Shown here: piece by piece, positions 1-64,000 of the stretch
Layout of the letters: every line of letters begins with the position of its first letter
Numbering within the stretch: position 1 is the stretch's first letter
NCBI GenBank assembly: GCA_016176405.1
Contig: JACOXG010000012.1
Span: 2,217 to 66,216 of the forward strand
Direction: 5' to 3'
DNA length: 64,000 nt
Origin: Candidatus Daviesbacteria bacterium
GTDB taxonomy: Bacteria > Patescibacteriota > Microgenomatia > Daviesbacterales > UBA10151
Translations under genes and position numbers: made by a program
The notes under the pieces: model-generated
Told to the model about the DNA's origin: nothing
Database searches by the model: none
What the model saw: only the letters and a program-made list of their open reading frames with translations

Positions 1-3000
1 ATTTGTGATAAATGTGGAGTGGAAGTAACTCAATCCAAGGTGAGAAGGGAGCGGATGGGACACATTAATTTGGCCTCCCCAGTTGCTCATTCTTGGTTTG
101 TTAAGGGTGCTCCTTCAAAGTTATCCTTAATTTTGGATATTTCTCCTAAAAATTTGGAATCAGTGGTTTATTTTGCCTCTTACTTGATAACTGGTATAGA
201 TTCAGAGGGTAAAACAGCTGCCTTAAATAAATTAGAGGAAGATTTAAAGGAAAAGGTTAAAGAATTGGAAAAAGAATTGGATAAAAATATTAAAGGTATG
301 GAAGTACTTGTTAAAAAAGATCTTTCCCAGTTGAAAAAACGCACTAATAAAGAAAGTTTTGAATTGGAGGCAGCTGAGGTAGAACTGAAAAACAGACAGG
401 AGATACAAAAATTAAGAGATAATTTGGTGGTGGAGCAAGGTCAGCTGGAGGGTATTTTTAAGGTAGTATCTGAGCTGGTTAAGGCCACCGTGCCCTCAAA
501 GCTTTTATCAGAAGAAGAATATTCTAAGTTATCAGAGTATGGAGTTTCCGATTTTGTGACAGTGGACATGGGAGCAGAGGCCCTCTTGGAGGTTTTACAG
601 AAGTTGGATTTGGATAAGTTATCTGCTAGCTTAAGAGATGAGGTTCGCAAATCATCTGGCCAAAAACATATAAAGGCCACCAAAAGACTGAGAGTAATAG
701 AGGGGATGCGCTCTGCTGGGATCTCTCCCCAATGGCTGATTATGCGAATTTTGCCGGTGATTCCACCTGACCTTCGGCCAATGGTGCAGCTGCCAGGAGG
801 AAGATTTGCCACCTCTGATTTGAATGATTTATACAGAAGAGTAATCAACAGAAACAACCGCTTAAATAGACTAATTAATTTAGGAGCCCCAGAGATAATT
901 TTAAGAAATGAAAAAAGAATGTTACAGGAAGCTGTTGATGCTTTGATTGATACTTCATCACGCTCTTCAAGACGTGGTGGACCGGTAGTTTCTCATATGC
1001 TCAGATCTTTATCTGATATGTTGCGGGGGAAACAAGGAAGATTTAGACAGAATCTTTTGGGAAAAAGGGTTGATTATTCAGGTAGATCAGTGATTGTGGT
1101 TGGTCCAAATTTAAGATTGGATCAGGTCGGTTTGCCTAAGGAGATGGCGTTGGAAATGTTTAAACCATTTGTTTTGCGGGAAATGATTGCCAGGGGTTTA
1201 GCCTCCAATGTTAAAGGAGCCAAAAATGTTTTGGAAATGAGGCCTTCTGAGGTGTGGGATATTTTGGAAGAGATTATTACCGGCCACCCGATTTTGATTA
1301 ATCGAGCACCAACTCTTCATAGATTGGGTATTCAGGCTTTCTTCCCAGTTTTAGTTGATGGTAATGCTATCCAAATTCATCCTTGTATTTGTGCAGGTTT
1401 TAATGCTGATTTTGATGGAGATCAGATGGCAGTTCATGTACCCTTATCTCAAACTGCTCAAGATGAGGCCAAAAAATTGATGATGGCTCAGGAAAATATC
1501 TTTGGACCTGCCAATGCTCAACCAATTACTGTGCCAAATAGGGAAATGGCCTTAGGTTGTTATTATCTGACCCAGATTTTTGAATCTGACGAAAATATTA
1601 AATTTTTTATCAGTGAGGATGAGGCAATTATTGCTTTCAAGATTGGAAAGGTAGGTTTGCAGCAAAAAATTAAAATAAAAATAAATGGAGAAATTTTGGA
1701 AACAACTGTTGGTAGGATTATCTTCAATCAAGTTTTACCTGCGCAGTTGAGATTTATTAATAACCCCATCAAAGGTTTGACCATTAGAGACATTATTTTA
1801 AAAGCTTGTGAAATTTTAGATAAAGATCAGGTTACCAAGCTTGTTGATGATATAAAAACCATCGGTTTTTGGGGAGCAACCATGGCGGGTATTTCCATCT
1901 CCATTTTTGATGCCAAAATTGTGCCTGATAAGCAAAAATATCTGGATGAAGCAGAAAAAGAGATTCAAAAGATTGAATCTAATATGAATAAAGGCTTGAT
2001 TACTCCGCAAGAAAAATCACAGCTTTCACAGATGGTTTGGATTAAAACTACTGAAGATTTAGCCAACGCTACCTGGGATTATTTGGGAGTTGATAACCCC
2101 ATCAGAATGATGGTGGAGGCAGGAGCAAGAGGATCTCGGGATCAAGCTAAGCAACTATCTGCCATGAGAGGACTATCCACAGATCCAACTGGAAAAATCG
2201 TGGAACTACCTACCAAATCAAATTATCGCCAAGGTTTATCTGTTTTTGAATACTTTACTTCAGCCCGGGGAGCTCGTAAGGGTGTGGCTGATAAAGCCTT
2301 AAAAACTGCCGACGCTGGATACTTGACTAGAAGACTGGTTGATGTAGCTCACGATGTGATCATTAGGATTGAGGATTGTGGGACTAAAGAAAAATTGGAA
2401 TACTCAATTGCCAAAGCCACATTTACCCATGGTAGAGAAAAACTTTTGGGCAGAATGGTAAGTGATAATATTTTAGATCCTAATAGTAGAAAGGTAATTG
2501 TTAAATCTGGCGCCATTTTGATGGAGGAAGAGGTTGAAGATTTGATCAAAGCAGGGGTAGACACTGTCAAAGCCCGTTCTCCTCTTACTTGTGAGGCTAA
2601 GTTTGGTATTTGTGCTAGCTGTTACGGAGCAGATTTAACCACCAGACAGTTAGTGGAAATCGGTACACCTGTTGGAGTGGTAGCTGCTCAGGCCATTGGT
2701 GAACCAGGCACACAACTGACCATGAGAACTTTCCATACAGGAGGAATTGTGGGATTGGATATTACCCAAGGTTTGCCTAGAGTGGAGGAATTATTTGAAG
2801 TGAGAACTCCCAAGATAGTGGCACCTGTTTCAGAGATTGCTGGTAAAGTAGCTATTTTAGAAACTGAAACGGGAGTAAGGGTCAGAGTGAGAACAACTCA
2901 AAAACCTCATGAGGAAAGAGAATATCTGATCCCTGCCACCTCTCAGCTTTTGGTGGAAGAAGATCAGTTGATTGATGCAGGTACAGTTTTAGCCTCAGGT

Positions 3001-3468
3001 CATATCGACATCAAAGAAATTTTAAGAGTACAGGGATTAAAAGCTGCGCAGCGCTATATTGTGGATGAGGTTAGAACAATTTATGAGTCTCAGGGTGTAC
3101 CTATTAATGAGAAACATTTTGAGGTGATTGTTAGAAAAATGTCTGATAAAGTTAGGATTGAGACACAAGGAGATACTAATCTTTTACCAGGAGAGGTAGT
3201 TGATAAGATTCGTTTTGAAGAAGAAAATTTGCGAGTTTTAGCTTCAGGTGGGGAACCTTCCACTGCTGAGGTGGTAATTTTGGGAATTACTAGGGCCTCA
3301 CTTTTGACTGAAAGCTTCTTATCTGCTGCATCATTTCAGGAAACAACAACAGTATTATCTGATGCTGCCATCTCAGGTAAAGTGGATAGGTTGTTAGGAC
3401 TTAAAGAAAATGTTATTATTGGACGTCTGATACCCACTAGCAGTGAAAGGGCTAAGGTAGAATCATAA
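1..3468 (+). CDS. rpoC: DNA-directed RNA polymerase subunit beta' (5'-truncated by the window edge)
   Basis: Frame is open from nt 1 (ICDKCGVEV... N-terminal zinc-binding region). Motifs NADFDGDQM, GxKQGRFRQNLLGKRVDYSGRSVIVVGP and SFQETT tail are present. Length and order match rpoC followed by rpsL. Confidence 0.95.
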   Translation: MCDKCGVEVTQSKVRRERMGHINLASPVAHSWFVKGAPSKLSLILDISPKNLESVVYFASYLITGIDSEGKTAALNKLEEDLKEKVKELEKELDKNIKGMEVLVKKDLSQLKKRTNKESFELEAAEVELKNRQEIQKLRDNLVVEQGQLEGIFKVVSELVKATVPSKLLSEEEYSKLSEYGVSDFVTVDMGAEALLEVLQKLDLDKLSASLRDEVRKSSGQKHIKATKRLRVIEGMRSAGISPQWLIMRILPVIPPDLRPMVQLPGGRFATSDLNDLYRRVINRNNRLNRLINLGAPEIILRNEKRMLQEAVDALIDTSSRSSRRGGPVVSHMLRSLSDMLRGKQGRFRQNLLGKRVDYSGRSVIVVGPNLRLDQVGLPKEMALEMFKPFVLREMIARGLASNVKGAKNVLEMRPSEVWDILEEIITGHPILINRAPTLHRLGIQAFFPVLVDGNAIQIHPCICAGFNADFDGDQMAVHVPLSQTAQDEAKKLMMAQENIFGPANAQPITVPNREMALGCYYLTQIFESDENIKFFISEDEAIIAFKIGKVGLQQKIKIKINGEILETTVGRIIFNQVLPAQLRFINNPIKGLTIRDIILKACEILDKDQVTKLVDDIKTIGFWGATMAGISISIFDAKIVPDKQKYLDEAEKEIQKIESNMNKGLITPQEKSQLSQMVWIKTTEDLANATWDYLGVDNPIRMMVEAGARGSRDQAKQLSAMRGLSTDPTGKIVELPTKSNYRQGLSVFEYFTSARGARKGVADKALKTADAGYLTRRLVDVAHDVIIRIEDCGTKEKLEYSIAKATFTHGREKLLGRMVSDNILDPNSRKVIVKSGAILMEEEVEDLIKAGVDTVKARSPLTCEAKFGICASCYGADLTTRQLVEIGTPVGVVAAQAIGEPGTQLTMRTFHTGGIVGLDITQGLPRVEELFEVRTPKIVAPVSEIAGKVAILETETGVRVRVRTTQKPHEEREYLIPATSQLLVEEDQLIDAGTVLASGHIDIKEILRVQGLKAAQRYIVDEVRTIYESQGVPINEKHFEVIVRKMSDKVRIETQGDTNLLPGEVVDKIRFEEENLRVLASGGEPSTAEVVILGITRASLLTESFLSAASFQETTTVLSDAAISGKVDRLLGLKENVIIGRLIPTSSERAKVES

Positions 3469-3592
3469 AATTCGAATTTCGAATATCGAAGCTCTAAACA
3501 AATTCAAAATTCGAATGTTTAAAATTTTGAAAATTTGAATTTAGATATTGTTTCGGATTTCTTATTTCGAATTTACGACTGAAAAGGAGTAT

Positions 3593-4060
3593 ATGCCAAC
3601 CATTAACCAATTAGTCAGAAAAGGCAGAAAAAAGATCTATAAAAAAGTTAAAGCAACTGCCTTAAGAAGGAGCTTTAATGCTAAAGATCGAAGATACACT
3701 CTTGAGTTTAATCCCCAAAAGCGGGGAGTGGTCACTTTGGTTAAAACCATGACCCCCAAAAAACCTAATTCAGCTTTAAGAAAAGTAGCCAGAGTCAGAT
3801 TATCTAACAAAACTGAGGTGACTGCTTATATTCAAGGTGAAGGTCATAATTTGGCAGAACACGGCATAGTTTTGGTCAGAGGTGGTAGAGTTAAAGATTT
3901 ACCAGGTGTAAAATATCATCTGATTAGGGGTAAGCTTGATTTGGAAGGAGTGGTGGGTAGGAAAAAGGGCAGATCAAGATATGGTACTAAAGCAGGCGGA
4001 CCTGCAGCCGTACCAAGACCAGTGGCTCAACCTGCTCCAGCTCCGGAGGCAGCGTCATAG
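3593..4060 (+). CDS. rpsL: 30S ribosomal protein S12, with a ~20-aa Pro/Ala-rich C-terminal extension
   Basis: [12 protein letters not shown]...[19 protein letters not shown] is canonical S12. The ATG at 3593 sits 5 nt after a GAAAAGGAG SD. The upstream TTG at 3548 was rejected. The tail [20 protein letters not shown] is atypical. Confidence 0.9.
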
Positions 4061-4061
4061 T

Positions 4062-4535
4062 ATGCGTAGTGGTAAAGTAGAAAAAAAGGTACTTCCTTTG
4101 GACCCAATTTATAATTCCAGATTGGTCACTAGAGTAATTAATAAAGTGATGAGGGATGGTAAAAGGAGTATTGCTCAAAAATTAGTTTATATGGTTTTGG
4201 AGCAAATCAAGCAAACTAAACAAGATCCCATTGCTGTTTTGGAAAAAGCTATTTTGAATGTTTCCCCTAAAATGGAGGTCAGACCAAGAAGGGTGGGAGG
4301 AGCATCTTATCAGGTGCCATCTGAGGTGAGAGGTGATAGGAAAGAAGCTTTGGCTATTAGGTGGATTTTGGAGGGAGCCAAAAAAAGAGCCAATAGAGAG
4401 TTTCATACTTTTGATAAAAAGTTAATGGCAGAATTACTAGATGCAGCAAATAATACAGGAGCAGCTATCAAAAGAAGAGATGATATGCAAAAAGTAGCAA
4501 ATGCTAACCGTGCATTCAGTCATTTCCGCTGGTAA
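4062..4535 (+). CDS. rpsG: 30S ribosomal protein S7
   Basis: MRSGKVEKKVLPLDPIYNSRLVTRVINKVMRDGKRSIAQKLVY matches the S7 N-terminus. The ATG lies 1 nt after the rpsL stop. The longer ORF starting at 3936 overlaps rpsL in another frame and was rejected. Confidence 0.9.
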   Translation: MRSGKVEKKVLPLDPIYNSRLVTRVINKVMRDGKRSIAQKLVYMVLEQIKQTKQDPIAVLEKAILNVSPKMEVRPRRVGGASYQVPSEVRGDRKEALAIRWILEGAKKRANREFHTFDKKLMAELLDAANNTGAAIKRRDDMQKVANANRAFSHFRW

Positions 4536-4555
4536 ATCTTTGGTAAGATATAATC

Positions 4556-4798
4556 ATGATTTCTGATATTGTAGGTTGGATTGGGGCTGGTTTAGTAATT
4601 TCAGCTTATTTTTTAGTATCAACCAAAAAGCTCCCCCCCATCTCTGTGACTTATCAGCTTATGAATTTATTTGGTGCGTTAGGAGTGGGAATTAATGTTT
4701 TGGTGCAGGAAGCTTATCCTTCCTTGGCAATTCAAATACTTTGGGCAATGATAGCAGTATATGGTTTGTATAAAGCCTTCAAAACACGGACTTCTTGA
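4556..4798 (+). CDS. small hypothetical membrane protein (2-3 predicted TM helices)
   Basis: 80-aa ORF with hydrophobic segments (IVGWIGAGLVISAYFLV; LFGALGVGINVLV; AIQILWAMIAVYGLY). It is inserted between rpsG and fusA, where these genes are normally adjacent. Confidence 0.45.
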   Translation: MISDIVGWIGAGLVISAYFLVSTKKLPPISVTYQLMNLFGALGVGINVLVQEAYPSLAIQILWAMIAVYGLYKAFKTRTS

Positions 4799-4826
4799 CA
4801 GTACAACACTGTGCCACTATCATTTA

Positions 4827-4844
4827 AAATGATTCAAATCATTT
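4827..4844. promoter_or_regulatory. 18-bp inverted repeat AAATGATT-ca-AATCATTT (candidate operator), copy 1, overlapping the start codon of the YerC-like gene
   Basis: Two perfect 8-bp arms with a 2-bp spacer. The identical 28-mer ttaaaatgattcaaatcatttaaacaaa recurs at 5301-5328. Confidence 0.5.
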
Positions 4845-4850
4845 AAACAA

Positions 4851-5300
4851 ATGACACAGGTCTCAAGATACCCAATTTCCAAAGAGGTTTATGAAAGATG
4901 CTGGGAAATATTTGTAAAGACTTTAATAGGGATTCACAATGTCAAAGATGCTGAGATAGTTATTAATGATTTGCTAACCCCTACCGAACGGATCATGTTA
5001 GTAAAAAGATTAGCAACAGCATTACTTTTAATGCAGGGATATGAATATCGAGAAATTAGCAAAGTTTTAAGAGTCAGTCTGCCAACCATATCCGCAGTTA
5101 ACAGATCTTTAAGATATGGCAGTAATGGTTACAATAAAGCACTTTCTAAAATCTTAAAAGATGAACAGTTTGCAGAATTTCTTAATAAAATGATCCAAGG
5201 CATAATTGCTCTGCCAGCTCGAGGGGGGATAGGCTCGGGAACGTATAGGTATCTTAGACAAGAACTCCAGAAAAGGTCAAAAGACAGAAAAGCCTTCTAG
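4851..5300 (+). CDS. YerC/YecD (TrpR-like) family HTH DNA-binding protein
   Basis: LLTPTERIMLVKRLATALLLMQGYEYREISKVLRVSLPTISAVNRSL matches the Trp-repressor-like YerC family signature. The gene is bracketed by identical 28-bp repeats at 4824-4851 and 5301-5328. Confidence 0.6.
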   Translation: MTQVSRYPISKEVYERCWEIFVKTLIGIHNVKDAEIVINDLLTPTERIMLVKRLATALLLMQGYEYREISKVLRVSLPTISAVNRSLRYGSNGYNKALSKILKDEQFAEFLNKMIQGIIALPARGGIGSGTYRYLRQELQKRSKDRKAF

Positions 5301-5303
5301 TTA

Positions 5304-5321
5304 AAATGATTCAAATCATTT
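5304..5321. promoter_or_regulatory. 18-bp inverted repeat AAATGATT-ca-AATCATTT (candidate operator), copy 2, upstream of the histidine-phosphatase gene
   Basis: Identical to copy 1. It lies immediately after the YerC-like stop codon and 17 nt before the next ATG. Confidence 0.5.
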
Positions 5322-5338
5322 AAACAAAGTGAAAAAAA

Positions 5339-5878
5339 ATGATTGCCATAATATTTGAAGCGCATGGGACTTCTTTTGATAATGAGAATAATCTCTCTTC
5401 TGGACATTTTGATGTAGAACTATCCCCTTTAGGCATTAAACAAGCCAAAGAATTAGGAGAACGCTACAAAAATGAGCATTTTGAGGCTATTTTTGTGTCT
5501 GATTTACAAAGATCATATAAAACTGCAGAAATTGCTTTTGGAAATAAATTTCCTATTAGAAAAGATAAGAGACTTCGAGAATGTGATTACGGGGATTTAA
5601 CCAGACACCCAAGCAGTGAAGTGGAATCACTTAAAGTAAAGCATATTACAAAACCATTTCCAAATGGAGAATCTTATAAAGATTGTTTAAAAAGGATAAA
5701 GGACTTTTTAGATGAGTTAAGACAAAAATACCACGGCCGTGGGAAAAATGTTTTAATTATTGGTCACAGAGCAACTCAATATGGACTAGAACATTGGATA
5801 AATGGAATTGATATAAAAACTTTACTAACCACCCCCTTTAAATGGCAACCAGGTTGGAAGTATGAATTTGACTTTTAG
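5339..5878 (+). CDS. histidine phosphatase superfamily (phosphoglycerate-mutase-like) protein
   Basis: 179 aa. N-terminal IIFEAHGTS resembles the RHG motif, with E where the catalytic R is expected. A later IIGHRATQ histidine is present. Family assignment rests on motif resemblance only. Confidence 0.45.
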   Translation: MIAIIFEAHGTSFDNENNLSSGHFDVELSPLGIKQAKELGERYKNEHFEAIFVSDLQRSYKTAEIAFGNKFPIRKDKRLRECDYGDLTRHPSSEVESLKVKHITKPFPNGESYKDCLKRIKDFLDELRQKYHGRGKNVLIIGHRATQYGLEHWINGIDIKTLLTTPFKWQPGWKYEFDF

Positions 5879-5904
5879 GAGCAAAAAAATTAATATATAC
5901 TTCT

Positions 5905-5932
5905 GGCCTCCCAAATTCGAGGGAGGTTTTTT
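5905..5932 (+). terminator. Rho-independent terminator
   Basis: GGCCTCCC-aaattcga-GGGAGG followed by TTTTTT, directly after the phosphatase gene. Confidence 0.7.
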
Positions 5933-5953
5933 AAATTAAGGTAAAATTTAGAT

Positions 5954-6181
5954 ATGGACAAGAAATTGAGACAGGAAAAACTTAAAATGTGGAAGGAGAA
6001 TTTGGCAAAGCTGGAAAAAGAGCTGGAAGATGTCATGCTTAAAAAAGGAGAAGCAGCTCAGCAGGGAGATTTATCTGAAAATGCAGCCTATACCATGGCT
6101 GGGGAAGATGCAGAAACATATAGGGTACAGATAGAACAGGTGAAGAAAATTATTGGGGATTTAGAGAAAGGAGCAAATTAA
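5954..6181 (+). CDS. stand-alone GreA/GreB N-terminal coiled-coil domain protein (no FKBP-like C-terminal domain)
   Basis: 75 aa. LEKELEDV...GDLSENAAY...IEQVKKIIGDLE matches the GreA N-terminal coiled-coil signature (GDLxENAEY). An AGG-rich sequence lies upstream. The ORF ends after the coiled coil. Confidence 0.5.
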   Translation: MDKKLRQEKLKMWKENLAKLEKELEDVMLKKGEAAQQGDLSENAAYTMAGEDAETYRVQIEQVKKIIGDLEKGAN

Positions 6182-6256
6182 GAGATACGTAATACGTGAT
6201 AAGTGAGATGTTAGAAACTTATCTCATATCACATATCTCGTATCACAATTATCACC

Positions 6257-8368
6257 ATGGCAGTACTTAAGACTAAAAGAGACTTTCCCTTAGATAGAAT
6301 CCGCAACATGGGCATTATTGCTCACATTGATGCTGGAAAAACTACCACTACTGAGAGAATCCTTTTTTACACAGGTAGAACCTATAAAATTGGAGATATT
6401 GATGAGGGCACAACAGTCACAGATTGGATGGAGCAGGAAAGAGAAAGAGGAATTACTATTGTTTCTGCAGCCATTACCACTTTTTGGAAAGATACCAGAA
6501 TTAATTTGATTGATACCCCAGGTCATGTTGATTTTACAGCTGAGGTAGAAAGAAGTTTGCGTGTTTTGGATGGAGGAGTGATTGTTTTAGATGCCTCATC
6601 AGGAGTCCAATCTCAAACAGAAACTGTGTGGAGACAGGCCAATAAATATAAAGTACCACTTATTGCTTTTGCCAATAAAATGGATGTGGTAGGGGCAGAT
6701 TTTATGGGCACAATTAAATCTGCCAGGGATAAACTTGGTGCTAATGCTTTGGCCTATAACCTGCCTATTGGTAAAGAGAATGATTTTAAAGGAGTTGTAG
6801 ACCTTTTAACCCAGAAAGCTTTTATTTGGGAAGGGGATGAAACAGGAGCTAAATTTAGTGAGATAGAGATCCCCTCAGATATGGCTTCGCAAGTAAAAGA
6901 AGCCAGGGAAAAATTGGTTGAGGAAATTTCTGGCACAGATGATCAATTAATGGAAAAATTCTTGGGTGGACAGGAAATTTCCATAGAAGAGCTTAAAAAG
7001 GCTTTAAGAAAAGCAGTGATTGAGAATAAAATTGTGCCTGTTTTAGCAGGATCCTCTTTAAGAAATAAAGGTGTTCAACCAATGTTAGATTGCGTGGTGG
7101 AATATTTACCATCGCCTCAAGATATTGCTGAGGTAGTTGGCCAAAACCCTAAGACTTCTGAGCAAGAAACAAGAAAGGCTGATCCGGCTGCATCTTTGGC
7201 TGCCCTTTCTTTTAAAATTCAAGTTGATCCACATGTGGGAAAACTAACCTATATCAGAGTTTATTCAGGAACATTAAAGAGTGGTTCCTATGTTTACAAT
7301 GCCACCAAACAAATTAAAGAAAGAGTGGGCAGACTACTTTTAATGCATGCCAATGATAGGGAGGAAATTGAGGAGGCTTTTGCTGGTGAGATTGTGGCAG
7401 CAGTAGGTTTGAAAGATACTGTTACTGGGGACACTCTCTGTGATGAAAATGCGCCAATTATTTTGGAATCTATTACTTTTCCTGATCCGGTGATTTCTTT
7501 AGCCATTGAACCCAAAACAAAATCTGATCAGGAAAAATTGGGTTATGCTTTAAATAGATTATCTGAGGAAGATCCGACTTTTAGAGTCAAATCTGATGCC
7601 GAGACTGGGCAAACAATCATTGCTGGCATGGGTGAGCTGCAATTGGAAATTTTGGTGGAGCGGATGAGAAGAGAATTTAAGGTGGAGGCCAATGTTGGTC
7701 AACCCCAGGTGGCTTATAAAGAAACCATTACCCAAAATGCAGAGGGTGAAGGTAAATATATCAGACAGACTGGGGGAAGAGGACAATATGGTCACTGTTT
7801 GCTTCGAATTGAACCTTTACCTCGGGGACAGGGAAGAGAATTTGTCTCAGAAGTGGTTGGCGGTGCTATTCCCAGAGAATTTATTCCTCCAATTGAAAAA
7901 GGAGTGATTGAAAAAGAAGATACGGGAATTTTGGCTGGATATCCGGTGACTGATATAAAAGTAGTAGTTTATGATGGTTCTTTCCATGATGTTGATTCAT
8001 CAGAAATTGCTTTCAAAATTGCTGCTTCTTTAGGTTTATCAGAGGCTGCTAAAAAAGCAGAGTTAATACTTCTTGAGCCTATTATGAAGGTGGAGGTGAC
8101 TACTCCTGAGGATTTTATGGGAGATATTATTGGAGATTTGTCCTCAAAAAGGGCTCAGATTTTAGGGACAGAAAAAAGAGGAAATTACACAGTCATTTTA
8201 GCTTTAGTACCCTTGGCAGAAATGCATGGATATGCTACAGCTTTAAGATCAATGTCCGAAGGAAGAGCCTCATATTATATGGAAGCAGATCATTATGAAA
8301 CAGTGCCCCAAAATATCACTCAAAAAATAGTTGAGTCCTCAGGCTTTACAGGTAGAGTAGAAAGGTAA
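6257..8368 (+). CDS. fusA: elongation factor G
   Basis: 703 aa. [31 protein letters not shown] GTPase motifs and domains II-V are conserved. Confidence 0.95.
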
Positions 8369-8424
8369 GAGTTAACGCTTGCACTTTAACTGCGGCAATT
8401 ACTAAAGTTTTAGCCTCTAAAGGC

Positions 8425-9486
8425 ATGGCAGAGGAGAGAAGCGTTGATCAAATTGACAATGCTCCTGAGGAAAAAGCCCGCGGTATTACTATTAATATTT
8501 CTCACCAAGAATATGAAACACCATCTAGACATTATGCTCACATCGACATGCCAGGTCACGCAGATTACATCAAAAATATGATCACTGGTGCTGCTCAGAC
8601 TGATGGAGCAATTTTGGTGGTGTCTGCTCCAGATGGTCCCATGCCTCAAACCAGAGAACATCTTTTACTGGCTCGCCAAGTAGGAGTGCCAGCCATTGTG
8701 GTTTATCTCAATAAAATTGATCAGGTGTCTGATCCAGAGTTGATTGATTTAGTTGAGGAAGAAATTAGAGATTTACTAAAAAAATATGAATATGATCCGC
8801 AATCTCCTATTATTCGAGGTTCAGCTTTGAAAGCTTTGCAAGGTGATGCTGAGGCTGTCAAATCAATTGAGGAACTGATGGCCAAAGTGGATGAATGGAT
8901 TCCCACCCCAGTAAGGGATGTGGATAAGCCATTTTTGATGGCGGTAGAGGATGTTTTCTCAATCAAGGGTAGAGGAACAGTAGTCACTGGAAGAATTGAA
9001 AGAGGTAAGGTTAAAATTAATGAGGAAATAGAAATTGTGGGAATTAGACCTACCAAAAAGAGTGTGGTAACCGGAATTGAGATGTTTCATAAACTTTTGG
9101 ATGAAGGTCAGGCAGGAGATAATGCCGGAATTTTACTAAGAGGAATTGAAAAAGATGATGTGGAAAGAGGGCAAGTTTTGGCCAAACCTGGTTCAATTAC
9201 TCCCCACTCAGAGTTTGAAGCAGAAGTTTATGTGTTAAGTAAAGAAGAGGGTGGAAGACACACTCCATTTTTCAAAGGTTACAGACCACAATTTTATATT
9301 AGAACTACAGATGTGACTGGTGAGGTGCAATTGCCAGAAGGTGTGGAGATGGCCATGCCAGGAGATACTGTAAAGGTAGTGGGAAAATTAATTACCCCAG
9401 TGGCTATGGAAGAAGGATTAAGATTTGCTGTTAGAGAAGGTGGAAAAACAGTTGGAGCTGGAGTTATTACCAAGATAATAGCTTAA
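8425..9486 (+). CDS. tuf: elongation factor Tu, N-terminally truncated (G1/P-loop GHVDHGKT absent). Possible pseudogene or assembly artefact
   Basis: The frame upstream of the first ATG reads [47 protein letters not shown]. Homology begins at EF-Tu residue ~26, downstream of the P-loop. No in-frame start or GHVDHGKT occurs in any frame between the fusA stop (8368) and 8425. The remainder (DxPGHADY, NKID, domains II-III) is intact. Confidence 0.85.
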
Positions 9487-9512
9487 AGTGGTAAAATAGT
9501 TAGCACATTAAT

Positions 9513-9821
9513 ATGCCAAGAGGGAGAATTCGTGTCAAACTGAAAAGTTATGATCACCGAGTGCTGGATAGCACTTGTGAATCCCTTTTGGATACCGCCC
9601 TTAGAACCGGTGCTAAAATTGTTGGTCCCATTCCCCTTCCTACTAAAATTGAAAGAATTACAGTTTTAAGATCTCCTCATACAGATAAAAATTCCAGAGA
9701 AGCTTTTGAAATTAAAACTCACAAAAGATTGGTAGATATTGTTGAACCCACCCAAAAAACCATCGATTCCCTAATGCATTTAGAAATCCCAGCAGGAGTT
9801 GATATTGAAGTTAAGATGTAG
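9513..9821 (+). CDS. rpsJ: 30S ribosomal protein S10
   Basis: [19 protein letters not shown]...[38 protein letters not shown] is canonical S10. Confidence 0.93.
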
Positions 9822-9986
9822 CCTTGCATTCAGCCTCGAACTTGTGTTAAAATTCTGTAAGAACATGTTAATTACTTAAAGTTTATCTTTAAGAACTATC
9901 AGTAGATCGCGCGTCGGGGAACGATACGGCGAATCTTTAAGCGAGATACTGAGTGAGCGCTCCAGAAATGGGCCTCACTCTTTTTA

Positions 9987-10832
9987 ATGGGAAAAAACAT
10001 GATTAATACATTATTAGGAATTAAAAAAACTATGACTAGTACATATGACTCCCGCGGTAGAAGGGTAGGGGCAACTGTGGTTGAAATGAGTCCCAATTTT
10101 GTAACTCAAATAAAAACTATGGATGGGAAAGATGGCTATAATGGAGTTCAACTTGGGTTTGGCACAAAAAAATCTGTTAAGAAACCCCAACTTGGACTAG
10201 GGAAAAAACTAGGAATAGAAAAACCAATCAGATGGTTTAGGGAAGTAAGAATTAAGGGTGAAGGGGAAAGCGTAAAGGGTGAAGAAATGAAACCTGGAAC
10301 AGAAATGAGCAAGCTCTCTCCTGGACAGGAGATAAAACTGGACCAGGTTTTTTCAATTGGAGATGAAGTTAAAGTAACAGGAACTTCCAAAGGCAGAGGA
10401 TTTGCCGGAGTGGTTAAAAGACACGGCTTTCATGGAGGTCCTAAAACTCATGGTCAATCAGATAGACATAGAGCTCCAGGTGCTATTGGTTCTGGAACAA
10501 CTCCGGGTAGAGTTTATAAAGGTAAAAAAATGGCAGGGCATATGGGAAATGTTCAAGTTTCTACTAGGGGTTTAGAGGTAGTGGGAATAGATAAAGAAAA
10601 AAATTTATTAACAATTAAAGGAGCAGTTCCTGGAGCAACTGGGGGGTTAGTTACGGTTACCAAATTAGGCAGAATTAAGGGCTATACTCCACCTCCGGAG
10701 GAAAAGGTGGAAGAAAGTGATGAGGGAGAAGTGCAAAGTGCAAAGTCAGAACCAGCTGAATCAAATGAAGCACCGAAAGAGGCGCCTTCGCCAGAGGCTA
10801 CGGCGCCCGAAGGAGGAAAAGATGCCAGTTAA
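9987..10832 (+). CDS. rplC: 50S ribosomal protein L3 with an acidic ~60-aa C-terminal extension
   Basis: GIKKTMTSTYDSRGRRVGATVVE...GFAGVVKRHGFHGGPKTHGQSDRHRAPGAIGSGTTPGRVYKGKKMAGHMG matches L3. Alternative start ATG at 9999. The tail EESDEGEVQSAKSEPAESNEAPKEAPSPEA is lineage-specific. Confidence 0.9.
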   Translation: MGKNMINTLLGIKKTMTSTYDSRGRRVGATVVEMSPNFVTQIKTMDGKDGYNGVQLGFGTKKSVKKPQLGLGKKLGIEKPIRWFREVRIKGEGESVKGEEMKPGTEMSKLSPGQEIKLDQVFSIGDEVKVTGTSKGRGFAGVVKRHGFHGGPKTHGQSDRHRAPGAIGSGTTPGRVYKGKKMAGHMGNVQVSTRGLEVVGIDKEKNLLTIKGAVPGATGGLVTVTKLGRIKGYTPPPEEKVEESDEGEVQSAKSEPAESNEAPKEAPSPEATAPEGGKDAS

Positions 10833-11574
10833 AAAGAAAGTAATAAATAATAAGCGAAGCTTTCCTTCTACTAACGTAGAACGTAAGAAACAAGTAACAA
10901 GTAAAAAAGTTACCCCAAAAGCTAGTGGATTATCTATACCAGTGTATTCTCTAGCAGGCAGAGCATCTGGAAAATTATCTTTACCAAAAGAAATTTTTGG
11001 GCAAAAAGTTAATAAAACTTTACTGGCTCAAGCTTTAAGAGTTTATATGGCCAATGTAAAAGGTCATTTTGGATCAACCAAAACTCGGGGTGAAGTTAGA
11101 GGTTCCACTGCCAAAATTTACAGACAAAAAGGAACTGGTCGAGCCAGACACGGTGCAATCAGGGCACCGATTTTTGTAGGTGGAGGAATTACTTTTGGTC
11201 CAAAACCGCGCAAAGTTAGATTAGATCTGCCCAAAAAAATGAAAAAAGCAGCTTTAGTTTCTGCTTTATCTTCCAAAATAGCAGATAAACAAGCCATTGG
11301 TTTAACTGGTATAGATAAAGCTTCTGGTAAAACTAAGGAATTTGTCAGTCTTTTAGATAAAGTGAGGGGTAAAGGAAAAAATATCAGCTCTCTAATTGTG
11401 ACTGGAGACAAAACAGATAATGTGGTCAGGGCTGTGAGAAATATTCCAGGAGTGGATGCATTACCCATTAATTTAATAAATACTTATGAGGTGTTGAAGC
11501 ATGACATGTTGCTTATCACAAAAGAGGCAGTTGATATTTTAAGCGGAAAGGGTAAAGCGGAAAGGGTAAAGTAA
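10822..11574 (+). CDS. rplD: 50S ribosomal protein L4 with a basic N-terminal extension
   Basis: The ATG at 10822 lies 6 nt after an AGGAGG SD and overlaps the rplC stop. ...TKTRGEVRGSTAKIYRQKGTGRARHGAIRAPIFVGGG is the L4 core. The longer ORF starting at 10717 overlaps rplC and was rejected. Confidence 0.88.
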   Translation: MPVKKKVINNKRSFPSTNVERKKQVTSKKVTPKASGLSIPVYSLAGRASGKLSLPKEIFGQKVNKTLLAQALRVYMANVKGHFGSTKTRGEVRGSTAKIYRQKGTGRARHGAIRAPIFVGGGITFGPKPRKVRLDLPKKMKKAALVSALSSKIADKQAIGLTGIDKASGKTKEFVSLLDKVRGKGKNISSLIVTGDKTDNVVRAVRNIPGVDALPINLINTYEVLKHDMLLITKEAVDILSGKGKAERVK

Positions 11575-11576
11575 AT

Positions 11577-12011
11577 ATGCATATTGTTCTTAAAAGACCA
11601 CTTATTACAGAGAAATCAATGAAATTGGCAGATAAACATCTGTATACCTTTGAAGTGGATAAAAATGCTACCAAAGATGCTATTGCTAAGGCCGTTACAG
11701 ATAAATTTAGTGTCAAAGTTGTTGGAGTTAAAACAATCAATGTTAAGGGGGAGAGAAAATCTCAAAGAAGGGTCAGAAAGTTTTATCACACTACTGGTTT
11801 CAAAAAGGCTATTGTCCAGGTGGGTAAAACGCAAAAGATTGCCCTTTTTGAAACACCAAAAGAAGAGGAAGTGACTGTTACGACTGCCGAAGGAGAGCCA
11901 ATTAAATTAAAAGAGAAAAAAGATCTTTTGGGAAGAACCAAAGTGAGGGTTGAGAAAGGTGGAGCAGGCGCTGCTCCTACAACTCAGAGAAAGGTGATCA
12001 CAGGTAAGTGA
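11577..12011 (+). CDS. rplW: 50S ribosomal protein L23 with a C-terminal extension
   Basis: MHIVLKRPLITEKSMKLADKHLYTFEVDKNATKDAIAKAVTDKFSVKVVGVKTINVKGERK matches L23. About 50 extra C-terminal residues. Confidence 0.88.
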   Translation: MHIVLKRPLITEKSMKLADKHLYTFEVDKNATKDAIAKAVTDKFSVKVVGVKTINVKGERKSQRRVRKFYHTTGFKKAIVQVGKTQKIALFETPKEEEVTVTTAEGEPIKLKEKKDLLGRTKVRVEKGGAGAAPTTQRKVITGK

Positions 12012-12012
12012 T

Positions 12013-12768
12013 ATGGAACAAATGATGGCACCCAAAAACTTAAGAACTATTTTAAAAAAGCATTCAGGCAGAAGCCATGGTCAGGTGACTGTTAGAGCTC
12101 AGGGTGGAAGACACAAAAGATATTTTAGAGATATTGATTTTAAAAGAGATAAATTTGGGGTGGAGGGTGAGGTAGTTGGGTTGGAATATGACCCTAATAG
12201 AAATGTGGATATTGCCTTAATTAAATATGCTGATGGTGAATATAGATATATTTTGGCTCCTTCGGGGTTAAAAATTGGCGATAAAGTCATCTCAGATGAA
12301 AAAGTGGAGATTAAGGTGGGTAATGCCCAGAAATTGAAAAATATCTCAATTGGGACCATTGTTCATAATGTGGAACTGATTCCAGGAATGGGCGGCAAAT
12401 TGGGCAGAAGTGCCGGAGTAGGGATACAGGTTTTAGCCAGAGAAGGTGGTTTTGTCCATCTGAAAATGCCATCCTCAGAAATAAGAATGGTACCGGAAGA
12501 TAGTTTGGCCACGATTGGAAAATTGGGTCATGAAGAATTTATGCAAAGAGTTTTGGGTAAAGCTGGGCGTTCCAGACACATGGGGATAAAACCAACAGTC
12601 AGAGGAGTGGCGCAAGATCCTCATTCTCACCCACATGGTGGCGGAGAGGGTAGATCTGGAATTGGAAGAAAGCGGCCAATGACAGTTTATGGAAGGCCAG
12701 CGGTGGGGAAAACCAGAGCTAAAGATAAATGGACCAGTAAGTTTATTTTGAAAAGGAGAAAAGTCTAA
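12013..12768 (+). CDS. rplB: 50S ribosomal protein L2
   Basis: ...[17 protein letters not shown]...[23 protein letters not shown]...[25 protein letters not shown] is canonical L2. Confidence 0.93.
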
Positions 12769-13052
12769 TGTCCAGAAGTACAAAAAAGGGTCCGTATATT
12801 GATGAAAAATTGATGAAAAAGGTGCAAGCTCAAAAAGCTTCTGGCAAAAAGGAGCCAATTAAAACTTGGGCTAGATCCTCGCAGATTCCGCCAGAGTTTG
12901 TTGGTCATACTTTTTTAGTCCATCAGGGCAAAAATTTTGTTTCTGTATATGTCTCTGAATCTATGGTCGGACAAAGATTGGGAGAATTTGCCCCAACCAG
13001 AATTTTTAGAGCACATGGAAAAGTGACAGAAAAATCTACGGCGAAGACGTAA
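12768..13052 (+). CDS. rpsS: 30S ribosomal protein S19
   Basis: [19 protein letters not shown]...[30 protein letters not shown] is canonical S19. Confidence 0.93.
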
Positions 13053-13061
13053 GATTTATAA

Positions 13062-13116
13062 GGACCTGATGCCCTCGCAGTATGGGATATTATACTGCTC
13101 GGTCATCAGAACCTTG
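13062..13116 (+). repeat. family-2 hairpin repeat, copy A (intergenic rpsS-rplV)
   Basis: ggaCCTGATGccctCGCAGTATgggatattATACTGCtcggtCATCAGaacctt. Nested perfect inverted repeats. Shares termini ggacctg...cagaacctt and loop atatt with copy B. Confidence 0.7.
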
Positions 13117-13137
13117 TAATTTTGTAGGAACAAAATT

Positions 13138-13494
13138 ATGGAAGCACAAACAATACAAAAATATATACACAGTAGCCCTCGGAAATTGAGGTTAGTAGCA
13201 GATATGGTGAGAGAAATAGAGCCCGCAAGGGCTTTGGATATTTTAACAATCACCCCAAAATCTGCTGCCAAAGATTTGTCTTCTGCCATCAGAACTGCTT
13301 TGGCCAATGCTAAACAAAAGGGTTTAGATGAAAGTAAAGTCACTTTCAAAAAAATTGAGATTAATGAAGGAACCAAGATGAAAAGGTATCGAGCTGGTGC
13401 CAGAGGAAGGGCTAAACCATATGCTAGAAGAATGAGCCATATCAAAATAGTGTTGAGTGATGAGAAAGGAGAAGTAGGTGGGACAAAAGATTAA
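13138..13494 (+). CDS. rplV: 50S ribosomal protein L22
   Basis: MEAQTIQKYIHSSPRKLRLVADMVRE...ALANAKQKGLDESKVTFKKIEINEGTKMKRYRAGARGRAKPYARRMSHIKIVL matches L22. Confidence 0.92.
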   Translation: MEAQTIQKYIHSSPRKLRLVADMVREIEPARALDILTITPKSAAKDLSSAIRTALANAKQKGLDESKVTFKKIEINEGTKMKRYRAGARGRAKPYARRMSHIKIVLSDEKGEVGGTKD

Positions 13495-14119
13495 CCCGGT
13501 TGGTTTTAGAATGGGCATTGGTACAAGCTGGCAATCACGCTGGTTTGCTACTGATAATAAATACAAAGAATTTATTGCTGAAGATCTAAAAATTAGAGAA
13601 CTGTTGATGAAAAAACTTCGTCCAGCAGGGATTGGCAAGATAGAAATAGAAAGGTCAAGCAATAAAGTGAAAATAATTATTCATGTGTCTCGCCCAGGAG
13701 TATTGATTGGTAGAGGAGGTACTGGACTGGAGGAACTGAAAAATTTCTTGATGAAAAATTTAAACATTAAAGATAAGAATTCTTTGGAGGTAGTGCCTAT
13801 GGAAATTAGAGCTTCTGATTTATCTGCATATCTGGTGGCTCAATCAGTGGCTGAACAACTGGCCAAAAGAATGCCTGCTCAAAGGGTAATGAATCAAACT
13901 GTAGAAAGAGTAATGAGAGCAGGAGCCAAAGGAGTGAGGGTGGTTTTATCCGGCCGTATTGGTGGAGCAGAAATAGCCAGACGTGAGTGGAAGGCCAGAG
14001 GGACCATGCCCCTCCATACTTTAAGAGCAGATATTGATTTTGCTGTATATCCTGCCCTGACCAAATCCGGTTATGTGGGAGTAAAGGTTTGGATTAATAA
14101 GGGTGAGGTTGAGATATGA
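13478..14119 (+). CDS. rpsC: 30S ribosomal protein S3
   Basis: GTG start after an AAAGGAG SD. MGQKINPVGFRMGIGTSWQSRWFA...KH domain...LIGRGGTGLEELK. Overlaps the rplV 3' end by 17 nt. Confidence 0.92.
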   Translation: MGQKINPVGFRMGIGTSWQSRWFATDNKYKEFIAEDLKIRELLMKKLRPAGIGKIEIERSSNKVKIIIHVSRPGVLIGRGGTGLEELKNFLMKNLNIKDKNSLEVVPMEIRASDLSAYLVAQSVAEQLAKRMPAQRVMNQTVERVMRAGAKGVRVVLSGRIGGAEIARREWKARGTMPLHTLRADIDFAVYPALTKSGYVGVKVWINKGEVEI

Positions 14120-14182
14120 TAACCTCACCCTTGCCTTTTTGGCTTCGCCAAAAACGTAAAGGAGAGGTAGAAAGGTAAAATT

Positions 14183-14599
14183 ATGGCTTTATTGCAACCA
14201 AAAAGAACTAAATACAGAAAAACTTTTAAAGGTGTCAGAACTGGGATAGCCACCCGTAGTAATAAATTGGCCTTTGGTACTTTTGGCCTCAAAGTAATGG
14301 AAGCTGGTTGGATCTCAGCCAGACAACTAGAGGCAGCAAGAAGAGCCATGGCTCACTTTACTCAAAGAGGTGGACGTATTTGGATTAGAATTTTTCCTGA
14401 TAAACCCATTACCAAACATCCAGCAGAAAGTAGAATGGGTTCTGGTAAAGGTGATGTGGAAGGGTATGTGGCTGTGGTCAAAAGAGGACAATTAGTTTTT
14501 GAAATGGGAGCAATTGATAGAGGGGTAGCTCAGGAAGCATTAAGGTTGGCTGCCCATAAATTACCGGTAGCTACTAAATTTATTGAGAAAGGTGAGTAA
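14183..14599 (+). CDS. rplP: 50S ribosomal protein L16
   Basis: [56 protein letters not shown] matches L16. Confidence 0.93.
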
Positions 14600-14603
14600 T
14601 TTT

Positions 14604-14888
14604 GTGAAAAAACGAGAATTGACACAAATTAAAAGTTTACCAGTCAAAGAGCTAATTTTAAAAGCAAAAGCCATCAAAGGAGAAATAGCAAATTTAGTGA
14701 TTGATAAAAATATCAAAAAGTTAAAAGATACCAGATCTATTTTTAAAAAAAGAAAAGATTTGGCTCAGGTTTTAACAATTATCAGGCAAAAACAATTACT
14801 TGAAAAATTAGAATCTAGAGTCGAGAGTCAAGAGTCTAGTAAAGAAGTGTCAAAAGCTGAAACAAGAAAGGAGAAAACTAGTCTCTAG
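14604..14888 (+). CDS. rpmC: 50S ribosomal protein L29 with a C-terminal Lys/Glu/Ser-rich extension
   Basis: ELTQIKSLPVKELILKAKAIKGEIANLVID...LAQVLTIIRQK matches the L29 fold. A GTG start at 14604 follows a GAGAAAGGTGAG SD. An alternative TTG at 14583 overlaps rplP. Its tail contains a 35-nt repeat shared with recX. Confidence 0.75.
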   Translation: MKKRELTQIKSLPVKELILKAKAIKGEIANLVIDKNIKKLKDTRSIFKKRKDLAQVLTIIRQKQLLEKLESRVESQESSKEVSKAETRKEKTSL

Positions 14889-14911
14889 ACTCTAGCGACT
14901 AGTCACTACTT

Positions 14912-15307
14912 ATGATTGGTAGAGTTGTTTCAATAAAATCAAAATCAACTGCTACTGTTTTAGTGGAAAGACAATCCATGAGCAGATTATATGGGAAAAC
15001 TTTTGTGAGAAGTAAAAAATATTTAGTAGATGATCCGCTTAGAGTTAAAGATGGAGATATGGTAGAGATTGAACAAAGTCGGCCTCAGTCAAAAAGAAAA
15101 CATTGGAGAATCATTAAAGTTTTGGGGAAAAATATAGCTGAACTTGCTAAAGCTCATTTAAAGAAAAAGGGTGAGGAAGCGATTGCCCAAGTTATGCCAG
15201 AAGAAAAGGAGACTGAAGAGTCATCAGAACTCAGTCGTCAGACGGAAGGTGAAGTGAATAAGAAACAAAGAAAATCTAAGGTAAGAAAGGAGAAGTCTGA
15301 AAGCTGA
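14912..15307 (+). CDS. rpsQ: 30S ribosomal protein S17 with a C-terminal extension
   Basis: MIGRVVSIKSKSTATVLVERQSMSRLYGKTFVRSKKYLVDDPLRVKDGDMVEIEQSRPQSKRKHWRI matches S17. About 45 extra K/E-rich residues. Confidence 0.9.
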   Translation: MIGRVVSIKSKSTATVLVERQSMSRLYGKTFVRSKKYLVDDPLRVKDGDMVEIEQSRPQSKRKHWRIIKVLGKNIAELAKAHLKKKGEEAIAQVMPEEKETEESSELSRQTEGEVNKKQRKSKVRKEKSES

Positions 15308-15325
15308 TAGCTGAAGACTAATTTC

Positions 15326-15694
15326 ATGGTACAACATCGAACAATGTTAACTGTTGCTGATAATAGCGGAGCAAAAATATTGCAGGTTATTCAACCACTC
15401 GGTGGCTCTGGTAAAAGAAAAGCCAAGGTTGGAGAAATAGTTGTTGCAGTTGTTAAAGGAGCTGATCCAAATGGGCAAGTTAAAGATCATGAAAAAGTTA
15501 AGGTAGTAATTGTCAGGTGTAAAAAAGAGTTAAGAAGAGATGATGGATCATACATTAAATTTGATGATAATGCTGGTGTGGTTATTGATGATGAGAAAAA
15601 TTTACGAGCCACCCGTATTTTTGGCCCAATTGCCAGAGAAGTTAGAGATGTGGGGTTTTCCAAAATAGTTTCTTTAGCCCAGGAGGTATGGTAA
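15326..15694 (+). CDS. rplN: 50S ribosomal protein L14
   Basis: [44 protein letters not shown]...[12 protein letters not shown] is canonical L14. Confidence 0.93.
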
Positions 15695-16002
15695 AGGTGA
15701 AAATTAAAAAGGGAGATAAAGTCAAAATTTTATTAGGTAAAGATCGGGGAAAAGAGGGTACTGTTGAGTATGTCATGGCTAAGGATCAAAAGGTATTTGT
15801 AGGAGGGGCGAATATCTATAAAAGACATGTTAGGAAAATGGGTAACAGAGAGGGGGGTATTATTGATCTGCCTAAACCCTTGGATGTTTCTAATGTGGCC
15901 CTAATTTGCCCAAATTGCAAAAAGGTGACCAGGGTAGGTTTTAAAATGGTGGATAATGAGAAATCAAGAATTTGTAGAAAATGTGGAAAGGAGTTTAAAT
16001 GA
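15688..16002 (+). CDS. rplX: 50S ribosomal protein L24 with a C-terminal C4 zinc-ribbon
   Basis: [22 protein letters not shown] (KOW motif) followed by CPNC...CRKC. Confidence 0.88.
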
Positions 16003-16020
16003 GTTGAGCGGACTCATGAA

Positions 16021-16090
16021 GGAGATCCTTCGACTCGCTTCGCTCGCTCAGGATGACAACAAAAGTTTAGAAATTATACTTTTGTTGTCA
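16021..16090 (+). repeat. family-1 palindromic repeat element, copy 1 (intergenic rplX-rplE)
   Basis: ggagatccttcgactcgcttcgctcgctcaggatgaca + hairpin TGACAACAAAAGT-ttagaaattata-ACTTTTGTTGTCA. It ends 1 nt before the rplE start. See 22077-22181 and 47786-47854. Confidence 0.8.
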
Positions 16091-16091
16091 A

Positions 16092-16637
16092 ATGACCATG
16101 AACAGACTTAAAGACAAATATCTAAAAGAAGTACAGGCTAAATTACAACAAGAACTGGGACTAAAGAACAGATTGGCCATACCCCGTTTGGATAAGATAG
16201 TCATCAGTATAGGTCTGGGAGAGGCCAAAGACAACAGTGGCATTTTAGATAAAGTTAAAATTTATTTGGCTGCTCTGGTTGGACAACAACCTGTTATAAC
16301 TTATGCTAAAAAATCTGTTGCTACTTTTAAAGTTTCTAAAGGTCAACCTATTGGGATGATGGTGACTTTAAGAGGTGATAAAATGTTTGCCTTCTTGGAT
16401 AAGTTAATTAATATTGTTTTACCCAAGGTGAGAGATTTTAAAGGTATCTCGGAAAAGTCCTTTGATACTCAAGGGAATTTAAATATTGGACTAAAAGAAC
16501 AGATTATTTTTCCTGAGGTAGATTATAAAGCAATTGATAAAGTGAGAGGTCTGGCTGTTACCATTACCAGCACTGCCAAAAATAAAGAGGAAGGGAGAAA
16601 ACTTTTAGAGGCATTGGGAATGCCGTTTAGGAGTTAA
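16092..16637 (+). CDS. rplE: 50S ribosomal protein L5
   Basis: [42 protein letters not shown]...[31 protein letters not shown] matches L5. Confidence 0.93.
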
Positions 16638-16641
16638 AACC

Positions 16642-16821
16642 ATGGCTAAGGTTTCGAATATTGTTAAAAAGAAATTTAAATATGAAGTTCAAAAAAGAAA
16701 CAGGTGTATGCGCTGTGGTAGATCTAGAGCCTATCTTAGAAAATTTGGTCTTTGTAGATTATGCTTTCGGGAATTTGCTCATAAAGGGCAATTGCCTGGA
16801 GTAAAGAAAGCGAGTTGGTAA
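16642..16821 (+). CDS. rpsZ: 30S ribosomal protein S14, zinc-binding type Z (59 aa)
   Basis: Manual translation gives [59 protein letters not shown]. It is shorter than the ORF-track cutoff. It carries the CxxC...CxxC ribbon and sits in the canonical position between rplE and rpsH. Confidence 0.85.
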
Positions 16822-17195
16822 TGGATCCAATAGCAGATGCATTAATCAGAGTTAAAAATGGTTATCTGGTTGGTAAAAGTCAGGTAACTTTAAAATATTC
16901 AAAATTAATCCTGACACTAATGAAACTTTTGCAAAAAGAGGGCTTTATCTCGGAAGTTTCGAAAAAAGATAAAGAAATTATTGTCAGCTTAAAATATGTC
17001 TCAAGAAAACCTGCTTTAACAGATGTTAAAAGAGTATCAAAACCATCTCTAAGAATATATAAAGGAGTCAGGTCAATACCTCAAGTTTTAAATGGTCTAG
17101 GAATCGCCGTTATCTCAACACCCAAAGGAATTATGACTGATAAGCAAGCAAGAAAAGCCAATGTGGGAGGGGAGGTATTAGCACTAGTTTGGTAG
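16821..17195 (+). CDS. rpsH: 30S ribosomal protein S8
   Basis: [43 protein letters not shown] matches S8. The ATG overlaps the rpsZ stop (taATGg). The track's upstream TTG at 16815 was rejected. Confidence 0.9.
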   Translation: MDPIADALIRVKNGYLVGKSQVTLKYSKLILTLMKLLQKEGFISEVSKKDKEIIVSLKYVSRKPALTDVKRVSKPSLRIYKGVRSIPQVLNGLGIAVISTPKGIMTDKQARKANVGGEVLALVW

Positions 17196-17217
17196 ATCAG
17201 TGAGTTTAAAATAATCA

Positions 17218-17787
17218 ATGAGTAGAATAGGCAATTTACCAATTAATATACCTGATGGAGTGACCGTTAAGAAAGATGGGAATATTGTTGTGGTTAATGG
17301 CTCAAAAGGAACTTTGAAGATGGAGGTAACTCCAGCAATCAAGATAGAAATAGAAAATAACCAAGTAATTGTTAAAAGAAAAAATGACGAAAAGGCGATT
17401 AAATCTTTACATGGTTTAACAAGAAGTTTGATTGACAATATGATCAAAGGTGTAACCGCGGGTTGGGAAAAAAATTTAGAACTCTCAGGGGTCGGTTTTA
17501 GGGGCCAAACAAGTGGAGAGAAACTAATTTTAAATGTGGGTTTTTCTCATCCGGTGGAAATTGCTGCCCCAGCAGGAATTACTTTTGAGGTAATAGATAA
17601 TACCAAGATAAAAGTTTTAGGAATTAATAAGGAGTTAGTAGGACAAGTGGCAGCCAATATTAGAAAAGTGAAAGTGCCAGATGTTTATAAAGGTAAGGGA
17701 ATAAAATATGAAGGTGAGTATATCAGAAAGAAGGTAGGTAAGACTGGTAAGATAGGAGCCATGGGAGCAGCAGGAGGAGGAAAATGA
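17218..17787 (+). CDS. rplF: 50S ribosomal protein L6
   Basis: MSRIGNLPINIPDGVTVKKDGNIVVVNGSKGTLKMEV matches L6. Gly-rich tail. Confidence 0.92.
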   Translation: MSRIGNLPINIPDGVTVKKDGNIVVVNGSKGTLKMEVTPAIKIEIENNQVIVKRKNDEKAIKSLHGLTRSLIDNMIKGVTAGWEKNLELSGVGFRGQTSGEKLILNVGFSHPVEIAAPAGITFEVIDNTKIKVLGINKELVGQVAANIRKVKVPDVYKGKGIKYEGEYIRKKVGKTGKIGAMGAAGGGK

Positions 17788-17820
17788 GGGAAAAGCGATC
17801 CCCTTTTCACTAATTAATAT

Positions 17821-18156
17821 ATGAACAAAAGCTTGAGAGTCAAGAGACATAAAAAAATAAGGAAAAAGATTATGGGAACTAAAGATAGACCAAGGTTATC
17901 AGTTTTTAGATCCGGCAAACATATCTTTGCTCAGATTATCAATGATGCTGAGTCTAAAACGTTAGTCTCTGCCTCTGATTTAAACTTAGATAAATCAACC
18001 AAGAGCCAAAAAGCGTACGAGGTAGGGAAAAAATTAGCAGAAAAAGCTCTCAAGAAAAAGATCAAAGCAGTGGTATTTGATCGGGGAGGTTATCTTTATC
18101 ATGGTAGAGTATTAGAGCTAGCCAAAGGTGTCAGAGAAGGAGGGTTGGAATTTTAG
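17821..18156 (+). CDS. rplR: 50S ribosomal protein L18
   Basis: [39 protein letters not shown]...[27 protein letters not shown] matches L18. Confidence 0.92.
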
Positions 18157-18165
18157 GATAAGAAT

Positions 18166-18654
18166 ATGAACAATAAAAGACAAAACAAAGGATTGGAATA
18201 TAAAGGAGAAGAATCTGAATACTTTGAACGAGTAGTGCAAGTTAACAGGGTTTCTAAGAAAACCAAAGGAGGAGATAGAAGATCTCTTTCAGTGATTGTG
18301 GTGGTGGGGGATAGAAAGGGTAAAGTGGGAGTAGGTTTAGGTAAAGCTCAAGAAGTCCAATCAGCTGTCAAAAAGGCTACCAATTATGCCAAAAGACATA
18401 TGATAGATGTACCGTTAAAAGGGAGAACCATCCCACATCATATATTAGTTAAACTTGGGGCAGCCAGAGTCTTACTTAAACCTGCACCTGAGGGAACAGG
18501 AGTAATTGCAGGTGGGGCTGTCAGAGTGGTGGTTGAGGCAGCAGGAATTCATGATGTGGTTTCTAAAATTTTGGGTACAGAAAACCAGGCCTCAAATGTT
18601 TATGCCACACTAGAGGCTTTAAAAAGACTTAAAAAGGTAGAGGAGGTTGGATGA
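18166..18654 (+). CDS. rpsE: 30S ribosomal protein S5
   Basis: ERVVQVNRVSKKTKGGDRRSLSVIVVVGDRKGKVGVGLGKAQEV matches S5. It is followed directly by rplO with no L30 gene. Confidence 0.93.
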   Translation: MNNKRQNKGLEYKGEESEYFERVVQVNRVSKKTKGGDRRSLSVIVVVGDRKGKVGVGLGKAQEVQSAVKKATNYAKRHMIDVPLKGRTIPHHILVKLGAARVLLKPAPEGTGVIAGGAVRVVVEAAGIHDVVSKILGTENQASNVYATLEALKRLKKVEEVG

Positions 18655-19085
18655 AACTACATGAGGTAATCAAAGTAACTAGTAAACCTAAAAAACGTCT
18701 TGGCCGGGGGATAGGTTCTGGTAGAGGCAAAACTGCTGGTCGGGGCACCAAAGGACAAAAGGCGCGAGGCAAAATCCCTTTAAGATTTGCCGGTGGTTTA
18801 TCTTTATATAAAAAATTACCCTTAAGAAGAGGTTTGGGTAATCCTAAGCGCTCCCCTAGATATCATCTAATCACACTGAGCGATTTAAATTCATTTAAAA
18901 ATAAAGAAGTGGTGGGGATTGATGAACTGATCAAATCCAAAATAGTCAGTTCCAAAGAAGCAAAAAAGGGTGTTAAAGTTTTAGGAGTTGGAGAGATTAA
19001 AACCTCTTTAACTGTTAGACTGCCAGTGTCAAAAAGCGCCCAGGAAAAGATTGAGAAAAAAGGAGGCAAGATTGAATATGCCTAG
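18651..19085 (+). CDS. rplO: 50S ribosomal protein L15
   Basis: [40 protein letters not shown] matches L15. Confidence 0.92.
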
Positions 19086-20373
19086 TATATTACAACCAAT
19101 TTTAACTGCTTTTAAAATTGCCGAACTAAGAAGAAAAATTTTTATCACTATTTTGATTGTGGTAATTTTCAGAATTGTGGCTCATATTCCTGTTTCAGGA
19201 ATTGATTTGGTGGGACTGCAAGCGCTGTTTGCTTCTAATCAACTGCTAGGGCTTTTAGATATTTTCTCAGGTGGTACTTTGGTCAACTTTTCAGTAATTT
19301 CTTTAGGGCTTAATCCCTACATTAATGCTTCTATCATCATGCAACTTTTAACCATGATTATGCCCAAGCTGGAAGCTTTATCCAAAGAGGGAGAATATGG
19401 CAGACAAATTATTACTCAATACACCAGATATTTGACAATACCTTTGGCAGCTATTCAATCAATTGGGATGTTTGTACTTTTGAGAAATCAGGGATTACTA
19501 CCGGAAGTTTTACCTATTCAGATTGCGGCAATTGTGGTAGGGATGACTGCGGGAACTATTTTTTTAATGTGGTTAGGGGAACTTATCACTGAATATGGAA
19601 TTGGTAATGGCATTTCACTTTTAATTTTTGCAGGAATTGTCACCAGAATTCCAGTTGTTTTGACCCAGACTGCCACAGTTTTTGACCAGACTCAACTGTT
19701 TAACATTTTACTTTTTGCCATCTTTTCTATTTTGGTGATTGCCGCAGTGGTTTTTATTAATGAAGGCAGAAGACAAATTGCCGTGCATTATGCCAGAAGA
19801 TTTATGAGCGGTCGAGAGGGTATTGGTGATAAGACTTATTTGCCACTACGAGTTAATCAAGCTGGAGTCATCCCAATTATTTTTGCTGTTTCTTTGGTAT
19901 TAATCCCCTCGTTTGCAGGATCATATCTTGCTCAACTTCCCACCACTCAACTTAATTTTTTGGGAAGATGGCTCTCTCAAAACTTTACCCCCGATGGCTT
20001 CACTTATAATTTAGTTTACTTTTTATTAGTAGTTGGTTTTACCTTCTTTTATACGGCAGTCATTTTTAATCCGGCTAAAGTTTCTGAGGAAATTAAAAAA
20101 TATGGCGGATTTATACCCGGTATCAGACCGGGTACCCAGACAGCTGCTTTTCTAAGTTATATTATGGTCAGAATTACCTTGGCAGGAGCTTTATTTTTGG
20201 GCGCAATCGCCATCCTACCTTCAATTGCGGCTGGTCTGACTGGGGTAACAACTTTAATTTTAGGAGGAACAGGGCTTTTGATTGTGGTGTCAGTGATTAT
20301 GGATACTGCTAAACAATTTGAAAGTAAACTTGTGGAGAAAAGTTATGAAGTTTTTGCCAGAAGAAGGTTATAA
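19078..20373 (+). CDS. secY: preprotein translocase subunit SecY
   Basis: The ATG at 19078 lies 10 nt after an AAAGGAGG SD and overlaps the rplO stop. [26 protein letters not shown]. Ten TM segments. Plug motif [27 protein letters not shown]. Confidence 0.92.
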
Positions 20374-20406
20374 GGACTAAAGTCTTTGCGATCCTTCGGA
20401 TCTAAA

Positions 20407-20468
20407 GGACCTGCTCGCACTTCACTATGGAATATTATAGTTCGTGCTCGCAGAACCTTGCCTTTTTA
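20407..20468 (+). repeat. family-2 hairpin repeat, copy B (intergenic secY-adk)
   Basis: ggacctgCTCGCACTTCACtatggaatattataGTTCGTGCTCGCAGaaccttgccttttt. Matches 13062-13116 and the reverse complement of 49591-49645. Confidence 0.7.
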
Positions 20469-20507
20469 ATTCTAAGGCAATTATATTTTTAAGGAGGAAT
20501 TAAAAAC

Positions 20508-21038
20508 GTGAAAATACTTTTTATTGGTCCGCAAGGTTCAGGGAAATCAACTCAAGCCAAACTATTGGCTAAATATTTAAAGATTACTTATCTCTCAACT
20601 GGGGATATTTTCCGAAAGATATCTTTGGAGAAAAGTAGCGCAGAAGGACAAAGAATTAGACATCTTTTGGAATCTGGTCATTTGGTTGACGATGAAACAA
20701 CGGCTGAGATTGTTAAAAAAAGAGTCACAGAGGAAGATTGTCAAAATGGGTTTATTTTAGATGGTTATCCTAGAAATTTAAATCAAGTTCAGTTATTTGA
20801 TCCGGGTTTTGACCAAGCCATTTTTTTAAATGTACCAGCAGAACAAGTAATAGAGAGATTAACCAAAAGAGGAAGAGCAGATGATACCCCAGAGCTAATT
20901 AAAAAAAGATTAGAGCTATACTTTAATGAAACCCAACCTATCTTAAATTATTATCGAAAGCTAGGCAAGTTAATTGAGATTGATGGTCAAGGAGAAATAG
21001 ATCAAATACAAAATAAGATTAGAGATGAAATCTCGTAA
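20508..21038 (+). CDS. adk: adenylate kinase (short form without zinc LID)
   Basis: GTG start after an AAGGAGG SD. ILFIGPQGSGKSTQAKLLAKYL...FILDGYPRNLNQVQ. Confidence 0.9.
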   Translation: MKILFIGPQGSGKSTQAKLLAKYLKITYLSTGDIFRKISLEKSSAEGQRIRHLLESGHLVDDETTAEIVKKRVTEEDCQNGFILDGYPRNLNQVQLFDPGFDQAIFLNVPAEQVIERLTKRGRADDTPELIKKRLELYFNETQPILNYYRKLGKLIEIDGQGEIDQIQNKIRDEIS

Positions 21039-21780
21039 TAAGTATGAATTAAATTTGATGAGGAAAAGTGGTCTAATTTCGGCAAAAGCTTTAAAGAAGG
21101 TTTTGGATAATATCAGATTGGGAATCAGTGGACTTGAGTTGGATCGGGTTGCTGAAAAAACTATAACTCAATTGGGAGGGGAGGCATCTTTTAAAACAGT
21201 GCCTCAGTATCATTGGACGTCTTGTATCACCATCAATGAACAAGTGGTACACGGTATCCCCACTGAAAGAAAGATTAACAAGGGAGATTTGGTCAGTATT
21301 GATTTGGGAGCAGTCTATAAAGGTTGGCACACGGACTGCGCCTGGACAGTATTGGTGGGAAAGGATGGGCAAGAAAAAAGGAAATTTTTACAAGTAGGAG
21401 AGCAGGCTTTATGGGATGGAGTAGAACAAGCAGTAGATGGAAAAAGAATTGGTGATATTTCATCTGCAATTCAAAATAGGGTAGAAAGTGCAGGATATTT
21501 TGTAGTAAGAGCATTGGTAGGGCATGGAGTGGGAAAAAGTTTACATGAAGAACCAGAGGTGCCAGGTTATGGAAGTCAAGGAACGGGTCTTAAATTAAAA
21601 AAGGGGATGAGTTTGGCAATTGAGACCATTTATGCTAAAGGTACCTCGGAGGTAGTTTTAGAAAAGGATGGATGGACTTATTCTTCTGCGGATGGCTCTT
21701 GGGCAGGACTTTTCGAGATGACGGTGATTGTAGGGAAAGAAAGGGGGGAAGTTTTAACAGATTGGCGAAACATCCCATAG
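21025..21780 (+). CDS. map: type I methionine aminopeptidase
   Basis: CITINEQVVHGIP...DLVSIDLGAVYKGWHTDCAWT...HGVGKSLHEEPEVP...ETIYA are metal-ligand motifs. Confidence 0.9.
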   Translation: MKSRNKYELNLMRKSGLISAKALKKVLDNIRLGISGLELDRVAEKTITQLGGEASFKTVPQYHWTSCITINEQVVHGIPTERKINKGDLVSIDLGAVYKGWHTDCAWTVLVGKDGQEKRKFLQVGEQALWDGVEQAVDGKRIGDISSAIQNRVESAGYFVVRALVGHGVGKSLHEEPEVPGYGSQGTGLKLKKGMSLAIETIYAKGTSEVVLEKDGWTYSSADGSWAGLFEMTVIVGKERGEVLTDWRNIP

Positions 21781-21825
21781 TTGACGGATTGAACATAATT
21801 TGTTAAACTAACAGTTTATAAATAA

Positions 21826-22068
21826 ATGATACAAGATGTAATTGAAATAGAGGGTAAGGTTGTGGAAGTTTTACCTAATACTTTATTTAGAGTTGAAATT
21901 GAGGAAAGTCGCGATCTGCCTGAACTGGTAGGCAGAGTCATCTTGTGTCATATATCAGGCAAGATGAGAATGCACTATATTAGGCTTTTGGAAGGAGATA
22001 AAGTTAGAATAGAGATGAGTCCGAAATATGATTTGGATAAAGGAAGGATAACATTTAGAATAAAGTGA
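21826..22068 (+). CDS. infA: translation initiation factor IF-1 (with a ~12-aa internal insertion)
   Basis: [18 protein letters not shown]...[36 protein letters not shown]. An [12 protein letters not shown] insertion lies in the S1-like fold. Confidence 0.88.
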
Positions 22069-22076
22069 CACGAAGT

Positions 22077-22181
22077 GTCATCCTGAACGAAGTGAAGGAT
22101 CTGATTACGAGGGAGATCCTTCGACTCGCTTCGCTCGCTCAGGATGACAGAAAAATTTAAGAAATTATAATTTTTCTGTCA
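22077..22181 (+). repeat. family-1 palindromic repeat element, copy 2 (intergenic infA-rpmJ), long form with extra inverted arm
   Basis: tgtcatcctgaacgaagtgaaggatc ...gatccttcgactcgcttcgctcgctcaggatgaca + hairpin TGACAGAAAAATT-taagaaattata-AATTTTTCTGTCA. Confidence 0.8.
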
Positions 22182-22188
22182 ACTAACA

Positions 22189-22305
22189 ATGAAAGTACAA
22201 GCAAGTATTAAAACAAGATGTAAGTTTTGCAAAATCGTTAAACGCGAGGGTATCTTGTACGTGATCTGTCCAAGAGATCCAAGACACAAGCAGAGACAAG
22301 GATAA
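22189..22305 (+). CDS. rpmJ: 50S ribosomal protein L36
   Basis: Manual translation gives [38 protein letters not shown] (38 aa). It is below the ORF-track cutoff. Canonical position between infA and rpsM. Confidence 0.88.
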
Positions 22306-22340
22306 AATACTTGTCCTGAGCGACTGAAAGGAGTCGAAGG

Positions 22341-22802
22341 ATGGCTAGAATTGCAGGAGTTGATTTACCAGAAAATAAAAGAGTTGATATTGGTTTAACC
22401 TATATCTTTGGGATAGGTAGATCCAATGTGATTCAGATTATAAAAAAAACAGGTATTGATGAAACAAAAAGAGTAAAAGATTTAACAGAGGAAGAAATTA
22501 ATAAATTACAAAAGGCTGTTGAGGAATTTAAAGTAGAGGGAGATTTATCCAGAGAAATTGAGCAAAATATTAAGAGATTAGAAGAAACTGGAAGCTATAG
22601 GGGAATCAGACATAGAAGGGGATTACCTGTCAGAGGGCAAAGGACTAAATCTAATGCTAGAACAAAACGAGGTAAAAGAAAAACAGTTGGGACAGTCAGG
22701 AAAGAGGCTGCGGCCAAAATGGGCGCTCCATCTGTTGTAGCTGGACCGACTAAAGAGGCTCAACCTCAAGTGAGCAAAGAAGTGGCCAAGGAAGGGGTAT
22801 AA
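22341..22802 (+). CDS. rpsM: 30S ribosomal protein S13 with a C-terminal extension
   Basis: [30 protein letters not shown]...[24 protein letters not shown] matches S13. The RBS and ATG are embedded in a family-1 repeat arm. Confidence 0.92.
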
Positions 22803-22848
22803 TCGCAAGATTACATCTTGCTCTTGTAACTCAGAAAGTTATAAAACT

Positions 22849-23241
22849 ATGGCAAAAAAAATAAAAAAGATAACTAAAAAGGTAGGAGAGAAAAAACTCA
22901 CATCAGGTAGAGTCTATGTAACAGCTACCTTCAACAATACCCTGGTCACTTTAACAGATAGTGCTGGAAATACTCTGGCTTGGGGATCTTCTGGAAACTC
23001 CGGTTTTAAAGGGGCCAGAAAAGCCACTCCATTTGCTGCAATTTCTGCCATGGAAAATGTCGCCCAAAAAGCTAAGGGTTTAGGCATGAATAGTTGTGAA
23101 GTTTATATTAAGGGACCAGGACCTGGACGAGATGCCACTATTAGGGCTTTAAGAAGTGCTGGTATTAATATTACCATGATTGCTGATGTGACACCTATTC
23201 CGCATAATGGTCCCAGACCTAAGAAAAGGAGACGCGTCTAA
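22849..23241 (+). CDS. rpsK: 30S ribosomal protein S11
   Basis: GRVYVTATFNNTLVTLTDSAGNTLAWGSSGNSGFKGARKATPFAA...GPGPGRDATIRAL matches S11. Confidence 0.93.
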   Translation: MAKKIKKITKKVGEKKLTSGRVYVTATFNNTLVTLTDSAGNTLAWGSSGNSGFKGARKATPFAAISAMENVAQKAKGLGMNSCEVYIKGPGPGRDATIRALRSAGINITMIADVTPIPHNGPRPKKRRRV

Positions 23242-23843
23242 TGGCCCGCTACATCGGTCCAAAAAGAAGATTATCTAGAAGAGAAGGATTGGCTCTTTTT
23301 GGAAAAGATGCCAAGATCTTAGAGAGAAAAGGAGCTATTCCACCTGGTCAACACGGACTGCGAACAAGAAGAAGAGTATCAGAATATGGTTTGCAACTTC
23401 GGGAAAAACAAAAGGCCAAAAGAATGTTTGGTATTTTAGAAAAACAATTTAAGAAATATTTCAATGAGGCCTCCCGCTTTAGAGGGTCAACCGGCTTGAA
23501 AATACTTGAGCTTTTGGAAAGTAGATTGGATAATATAGTATATAGGTTGGGATTTACCCAAAGCAGAATGCAAGCCAGACAGCTGATTTCACACGGGCAT
23601 ATTAGATTAGACGGCAAGAAAATCAATATTCCCTCTCATCATGTTAAAGAGGGACAAACTATTGCATTATCCGAGAAATTAAGCGATAATACACAGATTA
23701 AAAAGGCTCTTTCGGATAATCAAACCTTGCCAGAGTGGCTAAAAAGAGAAGCTACTTTAGGCAAGGTTTTAAGAATGCCTGAAAGGAGCGAGATGGAACA
23801 ATCAATTGATGAACAGTTGATTGTAGAATATTATTCTCGTTAA
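23241..23843 (+). CDS. rpsD: 30S ribosomal protein S4
   Basis: MARYIGPKRRLSRREGLALFGK...LDNIVYRLGFTQSRMQARQLISHGHIRLDGKKINIPSH matches S4. Confidence 0.93.
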   Translation: MARYIGPKRRLSRREGLALFGKDAKILERKGAIPPGQHGLRTRRRVSEYGLQLREKQKAKRMFGILEKQFKKYFNEASRFRGSTGLKILELLESRLDNIVYRLGFTQSRMQARQLISHGHIRLDGKKINIPSHHVKEGQTIALSEKLSDNTQIKKALSDNQTLPEWLKREATLGKVLRMPERSEMEQSIDEQLIVEYYSR

Positions 23844-23848
23844 TTATT

Positions 23849-24751
23849 ATGTTTAAAATTAAGACAGAAAACGAAAAAGAAAATTATGCCAAACTTTCAA
23901 TTGAACCTTTAGAGGCGGGTTTTGGTCATACTTTGGGAAATAGTTTAAGACGAGTGCTCTTAACAGCCCTGCCTGGCTCAGCGGTTACCTCAGTCAAAAT
24001 TGATGGAGTAGCCCACCAGTTTTCTACTATTGAGGGAGTTTTGGAAGATGTGATAGGAATAATTTTGAATATTAAAAAAATCAGACTGAATGTTTTTTCG
24101 GATGAACCAATTAAATTAGTACTGAAAGCTTCTGGCAAAAAAGAAATTAAGGCTAAAGATTTTGATATTGTAGGTGATGGTGAAATTGCCAATCCCGAAT
24201 CTCACATAGCCACTTTGACAAATTCTTCATCAAAACTAAATATGGAACTAACCGCAGAAAAAGGTAAAGGATATTCCATATCTGATGAGCGAAAAGGAGG
24301 AGAGATAGGAGTGATTGCAGTCGATGCCCTATTTACTCCGGTTACGGCTGTCAATTATGCAGTAGAACCAACCCGGGTGGGTAGAAGAAGTGATTTTGAT
24401 AAACTAATTTTGGAAATTACCACTGATGGAACTATTACTCCACAGGATGCTTTAAATGAGGCTTCGAAAATTTTATCTGAGACCTTCCATAAGGTTTATG
24501 AACCAGATAAGGAAGAAGAAGTTGAAGCAGCTCCAAAAATTTCCGATGAAGTTTTGAAATTGACAGTTGAAGAACTTGATCTACCGGTTAGAATTACCAA
24601 TGCCTTAAAAGCCATTGAAATAAATTCTGTGGAAGATTTAATCAATATTCCAAAAAGCCAACTTTTGAAGGCCAAAAATTTGGGTGTCAAATCTTTAAGT
24701 TTAATCTCCGAAAAGCTTTTGGAGAGGGGGTTGTCTTTGCGTGAGGCATAG
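23849..24751 (+). CDS. rpoA: DNA-directed RNA polymerase subunit alpha
   Basis: IEPLEAGFGHTLGNSLRRVLL NTD and alpha-CTD ...LDLPVRITNALKAIEINSVEDL. Confidence 0.93.
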   Translation: MFKIKTENEKENYAKLSIEPLEAGFGHTLGNSLRRVLLTALPGSAVTSVKIDGVAHQFSTIEGVLEDVIGIILNIKKIRLNVFSDEPIKLVLKASGKKEIKAKDFDIVGDGEIANPESHIATLTNSSSKLNMELTAEKGKGYSISDERKGGEIGVIAVDALFTPVTAVNYAVEPTRVGRRSDFDKLILEITTDGTITPQDALNEASKILSETFHKVYEPDKEEEVEAAPKISDEVLKLTVEELDLPVRITNALKAIEINSVEDLINIPKSQLLKAKNLGVKSLSLISEKLLERGLSLREA

Positions 24752-25247
24752 AGTTTATGGCAAAAAACTTGGCAGAAATAAAGATGAAAGAGATACACTA
24801 TTTAAAAGTTTAGTGCGCTCCCTTTTTACCTACGGAACTATTCAAACATCTGAAACTAAAGCAAAAGCCATTAAAGGATTAGTTGATAAGGTGATTAATT
24901 TGGCAAAGGAAAAAAATGAGCAAAGGCTTCAATCCTTTTTAATAGATAAAAACTTAAGGGAAAGACTCATTAAAGAAATTGTCCCCAAGGTTGGGAATCG
25001 TTCTTCAGGTTATACTTCTTTGGTGAAATTGGGTACTAGATTAGGAGATCAAACCATGATGGTGAAAATGAGTTTGATTGGAGTAGAGGAATTGGAGCCA
25101 GTTAAGGTAGAGGTATCAAAGGAAACAAAGGTATCAAAAGTATCAAAGGTGAAATCAGTTAGCAAATCGTCTAAAGAAAAGGTAGAAAAACAAAAAATAA
25201 ATAATAGAAAACCTATGAAAAGAGTTGCAAAAAGGATTAAAAAATAA
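24741..25247 (+). CDS. rplQ: 50S ribosomal protein L17 with a Lys/Val/Ser-rich C-terminal extension
   Basis: MRHRVYGKKLGRNKDERDTLFKSLVRSLFTYGTIQTSETKAKAIKGLVDK matches L17. The tail KVSKVSKVKSVSKSSKEK is encoded by tandem gtatcaaag repeats. Confidence 0.9.
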   Translation: MRHRVYGKKLGRNKDERDTLFKSLVRSLFTYGTIQTSETKAKAIKGLVDKVINLAKEKNEQRLQSFLIDKNLRERLIKEIVPKVGNRSSGYTSLVKLGTRLGDQTMMVKMSLIGVEELEPVKVEVSKETKVSKVSKVKSVSKSSKEKVEKQKINNRKPMKRVAKRIKK

Positions 25248-25250
25248 AAT

Positions 25251-25679
25251 ATGGGAACTAATGTATTTTCAGCAAAAGATATAAAAAGAGGGTGGTATCT
25301 GATTGATGCTAAAGACCAAATATTGGGCAGGTTAGCCACACAAGTAGCCCGCCTTTTGATGGGCAAACAAAAACCCCAGTTCGTCCCCTATTTAGATACT
25401 GGTGATTTTGTGGTGGTGGTGAATGCAGGTAAAGTTAAGGTGAGTGGTAAAAAGGCCATGCAAAAACAATATGTTCACCATTCAGGCTATCCAGGTGGCT
25501 TAAAACAAGAGAGTTTTGATAAACTTCTTCAAAGAAAACCCAACTTTATTATAGAACATGCTGTTAAAGGGATGTTACCTAAAAATAAATTGGGAAAAAA
25601 AATGATAAAAAAGTTAAAGGTTTTTGCAGATGAAAATCATCCCTTTAAAAAACAACTGGAATTAAAGGAGAATAAGTAA
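25251..25679 (+). CDS. rplM: 50S ribosomal protein L13
   Basis: [54 protein letters not shown] matches L13. Confidence 0.93.
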
Positions 25680-26098
25680 TGGAAGAAGTTAAAAAAATCA
25701 AAAACAATGGAGAGATTGTATATGCTGTAGGAAGGAGAAAAGAGGCTTTGGCTAGAGTCAGATTGTCAAAGGGTAATGGCCAAATTATGGTTAATGGTAA
25801 ACCAATTGGTGAATATTTTTCCTCTTTTATTTCTCAAAAAATTTACTCAAAACCTTTAGAGATTACCAAAACTTTAAATAAGTATCATATTTCTATTAAA
25901 GTTGAAGGTGGGGGAAGGAATGCTCAGTTGGAAGCAGTAGTTCATGGAATTTCCAGAGCTTTATCCAAAACAGATGGCAGTTTAAGACCAATTCTTAAAA
26001 AAGAAAAGTTTCTAACCAGAGATGCCAGGGTTAAAGAAAGAAGAAAATATGGTAATGCAGGAAAAGCCAGGGCCAAAAAACAATCTCCAAAACGTTAA
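25679..26098 (+). CDS. rpsI: 30S ribosomal protein S9
   Basis: YAVGRRKEALARVRLSKGNGQIMVNGKP...GGGRNAQLEAVVHGISRAL...RDARVKERRKYG matches S9. Confidence 0.93.
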   Translation: MEEVKKIKNNGEIVYAVGRRKEALARVRLSKGNGQIMVNGKPIGEYFSSFISQKIYSKPLEITKTLNKYHISIKVEGGGRNAQLEAVVHGISRALSKTDGSLRPILKKEKFLTRDARVKERRKYGNAGKARAKKQSPKR

Positions 26099-26129
26099 TC
26101 GAACTTCATGGTAAAATAAATAGCAATCT

Positions 26130-27542
26130 ATGGATTTACCCCCTGAGAAGATTTTTAAAAGTTATGATATTAGAGGAATTTATCCTGATCAGTTAAATGA
26201 ACAATTTGCCATCCCCATTACCAAAGCCATTTATAAACTTATTTCTGATCAACTAAATACCACTAAACCTCTCACTATTGCCGTAGGACGTGATATGAGA
26301 TTATCTTCTCCTGCTATTTTTGAGGCAGTTTCTAAAACTTTGGTGGAATTAGGTACAGAAGTGATTGATTTAGGAATTGTTTCCACCCCCACTTTTTATT
26401 TTGCAGTTTATAAATTTGGATATGACGGTGGGATTCAAATCACTGCCTCGCATAATCCCAAAGAGTATAACGGTTTAAAGATTGTTAGAAAATCGAAAAG
26501 TGGACTTATCAAAATTGGTAAAAATACTGGTATGGAAGATATTAAGAAAATGAGTAGAGAAGGGGTGGATATTGTTGCTCGAGGAAAAGGCAGTATTACC
26601 AAAAAAGAAGGGGTAGCTGAAGAAGAGGTACAAAATGCTTTAAAAATTGCAGGCTATCCTAATATTAAAAAATTTAAAATTGTGGCGGATGCAGCAAATG
26701 CCTTAGGAGCTTTATATATTGATGCTTTATTTAAAGCTATCCCTGGGGATTTAATAAAAATGAATTTTGAGCTAGATGGTACTTTTCCAGCTCACCCGGC
26801 AGATCCACTTATACCAGAAACTTTAAAAGATTTACAAAAAAAAGTTTTGGAGGAAAAAGCAGATTTTGGACTGGCCCCGGATGGAGATGGGGACAGATTA
26901 ATTTTTATTGATGAAAAAGGCCAAATCATTCCTGCCTCTTTGATCACTGCTTTGGTGGCCAAAGAGATACTATCCGAGAAAAAAGGGGAAACTATTCTTT
27001 TTGATATTCGCTATATTTTAACTCCTAAAAAAATTGTTGAGGAATACCAAGGTAAATATGAAATTACCAAAGTGGGACATGCTTTTATTACAGAAAAAAT
27101 GCACCAAACAGGTGGGATTTTTGCCGGTGAATCATCCGCCCATTATTTTTTTAGAGAGACTGGTAATGCTGAATCACAACTACCAATAATTTTAATAGTT
27201 CTTAAAGTAATGAGCCGCGAAAATAAATTAATTTCAGAGATTGTCGGATCGCTAAAGAGGAGTCATGAATCAGGGGAGATTAATTTCAGGGTGAAAAATG
27301 GCTTGGAAATAATCGAGGCTTTAAAGGAGAAATATTCGGATGCAGAAATTAGTGAATTGGATGGGATAGCAGTATCTTATAAAGACTGGCGATTTTCCAT
27401 TAGAACATCTAACACCGAACCATTGCTTCGTCTTAATGTTGAACATATTGGAAAAGAAGATTTGGAGGGTAAAACTCAAGAGATAATTGAGGAAATCAAA
27501 AAGCATGCAGTGTTTGAGGGTCCTTCGACAAACTCAGGATGA
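26130..27542 (+). CDS. phosphoglucomutase/phosphomannomutase family protein
   Basis: YDIRGIYP...ITASHNPKEYNGLKIV (active-site Ser)...APDGDGDRLIFID...GESSAHYFF. The last 8 codons and the stop lie inside a family-1 repeat copy. Confidence 0.88.
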   Translation: MDLPPEKIFKSYDIRGIYPDQLNEQFAIPITKAIYKLISDQLNTTKPLTIAVGRDMRLSSPAIFEAVSKTLVELGTEVIDLGIVSTPTFYFAVYKFGYDGGIQITASHNPKEYNGLKIVRKSKSGLIKIGKNTGMEDIKKMSREGVDIVARGKGSITKKEGVAEEEVQNALKIAGYPNIKKFKIVADAANALGALYIDALFKAIPGDLIKMNFELDGTFPAHPADPLIPETLKDLQKKVLEEKADFGLAPDGDGDRLIFIDEKGQIIPASLITALVAKEILSEKKGETILFDIRYILTPKKIVEEYQGKYEITKVGHAFITEKMHQTGGIFAGESSAHYFFRETGNAESQLPIILIVLKVMSRENKLISEIVGSLKRSHESGEINFRVKNGLEIIEALKEKYSDAEISELDGIAVSYKDWRFSIRTSNTEPLLRLNVEHIGKEDLEGKTQEIIEEIKKHAVFEGPSTNSG

Positions 27543-27560
27543 CGAATTAGGAAATTTGTC
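27516..27560 (+). repeat. family-1 repeat element, short copy overlapping the pgm 3' end
   Basis: gagggtccttcgacaaactcaggatgacgaattaggaaatttgtca. Hairpin TGACGAAT/ATTTGTCA. The stop codon TGA lies within the conserved caggaTGAca. Confidence 0.65.
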
Positions 27561-27597
27561 ACTTGCCAAAATAATTTGATTATGATTTAATAATAAA

Positions 27598-27700
27598 TAC
27601 ATCAAGAGTTCCCGCACCAAACTGGTGCGGGACGGCAACCGGAAAGTAACGGTGCCAAATTCCAACTGCCAATAGGCAGAACGAGAGGAAGATGTGTCCC
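27598..27700 (+). ncRNA. SAM-I-family riboswitch aptamer (possibly a SAM-I/IV variant)
   Basis: AUCAAGAG...P2 hairpin CCCGCACC-aaac-UGGUGCGGG...GGCAACC-loop-GGUGCC AAAUUCC ...P4 CUGCC-aaua-GGCAG ...AGAUG. The P3/J3-4 core matches the SAM-I consensus GGCAACC...GGUGCCAAUUCC. Sits upstream of metK. Confidence 0.6.
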
Positions 27701-27725
27701 GAGCTTGTCGAGGGAAAACTTTAAG

Positions 27726-27748
27726 CCTCTCGATTAGAGAGGTTTTTT
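27726..27748 (+). terminator. riboswitch expression-platform terminator
   Basis: CCTCTC-gatta-GAGAGG followed by TTTTTT, 2 nt before the metK ATG. Confidence 0.65.
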
Positions 27749-27750
27749 AA

Positions 27751-28863
27751 ATGATAAAAAACGGTAATACATCTTTCACTTCCGAATCAGTCTGCGCTGG
27801 TCATCCAGATAAAATTTGTGACCAAATCTCTGATGCTATATTAGATGCAGTTTTAACTCAAGATTCTCAAGGCAGAACTGCCATTGAATGTTTAGCAGGA
27901 CATAATAGACTAATTATTGCCGGAGAAGTAGGTGCCAAAGCCAAAATCAATTTTAAAAAAATTGCCAGAGATCAAATAAAAAGATTAGGTTATACTAATT
28001 CTGAATTTAATTTTTCAGACAAATCTCCAATAGAGGTATTTGTTCACGAACAATCCCCGGAAATTGCTGTTGGGGTAAAGAAAAAAGGAGCAGGGGATCA
28101 GGGAATGATGTTTGGTTTTGCCTGTAAGGAAACTGACTCACTGATGCCTCTTCCTATTACTATTGCCCATGCCTTAGTTAAAAGAATGGATCAAGTCAGG
28201 GAGGAAAAAATTGTTAAATATTTAAGGCCTGATGGGAAATCGCAGGTCACTGTGGAATATAGAAATGGCAAGCCCTATCGAGTAACTCAAGTTGTAATAG
28301 CAATACCACATGAAGAATCAGTGGATCTAAGTCAGGTGAAAGATGATGTATATAAAAATATTGTCATACCAGTTTTGGATGTTTTTGGATTTAAAATAAA
28401 AAAGGATCAATTAATTGTAAATGGTACAGGTATCTGGCATAACGGAGGGCCGGCATCAGATTGCGGGTTAACTGGTAGGAAAATTGTGGTTGATACTTAT
28501 GGAGGTATGAGTAGGGTAGGTGGTGGTTGTTTTTCTGGAAAAGAACCTTCAAAAGTTGATAGGGGAGGAGCATATGCTGCCAGATTTTTGGCCAAAAATA
28601 TTGTGGCTTCTGGTTTGGCTGATAAAGCAGAAGTGAGACTAGCCTATTTTATTGGGGCTAAAAAACCAACCATGCAAGATGTGGAAACATTTGGTACTGC
28701 TAAAAAATCTCATAAAATTATACTTTCTTTTATGAATAAAATTTTAGATACTTCAGTTTCAGGGATTTTACAAGGATTAGATTTACAAAGACCAATATAT
28801 TTACCAACAGCCTCATATGGACATTTCGGTAGAGAAGAATTCCCTTGGGAAAGAATAGTTTAA
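27751..28863 (+). CDS. metK: S-adenosylmethionine synthetase
   Basis: SESVCAGHPDKICDQISDAILDA...GAGDQGMMFGFA...GGGCFSGKEPSKVDRGGAYAARF are MAT signature blocks. Short 370-aa form. Confidence 0.88.
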   Translation: MIKNGNTSFTSESVCAGHPDKICDQISDAILDAVLTQDSQGRTAIECLAGHNRLIIAGEVGAKAKINFKKIARDQIKRLGYTNSEFNFSDKSPIEVFVHEQSPEIAVGVKKKGAGDQGMMFGFACKETDSLMPLPITIAHALVKRMDQVREEKIVKYLRPDGKSQVTVEYRNGKPYRVTQVVIAIPHEESVDLSQVKDDVYKNIVIPVLDVFGFKIKKDQLIVNGTGIWHNGGPASDCGLTGRKIVVDTYGGMSRVGGGCFSGKEPSKVDRGGAYAARFLAKNIVASGLADKAEVRLAYFIGAKKPTMQDVETFGTAKKSHKIILSFMNKILDTSVSGILQGLDLQRPIYLPTASYGHFGREEFPWERIV

Positions 28864-28870
28864 ATATAAC

Positions 28871-29734
28871 CTAAAGATATTTTTCAAAAAATTCTTCAAT
28901 TAATTTTTGATAATTAGTACCAGATAAATATCCGTGAGGCCCTCGGTCTAAAATTACTACTTGAGAATTTTTATTATTTTTTAAAACCTCTTTAAACCTT
29001 TGACTGTTTTTAATTGAGACTACATCATCAGCTGGGCTGGCAATTATCAAAATAGGTGTTAATAAATTTGCAAGAATTCTATCTGGGGCAGCATCCTTTG
29101 CATCTAAATTATAAATTAATTTTGCCCAAAATTTAGTAAGGGACATTAAAGGTTTTTGTAAATATGGAAGATGACCATAATAAACCTCTCCCATTAAATC
29201 TAAATTAGCAAAGGCAGAATCTGCAACAGAAGCTTTAACATCTTGAGTATGTGGTAGTGTTAAAAGCCCCACCGATCCTCCAAAAGAAAAGCCCATCAAC
29301 CCAATGCTTTCTATCTTTTTATTCTCCTTTAAAAATTTTATAGCTGCTAAAACATCTTTTGTTTCATTTACTCCTAAAGTAGTGTAGGCACCCTCGCTTC
29401 TACCAAAATATCTAAAGTCTATAAATAAAAGATGATACTTTTCCTTTAGAAAGGCTGACCAATCTAGCAAATCTCCTTTATCTGCAGGATAACCATGAAG
29501 TAAAATCACAGCTTTGTTACTACTTTTATCATCTGATAATACAAACCAAGTAGAAAGTTTGACAGAATCTGAAGTTTTTAGAGTAATTTCCTCAAACTGC
29601 CAGCCTAGATCTTTAGGGCTAACTCTAGAGATAATTTTAGGAGGGTGAGTGGCTTGCCAAAATCCTAAAAAAGAAATCACAAGCATTAGAATAACAGGAG
29701 TTAAAATAAGGTAAACTAACATTCTTGTTTTCAT
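28871..29734 (-). CDS. alpha/beta hydrolase (membrane-anchored; GxSxG nucleophile GFSFGG)
   Basis: N-terminal TM helix. VILLHGYPADKGD...GLMGFSFGGSVGLL...D...H pattern. Confidence 0.6.
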   Translation of the reverse strand: MKTRMLVYLILTPVILMLVISFLGFWQATHPPKIISRVSPKDLGWQFEEITLKTSDSVKLSTWFVLSDDKSSNKAVILLHGYPADKGDLLDWSAFLKEKYHLLFIDFRYFGRSEGAYTTLGVNETKDVLAAIKFLKENKKIESIGLMGFSFGGSVGLLTLPHTQDVKASVADSAFANLDLMGEVYYGHLPYLQKPLMSLTKFWAKLIYNLDAKDAAPDRILANLLTPILIIASPADDVVSIKNSQRFKEVLKNNKNSQVVILDRGPHGYLSGTNYQKLIEEFFEKYL

Positions 29735-29742
29735 TTTACAAT

Positions 29743-30012
29743 CTATCTAATATAAAAATCAGAAAAGTTTTGCACCTTACCTTCATTTACCAAAACAGAT
29801 TCCACATTTGCTAAATTAGGGCCTTCATGGCACCAGCTTAAAAATTGGTCTAATTTATTCTCCTCTCCTTCAATCTCAATATAAACCGAACCATCCGGCA
29901 TATTTTTGGCAAAACCAGTTAAATTTAGCTTGTCAGCCTCTTCCTTGCTACTTACTCTAAAAAACACTCCCTGAACACTACCATAAATTTTTATATTTAA
30001 ATGTTTGTACAC
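29743..30012 (-). CDS. acyP: acylphosphatase
   Basis: IYGSVQGVFFRVSSKEEADKLNLTGFAKNMPDGSVYIEIEG matches the V-x-G-x-VQGV-x-FR signature. 89 aa. Confidence 0.8.
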   Translation of the reverse strand: MYKHLNIKIYGSVQGVFFRVSSKEEADKLNLTGFAKNMPDGSVYIEIEGEENKLDQFLSWCHEGPNLANVESVLVNEGKVQNFSDFYIR

Positions 30013-30060
30013 TTTATTGGCAAAATATGTTGTTTAAATGATTTAAATCAATGGAACAAT

Positions 30061-30654
30061 TCAATGTCGCCATTTAATAGAACAACCGATACTGGGTTTC
30101 TGATTGGATGCGGGTAATTGGCCGGATAAAATGGCATCAATTGCGGCCCTCAAGTCTTTACCTGTGACAGGAATATTATTTCCTGGTCTTGAATCATCAA
30201 GTTGTCCTCGATAAACTAACTTTCTATCAGCATCAAAGAGAAATAGATCAGGAGTGCAGGTAGCTGAATAATCTTTGGCTACCTCTTGAGTTCCGTCATA
30301 CAAATAAGGAAAGATAAACATTAACTTAGTAGCTTGTTCTTTCAAGGATTCCGGAGCATCCTCAGGATAAGAGGTTATATCATTTGAAGAAATTGCCACA
30401 ATTGCTATATCTTTTTCCTGATAATCTTTACCAATTTGGGAAAGTTCTTTTTGAACATGCTGAACATAAGGGCAATGTCTGCAGATAAACATAATAAGAA
30501 ATGCTTTTTTATTTTCAAAATCAGAAACTGAAACAGTAGTGCCTGAGGTAACATCAGTCAATGAAAAGTTTGGAGCTTTAGTCCCCAGTGGTAACATTGA
30601 AGATTCAACAGCCATAGAAGAATAAATATTATTCCAAATATTAGGAAAATTCAA
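30061..30654 (-). CDS. thioredoxin-fold thiol-disulfide oxidoreductase (CxxC: CRHC)
   Basis: KAFLIMFICRHCPYVQHV...DIAIVAISSND. Confidence 0.55.
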   Translation of the reverse strand: MNFPNIWNNIYSSMAVESSMLPLGTKAPNFSLTDVTSGTTVSVSDFENKKAFLIMFICRHCPYVQHVQKELSQIGKDYQEKDIAIVAISSNDITSYPEDAPESLKEQATKLMFIFPYLYDGTQEVAKDYSATCTPDLFLFDADRKLVYRGQLDDSRPGNNIPVTGKDLRAAIDAILSGQLPASNQKPSIGCSIKWRH

Positions 30655-31429
30655 GGATTATGGGTAGATGATCAGAAATTTGAATATTGGGTACTTGGAA
30701 GTTTTTAACTTCAATACCTTTTGAGACAAAGGTATAATCAGCAAACTTTTGAAAATCAGAGCTTTTAAAATAAGGACTTAAATTACTTCTGGTTCTTTTT
30801 ATGTTAAACTCTTTAATTAAATTCCTAAAATCTTTTTCTAATGTTTTAATTAAATATGTATTTGGCAATAAATTAAAATCTCCCACCAATATTTTGGCCC
30901 CCATTGTTCTGTTAAGAATGCTCCATACCCTTTTTGCTTCCCTTAAGCGATTATCTGAATCAAGTTTATCTGGAGGATAAGCAGAACCATGAAAATTAAA
31001 AATATGGAAATTTTTGCCATTGATACTAATTTGGACATGATGGAGGGGAGTGGCTAAATTTGAAAAATCTTTTTTAAGAAAATATAGCGACTTAGGTTTA
31101 TAAATAAAATAATTTTTATAATCTGCTATTTTAATATGATTCTTAAGAAAAATGGCTATTCCATAAGATAAATCAAAGTTAACTTTCTTTGCTTCATCAT
31201 CAAATCCAAACAGGGTGGGAAAATAAAATACTTGAAAATCTTTTAAGATATTTTTAAGTTCATCTAAAAGATTAGCCCTAATAATATTTTTATATTGTTT
31301 AACATTAGAATTAGTATCATAAATTTCTTGTAAACAGAAAATATCTGTGTCATCAGCCTGACTTTGAATAAATTCTATTAAAGGTTCAAAAACTTTGCCA
31401 CCCCAGGTATTTAGAGATATAAGTTTCAT
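30641..31429 (-). CDS. endonuclease/exonuclease/phosphatase (EEP) family protein
   Basis: ISLNTWGG...DIFCLQEI...ILVGDFN...SDHLPIILEF are EEP catalytic motifs. Confidence 0.7.
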   Translation of the reverse strand: MKLISLNTWGGKVFEPLIEFIQSQADDTDIFCLQEIYDTNSNVKQYKNIIRANLLDELKNILKDFQVFYFPTLFGFDDEAKKVNFDLSYGIAIFLKNHIKIADYKNYFIYKPKSLYFLKKDFSNLATPLHHVQISINGKNFHIFNFHGSAYPPDKLDSDNRLREAKRVWSILNRTMGAKILVGDFNLLPNTYLIKTLEKDFRNLIKEFNIKRTRSNLSPYFKSSDFQKFADYTFVSKGIEVKNFQVPNIQISDHLPIILEFS

Positions 31430-31501
31430 ATTTAGTTTATCACTTGATTCTATCTGAATAAATTAAGTCATTCAACTACAGAAAGATGCTATGATTAAAT
31501 T

Positions 31502-32713
31502 ATGCAAAAAGGTTTCACGCAAATTATTTTTATTATAATAATTCTCCTTGCTTCTGGTGGTATTGTTGTTGGATCATATCTGATTAAAAATAATTTAAAG
31601 AATGTTTCTTCTAATAGTGCTAAAAATGTTGAGTTCAATCACCAACAAACTTCCCAGAAAACTCCAGAAAGAATTGATTTTGATAGTTCTTGTTTTCCCC
31701 AAGATATTTATAAGGATAAAGCTGTTTGTATAGATGAGGCAGGACAAGTTAATTTATTAGAATTACCTTCTATGAAGAAGACCCAAATTACTAATGTTAC
31801 TTCAAGGAAATATTTTGCTCAAATTGAAGGAAATTATATAGCCTGGTTAGATGAACGAGCACAAGTTGTAGGTAGTACATCAACTAGAAATGGAGTTAGT
31901 GGTCCAGTTCGACAAGATAGAATAGGACAAGATATCTTTCTATATAATTTAACAACTAAAGAAGAAAAGAAAATAACTACCACACCCGCAACAAGAACTG
32001 AACTTCAACTAAATGAAAACTATATTGTCTGGACTGAACAAAGAGGCGATATAACTTTAGAGAACTATAGAAAGAATGAAATTCACATCTTTGATATTTC
32101 ACTATCAAAAGAGATTTTTTCTTCTACAGTAAGTAGCACTAAAAAACAGTTGCGTTTATGGAAAGATAAACTGGTGTGGGCTGATAGTAGGAATGGAAAA
32201 GATACTGGTTGTGATAATTGTGCAAACAATAGATTTGATATTTATTTATATGATTTTAAAACTGGTCAGGAAAAAATTTTAGTAGAAGGTCCTTATCTTA
32301 AAATAGATCCTGATATAGAAGAAAATAGCTTAGTATGGATAGATTACAGAAACAAAATGTCAGATGTTTACTTAATGGATATTTCTACTGGTAAGGAAAA
32401 GCAAATTACTAATGCTAATGACAATGAGGTGAATTCACGAATAGAAAATGGTAGGGTATTTTGGTCTGTCAGATGGGCATGTGATGTTGGGCCCATTAAA
32501 ATTGCCACTGGATCGGGGTCACAAATAAAATCCCCCAGCTCCCAATTTGGCGATTTGGATACTGGTGTATATGTTTATAATTTGTCTACTCAAGAGAAAA
32601 AGAAACTGACAGATTATGTAGAACCATCATTTATAGTTTCTGGTAACTTAGTGGTTATTGGGGAAGGTTGTCATGGTGTTAAGCCCAAAGTTTATGGAAT
32701 ATATGTAGATTAA
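31502..32713 (+). CDS. secreted/membrane-anchored PD40 (TolB-like) beta-propeller repeat protein
   Basis: N-terminal TM helix. Repeated Y-I/V-x-W-x-D/E-x-R blades (YIAWLDERAQ, YIVWTEQRGD, KLVWADSRNG, SLVWIDYRNK, GRVFWSVRW). Confidence 0.45.
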   Translation: MQKGFTQIIFIIIILLASGGIVVGSYLIKNNLKNVSSNSAKNVEFNHQQTSQKTPERIDFDSSCFPQDIYKDKAVCIDEAGQVNLLELPSMKKTQITNVTSRKYFAQIEGNYIAWLDERAQVVGSTSTRNGVSGPVRQDRIGQDIFLYNLTTKEEKKITTTPATRTELQLNENYIVWTEQRGDITLENYRKNEIHIFDISLSKEIFSSTVSSTKKQLRLWKDKLVWADSRNGKDTGCDNCANNRFDIYLYDFKTGQEKILVEGPYLKIDPDIEENSLVWIDYRNKMSDVYLMDISTGKEKQITNANDNEVNSRIENGRVFWSVRWACDVGPIKIATGSGSQIKSPSSQFGDLDTGVYVYNLSTQEKKKLTDYVEPSFIVSGNLVVIGEGCHGVKPKVYGIYVD

Positions 32714-32822
32714 ACTTCGTTCAGTTGACCTTTTTAAAAAAATCCGACTCACATTAGGTTAAATTGGCTATTTATTTTCAGATGGAATTATATTTTCCCT
32801 GATGATAAAATACCACAAGTTA

Positions 32823-32894
32823 CGGGGATTAGTTCATCGGTAGAACGCTCGTATGGGGTACGAGAAGTAAAGAGTTCAATTCTCTTATCCCCGA
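32823..32894 (+). tRNA. tRNA-Pro (anticodon GGG), no encoded CCA
   Basis: Manual fold. Acceptor CGGGGAT/ATCCCCG (7 bp). U8. D stem GTTC/GAAC. Anticodon stem CTCGT/ACGAG with loop aT-GGG-Gt. T stem AAGAG/CTCTT with loop TTCAATT. Discriminator A. Confidence 0.7.
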
Positions 32895-33017
32895 CTATAG
32901 GATCTTAAGAGGATAATTCTCTACCCTATCTTTATAACTTATGATGTATGGATACATCCAAACAAGAAGCTATTTTGGGGTATTGACATTCGGTAAATAT
33001 ATGGTTATAACACTTGT

Positions 33018-34079
33018 ATGGTTCAAGATAATGGTGATGCAAAAAAGGCAGCAATCTCCGCAGCTTTAGCTCAAATTCAAAAACAATATGGTATGGGTTC
33101 AATCATGAGGCTGGGTGAGAGAACAGAGAAACTAACTATGCAGGTTATTCCTACAGGTTCCATAGCCTTGGATCTTGCTTTAGGAGTTGGGGGTCTGCCC
33201 AAAGGTAGAATTGTAGAAATTTTTGGCCCTGAGGCATCAGGGAAAACCACAGTTTGTCTTCATATTATTGCTGAGGCTCAAAAAAAAGGAGGAGTGGCAG
33301 CCTTTATTGATGCAGAACATGCCCTAGATCCCCAAAGAGCTCAAAAAATAGGAGTTAATTTAGATGATTTACTTATTTCTCAACCAGATACCGGCGAGCA
33401 AGCATTAGAGATTGCTGAAGCTTTGATTAGATCAGGAGGAATTGATGTTTTGGTAATAGATTCGGTGGCAGCTTTAGTACCAAGGGCGGAACTGGAAGGT
33501 GAGATGGGAGATGCTGTTATGGGAATGCAAGCAAGGCTTATGTCTCAAGCTTTACGTAAGTTAACAGGTGCAGTTTCCAATACTAACACGATTATTATTT
33601 TTACCAATCAGCTCAGACAAAAAATTGGAGTGATGTTTGGAAATCCAGAGACTACTCCCGGTGGATTGGCCCTAAAGTTTTATACTTCCATCAGATTAGA
33701 TATTAGAAAAATTGAAAATATTAAGTCAGCGGACATAGTCGTTGGGTCAAGACACAGAGTAAAAGTTGTTAAAAATAAAGTTGCTCCCCCATTTAGAATT
33801 GCTGAGTTTGATATGGACAATCAAGGTATTTCTCACGAAGGAGAACTGTTGGATGTAGGGATTGAACTGGGGATTATCCAAAAGAGCGGAGCATTTTTAA
33901 AGTGGAATGATGTCATGTTAGGGCAAGGTAGAGCTGCAGCTATAGAATATCTGAAGACCAATAAAAAAGATGCCCTGGCTTTGGAAAAAGAAATCAGAAA
34001 CTCCTGGGGAAAAGAGAAAAAATCTGATATGGTGGTGGGTCAAGAAGAAGACGCAGGAGCAATTCAAGAAGCAGTTTAG
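33018..34079 (+). CDS. recA: recombinase RecA
   Basis: [29 protein letters not shown] (Walker A)...[10 protein letters not shown]...L1/L2 loops. Confidence 0.95.
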
Positions 34080-34096
34080 TTTATGTAACTTTTTAG

Positions 34097-34774
34097 ATGC
34101 CCAAAATTACCTCAGTTGAACCTCAGAAAAAAACCCTTAGACTTCGCTCAGGGCAAGGTCCGCACAGATTTAATATTTTTTTAGATGGAGTGTTTGCTTT
34201 TGGGGCAGATGAGGATTTGGTGGTAGAAAATAGGTTAGTGGAGGGAAAATTACTTGACACATCCGATGTGGAACAGCTGTTATTTGAGGCAGAGGTAGGA
34301 AAATTGATGGAGAAGATGTATGGACTTTTTAATATCAGACAAAGATCTGAAAGAGAAGTCAGGAATTATTTTAGAGTCAAGAATCTAGAATCTAGAATCA
34401 AGGGTAAAGAAGAAATAAGCGATTTAGCAATTGAGTTAGTTATTAAAAAGTTAAAACAAAAAAATCTAATAAATGATGAGGAATTTGCCAAAGCTTGGGT
34501 AGAATCAAGATCCAGAAAGTATGGCATAAATAGAATAAAACAGGAACTTTTTCAAAAAGGGATTAATAGAGAAATTATAGAGGAAGTGACTAGAGTCGAG
34601 AGTCTAGAGTCTAGTGAAGAAGTGGCCCAACAACTTTTGGAAAAGAAGATGAGAGTATGGAAAGATTTACCAATTTTAGAATTTAAAAAGAAAGCTTATG
34701 AGTTTTTAATGAGAAGGGGTTTTGAGTTTGAAGTAGTTAAGGCTGTTGTTGAAAAATATCTTAAAAAAGAGTAA
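34097..34774 (+). CDS. recX: recombination regulator RecX
   Basis: Lies immediately downstream of recA. Three-helix repeat architecture ...INDEEFAKAWVESRSRKYGINRIKQELFQKGINREIIEEV...KAYEFLMRRGFEFEVVKAV. Confidence 0.75.
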   Translation: MPKITSVEPQKKTLRLRSGQGPHRFNIFLDGVFAFGADEDLVVENRLVEGKLLDTSDVEQLLFEAEVGKLMEKMYGLFNIRQRSEREVRNYFRVKNLESRIKGKEEISDLAIELVIKKLKQKNLINDEEFAKAWVESRSRKYGINRIKQELFQKGINREIIEEVTRVESLESSEEVAQQLLEKKMRVWKDLPILEFKKKAYEFLMRRGFEFEVVKAVVEKYLKKE

Positions 34775-34887
34775 AATATTTATAGAGAATCACAAAAAGA
34801 GTGAGCGAAATTATGAAGAAACTATTCTTCCAAATTAAACTTTCTCCCAGCTTCGAGTAATCGAAGTTTTTTCTGATTCTCCAAAAA

Positions 34888-35742
34888 ATGGCACAGCACT
34901 CATTTGGTCCTAAAAATTTTGGTTCCCAACCCAGCCAGTCTTCCAGTGGAGATTTCTCAAGTAGTGAAGCAGAACTTGCCAAAAGAGAGGGAATTTTAGA
35001 GGAAAGAGAAAGGCAAATTTCAGAAAAACAAAAGCTAGTTGATGAAAAGTTGGAACAACTGGAAAAGACAAGAAAAGATTTAGTTGCAAAATTAGAAAAG
35101 TCTGCCAAGATGTCTTCTGATGATGCAGGTAAGATTCTTTTAGAACAAGTAGAAAAAGATTTAGCAGTTGAAATATCTAAAAAGATTACAGAGGCAGAAG
35201 AGGAGATAAAAGTTACTGTAGCTGAGAAAAGTAAGGAAATATTGGCAGATGCAATAGTACACGGATTTACAGACTATATTTCAGAATTTACCACCTCCAG
35301 AATAAATTTACCTGATGAAGAAGTGAAAGGGAGAATTATTGGTAAAGAAGGTAGAAATATTAGGACATTTGAACAAGCCACTGGGGTGGATGTCATTATG
35401 GATGATGAAATTCCCAACAGTTTAATTTTATCATCTTTTGATTCTGTCAGAAGAGAGATTGCCAAAGTTTCTTTGGAAAGACTTATGCTTGATGGTAGGA
35501 TTCAGCCACAAAGAATTGAGGAAATTGTTAAAAAAACCGAGGAAGATTTTGAAAAATTGATGCTGGAAGCAGGAGAAAAACTTTGTCGGGATGCAGGAGT
35601 GTTTAATCTGCCGGCAGAATTGGTTCAGATTTTAGGCAGATTCAAATATAGATTTTCCTTTGGGCAAAACTTAATTCAACATACACTGGAGGAAACCAGA
35701 ATTGGAGTGGCTTTAGCAAAAAATGATTGGAGCAGATGCTAA
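34888..35742 (+). CDS. rny: ribonuclease Y, N-terminal fragment (KH domain), interrupted by a frameshift
   Basis: GKEGRNIRTFEQATGVDVIMDD (KH)...GRFKYRFSFGQNLIQHTLEETRIGVALAK, then a stop. The continuation is in the +1 frame at the A6 tract (35718-35723). Confidence 0.75.
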   Translation: MAQHSFGPKNFGSQPSQSSSGDFSSSEAELAKREGILEERERQISEKQKLVDEKLEQLEKTRKDLVAKLEKSAKMSSDDAGKILLEQVEKDLAVEISKKITEAEEEIKVTVAEKSKEILADAIVHGFTDYISEFTTSRINLPDEEVKGRIIGKEGRNIRTFEQATGVDVIMDDEIPNSLILSSFDSVRREIAKVSLERLMLDGRIQPQRIEEIVKKTEEDFEKLMLEAGEKLCRDAGVFNLPAELVQILGRFKYRFSFGQNLIQHTLEETRIGVALAKNDWSRC

Positions 35743-36235
35743 TATTGTTCGTTTAGGGTGTTTATTACATGATGTTGGTAAAGTGGTCACTGAAGGTGAT
35801 GAGGGCACACATGTAGAAAAGGGTGTGCAAATTGCCAAAAAATTTAAGATGCCGGAGGAGGTTGTTAATTGTATTGCCGAACATCATGAAGATAAACCAT
35901 TCTCTTCTGTTGAGTCAGTTTTAGTATATGTGGCAGATGCTATTTCCGGTGGCAGACCTGGAGCCAGACATGAAAATGTGGAGGATTACATAAAGCGGTT
36001 GGATGACATAGAAAAAATTGCCACCTCTTTTGAGGGAGTGGATAGGGCTTTTGCAGTTCAAGCCGGTAGAGAAGTTAGAGTGATAGTGACACCTGAGAGA
36101 ATCTCTGATGATGAGTTGCCAAAATTAGTTCATGATATTGGGGAGCGGATTTCTAAAGAAGTGATGGTACCGGGAGCTGTTAAAATTACAGCGGTCAGAG
36201 AAACCAGAGCCACAGAGACAGTCATGAGCCAGTAA
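35723..36235 (+). CDS. rny: ribonuclease Y, C-terminal fragment (HD domain)
   Basis: LLHDVGKVVTEGDEGTHVEKGVQIAKKFKMPEEVVNCIAEHHED...VADAISGGRPGARHE...FAVQAGREVRVIV matches the RNase Y HD domain. Confidence 0.75.
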   Translation: MIGADANIVRLGCLLHDVGKVVTEGDEGTHVEKGVQIAKKFKMPEEVVNCIAEHHEDKPFSSVESVLVYVADAISGGRPGARHENVEDYIKRLDDIEKIATSFEGVDRAFAVQAGREVRVIVTPERISDDELPKLVHDIGERISKEVMVPGAVKITAVRETRATETVMSQ

Positions 36236-36293
36236 AAAAGCAAAATGCGAAATGGGTCTTTACAAAAGCCTAAACTTCTGCTAAGTTGGTTTC

Positions 36294-36566
36294 ATGACTA
36301 AAAACGAGTTGATAGAAAAGGTTGCTAAGAAAGCTAATTTAACCAAAAGAGCCTCAGCTGATGCAGTTAATTCTACATTTAATTTAATCAGGGATGGATT
36401 AATTAGAGGAGAAAAAGTAGTTATAACAGGTTTTGGGACCTTCTTAATAAGATCTAGAGCAGCAAGAAGAGGTAGAAATCCACAAACCGGAGAAACAATC
36501 CAAATCCCTAATAAAAAAACTCCAGGTTTCACAGCAGGTAAAACCCTTAAAAGATTAATTAAGTAA
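36294..36566 (+). CDS. hup: DNA-binding protein HU
   Basis: MTKNELIEKVAKKANLTKRASADAVNSTFNLIRDGLIRGEKVVITGFGTFLIRSRAARRGRNPQTGETIQIP matches HU. Confidence 0.92.
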   Translation: MTKNELIEKVAKKANLTKRASADAVNSTFNLIRDGLIRGEKVVITGFGTFLIRSRAARRGRNPQTGETIQIPNKKTPGFTAGKTLKRLIK

Positions 36567-36598
36567 TCTCCAATAATAGTTTGTGATATATTTATTAT

Positions 36599-36850
36599 AT
36601 GAGCAAAAAAGCTTTTATAATTATTTTAATTTTAAGTGTGGTGGTAACATATGGAGCATCATTGCTAGATGCATTGATGGGTAACACTCTGCTTGCAGGT
36701 GAGTCTGGAATTCCATTTAAATACAGCAGGAGCACTTTATTTGGAAGGGGAAGTATAAACTATACGATGATGTTACTAAATATAGCATTCTGGTCTGTGG
36801 TTATTTGGGGAGCTTGGAAAGTTTTACAGAAGGTTATATCTAGAAGATAA
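36599..36850 (+). CDS. small hypothetical membrane protein (2 TM)
   Basis: 83-aa ORF with two hydrophobic helices. No recognisable family. Confidence 0.35.
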   Translation: MSKKAFIIILILSVVVTYGASLLDALMGNTLLAGESGIPFKYSRSTLFGRGSINYTMMLLNIAFWSVVIWGAWKVLQKVISRR

Positions 36851-39433
36851 TTAGTTACTATCACTTTGATCATGAGGAACAATAACTTCTTGGGTAGATA
36901 GCGAGGTATTTCCTGCTAAATCTGTAACTAATATTTTTATTATATATTTTCTTCCATCTTTATCCCCTCCTTTTCTTGATGCCTCTAACTGAATAATCTG
37001 ATTAATATTTGTTTGATTTAAAATTGTAACCTCAGGTTCTACTAAGTTATATTCATCATCAACAATAATTTTTGTTAAATATGGATTCTCATCATTAATA
37101 TTACCGGTTACATTAACATCAACCAGCTTCCCATTAGGTGGCCAGATAGTTTTAGGAGTTACATCAAATGAGATATCCGGAGGAGTATGGTCATAATTTG
37201 CATTTCCTTCTAAAATACTGAAATTATTTACATTAAAATCAATTATTCCATCTCCATTTTCATCAACCTCTATAATTGGTGATTGAGTTGATCCCGTATC
37301 AAAAGTTGTTTCTGCTTTTGTATCATTTGTTAAAGGCACCTCTTTATATAAAATAGTTTGAGTAATTTCATCATTTTCATATTTTCTAATTTTAAAATCA
37401 AAACTACCCTCTCCGGTTGCATTAAATTTAATAGTATAAACACCATCCTCTGGAAGAAAGGTAAATTTGGCATCATCTAAAGTATTATAAGAACTGCCAG
37501 GAATATTGGTTTCAAAATGTCCATCTTCTGTTGGCCCAGTATGATTACCACCTTCATCATATACATGAAGATTCACTGGTGAATGGACAGATAAAATATG
37601 GCCTCTCAATTTGCAGGGTTGATTGTAAGTTCCCTCAGGAAGTTGATTATTCCCATCCAAAATATTTTTAGTCAAATTTAAAGCCGGACCATCAGATACT
37701 AATCCACCATGCTCAGAATTCGCATAATATATTTTGGCATCGCCTAAAAGTGACAAGTTCTTGTGAGTATCAACAAGTGAAGCACTCAATAATGGTACAG
37801 TTCCATCTCCATTGATATTAATTTCATCTTTATAAATCCTATTGCCATTAAAACTACTAACAGTTTTTTCAACAATTTGACCTAAAGTTTCAATACCACA
37901 CCCTGCAATAACAGTAATATCCACCCCATTTGTACTTAAAAGAGAGTTATCCAAATTATGAAAGGTTTCACTAGGCATAAAAAGAGAAGTATTATGCCCG
38001 AAATTTGTAAGAAGACTTTTAATTTCACCATAATTTAAAGATCCTTTTTCAGTTCTGTAAGGATAGGGATGAAAGTTATCTTCATCTGAATAGAAATTAA
38101 AATATTCTTGGGATGGAGCTAATTCATAACCACCAATCATATTCTGAATAACATCCTTCACTTCAGAATTAGCTAGGCCAATACAGACTGGTAGGTTTTT
38201 GAATTCAGGTTTAGTAAAACATCCTCCATATCTCAAGAATTTTAAAAATTCTACTGCCCCTAAATGAGGAGTTCCTAAGGTGAATAATTTTCTGACATTT
38301 TGGGCTCTATCTATATCTGCTATATAATTTCTGGCAACTAGTCCTCCCATGGAATGAGAGACTATATCTACCTTTTCTGCTCCTGTTTGAGATTTTATTT
38401 CACTGATCTTTTGGTCTAAAAGAGAAGCTGTTAAAGAAATATCTTTTCTCCAGTCATATGGAAAGACGAATAAATCTTGGTTTAAGCTATAACCATTGGT
38501 AGTAAAAAAATCTATCATTGGCTGATATGCCCCCGCATATAAACTTCCAGTAGTTTCAATATTTGCTTCCGAATTTATTCCATCTGTTTTCATCCTTAAC
38601 ACATCAAAATAATCATCATCCCCCGGGTTTCCTGCTTCTCCTTCATTAACCCAAACTTTTTCGTCCTTTGCATATGCCCTGGTATATACTCCACCATGCC
38701 CATCCTCTTTGGACCAAAAAGTATCTTCTGCAACTTTAAACTCTGATCCACCTATTCCCGGAATTAAAATTAAGGGGGTTTTTAAAGATTTTACCCTAAC
38801 ATAATCCACATTAAATTTAGTCCAATCACCTGCAGGCACTGTTACATAATTACCCATCCAAATATATTTAACTTTAGTTTCAGTATCCTCTGAGGTAAAA
38901 ACTAAAACATCATCTAAATAAACCAAATATTTTAACCCCCTCCTATCTACTTTAAAGACATGACTATCTAAATTAATAGGGATAGTAAAAATAATTTGGC
39001 CAAAATATTCCAGCCTCATATTAGTTAAAAACAGGTCCTGCCAGACATTAATCCGAATCAGCTCCGGAGCAGTGGGGTCTTGGATGGGATCTTTATCAGT
39101 TAAAGCTATCCCCGTACCATAACCTGTGATTTGGGTATATTGAAATTTAATATCTGTTACCCAATCACCATTTGGAAAAACTTGACTGTTGGAAATGACA
39201 AAGGGGAATTTATCAGCAGTTACCTGAGATAGAATTAAATTTCCTCCAGTTTCTTGTATGGTAGTTATCCCAGAAGAATTATTTGGATAAACATTCCATT
39301 TATTAGTATCCAAAGTATTTGCCGCTCTTTCTTGATTAAATTCCTCCTGAAAATAGTATTCCTCTGCAAAGATAGGACTATTGAAAGATAGAAAAACTAT
39401 AGACCATGTAAGTGTAGAAATGATTAATCTCAT
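36851..39433 (-). CDS. large secreted multidomain protein with a class-2 lipase-like alpha/beta-hydrolase core (nucleophile elbow SHSMGG)
   Basis: Signal peptide MRLIISTLTWSIVFLSFNSPIFA. LILIPGIGGSEF...VDIVSHSMGGLVARNY...LGTPHLGA resembles the Bacillus LipA AHSMGG family. N-terminal lectin/jelly-roll-like domain and C-terminal Ig-like beta domains. Start placed at the internal Met (39433). The upstream Met at 39481 would abut the divergent gene. Confidence 0.55.
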   Translation of the reverse strand: MRLIISTLTWSIVFLSFNSPIFAEEYYFQEEFNQERAANTLDTNKWNVYPNNSSGITTIQETGGNLILSQVTADKFPFVISNSQVFPNGDWVTDIKFQYTQITGYGTGIALTDKDPIQDPTAPELIRINVWQDLFLTNMRLEYFGQIIFTIPINLDSHVFKVDRRGLKYLVYLDDVLVFTSEDTETKVKYIWMGNYVTVPAGDWTKFNVDYVRVKSLKTPLILIPGIGGSEFKVAEDTFWSKEDGHGGVYTRAYAKDEKVWVNEGEAGNPGDDDYFDVLRMKTDGINSEANIETTGSLYAGAYQPMIDFFTTNGYSLNQDLFVFPYDWRKDISLTASLLDQKISEIKSQTGAEKVDIVSHSMGGLVARNYIADIDRAQNVRKLFTLGTPHLGAVEFLKFLRYGGCFTKPEFKNLPVCIGLANSEVKDVIQNMIGGYELAPSQEYFNFYSDEDNFHPYPYRTEKGSLNYGEIKSLLTNFGHNTSLFMPSETFHNLDNSLLSTNGVDITVIAGCGIETLGQIVEKTVSSFNGNRIYKDEININGDGTVPLLSASLVDTHKNLSLLGDAKIYYANSEHGGLVSDGPALNLTKNILDGNNQLPEGTYNQPCKLRGHILSVHSPVNLHVYDEGGNHTGPTEDGHFETNIPGSSYNTLDDAKFTFLPEDGVYTIKFNATGEGSFDFKIRKYENDEITQTILYKEVPLTNDTKAETTFDTGSTQSPIIEVDENGDGIIDFNVNNFSILEGNANYDHTPPDISFDVTPKTIWPPNGKLVDVNVTGNINDENPYLTKIIVDDEYNLVEPEVTILNQTNINQIIQLEASRKGGDKDGRKYIIKILVTDLAGNTSLSTQEVIVPHDQSDSN

Positions 39434-39503
39434 AGTGATCACGTAAGTGCTTATATTAGAATGACATTTAGATAAAGTCAAGTTGATGTGTTACTATTTC
39501 CCT

Positions 39504-40484
39504 ATGGCTGTTATCTTAGTTAAAAATTTAAAAAAATATTACCGGGTTAATCAAAAAGAGCCAGGGCTCTGGGGATCAATCAAATCTTTAATTGCCAGAA
39601 AATATTACGATGTCAAAGCAGTTAATGGGATTTCTTTTGAAATTAAAGAGGGGGAACTGGTGGGTTTTATTGGACCAAATGGGGCTGGTAAAACTACCAC
39701 CTTAAAAGTTTTATCAGGACTTCTCTATCCCACATCAGGTAGTGTGAGAGTTTTAGGATATGAACCATTTAAGCGTCAAAGTATTCTTCAAAAACAATTT
39801 TCTCTAATTATGGGACAAAAAAATCAACTCTGGTGGGATTTACCGCCTTTGGAAAGTTTTCTACTTAATAAAGAAATCTATGAAATAGAAGATAGTCAGT
39901 TTAAAAAAAAAGTCAATGAACTTTCTGAAATGTTGGAAGTTTCGGATATTTTAAAAATCCAAGTGAGAAAATTATCTTTAGGACAAAGAATGAAATGTGA
40001 ATTGATTGCTGCTTTGCTTCACTCACCAAAGGTTTTATTTTTGGATGAACCAACCATTGGACTGGATGTGGTGGCTCAAAAAACTATGAGGGATTTTATC
40101 AAAGAATATAATAAAAAATTTAAGGCCACCATAATTTTGACTTCTCATTATATGGGTGATGTTAAAGAATTGTGTAAAAGAGTGATTATCATCAATCAGG
40201 GAAAGATTGTCTATGATGGACTTTTGGAAAAAATAGTTAACAGGTTTGCTCCTTTTAAAGTCATCAGTATTGATTTTGAAAAAATGGCAGAAAAAGAGGA
40301 ATTGGCAGAATTTGGTAAATTAGATGAGTTTGATGGGATTCATGCCAAGATTCAAGTTAATAAAGATGAAGTTCCTGATAAGACTTCCAGATTGCTGTCT
40401 AAGTTTGAGGTGGCAGATCTAACTATAGAAGATCCCTCGATTGAAAGTATTATTAGAGAAGTTTTTAGTAATGGGAGGGTGTGA
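39504..40484 (+). CDS. ABC transporter ATP-binding protein
   Basis: GPNGAGKTT (Walker A), LSLGQRMK (signature), LFLDEPTIGLD (Walker B), H-loop. Alternative start at 39483/39486. Confidence 0.88.
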   Translation: MAVILVKNLKKYYRVNQKEPGLWGSIKSLIARKYYDVKAVNGISFEIKEGELVGFIGPNGAGKTTTLKVLSGLLYPTSGSVRVLGYEPFKRQSILQKQFSLIMGQKNQLWWDLPPLESFLLNKEIYEIEDSQFKKKVNELSEMLEVSDILKIQVRKLSLGQRMKCELIAALLHSPKVLFLDEPTIGLDVVAQKTMRDFIKEYNKKFKATIILTSHYMGDVKELCKRVIIINQGKIVYDGLLEKIVNRFAPFKVISIDFEKMAEKEELAEFGKLDEFDGIHAKIQVNKDEVPDKTSRLLSKFEVADLTIEDPSIESIIREVFSNGRV

Positions 40485-40658
40485 TAATATTGTATCCATA
40501 CATAGGATTAATAGCTTATAACCGCTTCGCCAAAACCCCGCTTCTTTAGAGCGGGGATGAAGGCGAAGTAGGTTACACACTTTTGCGATTAATGAGCTGC
40601 GAAGCGGATGTAAACTTAAGATGAAAGAAAACCGCGGCTTTTCAAGCCGCGGAAGTTT

Positions 40659-40925
40659 ATGAGTAAACCAACCAGAGATAAAAATATTCAAATACCTGCT
40701 GACATTTTAAAAGATCTCTTGACTGTTTCAGAATGGCGCATGTTAAAAAATCGTTTCCAAATAATGAATCTTTTAGAGGAAGGGTTACCAATTAGGAAGG
40801 TGGCGGAAAAAGTCAGGGTGGGAACTGATACTGTAGTCAGAGTTGCCAGAATGGTCAAAACTTCTCCCAAAGTCAAAAGAATTAAAACTTCAACTCCCTG
40901 GATCTTTGGTAAATCCGATGAGTAG
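40659..40925 (+). CDS. YerC/YecD (TrpR-like) family HTH protein embedded in the ABC transporter operon
   Basis: LTVSEWRMLKNRFQIMNLLEEGLPIRKVAEKVRVGTDTVVRVARMV. Same family as the regulator at 4851-5300. Confidence 0.55.
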   Translation: MSKPTRDKNIQIPADILKDLLTVSEWRMLKNRFQIMNLLEEGLPIRKVAEKVRVGTDTVVRVARMVKTSPKVKRIKTSTPWIFGKSDE

Positions 40926-41715
40926 TAAATATTGGGCTGTTTTTAAAATTTCTTGGGAAAATGGTTTGGTCTATAGATTAAATTTTACTCTTTGGAGGGT
41001 CAGATCAGTACTTCAACTTTTATTGGTTTATTTTATCTGGTGGACAGTGTTTCAAACTCAGGATCAGATTTTTAACTATACTAAAGTTTCTATTTTAACT
41101 TATGTGATGGTGGCTTCTTTAATTAGGGCCATTATCTTATCATCAAGAGCAGTTGACGTTTCAGCTCAAATCAATGATGGTTCAATTGTTAACTTTCTGG
41201 TTAAACCGTTAGGCTTTATTAAATATTATTTTGCTAGAGATTTAGCTGATAAATTACTCAATATTTCTTTTGTAATTTTTGAGATCATACTACTGGTTAT
41301 AATTCTCAAACCACCCCTACTCATACAGCAAAATTTTGAAATTTTGCTATTCTTTACTTTAGCAACTATCTTAGGTTTATTTTTATATTTTGCCATGGCT
41401 TTTTGTATTGGCATGCTGGCCTTTTGGGTGGAGAATGCCTGGGGTCCGCTATTTTTGGTGACGATCATTTTAGAGGGATTTGGTGGGGGACTTTTTCCAA
41501 TCGATATTTTACCCAAAAATATTTATGATTATGTCATGTTGACTCCCTTCCCCTATTTAATTTATTTTCCCGCTAAATTATATTTGGGAAACTTACCTAC
41601 CATGGAAATTTTTAAAGGTTTCATCATTTTAATTAGTTGGGTTTTTATTGGTTGGTATTTAATGATGGCCATATTACAGCAAGGATTAAAAAGGTATACA
41701 GCCTTTGGGTATTAG
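40918..41715 (+). CDS. ABC-2 type transporter permease
   Basis: Six hydrophobic helices. The start overlaps the stop of the HTH gene (gATGagTAG). Confidence 0.7.
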   Translation: MSSKYWAVFKISWENGLVYRLNFTLWRVRSVLQLLLVYFIWWTVFQTQDQIFNYTKVSILTYVMVASLIRAIILSSRAVDVSAQINDGSIVNFLVKPLGFIKYYFARDLADKLLNISFVIFEIILLVIILKPPLLIQQNFEILLFFTLATILGLFLYFAMAFCIGMLAFWVENAWGPLFLVTIILEGFGGGLFPIDILPKNIYDYVMLTPFPYLIYFPAKLYLGNLPTMEIFKGFIILISWVFIGWYLMMAILQQGLKRYTAFGY

Positions 41716-41717
41716 AA

Positions 41718-42500
41718 ATGAAAAAATATTTTTTAGTCTGGTTAAAATTTGCCATCTTAGGTTTTCAAACTCAACTAGCTTTGCCTTCTGCCCTATTTAT
41801 TTTTCTTTTGGGAAAATTGTTAAGATTTTCAGTTTTCACCTTTTTTATAATTATTTTGGTTGATAAAACAAAGGCTCTAGCAGGCTATAATTTGGATCAA
41901 ACAATTTTTTTCTTTTTAAGTTTTAATTTAATAGATACTGTTTCTCAGCTTTTATTTAGAGAGGTTTATCGTTTTAGACAGGCCGTGGTCTTGGGAAATT
42001 TTGACTTTTACTTAATTAAACCAATCCATCCACTTTTTAGGGCTTTGATGGGAGGACCTGATTTAATTGATTTTATAACATTAATTCCTTTAGTTTTGGC
42101 AACTATTGTTTTCATGAATCGTCTCGAAATAAATAATTTGTTGAGTATCATGATTTATATTTTGCTTTTGATATCTGGCTTTATTATTGCCCTAGCATTT
42201 CATATCTTGGTTTTAGCACTAGCTGTTATCACCACAGAAATTGATCATGCTATTATGATGTATCGAGATGTGGTAGGAATGGGAAGATTTCCAATCGATA
42301 TTTATAGAGAACCCTTAAGGGGGTTTTTAACTTTTATTATTCCGGTTGGGATCATGATGAGTTTTCCTACAAAAGCCATCTTGGGTTTATTGTCTTGGCA
42401 GGCCATTGTTTATGCTTTGATTTTTTCTCTAATAATGCTCTATTTATCATTTAAAGTTTGGGATTATTCATTAAAACAATATTCATCTGCCTCTTCTTAA
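41718..42500 (+). CDS. ABC-2 type transporter permease (second subunit)
   Basis: Polytopic. The ATG lies 2 nt after the previous stop. The track start at 41637 overlaps the upstream permease. Confidence 0.7.
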   Translation: MKKYFLVWLKFAILGFQTQLALPSALFIFLLGKLLRFSVFTFFIIILVDKTKALAGYNLDQTIFFFLSFNLIDTVSQLLFREVYRFRQAVVLGNFDFYLIKPIHPLFRALMGGPDLIDFITLIPLVLATIVFMNRLEINNLLSIMIYILLLISGFIIALAFHILVLALAVITTEIDHAIMMYRDVVGMGRFPIDIYREPLRGFLTFIIPVGIMMSFPTKAILGLLSWQAIVYALIFSLIMLYLSFKVWDYSLKQYSSASS

Positions 42501-43708
42501 AAAGGATTTTTGGTAAAATTCGTTGCAAAGAAAAGATTGACAAATTGTTTAGGGATATGGATGGCAGTTAAGAATGGAAAAATAAAAATAAAACTTAGGA
42601 TAATTAAGATCACTAATGCTATGGCCAACTTTTTGGTTTGTCGATCTGACAAAGCTTTACTTAGCTGATAACCTAGGGAGAGTGCCAAAAAAGGGATCGA
42701 GGGAGCATAGTGGTATAAAAACATAATTCTGGGGGAGATAGACCAAGGCAGCCAAAAAATTAAAAATCCCAAAACAATAATGGTTAAATTTCCAGCCCTT
42801 TTCTTAGCTGCCTCCCAAAAAGTTAATAACAAACTGGCTGCTCCCATCCAAAAAAGTGCTGGATTTCCTGAAGCGAAAATGTTGGCTATGGTGTTTTCTC
42901 CATAATCAACGAAATACCAAACAGGTTTTAAATTAATAGGCCAAGACCACCAAGCTGAAGTATAATCATGAGTGGCTTTAAGTCCGGTATGATACCACCA
43001 CATTTGTTGTTGCACTTCAATAAATTGCAAGGGAGTATGACCCAATAAGAAAAATGGGATATAAGTTAACAAATAAATTATGGGTGCAACAATTACAAAA
43101 AAAGACAGTTTGATCAGTTGCTTATCTTTAAAGAGTAATACGGCATACATAGCAATTAGATAGATGGCTGCCCATTTACTAGAAATAGATAATCCAAAAA
43201 AAATTGCTGATATAAAAAATTTTTTATTTAAGAAAAATAATAGGCTTAACAGCATAAAAGTTATAAAATAAATATCATTCATGCCTATTCTTGATTGAAC
43301 AAAATTTAAGCCATCTAGAGAAAAAATAAAGCTACTTAGAAGTGAGATAAGTTGATTGTTAAAAAGCTTCATCCCAATAAGATAAATTAGATAAATTGAT
43401 AAAACCCCCAATAGAGCTCCGGGTAATCTCCAAGCCCAACCATCTTCTGAGCGAAATGTAAACATAGAAGAAGCCATGATCTCTTTAGCCAAGGGAGGGT
43501 GAGTCCATTCATAAGCTACTCCAGGTGGAGGAGTGGTCCAATATTCCCAAGCCTCTTTTGATCCATGAAGATATTCTTTGGCAGTGAAAGCATGATAAAC
43601 TTCATCGAAGATAAATTTGTTTGGGTAATCAATACGAAAAAGCCTTAGAAATAAAGCGAGAACCAAGATAGTAATTAATAGATATGTTGGTTTAATTTTT
43701 AGAGACAT
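42497..43708 (-). CDS. GT-C fold glycosyltransferase, PMT/GT39-like (dolichyl-phosphate-mannose protein mannosyltransferase family)
   Basis: N-terminal loop FDEVYHAFTA (DE motif of PMT/ArnT-type GT-C enzymes). About 11 TM helices. Confidence 0.65.
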   Translation of the reverse strand: MSLKIKPTYLLITILVLALFLRLFRIDYPNKFIFDEVYHAFTAKEYLHGSKEAWEYWTTPPPGVAYEWTHPPLAKEIMASSMFTFRSEDGWAWRLPGALLGVLSIYLIYLIGMKLFNNQLISLLSSFIFSLDGLNFVQSRIGMNDIYFITFMLLSLLFFLNKKFFISAIFFGLSISSKWAAIYLIAMYAVLLFKDKQLIKLSFFVIVAPIIYLLTYIPFFLLGHTPLQFIEVQQQMWWYHTGLKATHDYTSAWWSWPINLKPVWYFVDYGENTIANIFASGNPALFWMGAASLLLTFWEAAKKRAGNLTIIVLGFLIFWLPWSISPRIMFLYHYAPSIPFLALSLGYQLSKALSDRQTKKLAIALVILIILSFIFIFPFLTAIHIPKQFVNLFFATNFTKNPF

Positions 43709-44930
43709 CTTTATTCTTAATAATATAAAAAGTGATTATAACAAACAAAATGGTTGAAATAAGAGAGAGAATTTTGGTTTGAGCCTCTAATAGACTATAA
43801 AGAATTGCATTATATAAAATTTTTGCTGAATTTAAATAAAGCTCATTATAGTAAACATAGACGTGATAAAGATTTAAAAGATGAATAAGGTTTAAAACGA
43901 TCAAAGCTACTAAAAATATTTTGGATTTTATTTGTGGCAAACATAAAATGAGAAAAATTAAGGCGGGATATAGATATCTTTCATGAACACGGGTTGGTAA
44001 AAAGAAAAAACTTAAGGTAGCCAAAGCTGCCAGAGAATAAATAGATAATCCTTTATGCGTAAATAATACAATTAGCCAAAAAATTCCCAGTAAAATTAAA
44101 CCAAAGCTTTGGTATGAGAATGAAAACCATTGATCGCTATCGGAAATCCAAAACCCTACTATCCCCCAAAGATTATAAGCAAAAGCTGAAGTATAAGAAT
44201 AATCACTGATCATTTTTAAAATTAATTCCAAAATTCCCCTGATAGGAGTACTAACAAAAAAGGGCAAGGATAATAAAAAGACTATTAGGATAGTTGGTAA
44301 ACTAAGTTTTAGAAGATTAGTCACTGAAAATTTTTTTATTAAAATTAATACCACAACAGGTAAAATAGCGATTGCTTGAGGCTTTATTAAGAATGCTAAT
44401 CCCAAAAATATTGAAGATAAAATTGATCTCTTTTTATTTAAATAATAAATTGTCAATAACATAAATAAAGTTAATAAGCCGTCTATCTGTCCCCAGACAG
44501 CACTATTAAAAATAAAAGCGGGATTTAGTAACACTAAAGCGGCTGAAAATCTGGCTGTAAATATCGAATAATTTTTTCGCACTAAGCAGTAAATAAAGTA
44601 CCCAAGAATTATTTCGGAGAAAATTGCAGGGAGCTTTAGAATTAGATAGAAAATTTGATCAGGAAATTTAAGAAGGTTTTTTAGAAATCCTAAGATTTTT
44701 AAAATATATAAATATCCAGGAGTATAATTTGTCCATATTTGATCAGAGTAAAATTGAGAAAGTCCAACTTCATTTAACCTAATGGCCCAGGCAAACCAAG
44801 TGCCAATATCAAATTTAAAGCCAGGTAAAAAGGATAGATAGATACGGATAAAAAAACCTAGTAAAATTATAATTAAGAAAATGTTATCCAAATTAGTAAT
44901 TCCCTTTTTGATTTTTTCAATTACTTGCAT
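43692..44930 (-). CDS. GT-C fold membrane glycosyltransferase-like protein
   Basis: 412 aa, polytopic. FKFDIGTWFAWAIRLNE periplasmic loop. No closer family call possible. Confidence 0.5.
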   Translation of the reverse strand: MQVIEKIKKGITNLDNIFLIIILLGFFIRIYLSFLPGFKFDIGTWFAWAIRLNEVGLSQFYSDQIWTNYTPGYLYILKILGFLKNLLKFPDQIFYLILKLPAIFSEIILGYFIYCLVRKNYSIFTARFSAALVLLNPAFIFNSAVWGQIDGLLTLFMLLTIYYLNKKRSILSSIFLGLAFLIKPQAIAILPVVVLILIKKFSVTNLLKLSLPTILIVFLLSLPFFVSTPIRGILELILKMISDYSYTSAFAYNLWGIVGFWISDSDQWFSFSYQSFGLILLGIFWLIVLFTHKGLSIYSLAALATLSFFFLPTRVHERYLYPALIFLILCLPQIKSKIFLVALIVLNLIHLLNLYHVYVYYNELYLNSAKILYNAILYSLLEAQTKILSLISTILFVIITFYIIKNKDVSKN

Positions 44931-46047
44931 AGTTTATTTTTTGTCTTCACCAGGAGAGACTCACTATAACTATTTTACTAGATTATCAGATAGCATGGTT
45001 AAGGGAAGATTATATCTTACTGAAAACCCTCCTCATCTGAATGAATTAATACCAATTGGGGATAAGTATTTTGTAGTCTATCCGCCAATGCCCGCCATAT
45101 TAATGATCCCATTGGCTGCTATTTTGGATAATAATCAATTTCAAACTAGAGTCTCAATAATATTGGGGGCGCTTAATGGAGTTTTGGTATATTTACTTTT
45201 TTTAAAAATGGGTTTTTCTCAAAAAATTTCGATACTTATTACTATATTGTTTGCCTTTGGTACAAACCACTGGTATTTAGCATCTGTTGGATCAGCTTGG
45301 TTTATAGCTCACATAGTAGCTATTTTTTTTATGCTACTAGCTTTGCTGGAAACATTTGGTAAACAAAGATTATTTCTGATTGGATTTTTAATAGGTTGTG
45401 CATTTTGGGCTAGAAGTACTACCATTTTTACATTGCCATTTTTTTATATCATTTTGGGGAAACAGCTTTGGCCAATCAGTAAAAAAAATGTTTTAAAGTT
45501 TGTCTTATTAAATATGGGGATTGGGATTTGGATTCTAATAGATATTTGGTATAACTTTGTAAGATTTGGTAGCCTAAATCCCTTAATACCTTATCATTTG
45601 ATTCCTAATATAGATAGGGACCTTGTTTTTAAGGATGGATTTATGAGTATTAAATTTATCCCAAGACACATCGAGGCAGCATTTTTAAAGTTACCAATCT
45701 TTTCAGATCGCTTTCCTTATATTTTACCCTCCCTTTATAGCTTGGCTATTTGGTTTACTACGCCAGCCATATTTTATATTTTTAAAGCCAAAAAATCCTT
45801 ATTAGTCTTGGCATCATGGGCAGCCATTTCAACTACTTTTTTTGTCATCATGTTATGGGCAGGTGTTGGATACTCCCAGTATGGTTATAGATTTGTCCAG
45901 GATTTTATACCTTTTATATTAATCTTAATATCAATCGGAATTGGATCTAAACCTAATATAATGGCTTATTTATTAATAATTTTAAGTATTATTGTTAATT
46001 TATGGGGGATAGTGATGATTAATAAATTAAATACTTGGGTGATTTAA
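44881..46047 (+). CDS. GT-C fold membrane glycosyltransferase-like protein (paralog of 46056-47231)
   Basis: 388 aa, polytopic. GDKYFVVYPPMPAILMIPLAAI resembles DGKYFWPQGPFPSLILIPFQLIYG of the neighbouring gene. Confidence 0.5.
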   Translation: MLSKLVIPFLIFSITCIVYFLSSPGETHYNYFTRLSDSMVKGRLYLTENPPHLNELIPIGDKYFVVYPPMPAILMIPLAAILDNNQFQTRVSIILGALNGVLVYLLFLKMGFSQKISILITILFAFGTNHWYLASVGSAWFIAHIVAIFFMLLALLETFGKQRLFLIGFLIGCAFWARSTTIFTLPFFYIILGKQLWPISKKNVLKFVLLNMGIGIWILIDIWYNFVRFGSLNPLIPYHLIPNIDRDLVFKDGFMSIKFIPRHIEAAFLKLPIFSDRFPYILPSLYSLAIWFTTPAIFYIFKAKKSLLVLASWAAISTTFFVIMLWAGVGYSQYGYRFVQDFIPFILILISIGIGSKPNIMAYLLIILSIIVNLWGIVMINKLNTWVI

Positions 46048-46055
46048 AGCAATCC

Positions 46056-47231
46056 TTAATTTTTAAAGGTAAAAAATTTCCCTATTAATAAATATATATT
46101 CAGAAGAGAGCTTAAAATAATAAATATGATTTGATTTTGAGTGAGTCTCGGAGCCTTTAAACTCACCAAGAGCAACAAATACAGTATTGGCATCACATCG
46201 GATAAAAAACGGGGACCGAATTGGACCCAACCATTACTATAATAAGAGAGCAGAATTAACAGAGTCAGTAAAATTACTAACCAATAAAGTCTGATTATTA
46301 TTTTTTGGCTTTTAAGACTTTTAAATGCATATAAGAAAAAGGGAGCCACAATAAAAAAACTTAGGCCATATGGACTATATGTTAAAAAAGGATAAACTAA
46401 ATGGGTTGAATATCCTATGACCGGTTGTACAGAAATAAGAAAATAGTAATAAAAGTTAGAGGGGATATGTTGAATACTAAATACTCCGATATTTCTTAAT
46501 CCCGCTAAATAATCACCAACATTATTTGTAGCATAGCCGTTATCAAAAGGATTTTGAAAGCGGACCTGATTAAATATTAACAGTAAAAAAATTGACAAAA
46601 GTATGGGGTTTATAAAAAGTGTGATATTCATAAATCTGGAAGTATTATTATTTTTGGAATAGAAATAATAAATTATGGGTATAAAAATTAGACTGGCAGA
46701 AATTCTGGTGGCTATAATTGCCGCGAGTAATAATCCTAAAAATAGTGGTCTTTTTTTGCTTTCAAACTCCAGCAAAAGGGCAGTTAATAAAACCATGGTG
46801 ACAACATGAGCAAAATAGGAATAACAAGGTTCTACGATGATGCGGACTATTTGTGAGGCAAATAAAAAGACATATGTTAAAAAAATTGCACTTGATGGTT
46901 CAAAATTCTTTAGCCGAGCTAATTGATATAACAGTAGGCTAAGTATTATTACTAAAATTGGTTGCATGACAAATTGATCAAAATTAGGACCATAAATAAG
47001 CTGGAAAGGAATTAAAATAAGGGAGGGGAATGGTCCCTGGGGCCAAAAATATTTACCATCTTTATAAACTGTATCCCAATATGCTGAGATATCTAATTTG
47101 CCACCTATAAAGCTTTGAGCTTGTTGGGAAAATTGTTGACAATAATTTGAGGGCATATGAATATAGATTAAAATGGATAAAAAAATTACAGCCATGGGGA
47201 CAAATATTTTAAAAATCTTTAAAGAAATCAT
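46056..47231 (-). CDS. GT-C fold membrane glycosyltransferase-like protein
   Basis: 391 aa, polytopic. Paralogous to 44881-46047. Confidence 0.5.
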   Translation of the reverse strand: MISLKIFKIFVPMAVIFLSILIYIHMPSNYCQQFSQQAQSFIGGKLDISAYWDTVYKDGKYFWPQGPFPSLILIPFQLIYGPNFDQFVMQPILVIILSLLLYQLARLKNFEPSSAIFLTYVFLFASQIVRIIVEPCYSYFAHVVTMVLLTALLLEFESKKRPLFLGLLLAAIIATRISASLIFIPIIYYFYSKNNNTSRFMNITLFINPILLSIFLLLIFNQVRFQNPFDNGYATNNVGDYLAGLRNIGVFSIQHIPSNFYYYFLISVQPVIGYSTHLVYPFLTYSPYGLSFFIVAPFFLYAFKSLKSQKIIIRLYWLVILLTLLILLSYYSNGWVQFGPRFLSDVMPILYLLLLVSLKAPRLTQNQIIFIILSSLLNIYLLIGKFFTFKN

Positions 47232-47233
47232 GA

Positions 47234-48226
47234 GTGAATACTAAAATATTAACTATTTTAGGTCCTACTGCAACAGGTAAAACTGACCTAGCCTTAATGG
47301 TGGCAAAAAAATTTAATGGAGAGATTATTTCTTGTGATTCCAGACAAGTTTATAAGGGCTTGGATATCGGCACGGGAAAAATGCCAAATGCCAAATTACA
47401 AATTACAAAAGGAGATAGCTTTTGGGAAATAAACAGCATAAAAGTTTGGATGTATGATATGGTGGATCCAAAAAAAATATATTCTGTGGCGGATTATGTT
47501 AAAGATGCAAATAGGGTAATTGGGGAAATTAAGGATAGAGGAAAGTTGCCAATTATAGTTGGAGGTACAGGACTTTATTTAAGAGCCTTACTGGAAGGAT
47601 TAGATAGTCTTTCAATACCAATTGATAAAAAATTAAGAACTGAGCTACAAAAACTTTCATTAGTTGAGCTTCAAGAAAAATTACAGGAGGTAGATGCTAA
47701 AAAATGGAAGAAAATGAATGACTCTGACAGACAGAACCCAAGAAGGTTGGTAAGAGCTATTGAATTGGCTTTGTCAAATCATGTGGGAGATCCTTCGGTC
47801 GCTACGCTCCCTCAGGATGACAAACTGCGTTTAGAGATTATACGCAGTTTGTCAAATGTGCTAAAGGTTGGTCTAACTGCGCCAAGAGATGTCCTTTATA
47901 AAAGAGTTGATGAGCATGTGGTTTTTAGAATTAACCAAGGCATGATTGATGAGGCAAAAAGACTTTATAAAAATAGTTTAAGTTTAAAAAGGATGAGACA
48001 GCTTGGTTTGGAATATGGAGTTTTGGCAGATTATTTAGAGGAAAAAATTAAAAGTAAAGAGGGCCTAATTAAAATCTTGCAGCATAAAATTCATGGCTAT
48101 GTCAGACGTCAACTGACTTGGTTTAAAAAAGAAAAAGAGGTAAATTGGTTTGATATTTCTGATCAAGATTATATTAAGAAAATAGAAAAATTAGTCAGCA
48201 TTTGGTATGATCAATCCATAGAATGA
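47234..48226 (+). CDS. miaA: tRNA dimethylallyltransferase, carrying an in-frame family-1 repeat insertion
   Basis: LTILGPTATGKTDLALMVAKKFNGEIISCDSRQVYKGLDIGTGK P-loop. Residues GDPSVATLPQDDKLRLEIIRSLSN are encoded by repeat copy 3. Confidence 0.88.
   Translation: MNTKILTILGPTATGKTDLALMVAKKFNGEIISCDSRQVYKGLDIGTGKMPNAKLQITKGDSFWEINSIKVWMYDMVDPKKIYSVADYVKDANRVIGEIKDRGKLPIIVGGTGLYLRALLEGLDSLSIPIDKKLRTELQKLSLVELQEKLQEVDAKKWKKMNDSDRQNPRRLVRAIELALSNHVGDPSVATLPQDDKLRLEIIRSLSNVLKVGLTAPRDVLYKRVDEHVVFRINQGMIDEAKRLYKNSLSLKRMRQLGLEYGVLADYLEEKIKSKEGLIKILQHKIHGYVRRQLTWFKKEKEVNWFDISDQDYIKKIEKLVSIWYDQSIE
47786..47854 (+). repeat. family-1 palindromic repeat element, copy 3, in-frame inside miaA
   Basis: ggagatccttcggtcgctacgctccctcaggatgaca + hairpin TGACAAACTGCGT-ttagagattata-ACGCAGTTTGTCA. 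The stem is fully compensated relative to copies 1 and 2. Confidence 0.8.
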
Positions 48227-49191
48227 TCAAAAAAATTGATATTTCTCACAGGACTATTATATTTGTAACAATCTTTTTAATTGGTCTTTGGTTACTTTAT
48301 TTAATCAGAGATCTAATCTTAATTCTATTCGTGGGACTGATTTTAATGTCTGCTTTAAATCCTTTAGTCAATTTATTTGCCAGAGTGAAAATTCCTAGAT
48401 CCTTAGGTATCGCCATTACTTACATTATTATAATAGGAATAATCTCCGGCATGTTAGCAATCATTTTGCCACCTTTGGTGGAACAAACTACTAGACTAGT
48501 GGTGGCTATGCCTCCTGTGATTGGACAAGTTTTTAATATTACTGGAATTGATAAGTCCATCTTTCAATCACAACTGGCTGATCTCTCCACCAACCTCTTT
48601 TCTATTACCTTATCAATCTTTGACAATATTTTAACACTGATTTTTCTTTTAGTTCTGACCTTTTATCTACTTTTAGAGCGTGATAATTTGGAAAATCGTG
48701 CAGCTATCTTATTGTTAGGAAGAGAGGCTAGAATGAAACAGCTAATTACCAAGATAGAAGAAAAATTGGGAGCTTGGCTAAGAGGACAGATGCTTTTAAG
48801 TTTAATTATTGGTTTAGTCACCTACATTGGACTGTTAGCTTTAAATATCCCCTATGCCTTATCATTGGCTGTGATTGCGGCGATTTTAGAAGTAATTCCA
48901 GTGATCGGACCAATCATTGCCGCCTTACCTGCCATTGTAGTAGCACTGACTATTTCTCCTATTTTGGGTTTGGGAGTCACTGCCATGTATTTTGTAATAC
49001 AACAGCTGGAAAATCATTTGATAGTGCCACAGGTGATGAAGCGGGCAGTTGGTTTAAATCCACTGGTGGTAATTTTGGCAATTGCCATCGGTTCACGTTT
49101 GTTAGGAATAGCAGGAGCACTACTGGCTGTGCCTATTGCGGTGGTTTTACAAATTGTGGTGACTGAGATAATTGAAGAAAGAAAAATTTAG
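48223..49191 (+). CDS. AI-2E family transporter (PerM/UPF0118)
   Basis: 8 TM. ...QQLENHLIVPQVMKRAVGLNPLVVILAIAIGSRLLGIAGALLAVP matches the family signature. Confidence 0.75.
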   Translation: MIKKIDISHRTIIFVTIFLIGLWLLYLIRDLILILFVGLILMSALNPLVNLFARVKIPRSLGIAITYIIIIGIISGMLAIILPPLVEQTTRLVVAMPPVIGQVFNITGIDKSIFQSQLADLSTNLFSITLSIFDNILTLIFLLVLTFYLLLERDNLENRAAILLLGREARMKQLITKIEEKLGAWLRGQMLLSLIIGLVTYIGLLALNIPYALSLAVIAAILEVIPVIGPIIAALPAIVVALTISPILGLGVTAMYFVIQQLENHLIVPQVMKRAVGLNPLVVILAIAIGSRLLGIAGALLAVPIAVVLQIVVTEIIEERKI

Positions 49192-49206
49192 ATGTATAAT
49201 GAGTGA

Positions 49207-49565
49207 GCCTAGGAAGAAGGATGATCACCCCGCACCAATCTGGTGCGGGGAGGAAAGTCCAGACAGCACAGGGCAGGGTGGTTCGGGTAACCGGACTCGG
49301 GTAACCGCAAGTAAAGAGTAACAGAGACGATCTGGGTGACGCCAGGTGAAACGACCAAGTGACTGGGTATTCGATAAGCAAAGGGCTATCAGTCCTGAGC
49401 GAAGTCGAAGGACAATCCTCCCCGCTGCAATCCTAGAAACAATCGAGCTGCTCGCTCAATGATTGAAGTCAGGAGCAGTCGCCTAAGGCGACTCAGGATG
49501 ACAAAAATCATACTGAAGATAAATGATCATCTAGAAACAGAATCTGGCTTACTTTTTTCCTAGGC
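49207..49565 (+). ncRNA. rnpB: RNase P RNA (bacterial type A-like)
   Basis: P1 GCCTAGGAAG...CTTTTTTCCTAGGC. P3 CCCCGCACC-aatc-GGTGCGGGG. P4 GGAAAGTCC. ACAGGGCAGGGTG. ...ACAGAATCTGGCTTAC 3' P4 strand. Contains a ~130-nt segment with family-1-like arms. Confidence 0.75.
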
Positions 49566-49590
49566 AATTTTTTTGCCGACGGAAAAAAGC

Positions 49591-49645
49591 AAAGTTCTGC
49601 GAGCGTGAAGTAAAATATTTAATACTGAAGCGCGAGCAGGTCTTT
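49591..49645 (-). repeat. family-2 hairpin repeat, copy C (minus orientation, downstream of rnpB)
   Basis: The reverse complement aaagacctgctcgcgcttcagtattaaatattttacttcacgctcgcagaactttgc aligns with copies A and B. Confidence 0.65.
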
Positions 49646-49700
49646 ACTATCTTCCTAGGCATTCGCATTAGGTTTAGCGCTGCCCCGTATATACTACTCA

Positions 49701-51230
49701 ATGTTAGCCAAGATTTTTTCTGGAGCCAATATTGGCTTAGACAGTATACCTATCACCGTGGAGGTAGATGTTTCAGCCACGGGTTTACCCTCTTTTATCA
49801 TTGTGGGTTTGGCTGATCGGGCAGTTGAGGAAAGTAAGGAGCGGGTTCGCTCTGCCATTAAAAATTGCGGGGCAGAATTTCCAGATCATAAAATTACCAT
49901 AAATTTAGCACCAGCAAATTTGCCCAAAGAAGGACCAATTTTTGATTTACCAATAGCCCTTGGATTACTTTTGGCATCAGGACAAATTCCCCAAAAACAA
50001 TATCTTGATTTGAATGATACTTTAGTGGTGGGAGAACTGGCTCTAGATGGTCAATTAAGAAGAACTAATGGTATCTTACCCCAGGCGTTACTTACCAAAA
50101 AATTAAATTTTAAAAATATGATTGTGCCCAAAGACAATGGAGGAGAAGCCAGTATTGTTGATGATATAAAAATTTTTGCTCCCGCCACTTTACAAGAAGT
50201 AATGGAAGTATTAATTGGTCAAAAAGAGTTGAAGAAAGTTAAAAAAACCACTATCAATTTAGAGGAAGAAATAGATTATGAATATGATTTTGCTCAGATT
50301 AAAGGACAAGAACAAGCCAAAAGAGCTTTAGAGATTGCTGCTGCAGGTGGACATAATGTTTTATTAAAAGGTCCACCTGGTGCAGGTAAAACTTTACTGG
50401 CTAGATCTTTCTCCTCAATTCTACCTCCCTTTAGTTTGCAGGAAGCTTTAGAAGTGACCAAGATTTATTCCATTGCTGGACTGTTACAAAATGGGCAGGC
50501 TTTAATTACCCAACGCCCATTTCGCTCACCTCATCATTCAGCCTCCCACATTGGGCTTTTGGGTGGAGGTAACTCGATTCGGCCCGGAGAGATTTCCTTA
50601 TCACACCGAGGGATCTTGTTTTTGGATGAATTGCCGGAATTCCCCAGGCAAGTTTTGGAAGCTTTGCGTCAACCCTTGGAAGATCATAAAATTACCATTT
50701 CCCGGGCTTCTGGCTCTTTAACTTTTCCGGCTCAATTCACACTTTTGGCTGCCCAAAATCCCTGTCCTTGTGGATTTCTAGGAGATAGAAGAAGGAATTG
50801 TTCTTGCATGCCAGGACAGATTGCCAAATATAAAAGAAGAATCTCTGGACCACTTTTGGATAGAATTGATATTTATTTGGAAGTTCCGGCAGTAGAGGTG
50901 GATAAATTGGCGCAAACCACAGCTGCCGAAAATTCAAAAAATATCAGAGATAGAGTTATTAAGGCTAGAAAGATTCAAATAGGTAGATTTAAGGGAAAAA
51001 TTTTATCCAATTCCGAAATGACTAATCAGGATATCAAGCAGTTTTGTGCCGTGACTGCCGATGGTTTAGAACTTTTAAAAATGGCCATCTCTTCTTTGAA
51101 TTTATCTGCCAGAGGTTATCACAGAGTTTTAAAGGTATCTAGAACTATTGCTGATTTGGCTCACTCTGAAAATATTTTAACAGAACATATTGCTGAGGCT
51201 TTGCAGTATAGATCTAGAGAGGAACTCTAG
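49701..51230 (+). CDS. comM: YifB/ComM family Mg-chelatase-like AAA+ ATPase
   Basis: N-terminal Lon-like domain. LLKGPPGAGKT Walker A. ILFLDELPEF Walker B. C-terminal ComM helical domain. Confidence 0.85.
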   Translation: MLAKIFSGANIGLDSIPITVEVDVSATGLPSFIIVGLADRAVEESKERVRSAIKNCGAEFPDHKITINLAPANLPKEGPIFDLPIALGLLLASGQIPQKQYLDLNDTLVVGELALDGQLRRTNGILPQALLTKKLNFKNMIVPKDNGGEASIVDDIKIFAPATLQEVMEVLIGQKELKKVKKTTINLEEEIDYEYDFAQIKGQEQAKRALEIAAAGGHNVLLKGPPGAGKTLLARSFSSILPPFSLQEALEVTKIYSIAGLLQNGQALITQRPFRSPHHSASHIGLLGGGNSIRPGEISLSHRGILFLDELPEFPRQVLEALRQPLEDHKITISRASGSLTFPAQFTLLAAQNPCPCGFLGDRRRNCSCMPGQIAKYKRRISGPLLDRIDIYLEVPAVEVDKLAQTTAAENSKNIRDRVIKARKIQIGRFKGKILSNSEMTNQDIKQFCAVTADGLELLKMAISSLNLSARGYHRVLKVSRTIADLAHSENILTEHIAEALQYRSREEL

Positions 51231-51381
51231 CTCTCTTTTTTGAAAAAAAGAACGTTAAAGAGAGGAACTCTAATTCCAGGGTGAACTCAAATATTATATT
51301 CCACGAAAATCCCGCACCGCATGGTGCGGGACTATCGAGAATGGTGAAACGATCACCATAAAATTTTCTATTAAGCAGATT

Positions 51382-51519
51382 TTAGCCGCCAATCTTAAAC
51401 ATTTTGGTGCCGCAAACTGGGCAAGTTCCTTTTGAAGCTTTTTTACCATTTTTCATGGTGACTTCTTCAACGTTTTCAGCATCTCTCTTGGTACGGCATT
51501 TGACACAATACATTTGCAT
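51382..51519 (-). CDS. small zinc-ribbon protein (45 aa, CxxC...CxxC)
   Basis: Manual translation gives MQMYCVKCRTKRDAENVEEVTMKNGKKASKGTCPVCGTKMFKIGG. A GGGAGGTG SD lies 7 nt upstream. A hairpin terminator CCCGCACC-atgc-GGTGCGGG lies downstream on the minus strand. Confidence 0.5.
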   Translation of the reverse strand: MQMYCVKCRTKRDAENVEEVTMKNGKKASKGTCPVCGTKMFKIGG

Positions 51520-51538
51520 TTTATAGATTCACCTCCCT

Positions 51539-51868
51539 TCAGAATATATTTATTTTTAAAAGATTGTTTTGCATGAGAAAAAATAAGATGATTTGAGCTC
51601 CGAAGGCCAATGCGGCCAGCATGGTAATTTTGGTCAGGTCTTGACGAAGATAGGTGATATCGGTTCGGAAAGACTGAGAGTTTGATGTGGGATGTAAGAC
51701 GTGAGACGTGAGATTTTGAGATGAGAAGTTAGATTTTTCACTTCCCATTTCTTTTTCCATCTTCTCATTTCTCACTTCCCATTTCTTTCCTGTTCCGTAA
51801 ACTTGCAGTCTAAGTAGCCTTAAGCGTTTTTCCAGATCCGATTGTTTTTTGGTTTGTTGGATAGCCAT
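51539..51868 (-). CDS. hypothetical protein with a C-terminal hydrophobic tail (low-complexity middle encoded by short direct repeats)
   Basis: 109-aa ORF, weak SD. The region contains a 2x tcacttcccatttcttt direct repeat and a gacgtgagacgtgag tandem. May be spurious. Confidence 0.25.
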   Translation of the reverse strand: MAIQQTKKQSDLEKRLRLLRLQVYGTGKKWEVRNEKMEKEMGSEKSNFSSQNLTSHVLHPTSNSQSFRTDITYLRQDLTKITMLAALAFGAQIILFFLMQNNLLKINIF

Positions 51869-51976
51869 ACGAGCTCAACAAGCGTAAAACTCTACGCTCA
51901 ATTGAGCCTAACACGCACGAGCACGCTTGTCAAGCACCAATTGAACCTAAAACTATGGGGTGGAAATTAATTGTGG

Positions 51977-52006
51977 TTGACAAAGTTTGTGCGTATCAAT
52001 TATGAT
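51977..52006 (+). promoter_or_regulatory. sigma70-like promoter (TTGACA-18-TATGAT) for the DUF4446 gene
   Basis: Perfect -35 hexamer at 51977-51982 and TATGAT at 52001-52006, 14 nt before the ATG at 52020. Confidence 0.5.
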
Positions 52007-52019
52007 AAAAGAGTAACTT

Positions 52020-52487
52020 ATGTATTCGGATTGGTCCGTCTTGACCTTAGGATTGGCAGCGACGGTTTTTATTTGGCTGGGAATTTTAACAATCATTATT
52101 TGGAAGCAGGGAAATTTTATAAAATCTCTTTTTCCAAAATCTGGGGAGAGGGATATCAGAAAAAAATTTGAAGAGGTTATTGAAACTGTTGATAAGTTTA
52201 ATTTAAGTTTAGATAAGTTACACTCTAAACTTAATCATTTGGAGGGGGCTTCTTTGGGCCACATCCAAAGAATAGGACTTATTCGTTTCAATCCTTATGA
52301 AGATACCGGGGGAAATATTAGCTTTTCAATAGCATTATTAGATCAAAAAGGAAACGGGCTGGTTTTGACTAGTCTACATGGTAGAGCTGGCACTAGAGTT
52401 TTTGCCAAAGGGGTAGTTGAGGGGAAGGCACAAAAATATGAGCTGTCTAAAGAGGAGATAGAGGTGGTTAAGAAAGCAATGGAGTAG
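52020..52487 (+). CDS. DUF4446-family membrane protein
   Basis: N-terminal TM then GLIRFNPYEDTGGNISFSIALLDQKGNGLVLTSLHGR...RVFAKGV, typical of DUF4446 proteins. Confidence 0.5.
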   Translation: MYSDWSVLTLGLAATVFIWLGILTIIIWKQGNFIKSLFPKSGERDIRKKFEEVIETVDKFNLSLDKLHSKLNHLEGASLGHIQRIGLIRFNPYEDTGGNISFSIALLDQKGNGLVLTSLHGRAGTRVFAKGVVEGKAQKYELSKEEIEVVKKAME

Positions 52488-52503
52488 AGAAGTTTCAAAA
52501 ATT

Positions 52504-53700
52504 ATGACAAATACATTAAATAATATTTCACAAACATATTCAAACTTAACCAATTTACAGAGAATTTTGGTTTTAATTATTGTGGCTGTGGTAACTTACA
52601 GTTTATCCACCTCTGCCTCCTTCTCATTATTTTCCCGCTCAATCGGTGGTCCGACTTCTTTAGGAGAAGATGGTGCCCCAGCTCTACCTGGTCCCTCAAC
52701 TGCTTTTGAAGAAGACCCCAATGAGCCCAGAACTGAAGAGTGTCCTTTGGATGGAGATAAACATACCAAAAAAGCTAAAGAATTTTGGGAAAAAAGACGA
52801 CCGCTGGCTATAATGATTGAAAATCATCAGGAAGCCAGGCCCCAGTCAGGTTTATCCTATGCGGATATTATTTATGAGGCAGTGGCTGAGGGAGGAATTA
52901 CCCGTTTTATGGCCATTTATTATTGTAATATGTCGGATGCTCAGGTGGGGCCGGTTAGATCTGCCAGGACCTATTATTTAGATTGGTTATCTGAATATGA
53001 TGCCCTCTATGCTCATGTTGGTGGAGCCAATACTCCAGGACCTGCAGATGCACTCAGTCAAATTATCAAATATGGCATTAAAGATTTAAATCAATTCTCA
53101 ATCGGTTATCCGGTCTTTTGGAGAGACTATCAAAGATTAGGTCATCCGGTAGCCACAGAACACACCATGTATTCCACCACCCAAAAGCTTTGGGCAATCG
53201 GTGAAAAAAGAGGTTGGACAGCCAAAGATGAGGATGGCATTGCTTGGGATAAGAATTTTATTCCCTGGAAGTTTAAAGACCCAAAGCCAAGCGGTCAAAC
53301 AACCAATATCAAGGTCAGTTTTTGGAGTAATCAACCCAACTATGATGTGGCATGGGCTTATGATTCATCAACTAATTCATATAAAAGAAAAAATGATGGA
53401 GAGGATCAGAAAGATTTAAACAATAATATTCAACTGGCTCCTAAAGTGGTGATTGTACAATTTCAGAGAGAATCAAATGCCAATGATGGATATCCTGGTA
53501 ATGTCCATCTACTTTATGGAACAACTGGTTCTGGCAAAGCTTTAGTCTTCCAAGATGGCCAGGTGGTTGAAGGAAGATGGATCAAATCCTCAAGAGTGGC
53601 CAGGACAAAATTTGTTGACCAAAACAGTAAAGAAATAGAACTGAACAGAGGTCAAATTTGGATCCAGACTGTCCCGGAGGGGTCCAAGGTTGAATATTAA
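52504..53700 (+). CDS. DUF3048 (YerB-like) secreted/lipoprotein-type protein
   Basis: Signal/TM. ...RPLAIMIENHQEARPQSGLSYADIIYEAVAEGGITRFMAIYY... matches DUF3048 N- and C-domains. Confidence 0.5.
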   Translation: MTNTLNNISQTYSNLTNLQRILVLIIVAVVTYSLSTSASFSLFSRSIGGPTSLGEDGAPALPGPSTAFEEDPNEPRTEECPLDGDKHTKKAKEFWEKRRPLAIMIENHQEARPQSGLSYADIIYEAVAEGGITRFMAIYYCNMSDAQVGPVRSARTYYLDWLSEYDALYAHVGGANTPGPADALSQIIKYGIKDLNQFSIGYPVFWRDYQRLGHPVATEHTMYSTTQKLWAIGEKRGWTAKDEDGIAWDKNFIPWKFKDPKPSGQTTNIKVSFWSNQPNYDVAWAYDSSTNSYKRKNDGEDQKDLNNNIQLAPKVVIVQFQRESNANDGYPGNVHLLYGTTGSGKALVFQDGQVVEGRWIKSSRVARTKFVDQNSKEIELNRGQIWIQTVPEGSKVEY

Positions 53701-53747
53701 ATCTTCTGCCTGAAAGGTGGTGAACAGACAAAGGTCTGTCCAAAAAA

Positions 53748-54335
53748 ATGTTAGAAGAACTTTTTGTATCACGTGTCCGGGTTAAAATACTGCAACTTTT
53801 TTTAACTTCGGAAGATTCACTTTTTCATGTCCGTGAGATAGTCAGGCGAGTTGATGAGGAAATTAATGCTGTCAGACGTGAGCTGGCTCGGATGGAAAAA
53901 TATGACATGGTTTCCTCGGAATGGCGGGCCAACAGAAGACTTTATAGATTTAGAAAGGATTATATTTTTTACCGGGAACTTCTAGGGTTGGTGGCTAAAA
54001 CCTCTGGATTGGGAGGTAATATTATCAAAAATCGCGCTAAGCTTGGTAGAATAAAATTTGCTTTTATATCAACGAGATTTCTAAAAGGAGGGCAAGCAAC
54101 AGCCTCTGATGTTGATTTGCTTTTAGTTGGCAGTTTAATATTGCCAGAACTGCAATCCGTCATTGCAGATGAACAAGCCAAAAGGGAAACAGAAATAAAT
54201 TATTCATATATGGATGAGGCGGAATTTAAATTTAGAGTGAAAAGGCGCGATCCGTTTATTTTAAGAGTTTTAATTCAACCGAAAGTGATGCTTTTGGGAG
54301 ATGAGGATGAGCTGTTGGAGGGAGTAATTGCTTAA
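53748..54335 (+). CDS. winged-helix DNA-binding domain fused to a minimal nucleotidyltransferase (Pol-beta-like) domain
   Basis: N-terminal wHTH (RVKILQLFL...LFHVREIVRRV). C-terminal GRIKFAFISTRFLKGGQATASDVDLLLVGS (GS...SDxDLL NTase motif). Confidence 0.45.
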   Translation: MLEELFVSRVRVKILQLFLTSEDSLFHVREIVRRVDEEINAVRRELARMEKYDMVSSEWRANRRLYRFRKDYIFYRELLGLVAKTSGLGGNIIKNRAKLGRIKFAFISTRFLKGGQATASDVDLLLVGSLILPELQSVIADEQAKRETEINYSYMDEAEFKFRVKRRDPFILRVLIQPKVMLLGDEDELLEGVIA

Positions 54336-55633
54336 TGCGTTCCAGGTATGTTTTATGGATTATTGTCATCCTCACTCTTTTGGCGATACTGATCGACTCT
54401 CCCAAACTCCCTGCCCTAAATTTATTGGGCAAAACATATCAGCTGGAATTTCCTCTTAAATTAGGTTTAGATCTGCAAGGTGGCACTCAACTAATCCTGT
54501 CAACTGAGATGGATCGGATTGATTCTGAAAATAGAGATACGGCCTTGGAATCAGCTAGAGAGGTGATTGAAAGAAGAGTCAATTTATTTGGAGTATCTGA
54601 GGCGCAGGTGATATCTTCCAAAATTGGGGAACAAAGAAGGATTGTGGTGGAACTGCCAGGACTTCAGGATGCATCAGCTGCTGCCGAGCTGGTGGGTAAG
54701 ACCGCCCAACTTGATTTTAGGGAAATGGTGGGAACTCCTTCGGCTGAGGCCACCCAATCAGCCCAGGCTCTTTTTGATACATTTAAACCAACAGGGTTGA
54801 CTGGGGCAGATTTGAATAAAGCCCAAGTCACTTTCGGTGCAGTACAAGGTGGCAGAAGTGGTCCTCAGGTGGCCATAGAATTTACTGCTGAAGGAGCTGA
54901 AAAGTTTGCAGAAATAACTAAAAGAAATGTTGGTAAACCTTTGGCCATGTTTTTGGATGACGTACCAATCAGTTGGCCACCTCCCACAGTAGAACAAGAG
55001 ATCGTTGGAGGCAGTGCAGTGATTACTGGACAATTTAGTGCAGAGGAGGCCAAGAATTTGGCTGTGCAACTTAATGCGGGAGCCTTACCAGTACCTATCA
55101 AAATCTTAGAACAGCGTCATATTGGACCAACTTTAGGTCAGGAGTCTGTCAACAAATCTCTGATAGCAGGAGGTATTGGGTTGCTGGTGGTGGTAATTTT
55201 TATGGTTTCATATTATGGTTTATTGGGACTGACAGCATCTGCAGCTTTAGTTATTTATACACTTTTGGTCTTGGCCATTTTTAAAACCGGTCTTTTTATT
55301 TTGCCACCTATTACCTTAACTTTGGCAGGAATTGCCGGATTTATTTTATCAATTGGTATGGCAGTTGATGCTAATATCTTAATTTTTGAAAGAATGAAAG
55401 AAGAAATCAGATGGGGTAAAGGTAAGATGGTGGCTTTGGAGTTAGGATTTAAAAGAGCCTGGACTTCTATTTGGGCTTCAAATGTTTCATCACTTATTAC
55501 AGCAATCATTTTATATACGCTTGGAACATCAATAGTACGTGGTTTTGCCGTTACTTTGGCAATTGGGGTGTTAGTATCAATGTTTACAGCTTATGTGGTG
55601 ACCAGAACATTTTTGCGATTGATTATTCGTTGA
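54335..55633 (+). CDS. secD: protein translocase subunit SecD
   Basis: LGLDLQGGTQLIL...periplasmic P1 head...six C-terminal TM helices with MAVDANILIFERMKEE. Confidence 0.88.
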   Translation: MRSRYVLWIIVILTLLAILIDSPKLPALNLLGKTYQLEFPLKLGLDLQGGTQLILSTEMDRIDSENRDTALESAREVIERRVNLFGVSEAQVISSKIGEQRRIVVELPGLQDASAAAELVGKTAQLDFREMVGTPSAEATQSAQALFDTFKPTGLTGADLNKAQVTFGAVQGGRSGPQVAIEFTAEGAEKFAEITKRNVGKPLAMFLDDVPISWPPPTVEQEIVGGSAVITGQFSAEEAKNLAVQLNAGALPVPIKILEQRHIGPTLGQESVNKSLIAGGIGLLVVVIFMVSYYGLLGLTASAALVIYTLLVLAIFKTGLFILPPITLTLAGIAGFILSIGMAVDANILIFERMKEEIRWGKGKMVALELGFKRAWTSIWASNVSSLITAIILYTLGTSIVRGFAVTLAIGVLVSMFTAYVVTRTFLRLIIR

Positions 55634-55648
55634 AAGAGGAGTTAAAAG

Positions 55649-56548
55649 ATGAAATTTAAATCCAGAAAGCCACATTATGAACATTTAAGAAAAAAATGGA
55701 TTGCCCGCCATAGAGCAATTCAAAATCAGCTTTGGACCAAACATAAGTCATCTTTGGAGTGGTTAGGTAAAAATATTTCGCCTAAACAGCTGGCCTTGGG
55801 ATCTCTGGGAGGGCTCTTACTGCTATCAGCTCCTGCTCAACCAACTTTACCACAACCAACATTGGCACAAAACAGGGATGATATTTTGGCAGGCTTTGAT
55901 CAAAATATTATTTTGGCTGAGCAACTGCAAAAAATACTGCCCAAGGAAGTGAGATCATTAGGTCCAACCGAGGAAAGTGAGATTACCAATATACTCTCTC
56001 AAAATTTTGGTTTTAAGGTGACGGCCCAAATTGAAGGAATTAGGCTGAATAGAAACTATGGCTTAATCGGAGGGGAGCAACATTTATATCGTTATCCGGG
56101 CGATCATTTATATGCCCATGCTGACAATACTGCTGAATGGGCCAAGTATGGTTCTTCTGGGATTGCTCCGGGCTTAGGAGCATGGGGATATTTTGCTCCC
56201 TCAAAAGCAGACTTTAGTGAGAAAGATAAGATTAGAGAAAAATATTATCTGGCCATCCAAACTTTTTTAGCTCCAGGATTTGCTGAAAATGTAGGAAAAT
56301 ACAGAGATTTTTTTAAGTATAGAAAGATGTTGGTGGTTAATCCAAAAACTGGTCAGGCTGTGGTGGCAGTAATTGGTGATGCAGGGCCTGCTTGGTGGAC
56401 AGGTAAACATTTGGGAGGCTCACCCGAGGTCATGGATATACTTGGACTGGCCACTGGTCCCAGAAAGGGAGAGGTATTATATTTTTTTATTGATGATCCA
56501 AATGATCCAATTCCTTTGGGTCCAGTGACCGTACAATCTAAAGCATAA
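55649..56548 (+). CDS. membrane-anchored RlpA-like double-psi beta-barrel (DPBB) domain protein
   Basis: TM anchor. C-terminal LVVNPKTGQAVVAVIGDAGPAWWTGKHLGGSPEVMDILGL resembles the RlpA/3D DPBB signature. Confidence 0.45.
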   Translation: MKFKSRKPHYEHLRKKWIARHRAIQNQLWTKHKSSLEWLGKNISPKQLALGSLGGLLLLSAPAQPTLPQPTLAQNRDDILAGFDQNIILAEQLQKILPKEVRSLGPTEESEITNILSQNFGFKVTAQIEGIRLNRNYGLIGGEQHLYRYPGDHLYAHADNTAEWAKYGSSGIAPGLGAWGYFAPSKADFSEKDKIREKYYLAIQTFLAPGFAENVGKYRDFFKYRKMLVVNPKTGQAVVAVIGDAGPAWWTGKHLGGSPEVMDILGLATGPRKGEVLYFFIDDPNDPIPLGPVTVQSKA

Positions 56549-56567
56549 GGACTATGAGGAACAAATT

Positions 56568-56900
56568 ATGAAAAAACAATTTTACACACATTTAGTTGAG
56601 ATAGAATCTATCATAGTTGAATTAGATAAAATGGATTTATCTGAGGAAGAAAAGATGCACCTTGCATCTTTGGTTGATTCCTCTCTGCATCACACAATTT
56701 TGGATGCCATACTTTCTGAACTCTCTGAGGATGATAAAAAAATATTTTTAAGACATGTTCATGAAGATGATCATCAAAAAATTTGGCAGTTTTTAAATGA
56801 AAAAACAAATAATATTGAGGAAAAAATTAAAAAAGCAGCAGATGATTTAAAAATAGAACTTCACAAAGATATTAAAAGAGCAAAACAGGAAAAAGGATAA
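56568..56900 (+). CDS. hypothetical acidic helical protein
   Basis: 110-aa ORF between secD and secF. No family recognised. Confidence 0.35.
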   Translation: MKKQFYTHLVEIESIIVELDKMDLSEEEKMHLASLVDSSLHHTILDAILSELSEDDKKIFLRHVHEDDHQKIWQFLNEKTNNIEEKIKKAADDLKIELHKDIKRAKQEKG

Positions 56901-56904
56901 ACAC

Positions 56905-57789
56905 ATGAACTTAATGAAATACAAACTATTTTATTTTGTATTCTCAATGCTATTGATTTTACCAGGGCTATATTTTTTGTTGACTTCAGGACTGAAGCTG
57001 GGAATAGATTTTACAGGAGGGGCATTACTGGAATATAAATTTGAAAAAAGTTTAGATAAAAATGAATTAAGAGAGGTGGTTGAAAAAAATGGGGTGGAGG
57101 TGGGGCAGATAAATGATAGTGGAGATAAGACCTATATTATCCGGACCAAGCCTTTAGATCAAGAAAAAATTAAAGAAATTAAAAAAAGTTTGAATGATAA
57201 TTTTGGAAAACTAGAGGAAAGGAGAGAAGAGTTTGTCGGCCCCGTGATTGGAAGCGAAGTTTCTCAAAAGGCCATTTATGCCTTGGCTTTGGCGTCTTTA
57301 ATGATAGTTTTGTATATAACTTTTTCTTTTAGAAAAGTACCCAAACCTGCCTCATCTTTCAGGTTTGGTATTGCTGCTATTGTAGCATTATTACATGATG
57401 TATTATTGGTAATTGGGGTTTTTGCCATACTGGGAAAATTTTTAGGTGTAGAAGTAGATACTCTTTTTGTGACAGCTCTTTTAACAATTATTGGATTCTC
57501 GGTTCATGATACTATTGTGGTCTTTGATAGAATCAGAGAAAATTTTTTAAAAAATTTGGGAGGAAAATTTGAAACTGTGGCCAATATTTCAGTTACCCAA
57601 ACTTTAGCCAGATCTTTAAATACTTCTTTAACAGTAGTATTTGTGTTGGTGGCTTTACTTTTATTTGGAGGGGAAACTATTAAGTGGTTTGTGGTAGCAC
57701 TTTTGGTAGGAATAATTTCTGGAACTTATTCTTCAATCTTTAATGCTACAGCTCTCCTGGTATGGTGGGAAGAAAAATTAGGACATTAA
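56905..57789 (+). CDS. secF: protein translocase subunit SecF
   Basis: LGIDFTGGALLEYKFEKS...six TM...VHDTIVVFDRIREN. Confidence 0.88.
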   Translation: MNLMKYKLFYFVFSMLLILPGLYFLLTSGLKLGIDFTGGALLEYKFEKSLDKNELREVVEKNGVEVGQINDSGDKTYIIRTKPLDQEKIKEIKKSLNDNFGKLEERREEFVGPVIGSEVSQKAIYALALASLMIVLYITFSFRKVPKPASSFRFGIAAIVALLHDVLLVIGVFAILGKFLGVEVDTLFVTALLTIIGFSVHDTIVVFDRIRENFLKNLGGKFETVANISVTQTLARSLNTSLTVVFVLVALLLFGGETIKWFVVALLVGIISGTYSSIFNATALLVWWEEKLGH

Positions 57790-59132
57790 ATTTGCTTAAT
57801 TCTCTCCAATAAATATTTCTGATTATTCTTACTAGAATCTTCTAAGACTTCTTCAAAAAGTTTTTGGAGGATTTCACCGATCTTTGGTCCTGATTTGATT
57901 TTGAGTTCTTTCATGACATCGTTGCCATTAACTTTTAAATCAGTGATAGAAAAGGGTTTTTTTAGAACTTCCTTAATTCTTTGCTGAAACTTTTCCATTC
58001 TCCAGGAAGTTTCTGTTTGAGTACCACCACCTAATCTATCACCAATTCTTACTGCCGTCATATCCTCAATGTTCTCTAATCCGACATTTTTTATAAACCT
58101 TCTGATAGCTGAATCTGTTTGGTCTTCTGAAACTGTAAACATATGCCACCTGACTAATTTATATAATTTATCAGTTTGTTTTTTGGATAAATTAAACCTT
58201 TTAGCAATATCTAAAACAATTTTTCCCCCAGCTACATCGTGATTATAAAAAGTGACATTTTTATCTGCTTGGGTAGCTACTGTATCTGGCTTGCCCACAT
58301 CGTGAAGTAGGGCAGCAAACCTGACTAAGGGATCCTCAGATGGCGTATGTTTTAGGGTGAGTAGAGAGTGCTCTCCAATATCATAAATTCGATCATGTTT
58401 AGGGCCTTCTTGTTGTAATCCAAAGCATCTTTCTAACTGAGGTAAAATAATTTGTAGTATCCCCGACTCCCTAAGTTTTATTATACCCATGTATGGATTC
58501 ATAGATTCAAGTATTTTAAAAAGTTCATCTCTGATTCTTTCATTGGCAATTTTTTTAATTAATGAAGCATTTTTTTTAATAGCCTGAAATGTTACCGCAT
58601 CTGTTTTAAATTCCAATTCTGTGGCAAATCTGATAGCCCTAATCAGACGTAGGGCATCTTCTTGAAATCTTTTGGTAGGATCACCCACAGCTTTGATCAG
58701 TTTATGATCTAAATCGTCTTGACCTTGGAATGGATCAACAATCTGACCATCTTCAGACAAGGCCAGGGCATTGATGGTAAAATCACGACGAGCCAAATCA
58801 TCTTCAATTTGATTGGTCCAAGAAACTTTGGTGGGGTGGCGAAAGTCTTTGTAGACCCCTTCCTTTCTCATGGTGGTAATTTCAAAAATGCCATCACCTA
58901 CTGCTAAACCAACAGTGCCAAATTTATTGTCATAAAATCCCTCAGGAATAATTTTTAAAATCTCCTCAGGTTTAGCATCAGTGGTAAAATCCCAATCCTT
59001 GACCTCTTTACCCATTAACAGATCACGCACTGCCCCTCCCACAATATAAATTTGATGTTGGGCTTTTTGAAATTTATCTAAAATAATTTTTACCTCATTG
59101 GGTAATTGATACTTCATGGTGACATTGTACAC
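57786..59132 (-). CDS. cca: CCA-adding tRNA nucleotidyltransferase (PolyA-pol head + HD domain)
   Basis: IYIVGGAVRDLLMGKEVKDWDFTT...RDFTINALA...HD domain ALLHDVGKP. Confidence 0.85.
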   Translation of the reverse strand: MYNVTMKYQLPNEVKIILDKFQKAQHQIYIVGGAVRDLLMGKEVKDWDFTTDAKPEEILKIIPEGFYDNKFGTVGLAVGDGIFEITTMRKEGVYKDFRHPTKVSWTNQIEDDLARRDFTINALALSEDGQIVDPFQGQDDLDHKLIKAVGDPTKRFQEDALRLIRAIRFATELEFKTDAVTFQAIKKNASLIKKIANERIRDELFKILESMNPYMGIIKLRESGILQIILPQLERCFGLQQEGPKHDRIYDIGEHSLLTLKHTPSEDPLVRFAALLHDVGKPDTVATQADKNVTFYNHDVAGGKIVLDIAKRFNLSKKQTDKLYKLVRWHMFTVSEDQTDSAIRRFIKNVGLENIEDMTAVRIGDRLGGGTQTETSWRMEKFQQRIKEVLKKPFSITDLKVNGNDVMKELKIKSGPKIGEILQKLFEEVLEDSSKNNQKYLLERIKQI

Positions 59133-59160
59133 TTAAAGATGTGGTGGTACAATTGCGCCC

Positions 59161-60732
59161 ATGCAATGGAAAATTCTGCCTAAAAGATCTGATGATTTAG
59201 TAGAACAACTTTTATTTAATCGTGGTATTAAGGATAAAGAACAATTTTTTCACCCCAAACTTTTAGATTTTAAAAGAGATTTAGAAATCACCGGAATAGA
59301 AAAAGCTCAAAAGAGAATTCATCAAGCTATTAGAGATAATGAACTAATTATAATTTATGGGGATTATGATGTGGATGGAATTTGTGGGTCTGCCATTTTA
59401 TATAAAGCTCTTACATCATTAGGTGCTAAAGTTTTACCCTATATTCCACACCGACAAAAAGAAGGCTATGGCTTATCAAAAATTGGTTTAGATGCTGTTA
59501 AAAATTCTGGAGCATATTTGGTTATCACTGTTGATAATGGCATTGTGGCCTTAGAGCAAGCAAAATATGCTAAAGAGATTGATTTGGATTTAATTATTAC
59601 TGATCATCATCTGCCTTTGGATAAAAAACCAGATGCTTTGGTAATTGTTCATTCCACCAAAATGTGTGGAGCAGCGGTAGCTTGGTGTCTGATCAGAGAG
59701 ATGGTGAAAAGGGAAATCAAAGAGGAGTTATTGCAGTTTGTGGCACTGGCTACTGTTTGTGATTTAATTCCACTGATTGGTTTGGGTAGAGCATTTGTTT
59801 CAGAAGGTTTAAGAGTTTTAAACAGAACGTCTAATATTGGATTGCTTTGTTTAATTAATGAAGCAGGTTTAATGCTTGGTCATATTGACACTTACGATAT
59901 TGGTTATATTATTGGACCAAGATTAAATGCTATTGGTAGATTAGAACATGCTATTGATGCTTTAAGGTTACTTTGTACAAAGGATGTTGTCAAAGCCAAA
60001 AAATTGGCAAGGTTTTTATCAGAAACAAATACCACTCGTCAGCAAATGACAACTGATGCCATAGAACAAGCAAGGGTAATGGTAGATTCTAAAAAAAAGA
60101 TTCATATTTTAACTTCGCATGATTGGTCACCAGGAATAATTGGTCTGGTGGCTGGCAGAGTTTGTGAGGAATACTCAAGACCTGTAATTGCTATCTCAGT
60201 GGGTGAGGAAATTTCTAAAGGATCTGCCAGATCTGTTGATGGGATAAATATAGTTGAAGTGATTAGAAAATGTTCTGATTTTTTAGTAGATGTAGGAGGT
60301 CATCCAGGGGCAGCAGGATTCTCTATCAAGACTAAAAATATAGATAAGTTTAAAAAAAGATTAGAGGAATTAGTGATAACTTTGCCAGACGAGGTGGAAT
60401 CTGTTTTAGAAATTGAGGCAGCAGTGGATGGAAACAGATTAATTAAAGATTTATTAGAGGATTTAGAAAAATTTGAACCATTTGGGTTTGGAAATCCTAG
60501 GCCAGTTCTGGCCACATATAATATGGAAGTTACAGATATTAGAACTGTAGGAGAGGGTAAGCATTTAAAATTTAAGGCAAATAACATTGATGCCATTGCC
60601 TTTGGTATGGGAGATGTAAAAGATTTACTCCAAAATGGTCAACTAATTAGTCTAGCTTTTACTCCAGAATTAGATATTTACAATGGCTTTGAAAAATTAC
60701 AATTAAAGGTAAAAGATATTAAGTTAATTTAA
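59161..60732 (+). CDS. recJ: single-stranded-DNA-specific exonuclease RecJ
   Basis: DHH domain IIYGDYDVDGICGSAILYKAL...ITDHH...DHHA1 GGHPGAAGFS. Confidence 0.85.
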   Translation: MQWKILPKRSDDLVEQLLFNRGIKDKEQFFHPKLLDFKRDLEITGIEKAQKRIHQAIRDNELIIIYGDYDVDGICGSAILYKALTSLGAKVLPYIPHRQKEGYGLSKIGLDAVKNSGAYLVITVDNGIVALEQAKYAKEIDLDLIITDHHLPLDKKPDALVIVHSTKMCGAAVAWCLIREMVKREIKEELLQFVALATVCDLIPLIGLGRAFVSEGLRVLNRTSNIGLLCLINEAGLMLGHIDTYDIGYIIGPRLNAIGRLEHAIDALRLLCTKDVVKAKKLARFLSETNTTRQQMTTDAIEQARVMVDSKKKIHILTSHDWSPGIIGLVAGRVCEEYSRPVIAISVGEEISKGSARSVDGINIVEVIRKCSDFLVDVGGHPGAAGFSIKTKNIDKFKKRLEELVITLPDEVESVLEIEAAVDGNRLIKDLLEDLEKFEPFGFGNPRPVLATYNMEVTDIRTVGEGKHLKFKANNIDAIAFGMGDVKDLLQNGQLISLAFTPELDIYNGFEKLQLKVKDIKLI

Positions 60733-60781
60733 CTAGATCAAAGGCACCTCACCTTAGGTTCTTCCTTTTGGACATCCTCCG

Positions 60782-61003
60782 TTATTGATTGCCATTATGT
60801 ATTATATCTTTTGTTCCATAAATAGATTGATTAGGTTCCACCTGGATACTCATACCACCATATTCGATTGTTCTACCAATTGGATGATTAGCTTCTTGAC
60901 CCAGATCCATGTCCCATCTGGAACGATTCACAACTTTTTCCATAGTTGCCTGATCACCATTTCGTGCAGCTCTTGCAACAATATCAGCAATTTTTTCGAC
61001 CAC
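60782..61003 (-). CDS. hypothetical small protein
   Basis: 73 aa. GTG start with an AGGAGGTGAAG SD. Confidence 0.4.
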   Translation of the reverse strand: MVEKIADIVARAARNGDQATMEKVVNRSRWDMDLGQEANHPIGRTIEYGGMSIQVEPNQSIYGTKDIIHNGNQ

Positions 61004-61034
61004 TTACTTCACCTCCTCTCATAAATTTTCCATT

Positions 61035-61062
61035 AAAAAACCTCCCTTGTGGGAGGCTTATT
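61035..61062 (-). terminator. Rho-independent terminator (minus-strand orientation; stem CCTCCC/GGGAGG)
   Basis: The minus-strand transcript reads GCCTCCC-acaa-GGGAGG then TTTTTT. Sits downstream of the 61223-61591 gene. Confidence 0.6.
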
Positions 61063-61222
61063 CCTTTCTTTTCTAGGTTAAATTTTACCTAAAAAGACCT
61101 CCCTAAAAACGCTCCTAAAAGGAGCACCAAAAGGAGGCCTAACAAGCTTTCAATTTTTCTTAAATCTAATGCTTCCAGTTTTGACATATATTATGGGGCA
61201 GCTCCTATTAGTATAAAACTAA

Positions 61223-61591
61223 TTATTTAACTTTGTCAACTGGAGCTTTGGGCACTTGAATAGTGAATTCATTACATACCACACAAGGACCCAGAGTTGG
61301 ACCTTTTATTCCTCGATCTTGCTTTAACCATTGTAGATTAGCAGGAAGTAGTGAAGTCAAATCATAAGCTTGATAAGTAAAGTTTTGGATGGTGCATGTG
61401 GGATTATTACAACATACATCTACCAATTCACTAAGAGGTTTTTTCAGTTCTTCTCGAAGAGAACGATTCCACCAAATCTCATGTCCCTTCCTTCTTAAAT
61501 AATCAGGAATCTCAAGGGGTGATCTGATAGGTAATTCCATTCCATGGAAAGACCAAATACTTTTTGTTTCAGTTTTAATTTCTATTGCCAT
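61223..61591 (-). CDS. hypothetical Cys-rich protein
   Basis: 122 aa. AGGAGG SD upstream. C-x-C...CxxC pattern. Confidence 0.45.
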   Translation of the reverse strand: MAIEIKTETKSIWSFHGMELPIRSPLEIPDYLRRKGHEIWWNRSLREELKKPLSELVDVCCNNPTCTIQNFTYQAYDLTSLLPANLQWLKQDRGIKGPTLGPCVVCNEFTIQVPKAPVDKVK

Positions 61592-61801
61592 ATTTCCTCC
61601 TTTCTAACCCACTAAAAAACCTCCGCTTCATAAAAATCTACGGAGGTTAGCTTATTTAGTTAGTTTTTATCAACAAAAACCAACCTCCGCTTTAAGCGAA
61701 GGTAAAGAAGAACTTAAATGTTCTACTTGGTTTTTGCATACTTTGAAAATATATCAATTATTCTCATTCTTGTCAACTGATGAACTTCCCTGCTATTATT
61801 C

Positions 61802-63193
61802 ATGAAGATGAAAAACCGTACCCTTATCCTAGATTGCACTAAAAAAATTGGGGAGAATGTCACCATTTATGGGTATATTCAAACCAGGAGAGACCATGGA
61901 AAAATTTTATTTTTGGATGTTTTAGATAGATCAGGCTTAATTCAGGTGGTAGTTTCCAAAGGTGCACACCTCCGAGGTGTGGGCCAGACGGAATCTAAGT
62001 CTCACCTCGGAGGTGAAATAAGCCCCCAAGATGTAGTCACAATTTCAGGTAAAGTTAATAAGAGGCCCCCAAATTTAGTTAACAAAAATATTCCCACAGG
62101 TGAAATAGAAATTGCTGCAGAAAAGATTGAGGTTTTATCAAAAGCAGAAGAGTTGCCTTTTGATATGGGAGGTAAAGATTTAGATTTACAACTCCCAACG
62201 CTTCTAGATTATCGTTCACTTACTCTTCGTCATCCTAAAGTTAAACAAATTTTTAAAGTTCAAGCAACAATTTTAGAAGGCTTTCGTAAAATTTCTAAAG
62301 AATTAGGTTGTGTTGAGGTGGTTGTTCCAGAGATTGCTGTATCTTCAACCGAAGGAGGTGCAGAAGTTTTCAAAGTTGATTATTTTGATCATAAGGCATT
62401 CCTTACCCAATCACCACAACTTTATAAACAAATGTTAGTCCCTGTTTTTGAGCGGGTCTTTACAATAGCCCACGCATATCGCGCAGAGCCTTCTGTTACC
62501 ACAAGACACCTGGCAGTTGCAACGCAACTGGATTGTGAGTTTGGATTTGTAGATTTTGAGGAGCTTTTAGATCTTTTGGAAAAAGCTGGTACAGAAACCT
62601 TAAAATTTGCCGAAGCAGAAAGTAAAGATGTATTTAAAGAATGGAATTTGGAAACTATTGCTTTTGGCTCGTCTCGCGGAGCGGGCGAAGCGGGAAAGAT
62701 TCCTAGACTGACCTTAAGAGAAGCCCAGGAGCTAATTTTAAAAGAATTTAAAAGAGATAATACTAAGGAGAAAGATTTAACTCCCCAAGATGAGATAGAT
62801 TTGTGTACATGGGCAAAAAATGTGCACAAGAGTGATTTTGTAACTATTACTCATTTTCCCACTCAAGCCAAACCATTTTATACAATGCCTGATCCAAAAA
62901 ATTCTGAGTACTCATTAAGCTATGATCTTTTATTTAGAGGGGTAGAGGTAATGAGTGGTTCTCAAAGGATTAATGATTATTTTCAACTTGTGGACTCAAT
63001 AAAATCTAGGGGAATGGATCCTAAAAATTTTGAAATGTATCTTCAGGCATTTAAATATGGAATGCCTCCTGAAGGCGGATTTTCTTTTGGGTTAGAGAGA
63101 ATGACAATGCATGTTTTTAAACTTGCCAACATTAGGGAAGCAGCACTTTTTCCCAGAGATATGGAAAGAGTGGATATCAGATTAAATAAATAA
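61802..63193 (+). CDS. class IIb aminoacyl-tRNA synthetase (archaeal/eukaryal-type aspartyl- or asparaginyl-tRNA ligase)
   Basis: N-terminal OB anticodon-binding domain. Motif 2 FRAEPSVTTRHL. Motif 3 GGFSFGLERMTM. 463 aa. Confidence 0.8.
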   Translation: MKMKNRTLILDCTKKIGENVTIYGYIQTRRDHGKILFLDVLDRSGLIQVVVSKGAHLRGVGQTESKSHLGGEISPQDVVTISGKVNKRPPNLVNKNIPTGEIEIAAEKIEVLSKAEELPFDMGGKDLDLQLPTLLDYRSLTLRHPKVKQIFKVQATILEGFRKISKELGCVEVVVPEIAVSSTEGGAEVFKVDYFDHKAFLTQSPQLYKQMLVPVFERVFTIAHAYRAEPSVTTRHLAVATQLDCEFGFVDFEELLDLLEKAGTETLKFAEAESKDVFKEWNLETIAFGSSRGAGEAGKIPRLTLREAQELILKEFKRDNTKEKDLTPQDEIDLCTWAKNVHKSDFVTITHFPTQAKPFYTMPDPKNSEYSLSYDLLFRGVEVMSGSQRINDYFQLVDSIKSRGMDPKNFEMYLQAFKYGMPPEGGFSFGLERMTMHVFKLANIREAALFPRDMERVDIRLNK

Positions 63194-63211
63194 TTTTCAC
63201 AAATACTTTTA

Positions 63212-64000
63212 ATGGAAATTTCAAAATATCATATTTATTCTGGAATACTTATCCTGATTGCCATTGTAATTTCCAGCTTGACCAGCCAATTGATTAATTC
63301 TGCTGATCCCTTCCTCGCCAGTCTACAGATTCCTCAAAATAGCTCCAATGTAGCAGGAATTCAAAAATATAACCGTCCTCCTGCTTCTCAGAATTTAGCT
63401 GTTCCAGAACTTTCAGCTCGGGCTATTTTAATCAAAGATCTTTCCACAGATACCATACTTTATGAAAAATATGCCAGTATTGCTTTACCAATTGCCTCCA
63501 CCACCAAAATTATGACTGCCCTGGTGTCTTCTGAATATTTTAAACCTAATTCTCCTTTAACAGTCAAAGAGGGATCTAATATATCGGGAGCCAGAGTAGG
63601 ATTATCTTTTGGAGAAAATTTATCTTTTAGATCTTTACTTTATGGCATGCTGCTCTCTTCTGGAAATGATGCTGCTTATGCTATTGCCGAAAACTATCCT
63701 GGTGGAGTTTTGGGATTTGTTTCTGCCATGAACAAAAAAGCAGATGATTTGAAACTAATTAATACTCATTTTGATAATCCGGCAGGTTTTGATTCTCCTA
63801 ATCATTTTTCTTCAGCTGCGGATTTGGCAAAGATTACCGAGCGAGCCCTCAAAGATTATCAACTGGCTAGGATTTTTGCCACCAAAGAAACCAGTATCGT
63901 CTCTTTAGATAAGAAATATAATCATGAAGTATTAAATCTAAACAAACTTTTATCTTCTGTTAAGGGAGTGTTGGGAGTAAAAACAGGTTATACAGAGGGA
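63212..64000 (+). CDS. D-alanyl-D-alanine carboxypeptidase (PBP5/DacA-like), 3'-truncated by the window edge
   Basis: Signal/TM, SxxK (ASTTKIM), SGN (LLSSGNDAA). The open frame continues to nt 64000. Confidence 0.75.
   Translation, partial: MEISKYHIYSGILILIAIVISSLTSQLINSADPFLASLQIPQNSSNVAGIQKYNRPPASQNLAVPELSARAILIKDLSTDTILYEKYASIALPIASTTKIMTALVSSEYFKPNSPLTVKEGSNISGARVGLSFGENLSFRSLLYGMLLSSGNDAAYAIAENYPGGVLGFVSAMNKKADDLKLINTHFDNPAGFDSPNHFSSAADLAKITERALKDYQLARIFATKETSIVSLDKKYNHEVLNLNKLLSSVKGVLGVKTGYTEG

Follow-up and report, generated by a model that had tools for sequence, protein, structure and literature searches.

A conserved trio of GT-C glycosyltransferases and its optional neighbours in a mosaic Candidatus Daviesbacteria locus

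The chromosome of a Candidatus Daviesbacteria bacterium has, between hupB (encoding HU) and miaA, a variable slot that is filled by ten kb of genes for a secreted lipase-like protein, an ABC-2 transporter, a small HTH regulator and four polytopic membrane proteins. Do these form one machine, or do they merely share an address? An earlier note on this DNA had taken the former view, describing accessory genes that together remodel surface glycans or lipids. The window analysed here is a 64,000-nt stretch of one contig (GCA_016176405.1 JACOXG010000012.1:2217-66216), of which interval 36851-47231 is the subject; it was compared with about 170 related loci. The bacterial loci compared for the glycosyltransferase trio described below number 67 (11 of the Daviesbacteria type, 34 LCP-linked CPR and 22 non-CPR), and the set anchored on one member, GT388, comprises 83. 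All nine genes called in the note were recovered with the same boundaries, Pfam and NCBIfam matches back their assignments (Table 1), both of its key motifs (SHSMGG and FDEVYHAF) lie where it had placed them, and the organism is indeed a CPR bacterium.

Table 1. Features of the hupB-miaA slot, in window coordinates
Feature	Position	Strand	Basis
83-aa two-TM membrane protein, tail-to-tail hydrolase partner	36599-36850	+	Conserved pairing
Secreted LCAT/LPLA2-like alpha/beta hydrolase, 860 aa from MRLIIS	36851-39433	-	Pfam LCAT, AF2, Foldseek
ABC ATPase (DrrA/NatA-like), optional	39504-40484	+	Pfam ABC_tran 6e-27
Palindrome TGTATCCATACA, candidate operator of the TrpR-like protein	40491-40502	.	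Recurs in relatives
TrpR/YerC(HisR)-family HTH regulator, 88 aa	40659-40925	+	Pfam Trp_repressor
ABC-2 permease A (PF06182)	40918-41715	+	Pfam ABC2_membrane_6 1.2e-17
ABC-2 permease B (PF06182)	41718-42500	+	Pfam ABC2_membrane_6 5.5e-36
PMT-like GT-C, GT39 family, 403 aa, no MIR domain	42497-43708	-	Pfam PMT, PMT_4TMC
GT412, GT-C resembling PIG-M/ALG6	43692-44930	-	Pfam PMT_2, profile matches
GT388, GT-C family without a Pfam model	44881-46047	+	AF2, Foldseek
GT391, rare lineage-specific extra GT-C, distant GT388 paralog	46056-47231	-	Homology to GT388

The four membrane proteins had been taken for GT-C glycosyltransferases, and this proved right for each: Pfam and PDB profiles place the PMT-like protein and GT412, an AF2 model and Foldseek place GT388, and homology to GT388 places GT391, so that none falls outside the GT-C fold. 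Their genes, described as alternating in orientation, do not strictly alternate (strands -, -, +, -). An acidic residue in the first outward-facing loop is invariant in the family alignments of the PMT-like protein (D35/E36), GT412 (D41) and GT388 (E55), and D53 of GT391 aligns with E55 of GT388.

The PMT-like protein, which NCBI names 'phospholipid carrier-dependent glycosyltransferase', is a true PMT/GT39-family homolog. It matches Pfam PMT (53.3 bits, threshold 22.7) and PMT_4TMC (80.4 bits, threshold 32.4), and a profile of its family matches only PMTs in the PDB (Pmt1, 6e-33). The DE motif FDEVYHAF spans residues 34-41 (window 43586-43609); F34-D35-E36-V37-Y38 and R327-I-M-F330 do not vary among 32 sequences and align with Pmt1, and D145 is also invariant in the family alignment. 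D35/E36 and R327-x2-F330 are the counterparts of the essential MtPMT residues D74 and R441-x2-Y444 (PMC12331936). The protein thus has in common with yeast Pmt1/2/4 and Mycobacterium tuberculosis PMT (Rv1002c) the PMT plus PMT_4TMC architecture, the DE motif after TM1 and R-x2-[Y/F] in the last outer loop, and like bacterial PMTs it has no MIR domain. It is shorter than the actinobacterial enzymes (about 520 aa) and, unlike Pmt1/2/4 and Rv1002c, always comes with two other GT-Cs, being paired or fused with the unrelated GT412 and linked to GT388. Its score with the protein O-mannosyltransferase equivalog NF058602 is 71.6 bits, where the cut-off is 800; judged by sequence, it ranks as a family-level homolog of protein O-mannosyltransferase without being an equivalog. 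Such machinery had been called unusual in bacteria, but PMT-like genes are common in the lineages sampled here.

GT412 lies upstream of the PMT-like gene and overlaps it by 17 nt. It reaches the Pfam PMT_2 threshold (31.5 bits versus 26.1), and its profile matches GPI mannosyltransferase I of the PIG-M type (5.6e-10) and ALG6 (1.9e-9); D41 and the HER motif H316-E317-R318 are invariant in the family alignment. The GT388 gene, divergent from that of GT412, is called by NCBI as a truncated 350-aa 'hypothetical protein'. A GT388 profile found no match among PDB sequences, and only four of 44 members match PMT_2, weakly; the AF2 model (pLDDT 95) is that of a GT-C enzyme, as are all of its best 26 Foldseek PDB matches. 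Residues E55, R178, R228, R337 and D341 are invariant. All 44 members match the Leptospira LA_3751/LA_3752 family (NF047440; best E 3e-16) below its cut-off, and because they score about 30-60 bits against the 200 required, GT388 is best seen as a distant sister family and not as a member. GT391 and GT388, supposedly close paralogs, are 26% identical (E 2e-10) and therefore distant ones, although D53, R, N-x2-R and R-x3-D of GT391 align with the invariant residues of GT388. The only GT391 ortholog among the 83 anchored loci is in L014.

Synteny singles out three of these genes. The PMT-like, GT412 and GT388 genes are consistently linked in relatives from many phyla and the other parts of the locus are not: the trio is complete in 61 of the 67 bacterial loci (11/11 Daviesbacteria-type, 32/34 LCP-linked CPR and 18/22 others), in at least four gene orders, and in 23 loci GT412 and PMT form a single ORF with GT412 N-terminal. 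As the trio occupies the same HU-miaA slot in all 11 Daviesbacteria-type loci, the label 'accessory' does not suit it. The neighbourhoods differ between groups. All 22 non-CPR loci have a pair of GT2 genes and a gene for a GtrA flippase next to the trio, and in Dadabacteria, Thermodesulfobacteriota and Ignavibacteriales these accompany four or five GT-C genes, the trio among them. In the CPR loci a search of the 10 kb around the trio found no gene for GtrA or for a GT2 polyprenyl-phosphate-sugar synthase, and the 64-kb window has none either.

From these families, residues and linkages the trio probably glycosylates surface proteins or the cell wall. We tentatively favour the former, that is, a mosaic in the hupB-miaA slot in which a GT-C core glycosylates exported surface proteins and independent genes have been added on. 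What we infer about donor, acceptor, order of steps and complex formation runs as follows. The functional core would consist of the co-transcribed GT412 and PMT-like genes with the divergent GT388. A cytoplasmic GT2 encoded elsewhere in the genome would make polyprenyl-phosphate-sugars, which would then be flipped across the membrane. The PMT-like enzyme would attach the first hexose to Ser/Thr residues in exported surface proteins, probably in a complex with GT412, since other Microgenomates make the pair as a single polypeptide. Further sugars would be added by GT412 and GT388, and GT391 may contribute a strain-specific extra decorating step. The add-ons would be an independently gained and lost ABC-2 transporter, an autoregulated TrpR-family regulator with an operator also before recA, and, together with its small membrane partner, a secreted lipid hydrolase or acyltransferase of the LCAT/LPLA2 type. 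The scheme resembles three-component periplasmic glycosylation systems (GtrABV, ArnC/ArnT, CsbB/YfhO), in which a GT2, a GtrA flippase and a GT-C act together, and this same set is present in the non-CPR homologous loci; the CPR loci differ in having no GT2 or GtrA nearby, and several different GT-Cs stand together here in place of one. The missing GT2 and GtrA genes and the low equivalog score of the PMT-like protein count against the scheme.

Could the acceptor be the wall instead? The trio might build or decorate a polyprenyl- or peptidoglycan-linked glycopolymer outside the membrane, which an LCP ligase would attach to the wall with no protein glycosylation involved. An LCP (LytR_cpsA_psr) gene adjoins the trio, in three arrangements, in the 34 CPR loci outside the Daviesbacteria type, and this speaks for a wall-linked polymer no less than for proteins. 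Levybacteria have LCP-GT412-PMT operons, L053 and L074 have co-directional LCP-GT412-PMT-GT388 arrays, and wall genes (MurJ, FemAB) abound near the LCP-linked trio. The parallel would be with mycobacterial arabinogalactan and lipomannan synthesis, where multiple GT-Cs (PimE, MptA/MptB, Emb/Aft) use polyprenyl-P-sugars outside the membrane and Lcp1 ligates the arabinogalactan. GT412 is weakly similar to MptA/B and GT87, but this does not amount to significant membership (GT87 19.8 bits, threshold 25). Moreover, LCP is absent from all non-CPR trio loci, and a search of the window and of the 10 kb around the trio in the 11 Daviesbacteria-type loci found none. The PMT-like proteins keep the catalytic residues of PMTs invariant, and all characterised GT39/PMT_4TMC enzymes are established protein O-mannosyltransferases (PMC12331936). 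On balance we consider a purely wall-directed role somewhat unlikely, and protein glycosylation remains our preferred reading of the core.

The rest of the slot behaves differently. Every presence/absence combination is seen among its relatives: ABC genes without the lipase (L002, L021, L044), the lipase without ABC genes (L085, L095, L105), neither (L006, L012, L013, L043, L064), and, in L172, the regulator with all other parts absent, transporter, GT-Cs and lipase alike. The trio in turn is retained in phyla where lipase, ABC transporter and regulator are missing. The lipase, transporter, regulator and fourth GT-C thus vary independently; the locus is a mosaic and not one machine, because the first three are optional, separately inherited neighbours. 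That all these genes nonetheless form one surface lipid and glycan remodelling system, as the earlier note proposed, is improbable. A metagenome locus (L093) does repeat the order GT412, PMT, two permeases, TrpR-like gene, ATPase, lipase and small partner, and the HU-miaA slot of L085, L095 and L105 contains lipase, TrpR-like and GT-C genes together, with the palindrome described below lying in the divergent TrpR-lipase intergenic region of L095 and L105. Most sampled lipase loci, however, are in unrelated contexts. Since lipase, regulator and GT-C genes recur in one slot in several genomes, there may still be some functional cross-talk among them.

The transporter had been described as an ABC-2 exporter. 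The family is correct, but it is of the uncharacterised NatA/COG3694/COG4587 type and not a known glycan exporter. A Wzm/Wzt-type glycan exporter was rejected, as the permeases match only PF06182 and not PF01061, and the genes are missing from most trio loci. The ATPase matches TIGR01188 (4e-63) below its cut-off. Permease A, whose start is that of the NCBI 265-aa call, overlaps the regulator stop by 8 nt; permease B, a 260-aa NCBI call, has no solved relative that we could find. The composition, one NatA-like ATPase and two different PF06182 permeases, is that of Firmicutes operons with COG3694 and COG4587, except that here the regulator gene intervenes between ATPase and permeases. The Firmicutes operons are tied to ppGpp riboswitches, not glycan genes, and no substrate is known for the permease family (PMC6003355); no riboswitch was detected at the ABC operon studied here. 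That the transporter replaces GtrA in these CPR genomes, flipping a polyprenyl-phosphate-sugar or a lipid-linked glycan, would fit the missing GtrA, the open substrate and its position directly next to PMT in four genomes, but is highly improbable given the Firmicutes associations, the non-Wzm permeases and its distribution (three of 11 Daviesbacteria-type genome loci, about a quarter, namely L002, L021 and L044, and none of the 34 LCP-linked CPR loci).

The assignment of the regulator to a TrpR/YerC-like HTH family was correct: it scores 47.4 bits with Trp_repressor (threshold 27) and does not reach the cut-off of the YerC/YecD NCBIfam model (26.6 versus 42.2). It is not the transporter's own, as had been thought, for it persists without ABC genes (L007, L014, L022, L085, L095, L105, L169-L172) and its putative operator also stands before recA. 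Nine relatives have the palindrome TGTATCCATACA 11-13 nt before the ATG of the TrpR-like gene, and, allowing at most one mismatch, it stands at the start of that gene in 12 of 15 loci; the second exact copy in the window (32945-32956) is 74 nt upstream of recA. A palindrome with TGTA/TACA half-sites at the regulator's own gene suggests autoregulation. The TrpR and HisR (YerC) repressors share the Trp_repressor domain, a length of about 90 aa and a palindromic TGTA/TACA site at their own gene. They are amino-acid-responsive, with a 20-bp palindrome and amino-acid genes as targets, whereas here the palindrome measures 12-14 bp and recA is the second conserved target.

The lipase-like protein is secreted and has a lectin-fold N-domain and Ig-like C-domains, as the note had recognized: a Sec-type signal peptide is followed by a jelly-roll lectin fold (residues 28-216, with GH16-like Foldseek matches), the hydrolase (220-600) and two beta-sandwich/Ig domains (610-852). 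The nucleophile elbow SHSMGG (residues 359-364, window 38342-38359) is real, but the protein is better described as LCAT/LPLA2-like than as a class-2 lipase. Pfam LCAT (PF02450) scores 57.2 bits (2e-15, threshold 21), and the AF2 model (pLDDT 85) matches LPLA2 (5e-16, TM 0.72 normalised to target, about 410 residues) and LCAT (3e-13). Lipase_2 (PF01674, the Bacillus LipA type, a compact minimal hydrolase of 180 aa) scores 25.4 bits, slightly over its threshold of 20.3, along residues 314-389 only, and PDB LipA matches cover only some 55-80 residues around the nucleophile. S361 in HSMGG, D543 and H575 do not vary across 41 sequences, giving a Ser-Asp-His triad in common with LCAT and lysosomal phospholipase A2 (PLA2G15). 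The family is large in Microgenomates (more than 1100 members) and is absent from all 11 Daviesbacteria-type loci; in the HU-miaA slot it occurs in L085, L093, L095 and L105. In 56 of 65 loci a homolog (about 80 aa) of its small partner lies on the opposite strand, directly against the 3' end of the hydrolase gene, and none was found in GT388-anchored loci without the hydrolase. This family might harvest lipids, cleaving or transacylating phospholipids of a neighbour or host and so providing a cell unable to make lipids with fatty acids and lysolipids, while the partner shields the producer's membrane or docks there; we regard this as rather unlikely, but if true it would offer a concrete candidate for the missing CPR lipid-acquisition route. 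Compared with LCAT and PLA2G15, the protein is bacterial, exported by a Sec signal, set between lectin-fold and Ig-like domains and paired with a membrane protein, and its N-terminal module is swapped among family members for DUF1080, RCC1 or a PQQ propeller.

PMT-like, GT412 and GT388 proteins make up a conserved module of three GT-C enzymes, a new element in which the PMT has a fusion partner. The evidence for its linkage comes from two samples, one of 79 species-level genome loci around GT388 relatives and one of 80 metagenome loci around relatives of the lipase (the LCAT-like hydrolase); individual contexts were added to both, and all fetched loci were searched with the window proteins. 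The three genes are co-located in 11 of 11 Daviesbacteria-type loci, every time between hupB (HU) and miaA, and the trio is also complete in most of the other loci: 32 of 34 among the remaining CPR bacteria, and 18 of 22 among Dadabacteria, Thermodesulfobacteriota and Ignavibacteriales. How the three genes are ordered and oriented varies by group, so that the linkage is more than synteny. A single ORF of 800-850 aa encodes both GT412 and PMT in 23 loci; the window has them in this order too, as separate genes with a 17-nt overlap. Archaeal GT388 relatives are solitary. The module is near-universal in Microgenomates, and in many lineages the PMT homolog is fused to the second GT-C; module and GT388 family are a variant of well-known machinery, not a new kind.

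All ORFs of the earlier note are present in the window and are identical to public Candidatus Daviesbacteria protein records, both motifs it singled out (SHSMGG and FDEVYHAF) were found, and the ABC gene starts inferred here are those of the public annotation. The flanks are housekeeping genes: a ribosomal protein operon, recA-recX-rny and hupB upstream, and miaA, an AI-2E-family permease gene and RNase P RNA downstream. A promoter/terminator scan of 36.2-47.6 kb gave counts that matched the shuffled expectation, and an Rfam search of the locus at gathering thresholds gave no match.

Genes of the locus and domains of the secreted hydrolase
Feature	Position	Strand	Assignment or basis
Hydrolase	36851-39433	-	860 aa; central part matches LCAT (57 bits), PGAP1 and other alpha/beta-hydrolase families (profile search)
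Hydrolase signal peptide	N-terminal	-	AlphaFold model
Hydrolase jelly-roll domain	aa 28-216	-	GH16/concanavalin-like fold matches, no GH16 catalytic motif
Hydrolase core	aa 220-600	-	AlphaFold model
Hydrolase beta-sandwich domains (two)	aa 610-852	-	AlphaFold model
ABC ATPase, DrrA/NatA-like	39504-40484	+	Profile search
Trp_repressor-family HTH protein, 88 aa	40659-40925	+	Profile search
ABC-2 permease, PF06182	40918-41715	+	Profile search
ABC-2 permease, PF06182	41718-42500	+	Profile search
PMT + PMT_4TMC protein	42497-43708	-	Profile search
GT412, PMT_2 protein	43692-44930	-	Profile search
GT388	44881-46047	+	No Pfam match; weak NCBIfam match to Leptospira LA_3751/LA_3752 putative glycosyltransferase family
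GT391	46056-47231	-	No Pfam match; weak NCBIfam match to Leptospira LA_3751/LA_3752 putative glycosyltransferase family

All four membrane proteins are GT-C glycosyltransferases, as in the earlier assignment: profile matches in Pfam and the PDB, the GT388 model and the homology of GT391 agree on this, and no profile placed them as transporters. A PMT-like family profile (32 sequences) matched only protein O-mannosyltransferases in the PDB (Pmt1 6e-33, Pmt4, Pmt2); D35-E36, D145 and R327-x2-F330 are invariant in this family and correspond to residues that are essential in M. tuberculosis PMT (PMC12331936). Like other bacterial PMTs, the protein has no MIR domain. The GT412 family profile matched GPI mannosyltransferase I (5.6e-10) and ALG6 (1.9e-9), and D41 and an H-E-R motif are invariant. 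The GT388 profile matched no PDB sequence. An AlphaFold model of GT388 built from 44 homologs (pLDDT 95) was compared with the PDB using Foldseek, and the best 26 matches are all GT-C enzymes (Pmt4, PglB, ArnT, ALG12/9/3, PimE, GPI-MT-I, AftD); the E55 of its first outer loop is invariant. Pfam has no model for the GT388 family, a widespread group of GT-C enzymes and a further new element; its relatives span at least 529 species-level genomes, among them Dadabacteria, Thermodesulfobacteriota and Bathyarchaeota. GT391 and GT388 had been described as close paralogs; they are distant ones (26% identity, E 2e-10), and GT391 retains residues equivalent to those of GT388. A literature search found no paper connecting Patescibacteria to GT39.

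The divergent GT412 and GT388 genes share 50 nt where their 5' ends overlap (44881-44930). The public annotation shortens GT388 to 350 aa, which removes this overlap; what is cut off at the N-terminus is the first TM helix, which is conserved (Y19 and L35 invariant, pLDDT >90). The starts of GT391 and miaA are 2 nt apart.

As to function, in all 22 non-CPR bacterial loci the trio lies among two GT2 genes, a GtrA-family flippase gene and further GT-Cs. This is the textbook arrangement of three-component glycosylation systems (GT2, GtrA, GT-C), and it supports polyprenyl-phosphate-sugars as donors and the membrane's outer face as the site of action. GT2 or GtrA genes were found near the trio neither in any CPR locus nor in the window. 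We tentatively favor stepwise protein O-glycosylation, in which the PMT-like enzyme would initiate on proteins and GT412, GT388 and GT391 would then lengthen the glycan. All sequence hallmarks of GT39 are present in the PMT-like protein, which supports a protein acceptor, and to our knowledge every characterized GT39 member O-mannosylates proteins. The GT412-PMT fusion, which recalls the obligate dimers formed by eukaryotic PMTs, was also counted in favor of such an acceptor. That the product is instead a wall or lipid-linked polymer seems somewhat less likely; in favor of a wall polymer, an LCP ligase gene adjoins the trio in 34 CPR loci, in three arrangements that include co-directional LCP-GT412-PMT-GT388 arrays among MurJ and FemAB genes. 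The Daviesbacteria trio has no LCP gene nearby. CPR bacteria live attached to other cells, and as far as we know their surface chemistry is almost unknown; the trio and the GT388 family give glycobiologists a defined target in asking what coats these cells.

In Dadabacteria and Thermodesulfobacteriota the GT-C cluster (loci L019-L072, e.g., L036:1-19000) is consistently flanked by three more genes, encoding a secreted FG-GAP/ASPIC protein (19 loci), a GMC oxidoreductase (15) and an Rce1-like CAAX protease (21). These proteins may be substrates or partners.

The earlier note had joined lipase, ABC exporter with regulator, and all four GT-Cs in a single cell-envelope system. The linkage of the trio bears this out in part, but the lipase, ABC genes, regulator and GT391 come and go independently among relatives. 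ABC genes are found in some related loci (L002, L021, L044, L093) and missing from others (L006, L012, L013, L043, L064), and ten loci have the regulator without them. In L172 the regulator is flanked by housekeeping genes, and GT-C, ABC and lipase genes are all absent from its surroundings. A GT391 ortholog occurs in L014 only. No lipase relative was found among 83 GT388-anchored loci; the lipase occupies the hupB-miaA slot of L085, L093, L095 and L105, and the majority of sampled lipase loci, from a family of >1100 members, lie outside this slot. In other genomes the slot also holds DUF2079, DUF2298, PIG-V-like and unassigned polytopic proteins with 9-13 TM segments. Tightly packed CPR gene neighborhoods should accordingly not be read as operon-like systems.

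Polytopic GT-C-like genes (DUF2079, DUF2298, PIG-V-like, GT391) make the hupB-miaA interval of Daviesbacteria loci such as L085, L095, L171 and L172 a gain-and-loss hot spot; the L172 genome has lost the whole trio. The variable extra GT-Cs suggest that glycans diversify from strain to strain, a point that matters for recognition by hosts and phages. GC content in the region is 0.30-0.34 (vs 0.36-0.40), suggesting a horizontally acquired island; this was rejected for the trio because it occupies the same slot in every Daviesbacteria-type locus. AT-rich codons of membrane proteins would explain the low GC more simply. Many 'binchicken' MAG records are titled uncultured Gammaproteobacteria, Spirochaetia or Pseudomonadales (L006, L007, L010, L011, L014, L021 and others); the Gammaproteobacteria-titled loci among these have Daviesbacteria- or Levybacteria-type synteny and 50-60% identity to the window, and such titles look unreliable.

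The model of the hydrolase (pLDDT 85) has a jelly-roll and two beta-sandwich domains, in keeping with the 'lectin-like and Ig-like' domains first described. 'Class-2 lipase' was too narrow, the best PDB matches of the core being lysosomal phospholipase A2 (E 5e-16, TM 0.72 on target) and LCAT; S361, D543 and H575 are invariant. Relatives have the N-terminal module exchanged for DUF1080, RCC1 or PQQ-propeller domains. GH16 glycosidase activity of the N-domain was rejected because it has no ExDxxE motif; within the family, conservation is also lowest in this domain. The hydrolase gene has a tail-to-tail neighbor that encodes an ~80-aa two-TM protein (36599-36850, plus strand, in the window; also L085-L168) in 56 of the 65 loci with room for it, with stop codons ranging from 71 nt overlapping to 17 nt apart. 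Y18, W65, W70 and K74 are invariant in this partner, and ~1.5 Mb of loci without the hydrolase contained no such gene. The partner might serve as immunity factor, anchor or chaperone. Enzyme and partner bear on how lipid-auxotrophic CPR cells acquire lipids.

The regulator had been taken as the transporter's own, which is hard to reconcile with its occurrence without the transporter and with a palindrome upstream of recA. This 12-bp palindrome, TGTAT-SS-ATACA (TGTATCCATACA), lies in the promoter of the TrpR-like gene itself (40491-40502) and in that of recA, where a second exact copy (32945-32956) stands 74 nt upstream of the gene. In nine relatives it is 11-13 nt upstream of the regulator ATG. 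Among the loci surveyed (including L022, L044, L085, L095 and L169-L172), it precedes recA in 10 of 10 with the regulator (71-77 nt upstream in nine; one mismatch in two of the ten copies) and in 0 of 4 without it, which keep the same promoter, a correlation that could be inflated by common descent of the genomes with the regulator. Exact palindromes numbered 15 in the first 2.48 Mb of sequence searched, against about one by chance. The half-sites resemble the TGTA...TACA of TrpR-type operators (PMC9413887). On the simplest reading of these sites, the regulator would be a TrpR-family factor that controls its own gene and also recA. This suggests a TrpR-family regulation of recA that stands apart from the reported LexA network of Patescibacteria, and bears on CPR control of recombination.

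The transporter is of the NatA/COG3694/COG4587 type, on which the literature offers only a 'function unknown' mention (PMC6003355), and no solved relative of the ABC permease was found. The ATPase-regulator spacer gave only sub-threshold noise against Rfam. Between palindrome and regulator ATG, a GC-rich insert of ~150 nt (40503-40658), present among the genomes in this one only, folds into three strong hairpins (RNA fold -59.9 kcal/mol, z = -5.8); it has no copy elsewhere in the window or fetched loci and no Rfam match. In the close relative L002 (1-723), recA contains an intein carrying a LAGLIDADG endonuclease domain; the recA of the window has no intein. RNase Y, one gene of 441-450 aa in relatives, is split in the window into two overlapping ORFs, 34888-35742 (RNase_Y_N+KH) and 35723-36235 (HD), which could reflect a frameshift, an assembly error or a pseudogene.

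Follow-up and report, generated by a model that had tools for sequence, protein, structure and literature searches.

A dispersed two-hairpin repeat read in frame at the hypervariable linker of MiaA in Candidatus Daviesbacteria

The miaA gene of Candidatus Daviesbacteria (positions 47234-48226, plus strand), located in a stretch of 64,000 nucleotides referred to here as the window, contains a palindromic repeat within its reading frame. This locus raises the question of whether the palindrome is a copy of a dispersed element that is now translated, a signal retained at the nucleic-acid level or a conserved part of the enzyme itself. The gene is an intact ORF of 330 aa, the product of which matches the Pfam IPPT family (E = 3.5e-52) and is 100% identical to an NCBI-named MiaA (tRNA dimethylallyltransferase) of Candidatus Daviesbacteria. 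An AF2 model of the protein has a mean pLDDT of 88.6 and compares with the E. coli MiaA-tRNA structures 2zm5/3foz at a TM score of 0.70. Based on the analyses described below, we consider it probable that the segment derives from a dispersed repeat with two hairpins, one copy of which is now translated within MiaA.

Anatomy of the repeat and its place in MiaA

Positions 47786-47857 read in the miaA frame as GDPSVATLPQDDKLRLEIIRSLSN (24 residues). This agrees with the initial annotation, which had described a repeat copy lying wholly and in frame inside miaA and had given the same 24 residues; its locus holds, whereas its coordinates (47786-47854) end 3 nt before that peptide does. Judged against other copies, the element extends over approximately 47773-47857 (~85 nt). 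Its 5' extension, GTCAAATCATGTG (47773-47785, plus strand; translated SNHV), is shared with intergenic copies, and the lead-in TCATGAAGGAGATCC / CTCAAATCATGAAG recurs in the intergenic copy 1 of the window and at loci L082, L089, L096, L097 and L107. The 3' tail AAAT (47854-47857, plus strand; codon N208) is likewise a shared ending, as most of 25 copies end in GTCAAAT or a one-base variant thereof.

Between these ends the element contains two hairpins. Hairpin A (47787-47822, minus strand), delimited by pattern census, fold and alignment, is a TGTC-tagged REP-type unit that reads TGTC-ATCCT-GA-GG-GA-GC-GUA-GC-GA-CC-GA-AGGAT-CTC on the minus strand. Its 5-bp stem starts with A-T and is followed by tandem G.A mismatches and then by a distal hairpin that is GC-rich and variable; the minus strand folds at -30.6 kcal/mol (z = -5.0). 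The outer stem ATCCT/AGGAT is kept in 25/25 aligned copies, and the conserved halves are separated by 5 to >30 nt owing to the varying length of the distal hairpin. Hammerhead and other small ribozymes, k-turns and C/D boxes were rejected for hairpin A, as its conserved bases, judged by eye, do not fit their cores. Hairpin B (47819-47853, plus strand), identified by folds, loop search and covariation, consists of a perfect 11-bp stem, GACAAACTGCG / CGCAGTTTGTC, around a conserved 13-nt loop, TTTAGAGATTATA, at 47830-47842.

The element occupies the hypervariable linker of MiaA, which in alignments comprises 32 aa (L178-V209; 47765-47860, plus strand) between RRLVRAIE and LKVGLTAPR. Read in the miaA frame, the element contains no stop codon and preserves the frame, and is thus read through as a poorly ordered excursion of 32 aa. 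In the AF2 model, pLDDT is 49-64 for residues 181-210 and >90 on either side, so that these residues are predicted to form an excursion with little order, flanked by two elements of high model confidence, in line with the surface loop that the initial annotation had anticipated. The ortholog alignment also bears out its statement that the conserved MiaA blocks are unbroken on both sides (NPRRLVRAIE 5' and LKVGLTAPR 3' of the linker). Contrastingly, a clean insertion of ~23 aa, as originally proposed, does not describe the locus. The baseline linker of Daviesbacteria is itself 23 aa long, AT-rich (GC 0.18-0.32) and characterized by the motif M[YN]PYI, matching the 23-24 aa found in solved MiaAs (2qgn, 3d3q), while ~28 of the 32 aa in the window linker are repeat-encoded. 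The element therefore replaced the linker, with a net gain of ~9 aa. The GC content is 0.46 in the linker versus 0.36 over the whole window. Since the catalytic blocks are untouched, the enzyme with its repeat-derived linker is, judging from its sequence, most likely still functional.

Distribution and covariation of the repeat family

The window contains three full copies of the two-hairpin repeat including that in miaA, which is a low copy number; a repeat search places them (family D1) at 16018-16102, 22109-22193 and 47782-47866. Copy 1 (15996-16100, plus strand; 101.5 bits) lies between rplX (L24) and rplE (L5), both assigned by Pfam, with the L24 stop codon inside the repeat lead-in and the L5 start within ~10 nt after the repeat. 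Copy 2 (22087-22191, plus strand; 91.1 bits) lies between infA (IF-1) and rpmJ (L36), immediately before the L36 start codon, and is accompanied by a short inverted partner (22056-22129, minus strand; 25.3 bits, E = 8e-4) that consists of a TGTC unit at 22076-22103 and a mini-hairpin, GACACTTCGTGTC, and contains the infA stop codon. Furthermore, a degenerate copy (27491-27571, plus strand; 24.8 bits, E = 1e-3) extends over the 3' end of a PGM/PMM gene and provides its last residues (…GPSTNSG) and TGA stop. Repeat units in the window thus furnish stop or start codons to neighbouring genes, and a class II aminoacyl-tRNA synthetase ORF holds an in-frame palindrome as well.

The miaA copy and copy 1 share the identical blocks GGAGATCCTTCG, CTCAGGATGACA and TTGTCAAAT, and their 13-nt loops match at 12/13 positions. 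A search with the initial 37 nt of the miaA copy gave no second match in the window at ≤3 mismatches, and likewise none in 100 shuffles; the family is thus defined by shared blocks and structure and not by overall identity. Rfam searches of the whole window at gathering thresholds returned only RNase P and one tRNA, and those across 47700-47950 only chance-level matches (E ≥ 0.16). A literature search with sequence strings of the element retrieved unrelated primers only.

A metagenome scan with a pattern comprising only the end of hairpin A and the first arm and loop of hairpin B yielded 30 loci, ~22 of which contain the full element including the second arm that was absent from the pattern. 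This unsearched arm pairs with the first at 11/11 Watson-Crick positions in 21 of the 26 family copies scored, and hairpin B of two further copies is well paired in the alignment. There are at least 14 different stem sequences among the copies, and 98.5% of the stem cells are paired in the 25-copy alignment. Changes on both sides occur in 7 of the 11 pairs, and the number of cells changed on both sides is 62, compared with 19.6 ± 3.2 in shuffles, none of which (0/500) reaches 62. The stem sequence of hairpin B therefore varies freely, with compensation, around a conserved loop.

All copies outside miaA (22/22) are intergenic. Most lie inside operons, directly ahead of the following start codon, others come after genes and precede a T-run in a terminator-like arrangement, and both orientations relative to the neighbouring genes occur. 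Hairpin A also belongs to a wider scaffold, of which there are hundreds of copies in unrelated contigs with a GC content of 0.34-0.70, including contigs catalogued as viral. In a census of this scaffold, 312 of 339 matches had a complementary 3-nt stem core compared with 5.3 expected, representing 10 stem types; the census pattern fixed AT…AT and was run inside loci already enriched for the element. A degenerate superfamily scan of viral contigs was uninformative, with 8/123 complementary among the matches listed and chance matches dominating. A role as DNA-uptake sequence was dismissed since the copy number is far too low.

Carriers and turnover at the MiaA linker

The element or a derivative of it is found at the same miaA site in no fewer than six further Daviesbacteria assemblies. 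The same element is present in L001, L002, L111 and L112 (80-91 bits) and derived forms in L113 and L114, contrary to the earlier suggestion that the insertion is unique to one lineage. The miaA flanks of these other carriers (up to 10 kb per side) contain zero further copies. The initial annotation had named protein-level conservation of the inserted residues in orthologues as the observation that would place their origin on the coding side. These residues are not conserved in orthologues, most of which have unrelated linkers, and the peptide shifts while the hairpin stays, so that by its own test the repeat reading stands: between the window peptide KLRLEIIRSLSN and its counterpart NLGLEIIPKLSN in L002, three exactly complementary double substitutions keep the hairpin intact. 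It is true that the closest relatives share GDPS…QDDKLRL.IIRSLSN as protein and that assembly errors can stem from repeats. However, the scaffold of hairpin A, which recurs hundreds of times across unrelated contigs, cannot have originated in miaA, the same arrangement recurs in at least five independent assemblies, and the reading frame is uninterrupted, retains every conserved block and yields a confidently modelled fold. A conserved MiaA peptide as the source of the repeat, a misassembled chimera or a pseudogene are thus highly improbable.

Across the linker table, which comprises 54 loci and the window, the MiaA linker of Daviesbacteria is a hotspot that has been overwritten repeatedly by different hairpin repeats. 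A small palindrome, ATGTATCCATACAT, is present even in the baseline linker. Linkers of relatives contain another palindrome, CACCTCGGAGG…CCTCCGAGGTG, for which two reading frames are seen (SPRRSP…HLRG and TSEESLRATxRG) and the interior of which is inverted in L013. Other linkers contain pairs of CGTC-ATTGC…GCAAT units, with CGTC preceding ATTGC in L015, L026 and L031, and in L003, L012 and L023 palindromes are nested within palindromes. The miaA genes of L004 and L008 are mostly 85-100% identical at the nucleotide level outside the linker, whereas their linkers contain different palindromes and are unalignable. Hairpin potential is close to nil (z near 0) in the linkers of many close relatives, such as L016, L020, L021, L028 and L029, and the protein-level constraint on the linker is weak.

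Third-codon-position identity among five carriers is 0.71-0.88 in the linker versus 0.44-0.57 elsewhere in miaA, which suggests either nucleotide-level constraint or recent exchange. The Val codon directly after the element is GTG in 6/7 carriers, compared with 1/14 of the other orthologues that have Val at this position, as read from the linker sequences. The conservation of the element above the synonymous sites of the gene could indicate that the linker hairpins are selected as cis-acting nucleic-acid elements and that their coding read-through is secondary. They might pause or re-start translation as an mRNA structure, provide an expression signal that is internal or antisense, or serve as a structure-specific site for a protein or for recombination. 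The pairing of hairpin B, which stays perfect via compensatory changes even within an ORF, would fit such a role, as would the occurrence of unrelated hairpins at the same site in many lineages and of a palindrome in the baseline linker. Yet recent allelic recombination could equally give this conservation, as the mosaic of L004 and L008 suggests, and the hairpin-free linkers of close relatives indicate that miaA requires no hairpin. Regarding translation, ~13/22 intergenic copies are co-oriented with their neighbours; these open with an SD-like AAGGAG, and the next start codon follows them at 0-26 nt. An in-frame GTG or ATG follows the miaA element in 6/7 carriers. However, a fragment of MiaA beginning C-terminal to the linker would be unlikely to fold by itself, and intergenic copies are found in either orientation with respect to the adjacent genes. 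As co-oriented copies start with AAGGAG and end ~10 nt before ATG, the two folded hairpins were also considered as a means to carry an SD to the start codon; this was rejected since only 22/63 ORFs of the window have an SD-like motif, which renders a missing nearby SD uninformative. Regarding transcription, the minus strand of the loop reads TAYAAT and a promoter-like match of 10/12 is located at 47864-47837, although its -35 part falls in the non-conserved flank. A minus-strand promoter was rejected, as TTGACA lies only 7 nt from the conserved TAYAAT and the usable -35 is in that flank; a plus-strand sigma-70 promoter was rejected because the would-be -10 has a G at position 2 in about half of the copies. 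Overall, we regard selection of the linker hairpins as cis-acting elements as unlikely.

The scattered distribution of carriers allows for another reading, in which the linker is a site-specific target and palindromic repeats are directed to an existing palindrome by insertion or gene conversion, implying independent and recent acquisition by the carriers. A MiaA neighbour-joining tree does not group the carriers in a single clade, the element is better conserved than the gene around it, and palindromes are nested (L003, L012, L023) or replaced as cassettes in near-identical genes; moreover, different REPs occur at approximately the same recB site in two Xanthomonas species (PMC3733652). The linker is roughly 15- to 36-fold richer in strict GC-rich palindromes than the remainder of the loci, but this estimate is post hoc. 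The tree, however, is poorly resolved and star-like and therefore unsuitable for counting gains, being compatible with a single old insertion as well as with repeated acquisition. Both element junctions, left and right, are identical across carriers, as common descent predicts, and CGTC-type REPs have no known enzyme (PMC3733652). Taken together, directed targeting of the linker appears improbable, more so than a cis-acting role.

We thus favour a dispersed repeat that came to be translated within MiaA. The element lies between the last pre-linker helix (…RRLVRAIE) and the strand LKVGL, has replaced nearly all of the original ~23-aa linker, and may have arrived by REP-like mobilisation of a single-stranded hairpin or by recombination. 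Constraint on the linker is weak, and in Daviesbacteria DNA-level events persist there: palindromic repeats of several families have been captured, stems have changed with compensation, an interior has been inverted, insertions have been nested and whole cassettes have been swapped, probably via recombination between alleles. We infer that the miaA copy has no function of its own. Against the favoured reading stand the low copy number of the element, the negative outcome of the search for signs of mobility described below, the star-like tree and a degree of conservation that is too high for neutral junk. Conservation above synonymous level within an ORF and the presence of several unrelated hairpin families on the same ~70 nt point to a more tentative possibility, namely that the linker may, beyond mere tolerance, be a landing pad that keeps or renews REP-type hairpins for a nucleic-acid-level reason; we consider this unlikely.

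The description of the element as selfish in the initial annotation remains an assumption. No transposase for the element was found among the ORFs scanned, and neither a convincing target-site duplication nor an empty-versus-filled polymorphism of the miaA element was detected. The sequence TCAAAT, which is present on both sides, was rejected as a target-site duplication because it also occurs in the lead-in of the intergenic copy at L089 and hence belongs to the element itself.

Relation to known palindromic repeats and implications

MITEs such as Correia/NEMIS, ERIC, RUP and Nezha have terminal inverted repeats matching an IS and target-site duplications. Like these, the repeat family described here comprises small non-coding hairpin repeats located by genes, with occasional in-frame fusion to an ORF, but it has two internal hairpins, its ends are not inverted repeats and no duplication is demonstrable. 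GTAG REP/BIME elements, which are mobilised by RAYT (IS200/IS605-type Y1) transposases, share with it imperfect palindromes with compensatory stem variation, inverted pairs, a location within operons or after genes and the capacity to give stop codons to flanking ORFs. However, the tag here is TGTC, with a GTAG in the miaA copy's distal loop attributable to chance only, no RAYT gene was seen among the ORFs scanned, and the copy number is far below that of REP-rich genomes.

The Rickettsia palindromic elements (RPEs), reportedly described by Ogata and co-workers in 2000 (Science, volume 290, page 347), resemble the miaA copy in being palindromic repeats translated in frame at a presumably permissive site of a housekeeping ORF. 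RPEs differ in being ~150 bp long with a family-specific conserved peptide, whereas the element described here is ~85 nt long, is low in copy number and encodes a peptide that is not conserved among carriers; in addition, one RPE family occupies many genes, while here one linker is overwritten by different families. In-frame RPEs have been reviewed, the first report describing 44 integrations that hit unrelated metabolic genes in R. conorii (PMC10969869).

A closer match by description is the CGTC-tagged REP superfamily (Di Nocera, De Gregorio & Rocco 2013, BMC Genomics 14:522; PMC3733652), to which the Rickettsia elements RPE-4 and RPE-6 have been assigned. Its members carry a terminal unpaired CGTC, with TGTC or CCTC as accepted variants, have A-T-first stems and a short unpaired tail at the untagged end, and frequently form inverted dimers (PMC3733652). 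They are mostly located between co-directional or convergent genes and in some cases are intragenic and in frame, and a dedicated transposase is not known (PMC3733652). Published families cover five phyla, mostly alpha-Proteobacteria (PMC3733652). Hairpin A fits this superfamily by its tag and A-T-stem features: TGTC directly precedes the stem in 25/25 copies (as the reverse complement of the invariant GATGACA), the stem starts with A-T, and the CGTC-ATTGC…GCAAT units of relatives' linkers also conform. An inverted pair lies at 22076-22149, paired units occur in relatives' linkers, and the unit in miaA is intragenic. The published stems, however, are continuous over 8-9 bp with a loop of 4-5 nt, while hairpin A has 5 Watson-Crick pairs and tandem G.A; the published tail is a 3-nt CCA, while that of hairpin A is a conserved CTC(C), the reverse complement of GGAG. 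Hairpin A is also fused to a hairpin B with a conserved loop of its own, and its host is a bacterium of the Candidate Phyla Radiation (CPR). The Rickettsia analogy drawn at the outset is thus apt, since the superfamily that hairpin A resembles includes RPE-4/-6 (PMC3733652). The accompanying remark that such insertions are uncommon outside Rickettsia was overstated, as intragenic REPs are known from several phyla, with tRNA synthetase and tRNA pseudouridine synthase genes among those affected (PMC3733652).

The finding therefore belongs to a known kind of event, seen in Rickettsia and other bacteria, to which the linker hotspot is an interesting addition. A full-text literature search found no report of translated REP/RPE-type palindromes in the CPR, to which these observations extend them. 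The MiaA linker represents a natural experiment in which a single linker of a single enzyme has been rewritten many times, with the same palindrome in two frames, an inverted interior, nested copies and different cassettes in near-identical genes; these rewrites show directly that this region of MiaA owes its form to the dynamics of repeats at the DNA level and not to selection on the protein. Peptides such as …AQDDK…, …ARND…, SLRG… and SPRRS… in CPR proteins are accordingly to be read as repeat read-through and not as conserved motifs. The site could be used to study the movement or exchange of CGTC-type REPs. If the linker is indeed a landing pad, it would provide insight into the propagation or maintenance of the CGTC/TGTC REPs, a superfamily that has no known transposase and that apparently remains widespread among CPR bacteria and contigs catalogued as viral; alternatively, the hairpins may be a cis-acting signal within the coding region.

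A translated repeat copy in miaA

The source genome of the window belongs to Candidatus Daviesbacteria (Microgenomates, CPR). The product of ORF 47234..48226 shows 100% identity to a Candidatus Daviesbacteria entry at NCBI that bears the name MiaA, and it matches the Pfam IPPT family with E = 3.5e-52. In the miaA frame, positions 47786-47857 are translated as GDPSVATLPQDDKLRLEIIRSLSN, and a repeat search of the window places this stretch in one family with two intergenic copies, located between the L24 and L5 genes (16018-16102) and between the IF-1 and L36 genes (22109-22193). The blocks GGAGATCCTTCG, CTCAGGATGACA, the loop TTTAGARATTATA and TTGTCAAAT are common to the family. Translation and family membership together confirm the in-frame repeat copy described in the initial annotation, including its peptide; the end given there (47854) falls 3 nt short of what this peptide needs.

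The element is composed of two hairpins, A and B. In hairpin A, ATCCT…AGGAT encloses a variable GC-rich interior, and the minus-strand fold (-30.6 kcal/mol, z = -5.0) combines five Watson-Crick pairs with tandem G.A mismatches and short GC stems, capped by a GNA-type triloop. Hairpin B consists of a perfect 11-bp stem (GACA plus 7 nt) around a 13-nt loop; its stems differ in all three window copies, each being perfectly complementary. To obtain independent copies, metagenome contigs were scanned with CAGGATGACA-N6-9-TTWRRARATTRTA, a pattern that leaves the second arm of hairpin B outside. About 22 of 30 loci contained an upstream hairpin A and a complementary second B arm, with at least 14 distinct hairpin-B stems among them. 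In a 25-copy alignment, 98.5% of hairpin-B cells are paired, compared with only 36-44% in slid controls, and seven of the 11 pairs show two-sided changes. Double-changed cells number 62 versus 19.6 +/- 3.2 after shuffling, a value equalled in none of 500 shuffles.

All 22 copies outside miaA are intergenic. About 13 of these point the same way as both neighbours and stop 0-26 nt short of the next start codon; others are antisense to their neighbours or followed by a T-run. A covariance model derived from the 25-copy alignment identified further copies in the window that are weak or incomplete: an inverted partner (22056-22129) with the infA stop codon in the mini-hairpin of the inverted unit, a degenerate copy (27491-27571) that provides the last residues and TGA stop of a PGM/PMM gene, and a fragment (22314-22341) adjoining the S13 start codon; taken as 22314-22343, this partial unit contains the S13 start codon and the preceding GGAG.

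The RNase P RNA gene (49209-49567) contains, at 49483-49505, an exact match to CTCAGGATGACA, the 12-mer that forms the conserved 3' half of hairpin A, with the small hairpin AGTCGCCTAAGGCGACT preceding it. Chance alone would give about 0.01 occurrences of this 12-mer in the window, and it could represent a piece of the repeat within a variable helix of RNase P. A second repeat family comprises two inverted 63-nt arms (20405-20467 and 49583-49645; 83% complementary), situated just 3' of a secY-sized ORF (19051..20373) and immediately beyond the gene for RNase P RNA, respectively. The family contains GACCTGCTCGCACTTCA…ATATTATAG…GTGCTCGCAGAAC, followed by a T-run.

Hairpin A and the CGTC-tagged REPs

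An exact scan of IMG/VR for GATCCTTCG-N5-30-CTCAGGATGACA identified at least 182 copies; the contigs that hold them are catalogued as viral and range in GC content from 0.34 to 0.70. Among the matches listed (loci L115-L234), up to six copies occur within 4 kb, and the interiors are variable yet self-complementary. A relaxed scaffold (GTCAT-NNN-GAR…YGA-NNN(N)-ATS) searched within the same listed loci yielded a complementary stem core in 312 of 339 matches, versus 5.3 by chance. Ten stem types were found in these loci, including ATCCT, ATGCT, ATTGC and the covarying stems of sister variants (ATTCT, ATTCC, ATCCC, ATTTC and others). Because of these copies and complementary stem cores, hairpin A can be placed as one family within a stem-loop superfamily that is very widespread and is characterized by an unpaired TGTC/CGTC tag and an A-T-first stem, with a short tail, inverted dimers, intragenic members and no transposase known for it. 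The tag and the A-T-first stem agree with the 'CGTC-tagged REPs' of Di Nocera et al. (PMC3733652), for which a tail, inverted dimers, intragenic members and the lack of a known transposase are described as well. That superfamily takes in Rickettsia RPE-4/-6 and Neisseria dRS3, and its intragenic copies are reported from genes including those for tRNA synthetase and tRNA pseudouridine synthase. The comparison with Rickettsia RPEs drawn in the initial annotation is apt, as hairpin A has the tag and A-T-first stem of the superfamily to which RPE-4/-6 are assigned. Judged by described features, hairpin A agrees in part: published families combine stems of 8-9 bp with loops of 4-5 nt and carry a CCA tail (PMC3733652), whereas hairpin A has a 5-bp stem with G.A mismatches and a variable hairpin, and a CTC tail. 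The element had no match in Rfam, and a full-text literature search with its sequence strings returned nothing relevant.

In two Curtissbacteria loci (L062:5858 and L076:14489), a hairpin-A-type unit, AGATCCTTCGCTRCGCTCAGGATGAC, lies at an equal position within an ORF of about 640 codons, on the strand opposite to the ORF, and is a further conserved intragenic copy.

Replacement and turnover at the MiaA linker

Aligning 35 and 120 MiaAs of the Daviesbacteria type shows that both the sequence and the length of the linker that joins …NPRRLxRAIE to LKIGLTAPR are hypervariable, with nearly invariant flanks on both sides. Linker DNA was read in 54 of 80 miaA loci from species-representative genomes. 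More distant Daviesbacteria have a baseline linker of 23 aa, which is AT-rich (GC 0.18-0.32) and carries the motif L.xM[YN]PYI…KYN[ITV]; the solved MiaAs 2qgn and 3d3q have 23-24 aa at this position. The window linker comprises 32 aa (GC 0.46), about 28 of which are repeat-derived when counting the lead-in TCAAATCATG, which is also found in intergenic repeat copies. Given these lengths, the element replaced the variable linker with a net gain of about 9 aa and did not add to an intact one, in contrast to the insertion initially proposed. An AlphaFold2 model based on the 120-sequence alignment (mean pLDDT 88.6; TM 0.70 to E. coli MiaA-tRNA complexes) has pLDDT values of 49-64 at residues 181-210 and below 50 at 184-193, flanked by a helix (169-183) and a strand (209-215) that are both modelled with confidence.

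[quoted passage not shown] Two derived forms, L113 and L114, retain hairpin A and the junctions, with hairpin B replaced by a different short hairpin. A second palindrome family at this site, CACCTCGGAGGAGTCC…CCTCCGAGGTG, yields the peptide SPRRSP…HLRG in L003, L022, L023 and L044 and, with a different frame through the first arm, TSEESLRATxRG in L004, L007, L012 and L033. Its interior is inverted at unchanged length in L013, its arms carry compensatory changes in L033 and L044, and additional hairpins are nested within it in L003, L012 and L023. Other linkers contain CGTC-ATTGC units (L005, L014, L017), which form inverted pairs in L009, L015, L026 and L031, or GATGACA…TGTCAA with other interiors (L008, L018, L010, L011); the latter four probably derive from the window's element.

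These linker states are interleaved on star-like, poorly resolved MiaA trees. The clearest case of cassette turnover is L004:10001-10951 versus L008:10001-10957, where miaA is mostly 85-100% identical in nucleotide sequence outside the linker, while the linkers are different, unalignable palindromes. The two genes share about 87% identity ahead of the linker and about 99% beyond it, pointing to a probable recombination mosaic with its breakpoint at the palindrome; sequence upstream of miaA is unalignable. A rough, post hoc count of strict palindromes placed five of 82 GC-rich palindromes in the linker, a segment accounting for about 0.4% of the searched sequence. The MiaA linker is a palindrome hotspot at which such events recur, and on this point the initial account is corrected.

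The codons for MYPYI in the baseline linker form a small, perfect palindrome, ATGTATCCATACAT (L025-L052), whose centre is flipped in some lineages (ATGTATGGATACAT, MYGY). Short tandem repeats make up other plain linkers, with units resembling TCAAAAC in L019, L028 and L067, GTGAAAA/GTGCAAA in L036 and CTCACAG in L040. A second variable spot just after DIGTGK (alignment columns 69-100, residues about 51-56) has insertions in some orthologues, and P0056 and P0063 contain a duplicated NLDIGTGK segment after this motif. In two Curtissbacteria loci, GC-rich palindromes lie within the N-terminal part of miaA (L070:10246-10282, L076:10290-10313).

Conservation of the element and palindromes beyond miaA

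At third codon positions, identity among the five full carriers is 0.71-0.88 within the linker, versus 0.44-0.57 across the rest of miaA. Between the window and L002, hairpin B differs by three exactly complementary double substitutions that alter the peptide. Six of seven carriers have GTG as the first codon beyond the element, versus one of 14 other orthologues with Val at that codon (linker sequences read by eye). These three observations are at odds with a wholly passive passenger. The element may be constrained at the nucleotide level, or it may be younger than the genes that carry it, having spread via allele exchange, gene conversion or re-insertion. Separately, a plus-strand promoter, an antisense promoter and folding that carries an SD to the start codon were tested for the element and were unsupported.

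In-frame palindromes extend beyond miaA. ORF 61802..63193, a class II (Asp/Asn/Lys-type) tRNA synthetase, contains the palindrome CACCTCCGAGGTG…CACCTCGGAGGTG at 61965-62015, read as …AHLRGVGQTESKSHLGGE… in the OB-fold anticodon-binding domain. This palindrome is unrelated to the element; its family is the one that also occurs in the miaA linkers of relatives. Against a 75-position profile, the Pfam OB-fold match extends over 93 residues.

The core proposal of an intragenic, translated palindromic repeat in miaA is right, given its family membership and in-frame translation; the selfish mobility that the initial annotation attached to it is putative. Intragenic translated REP/RPE-type palindromes are a kind of event already described (PMC3733652), and our literature search found no earlier report of them in the host phylum (CPR). 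The linker hotspot and the nucleotide-level conservation are the points of continuing interest.
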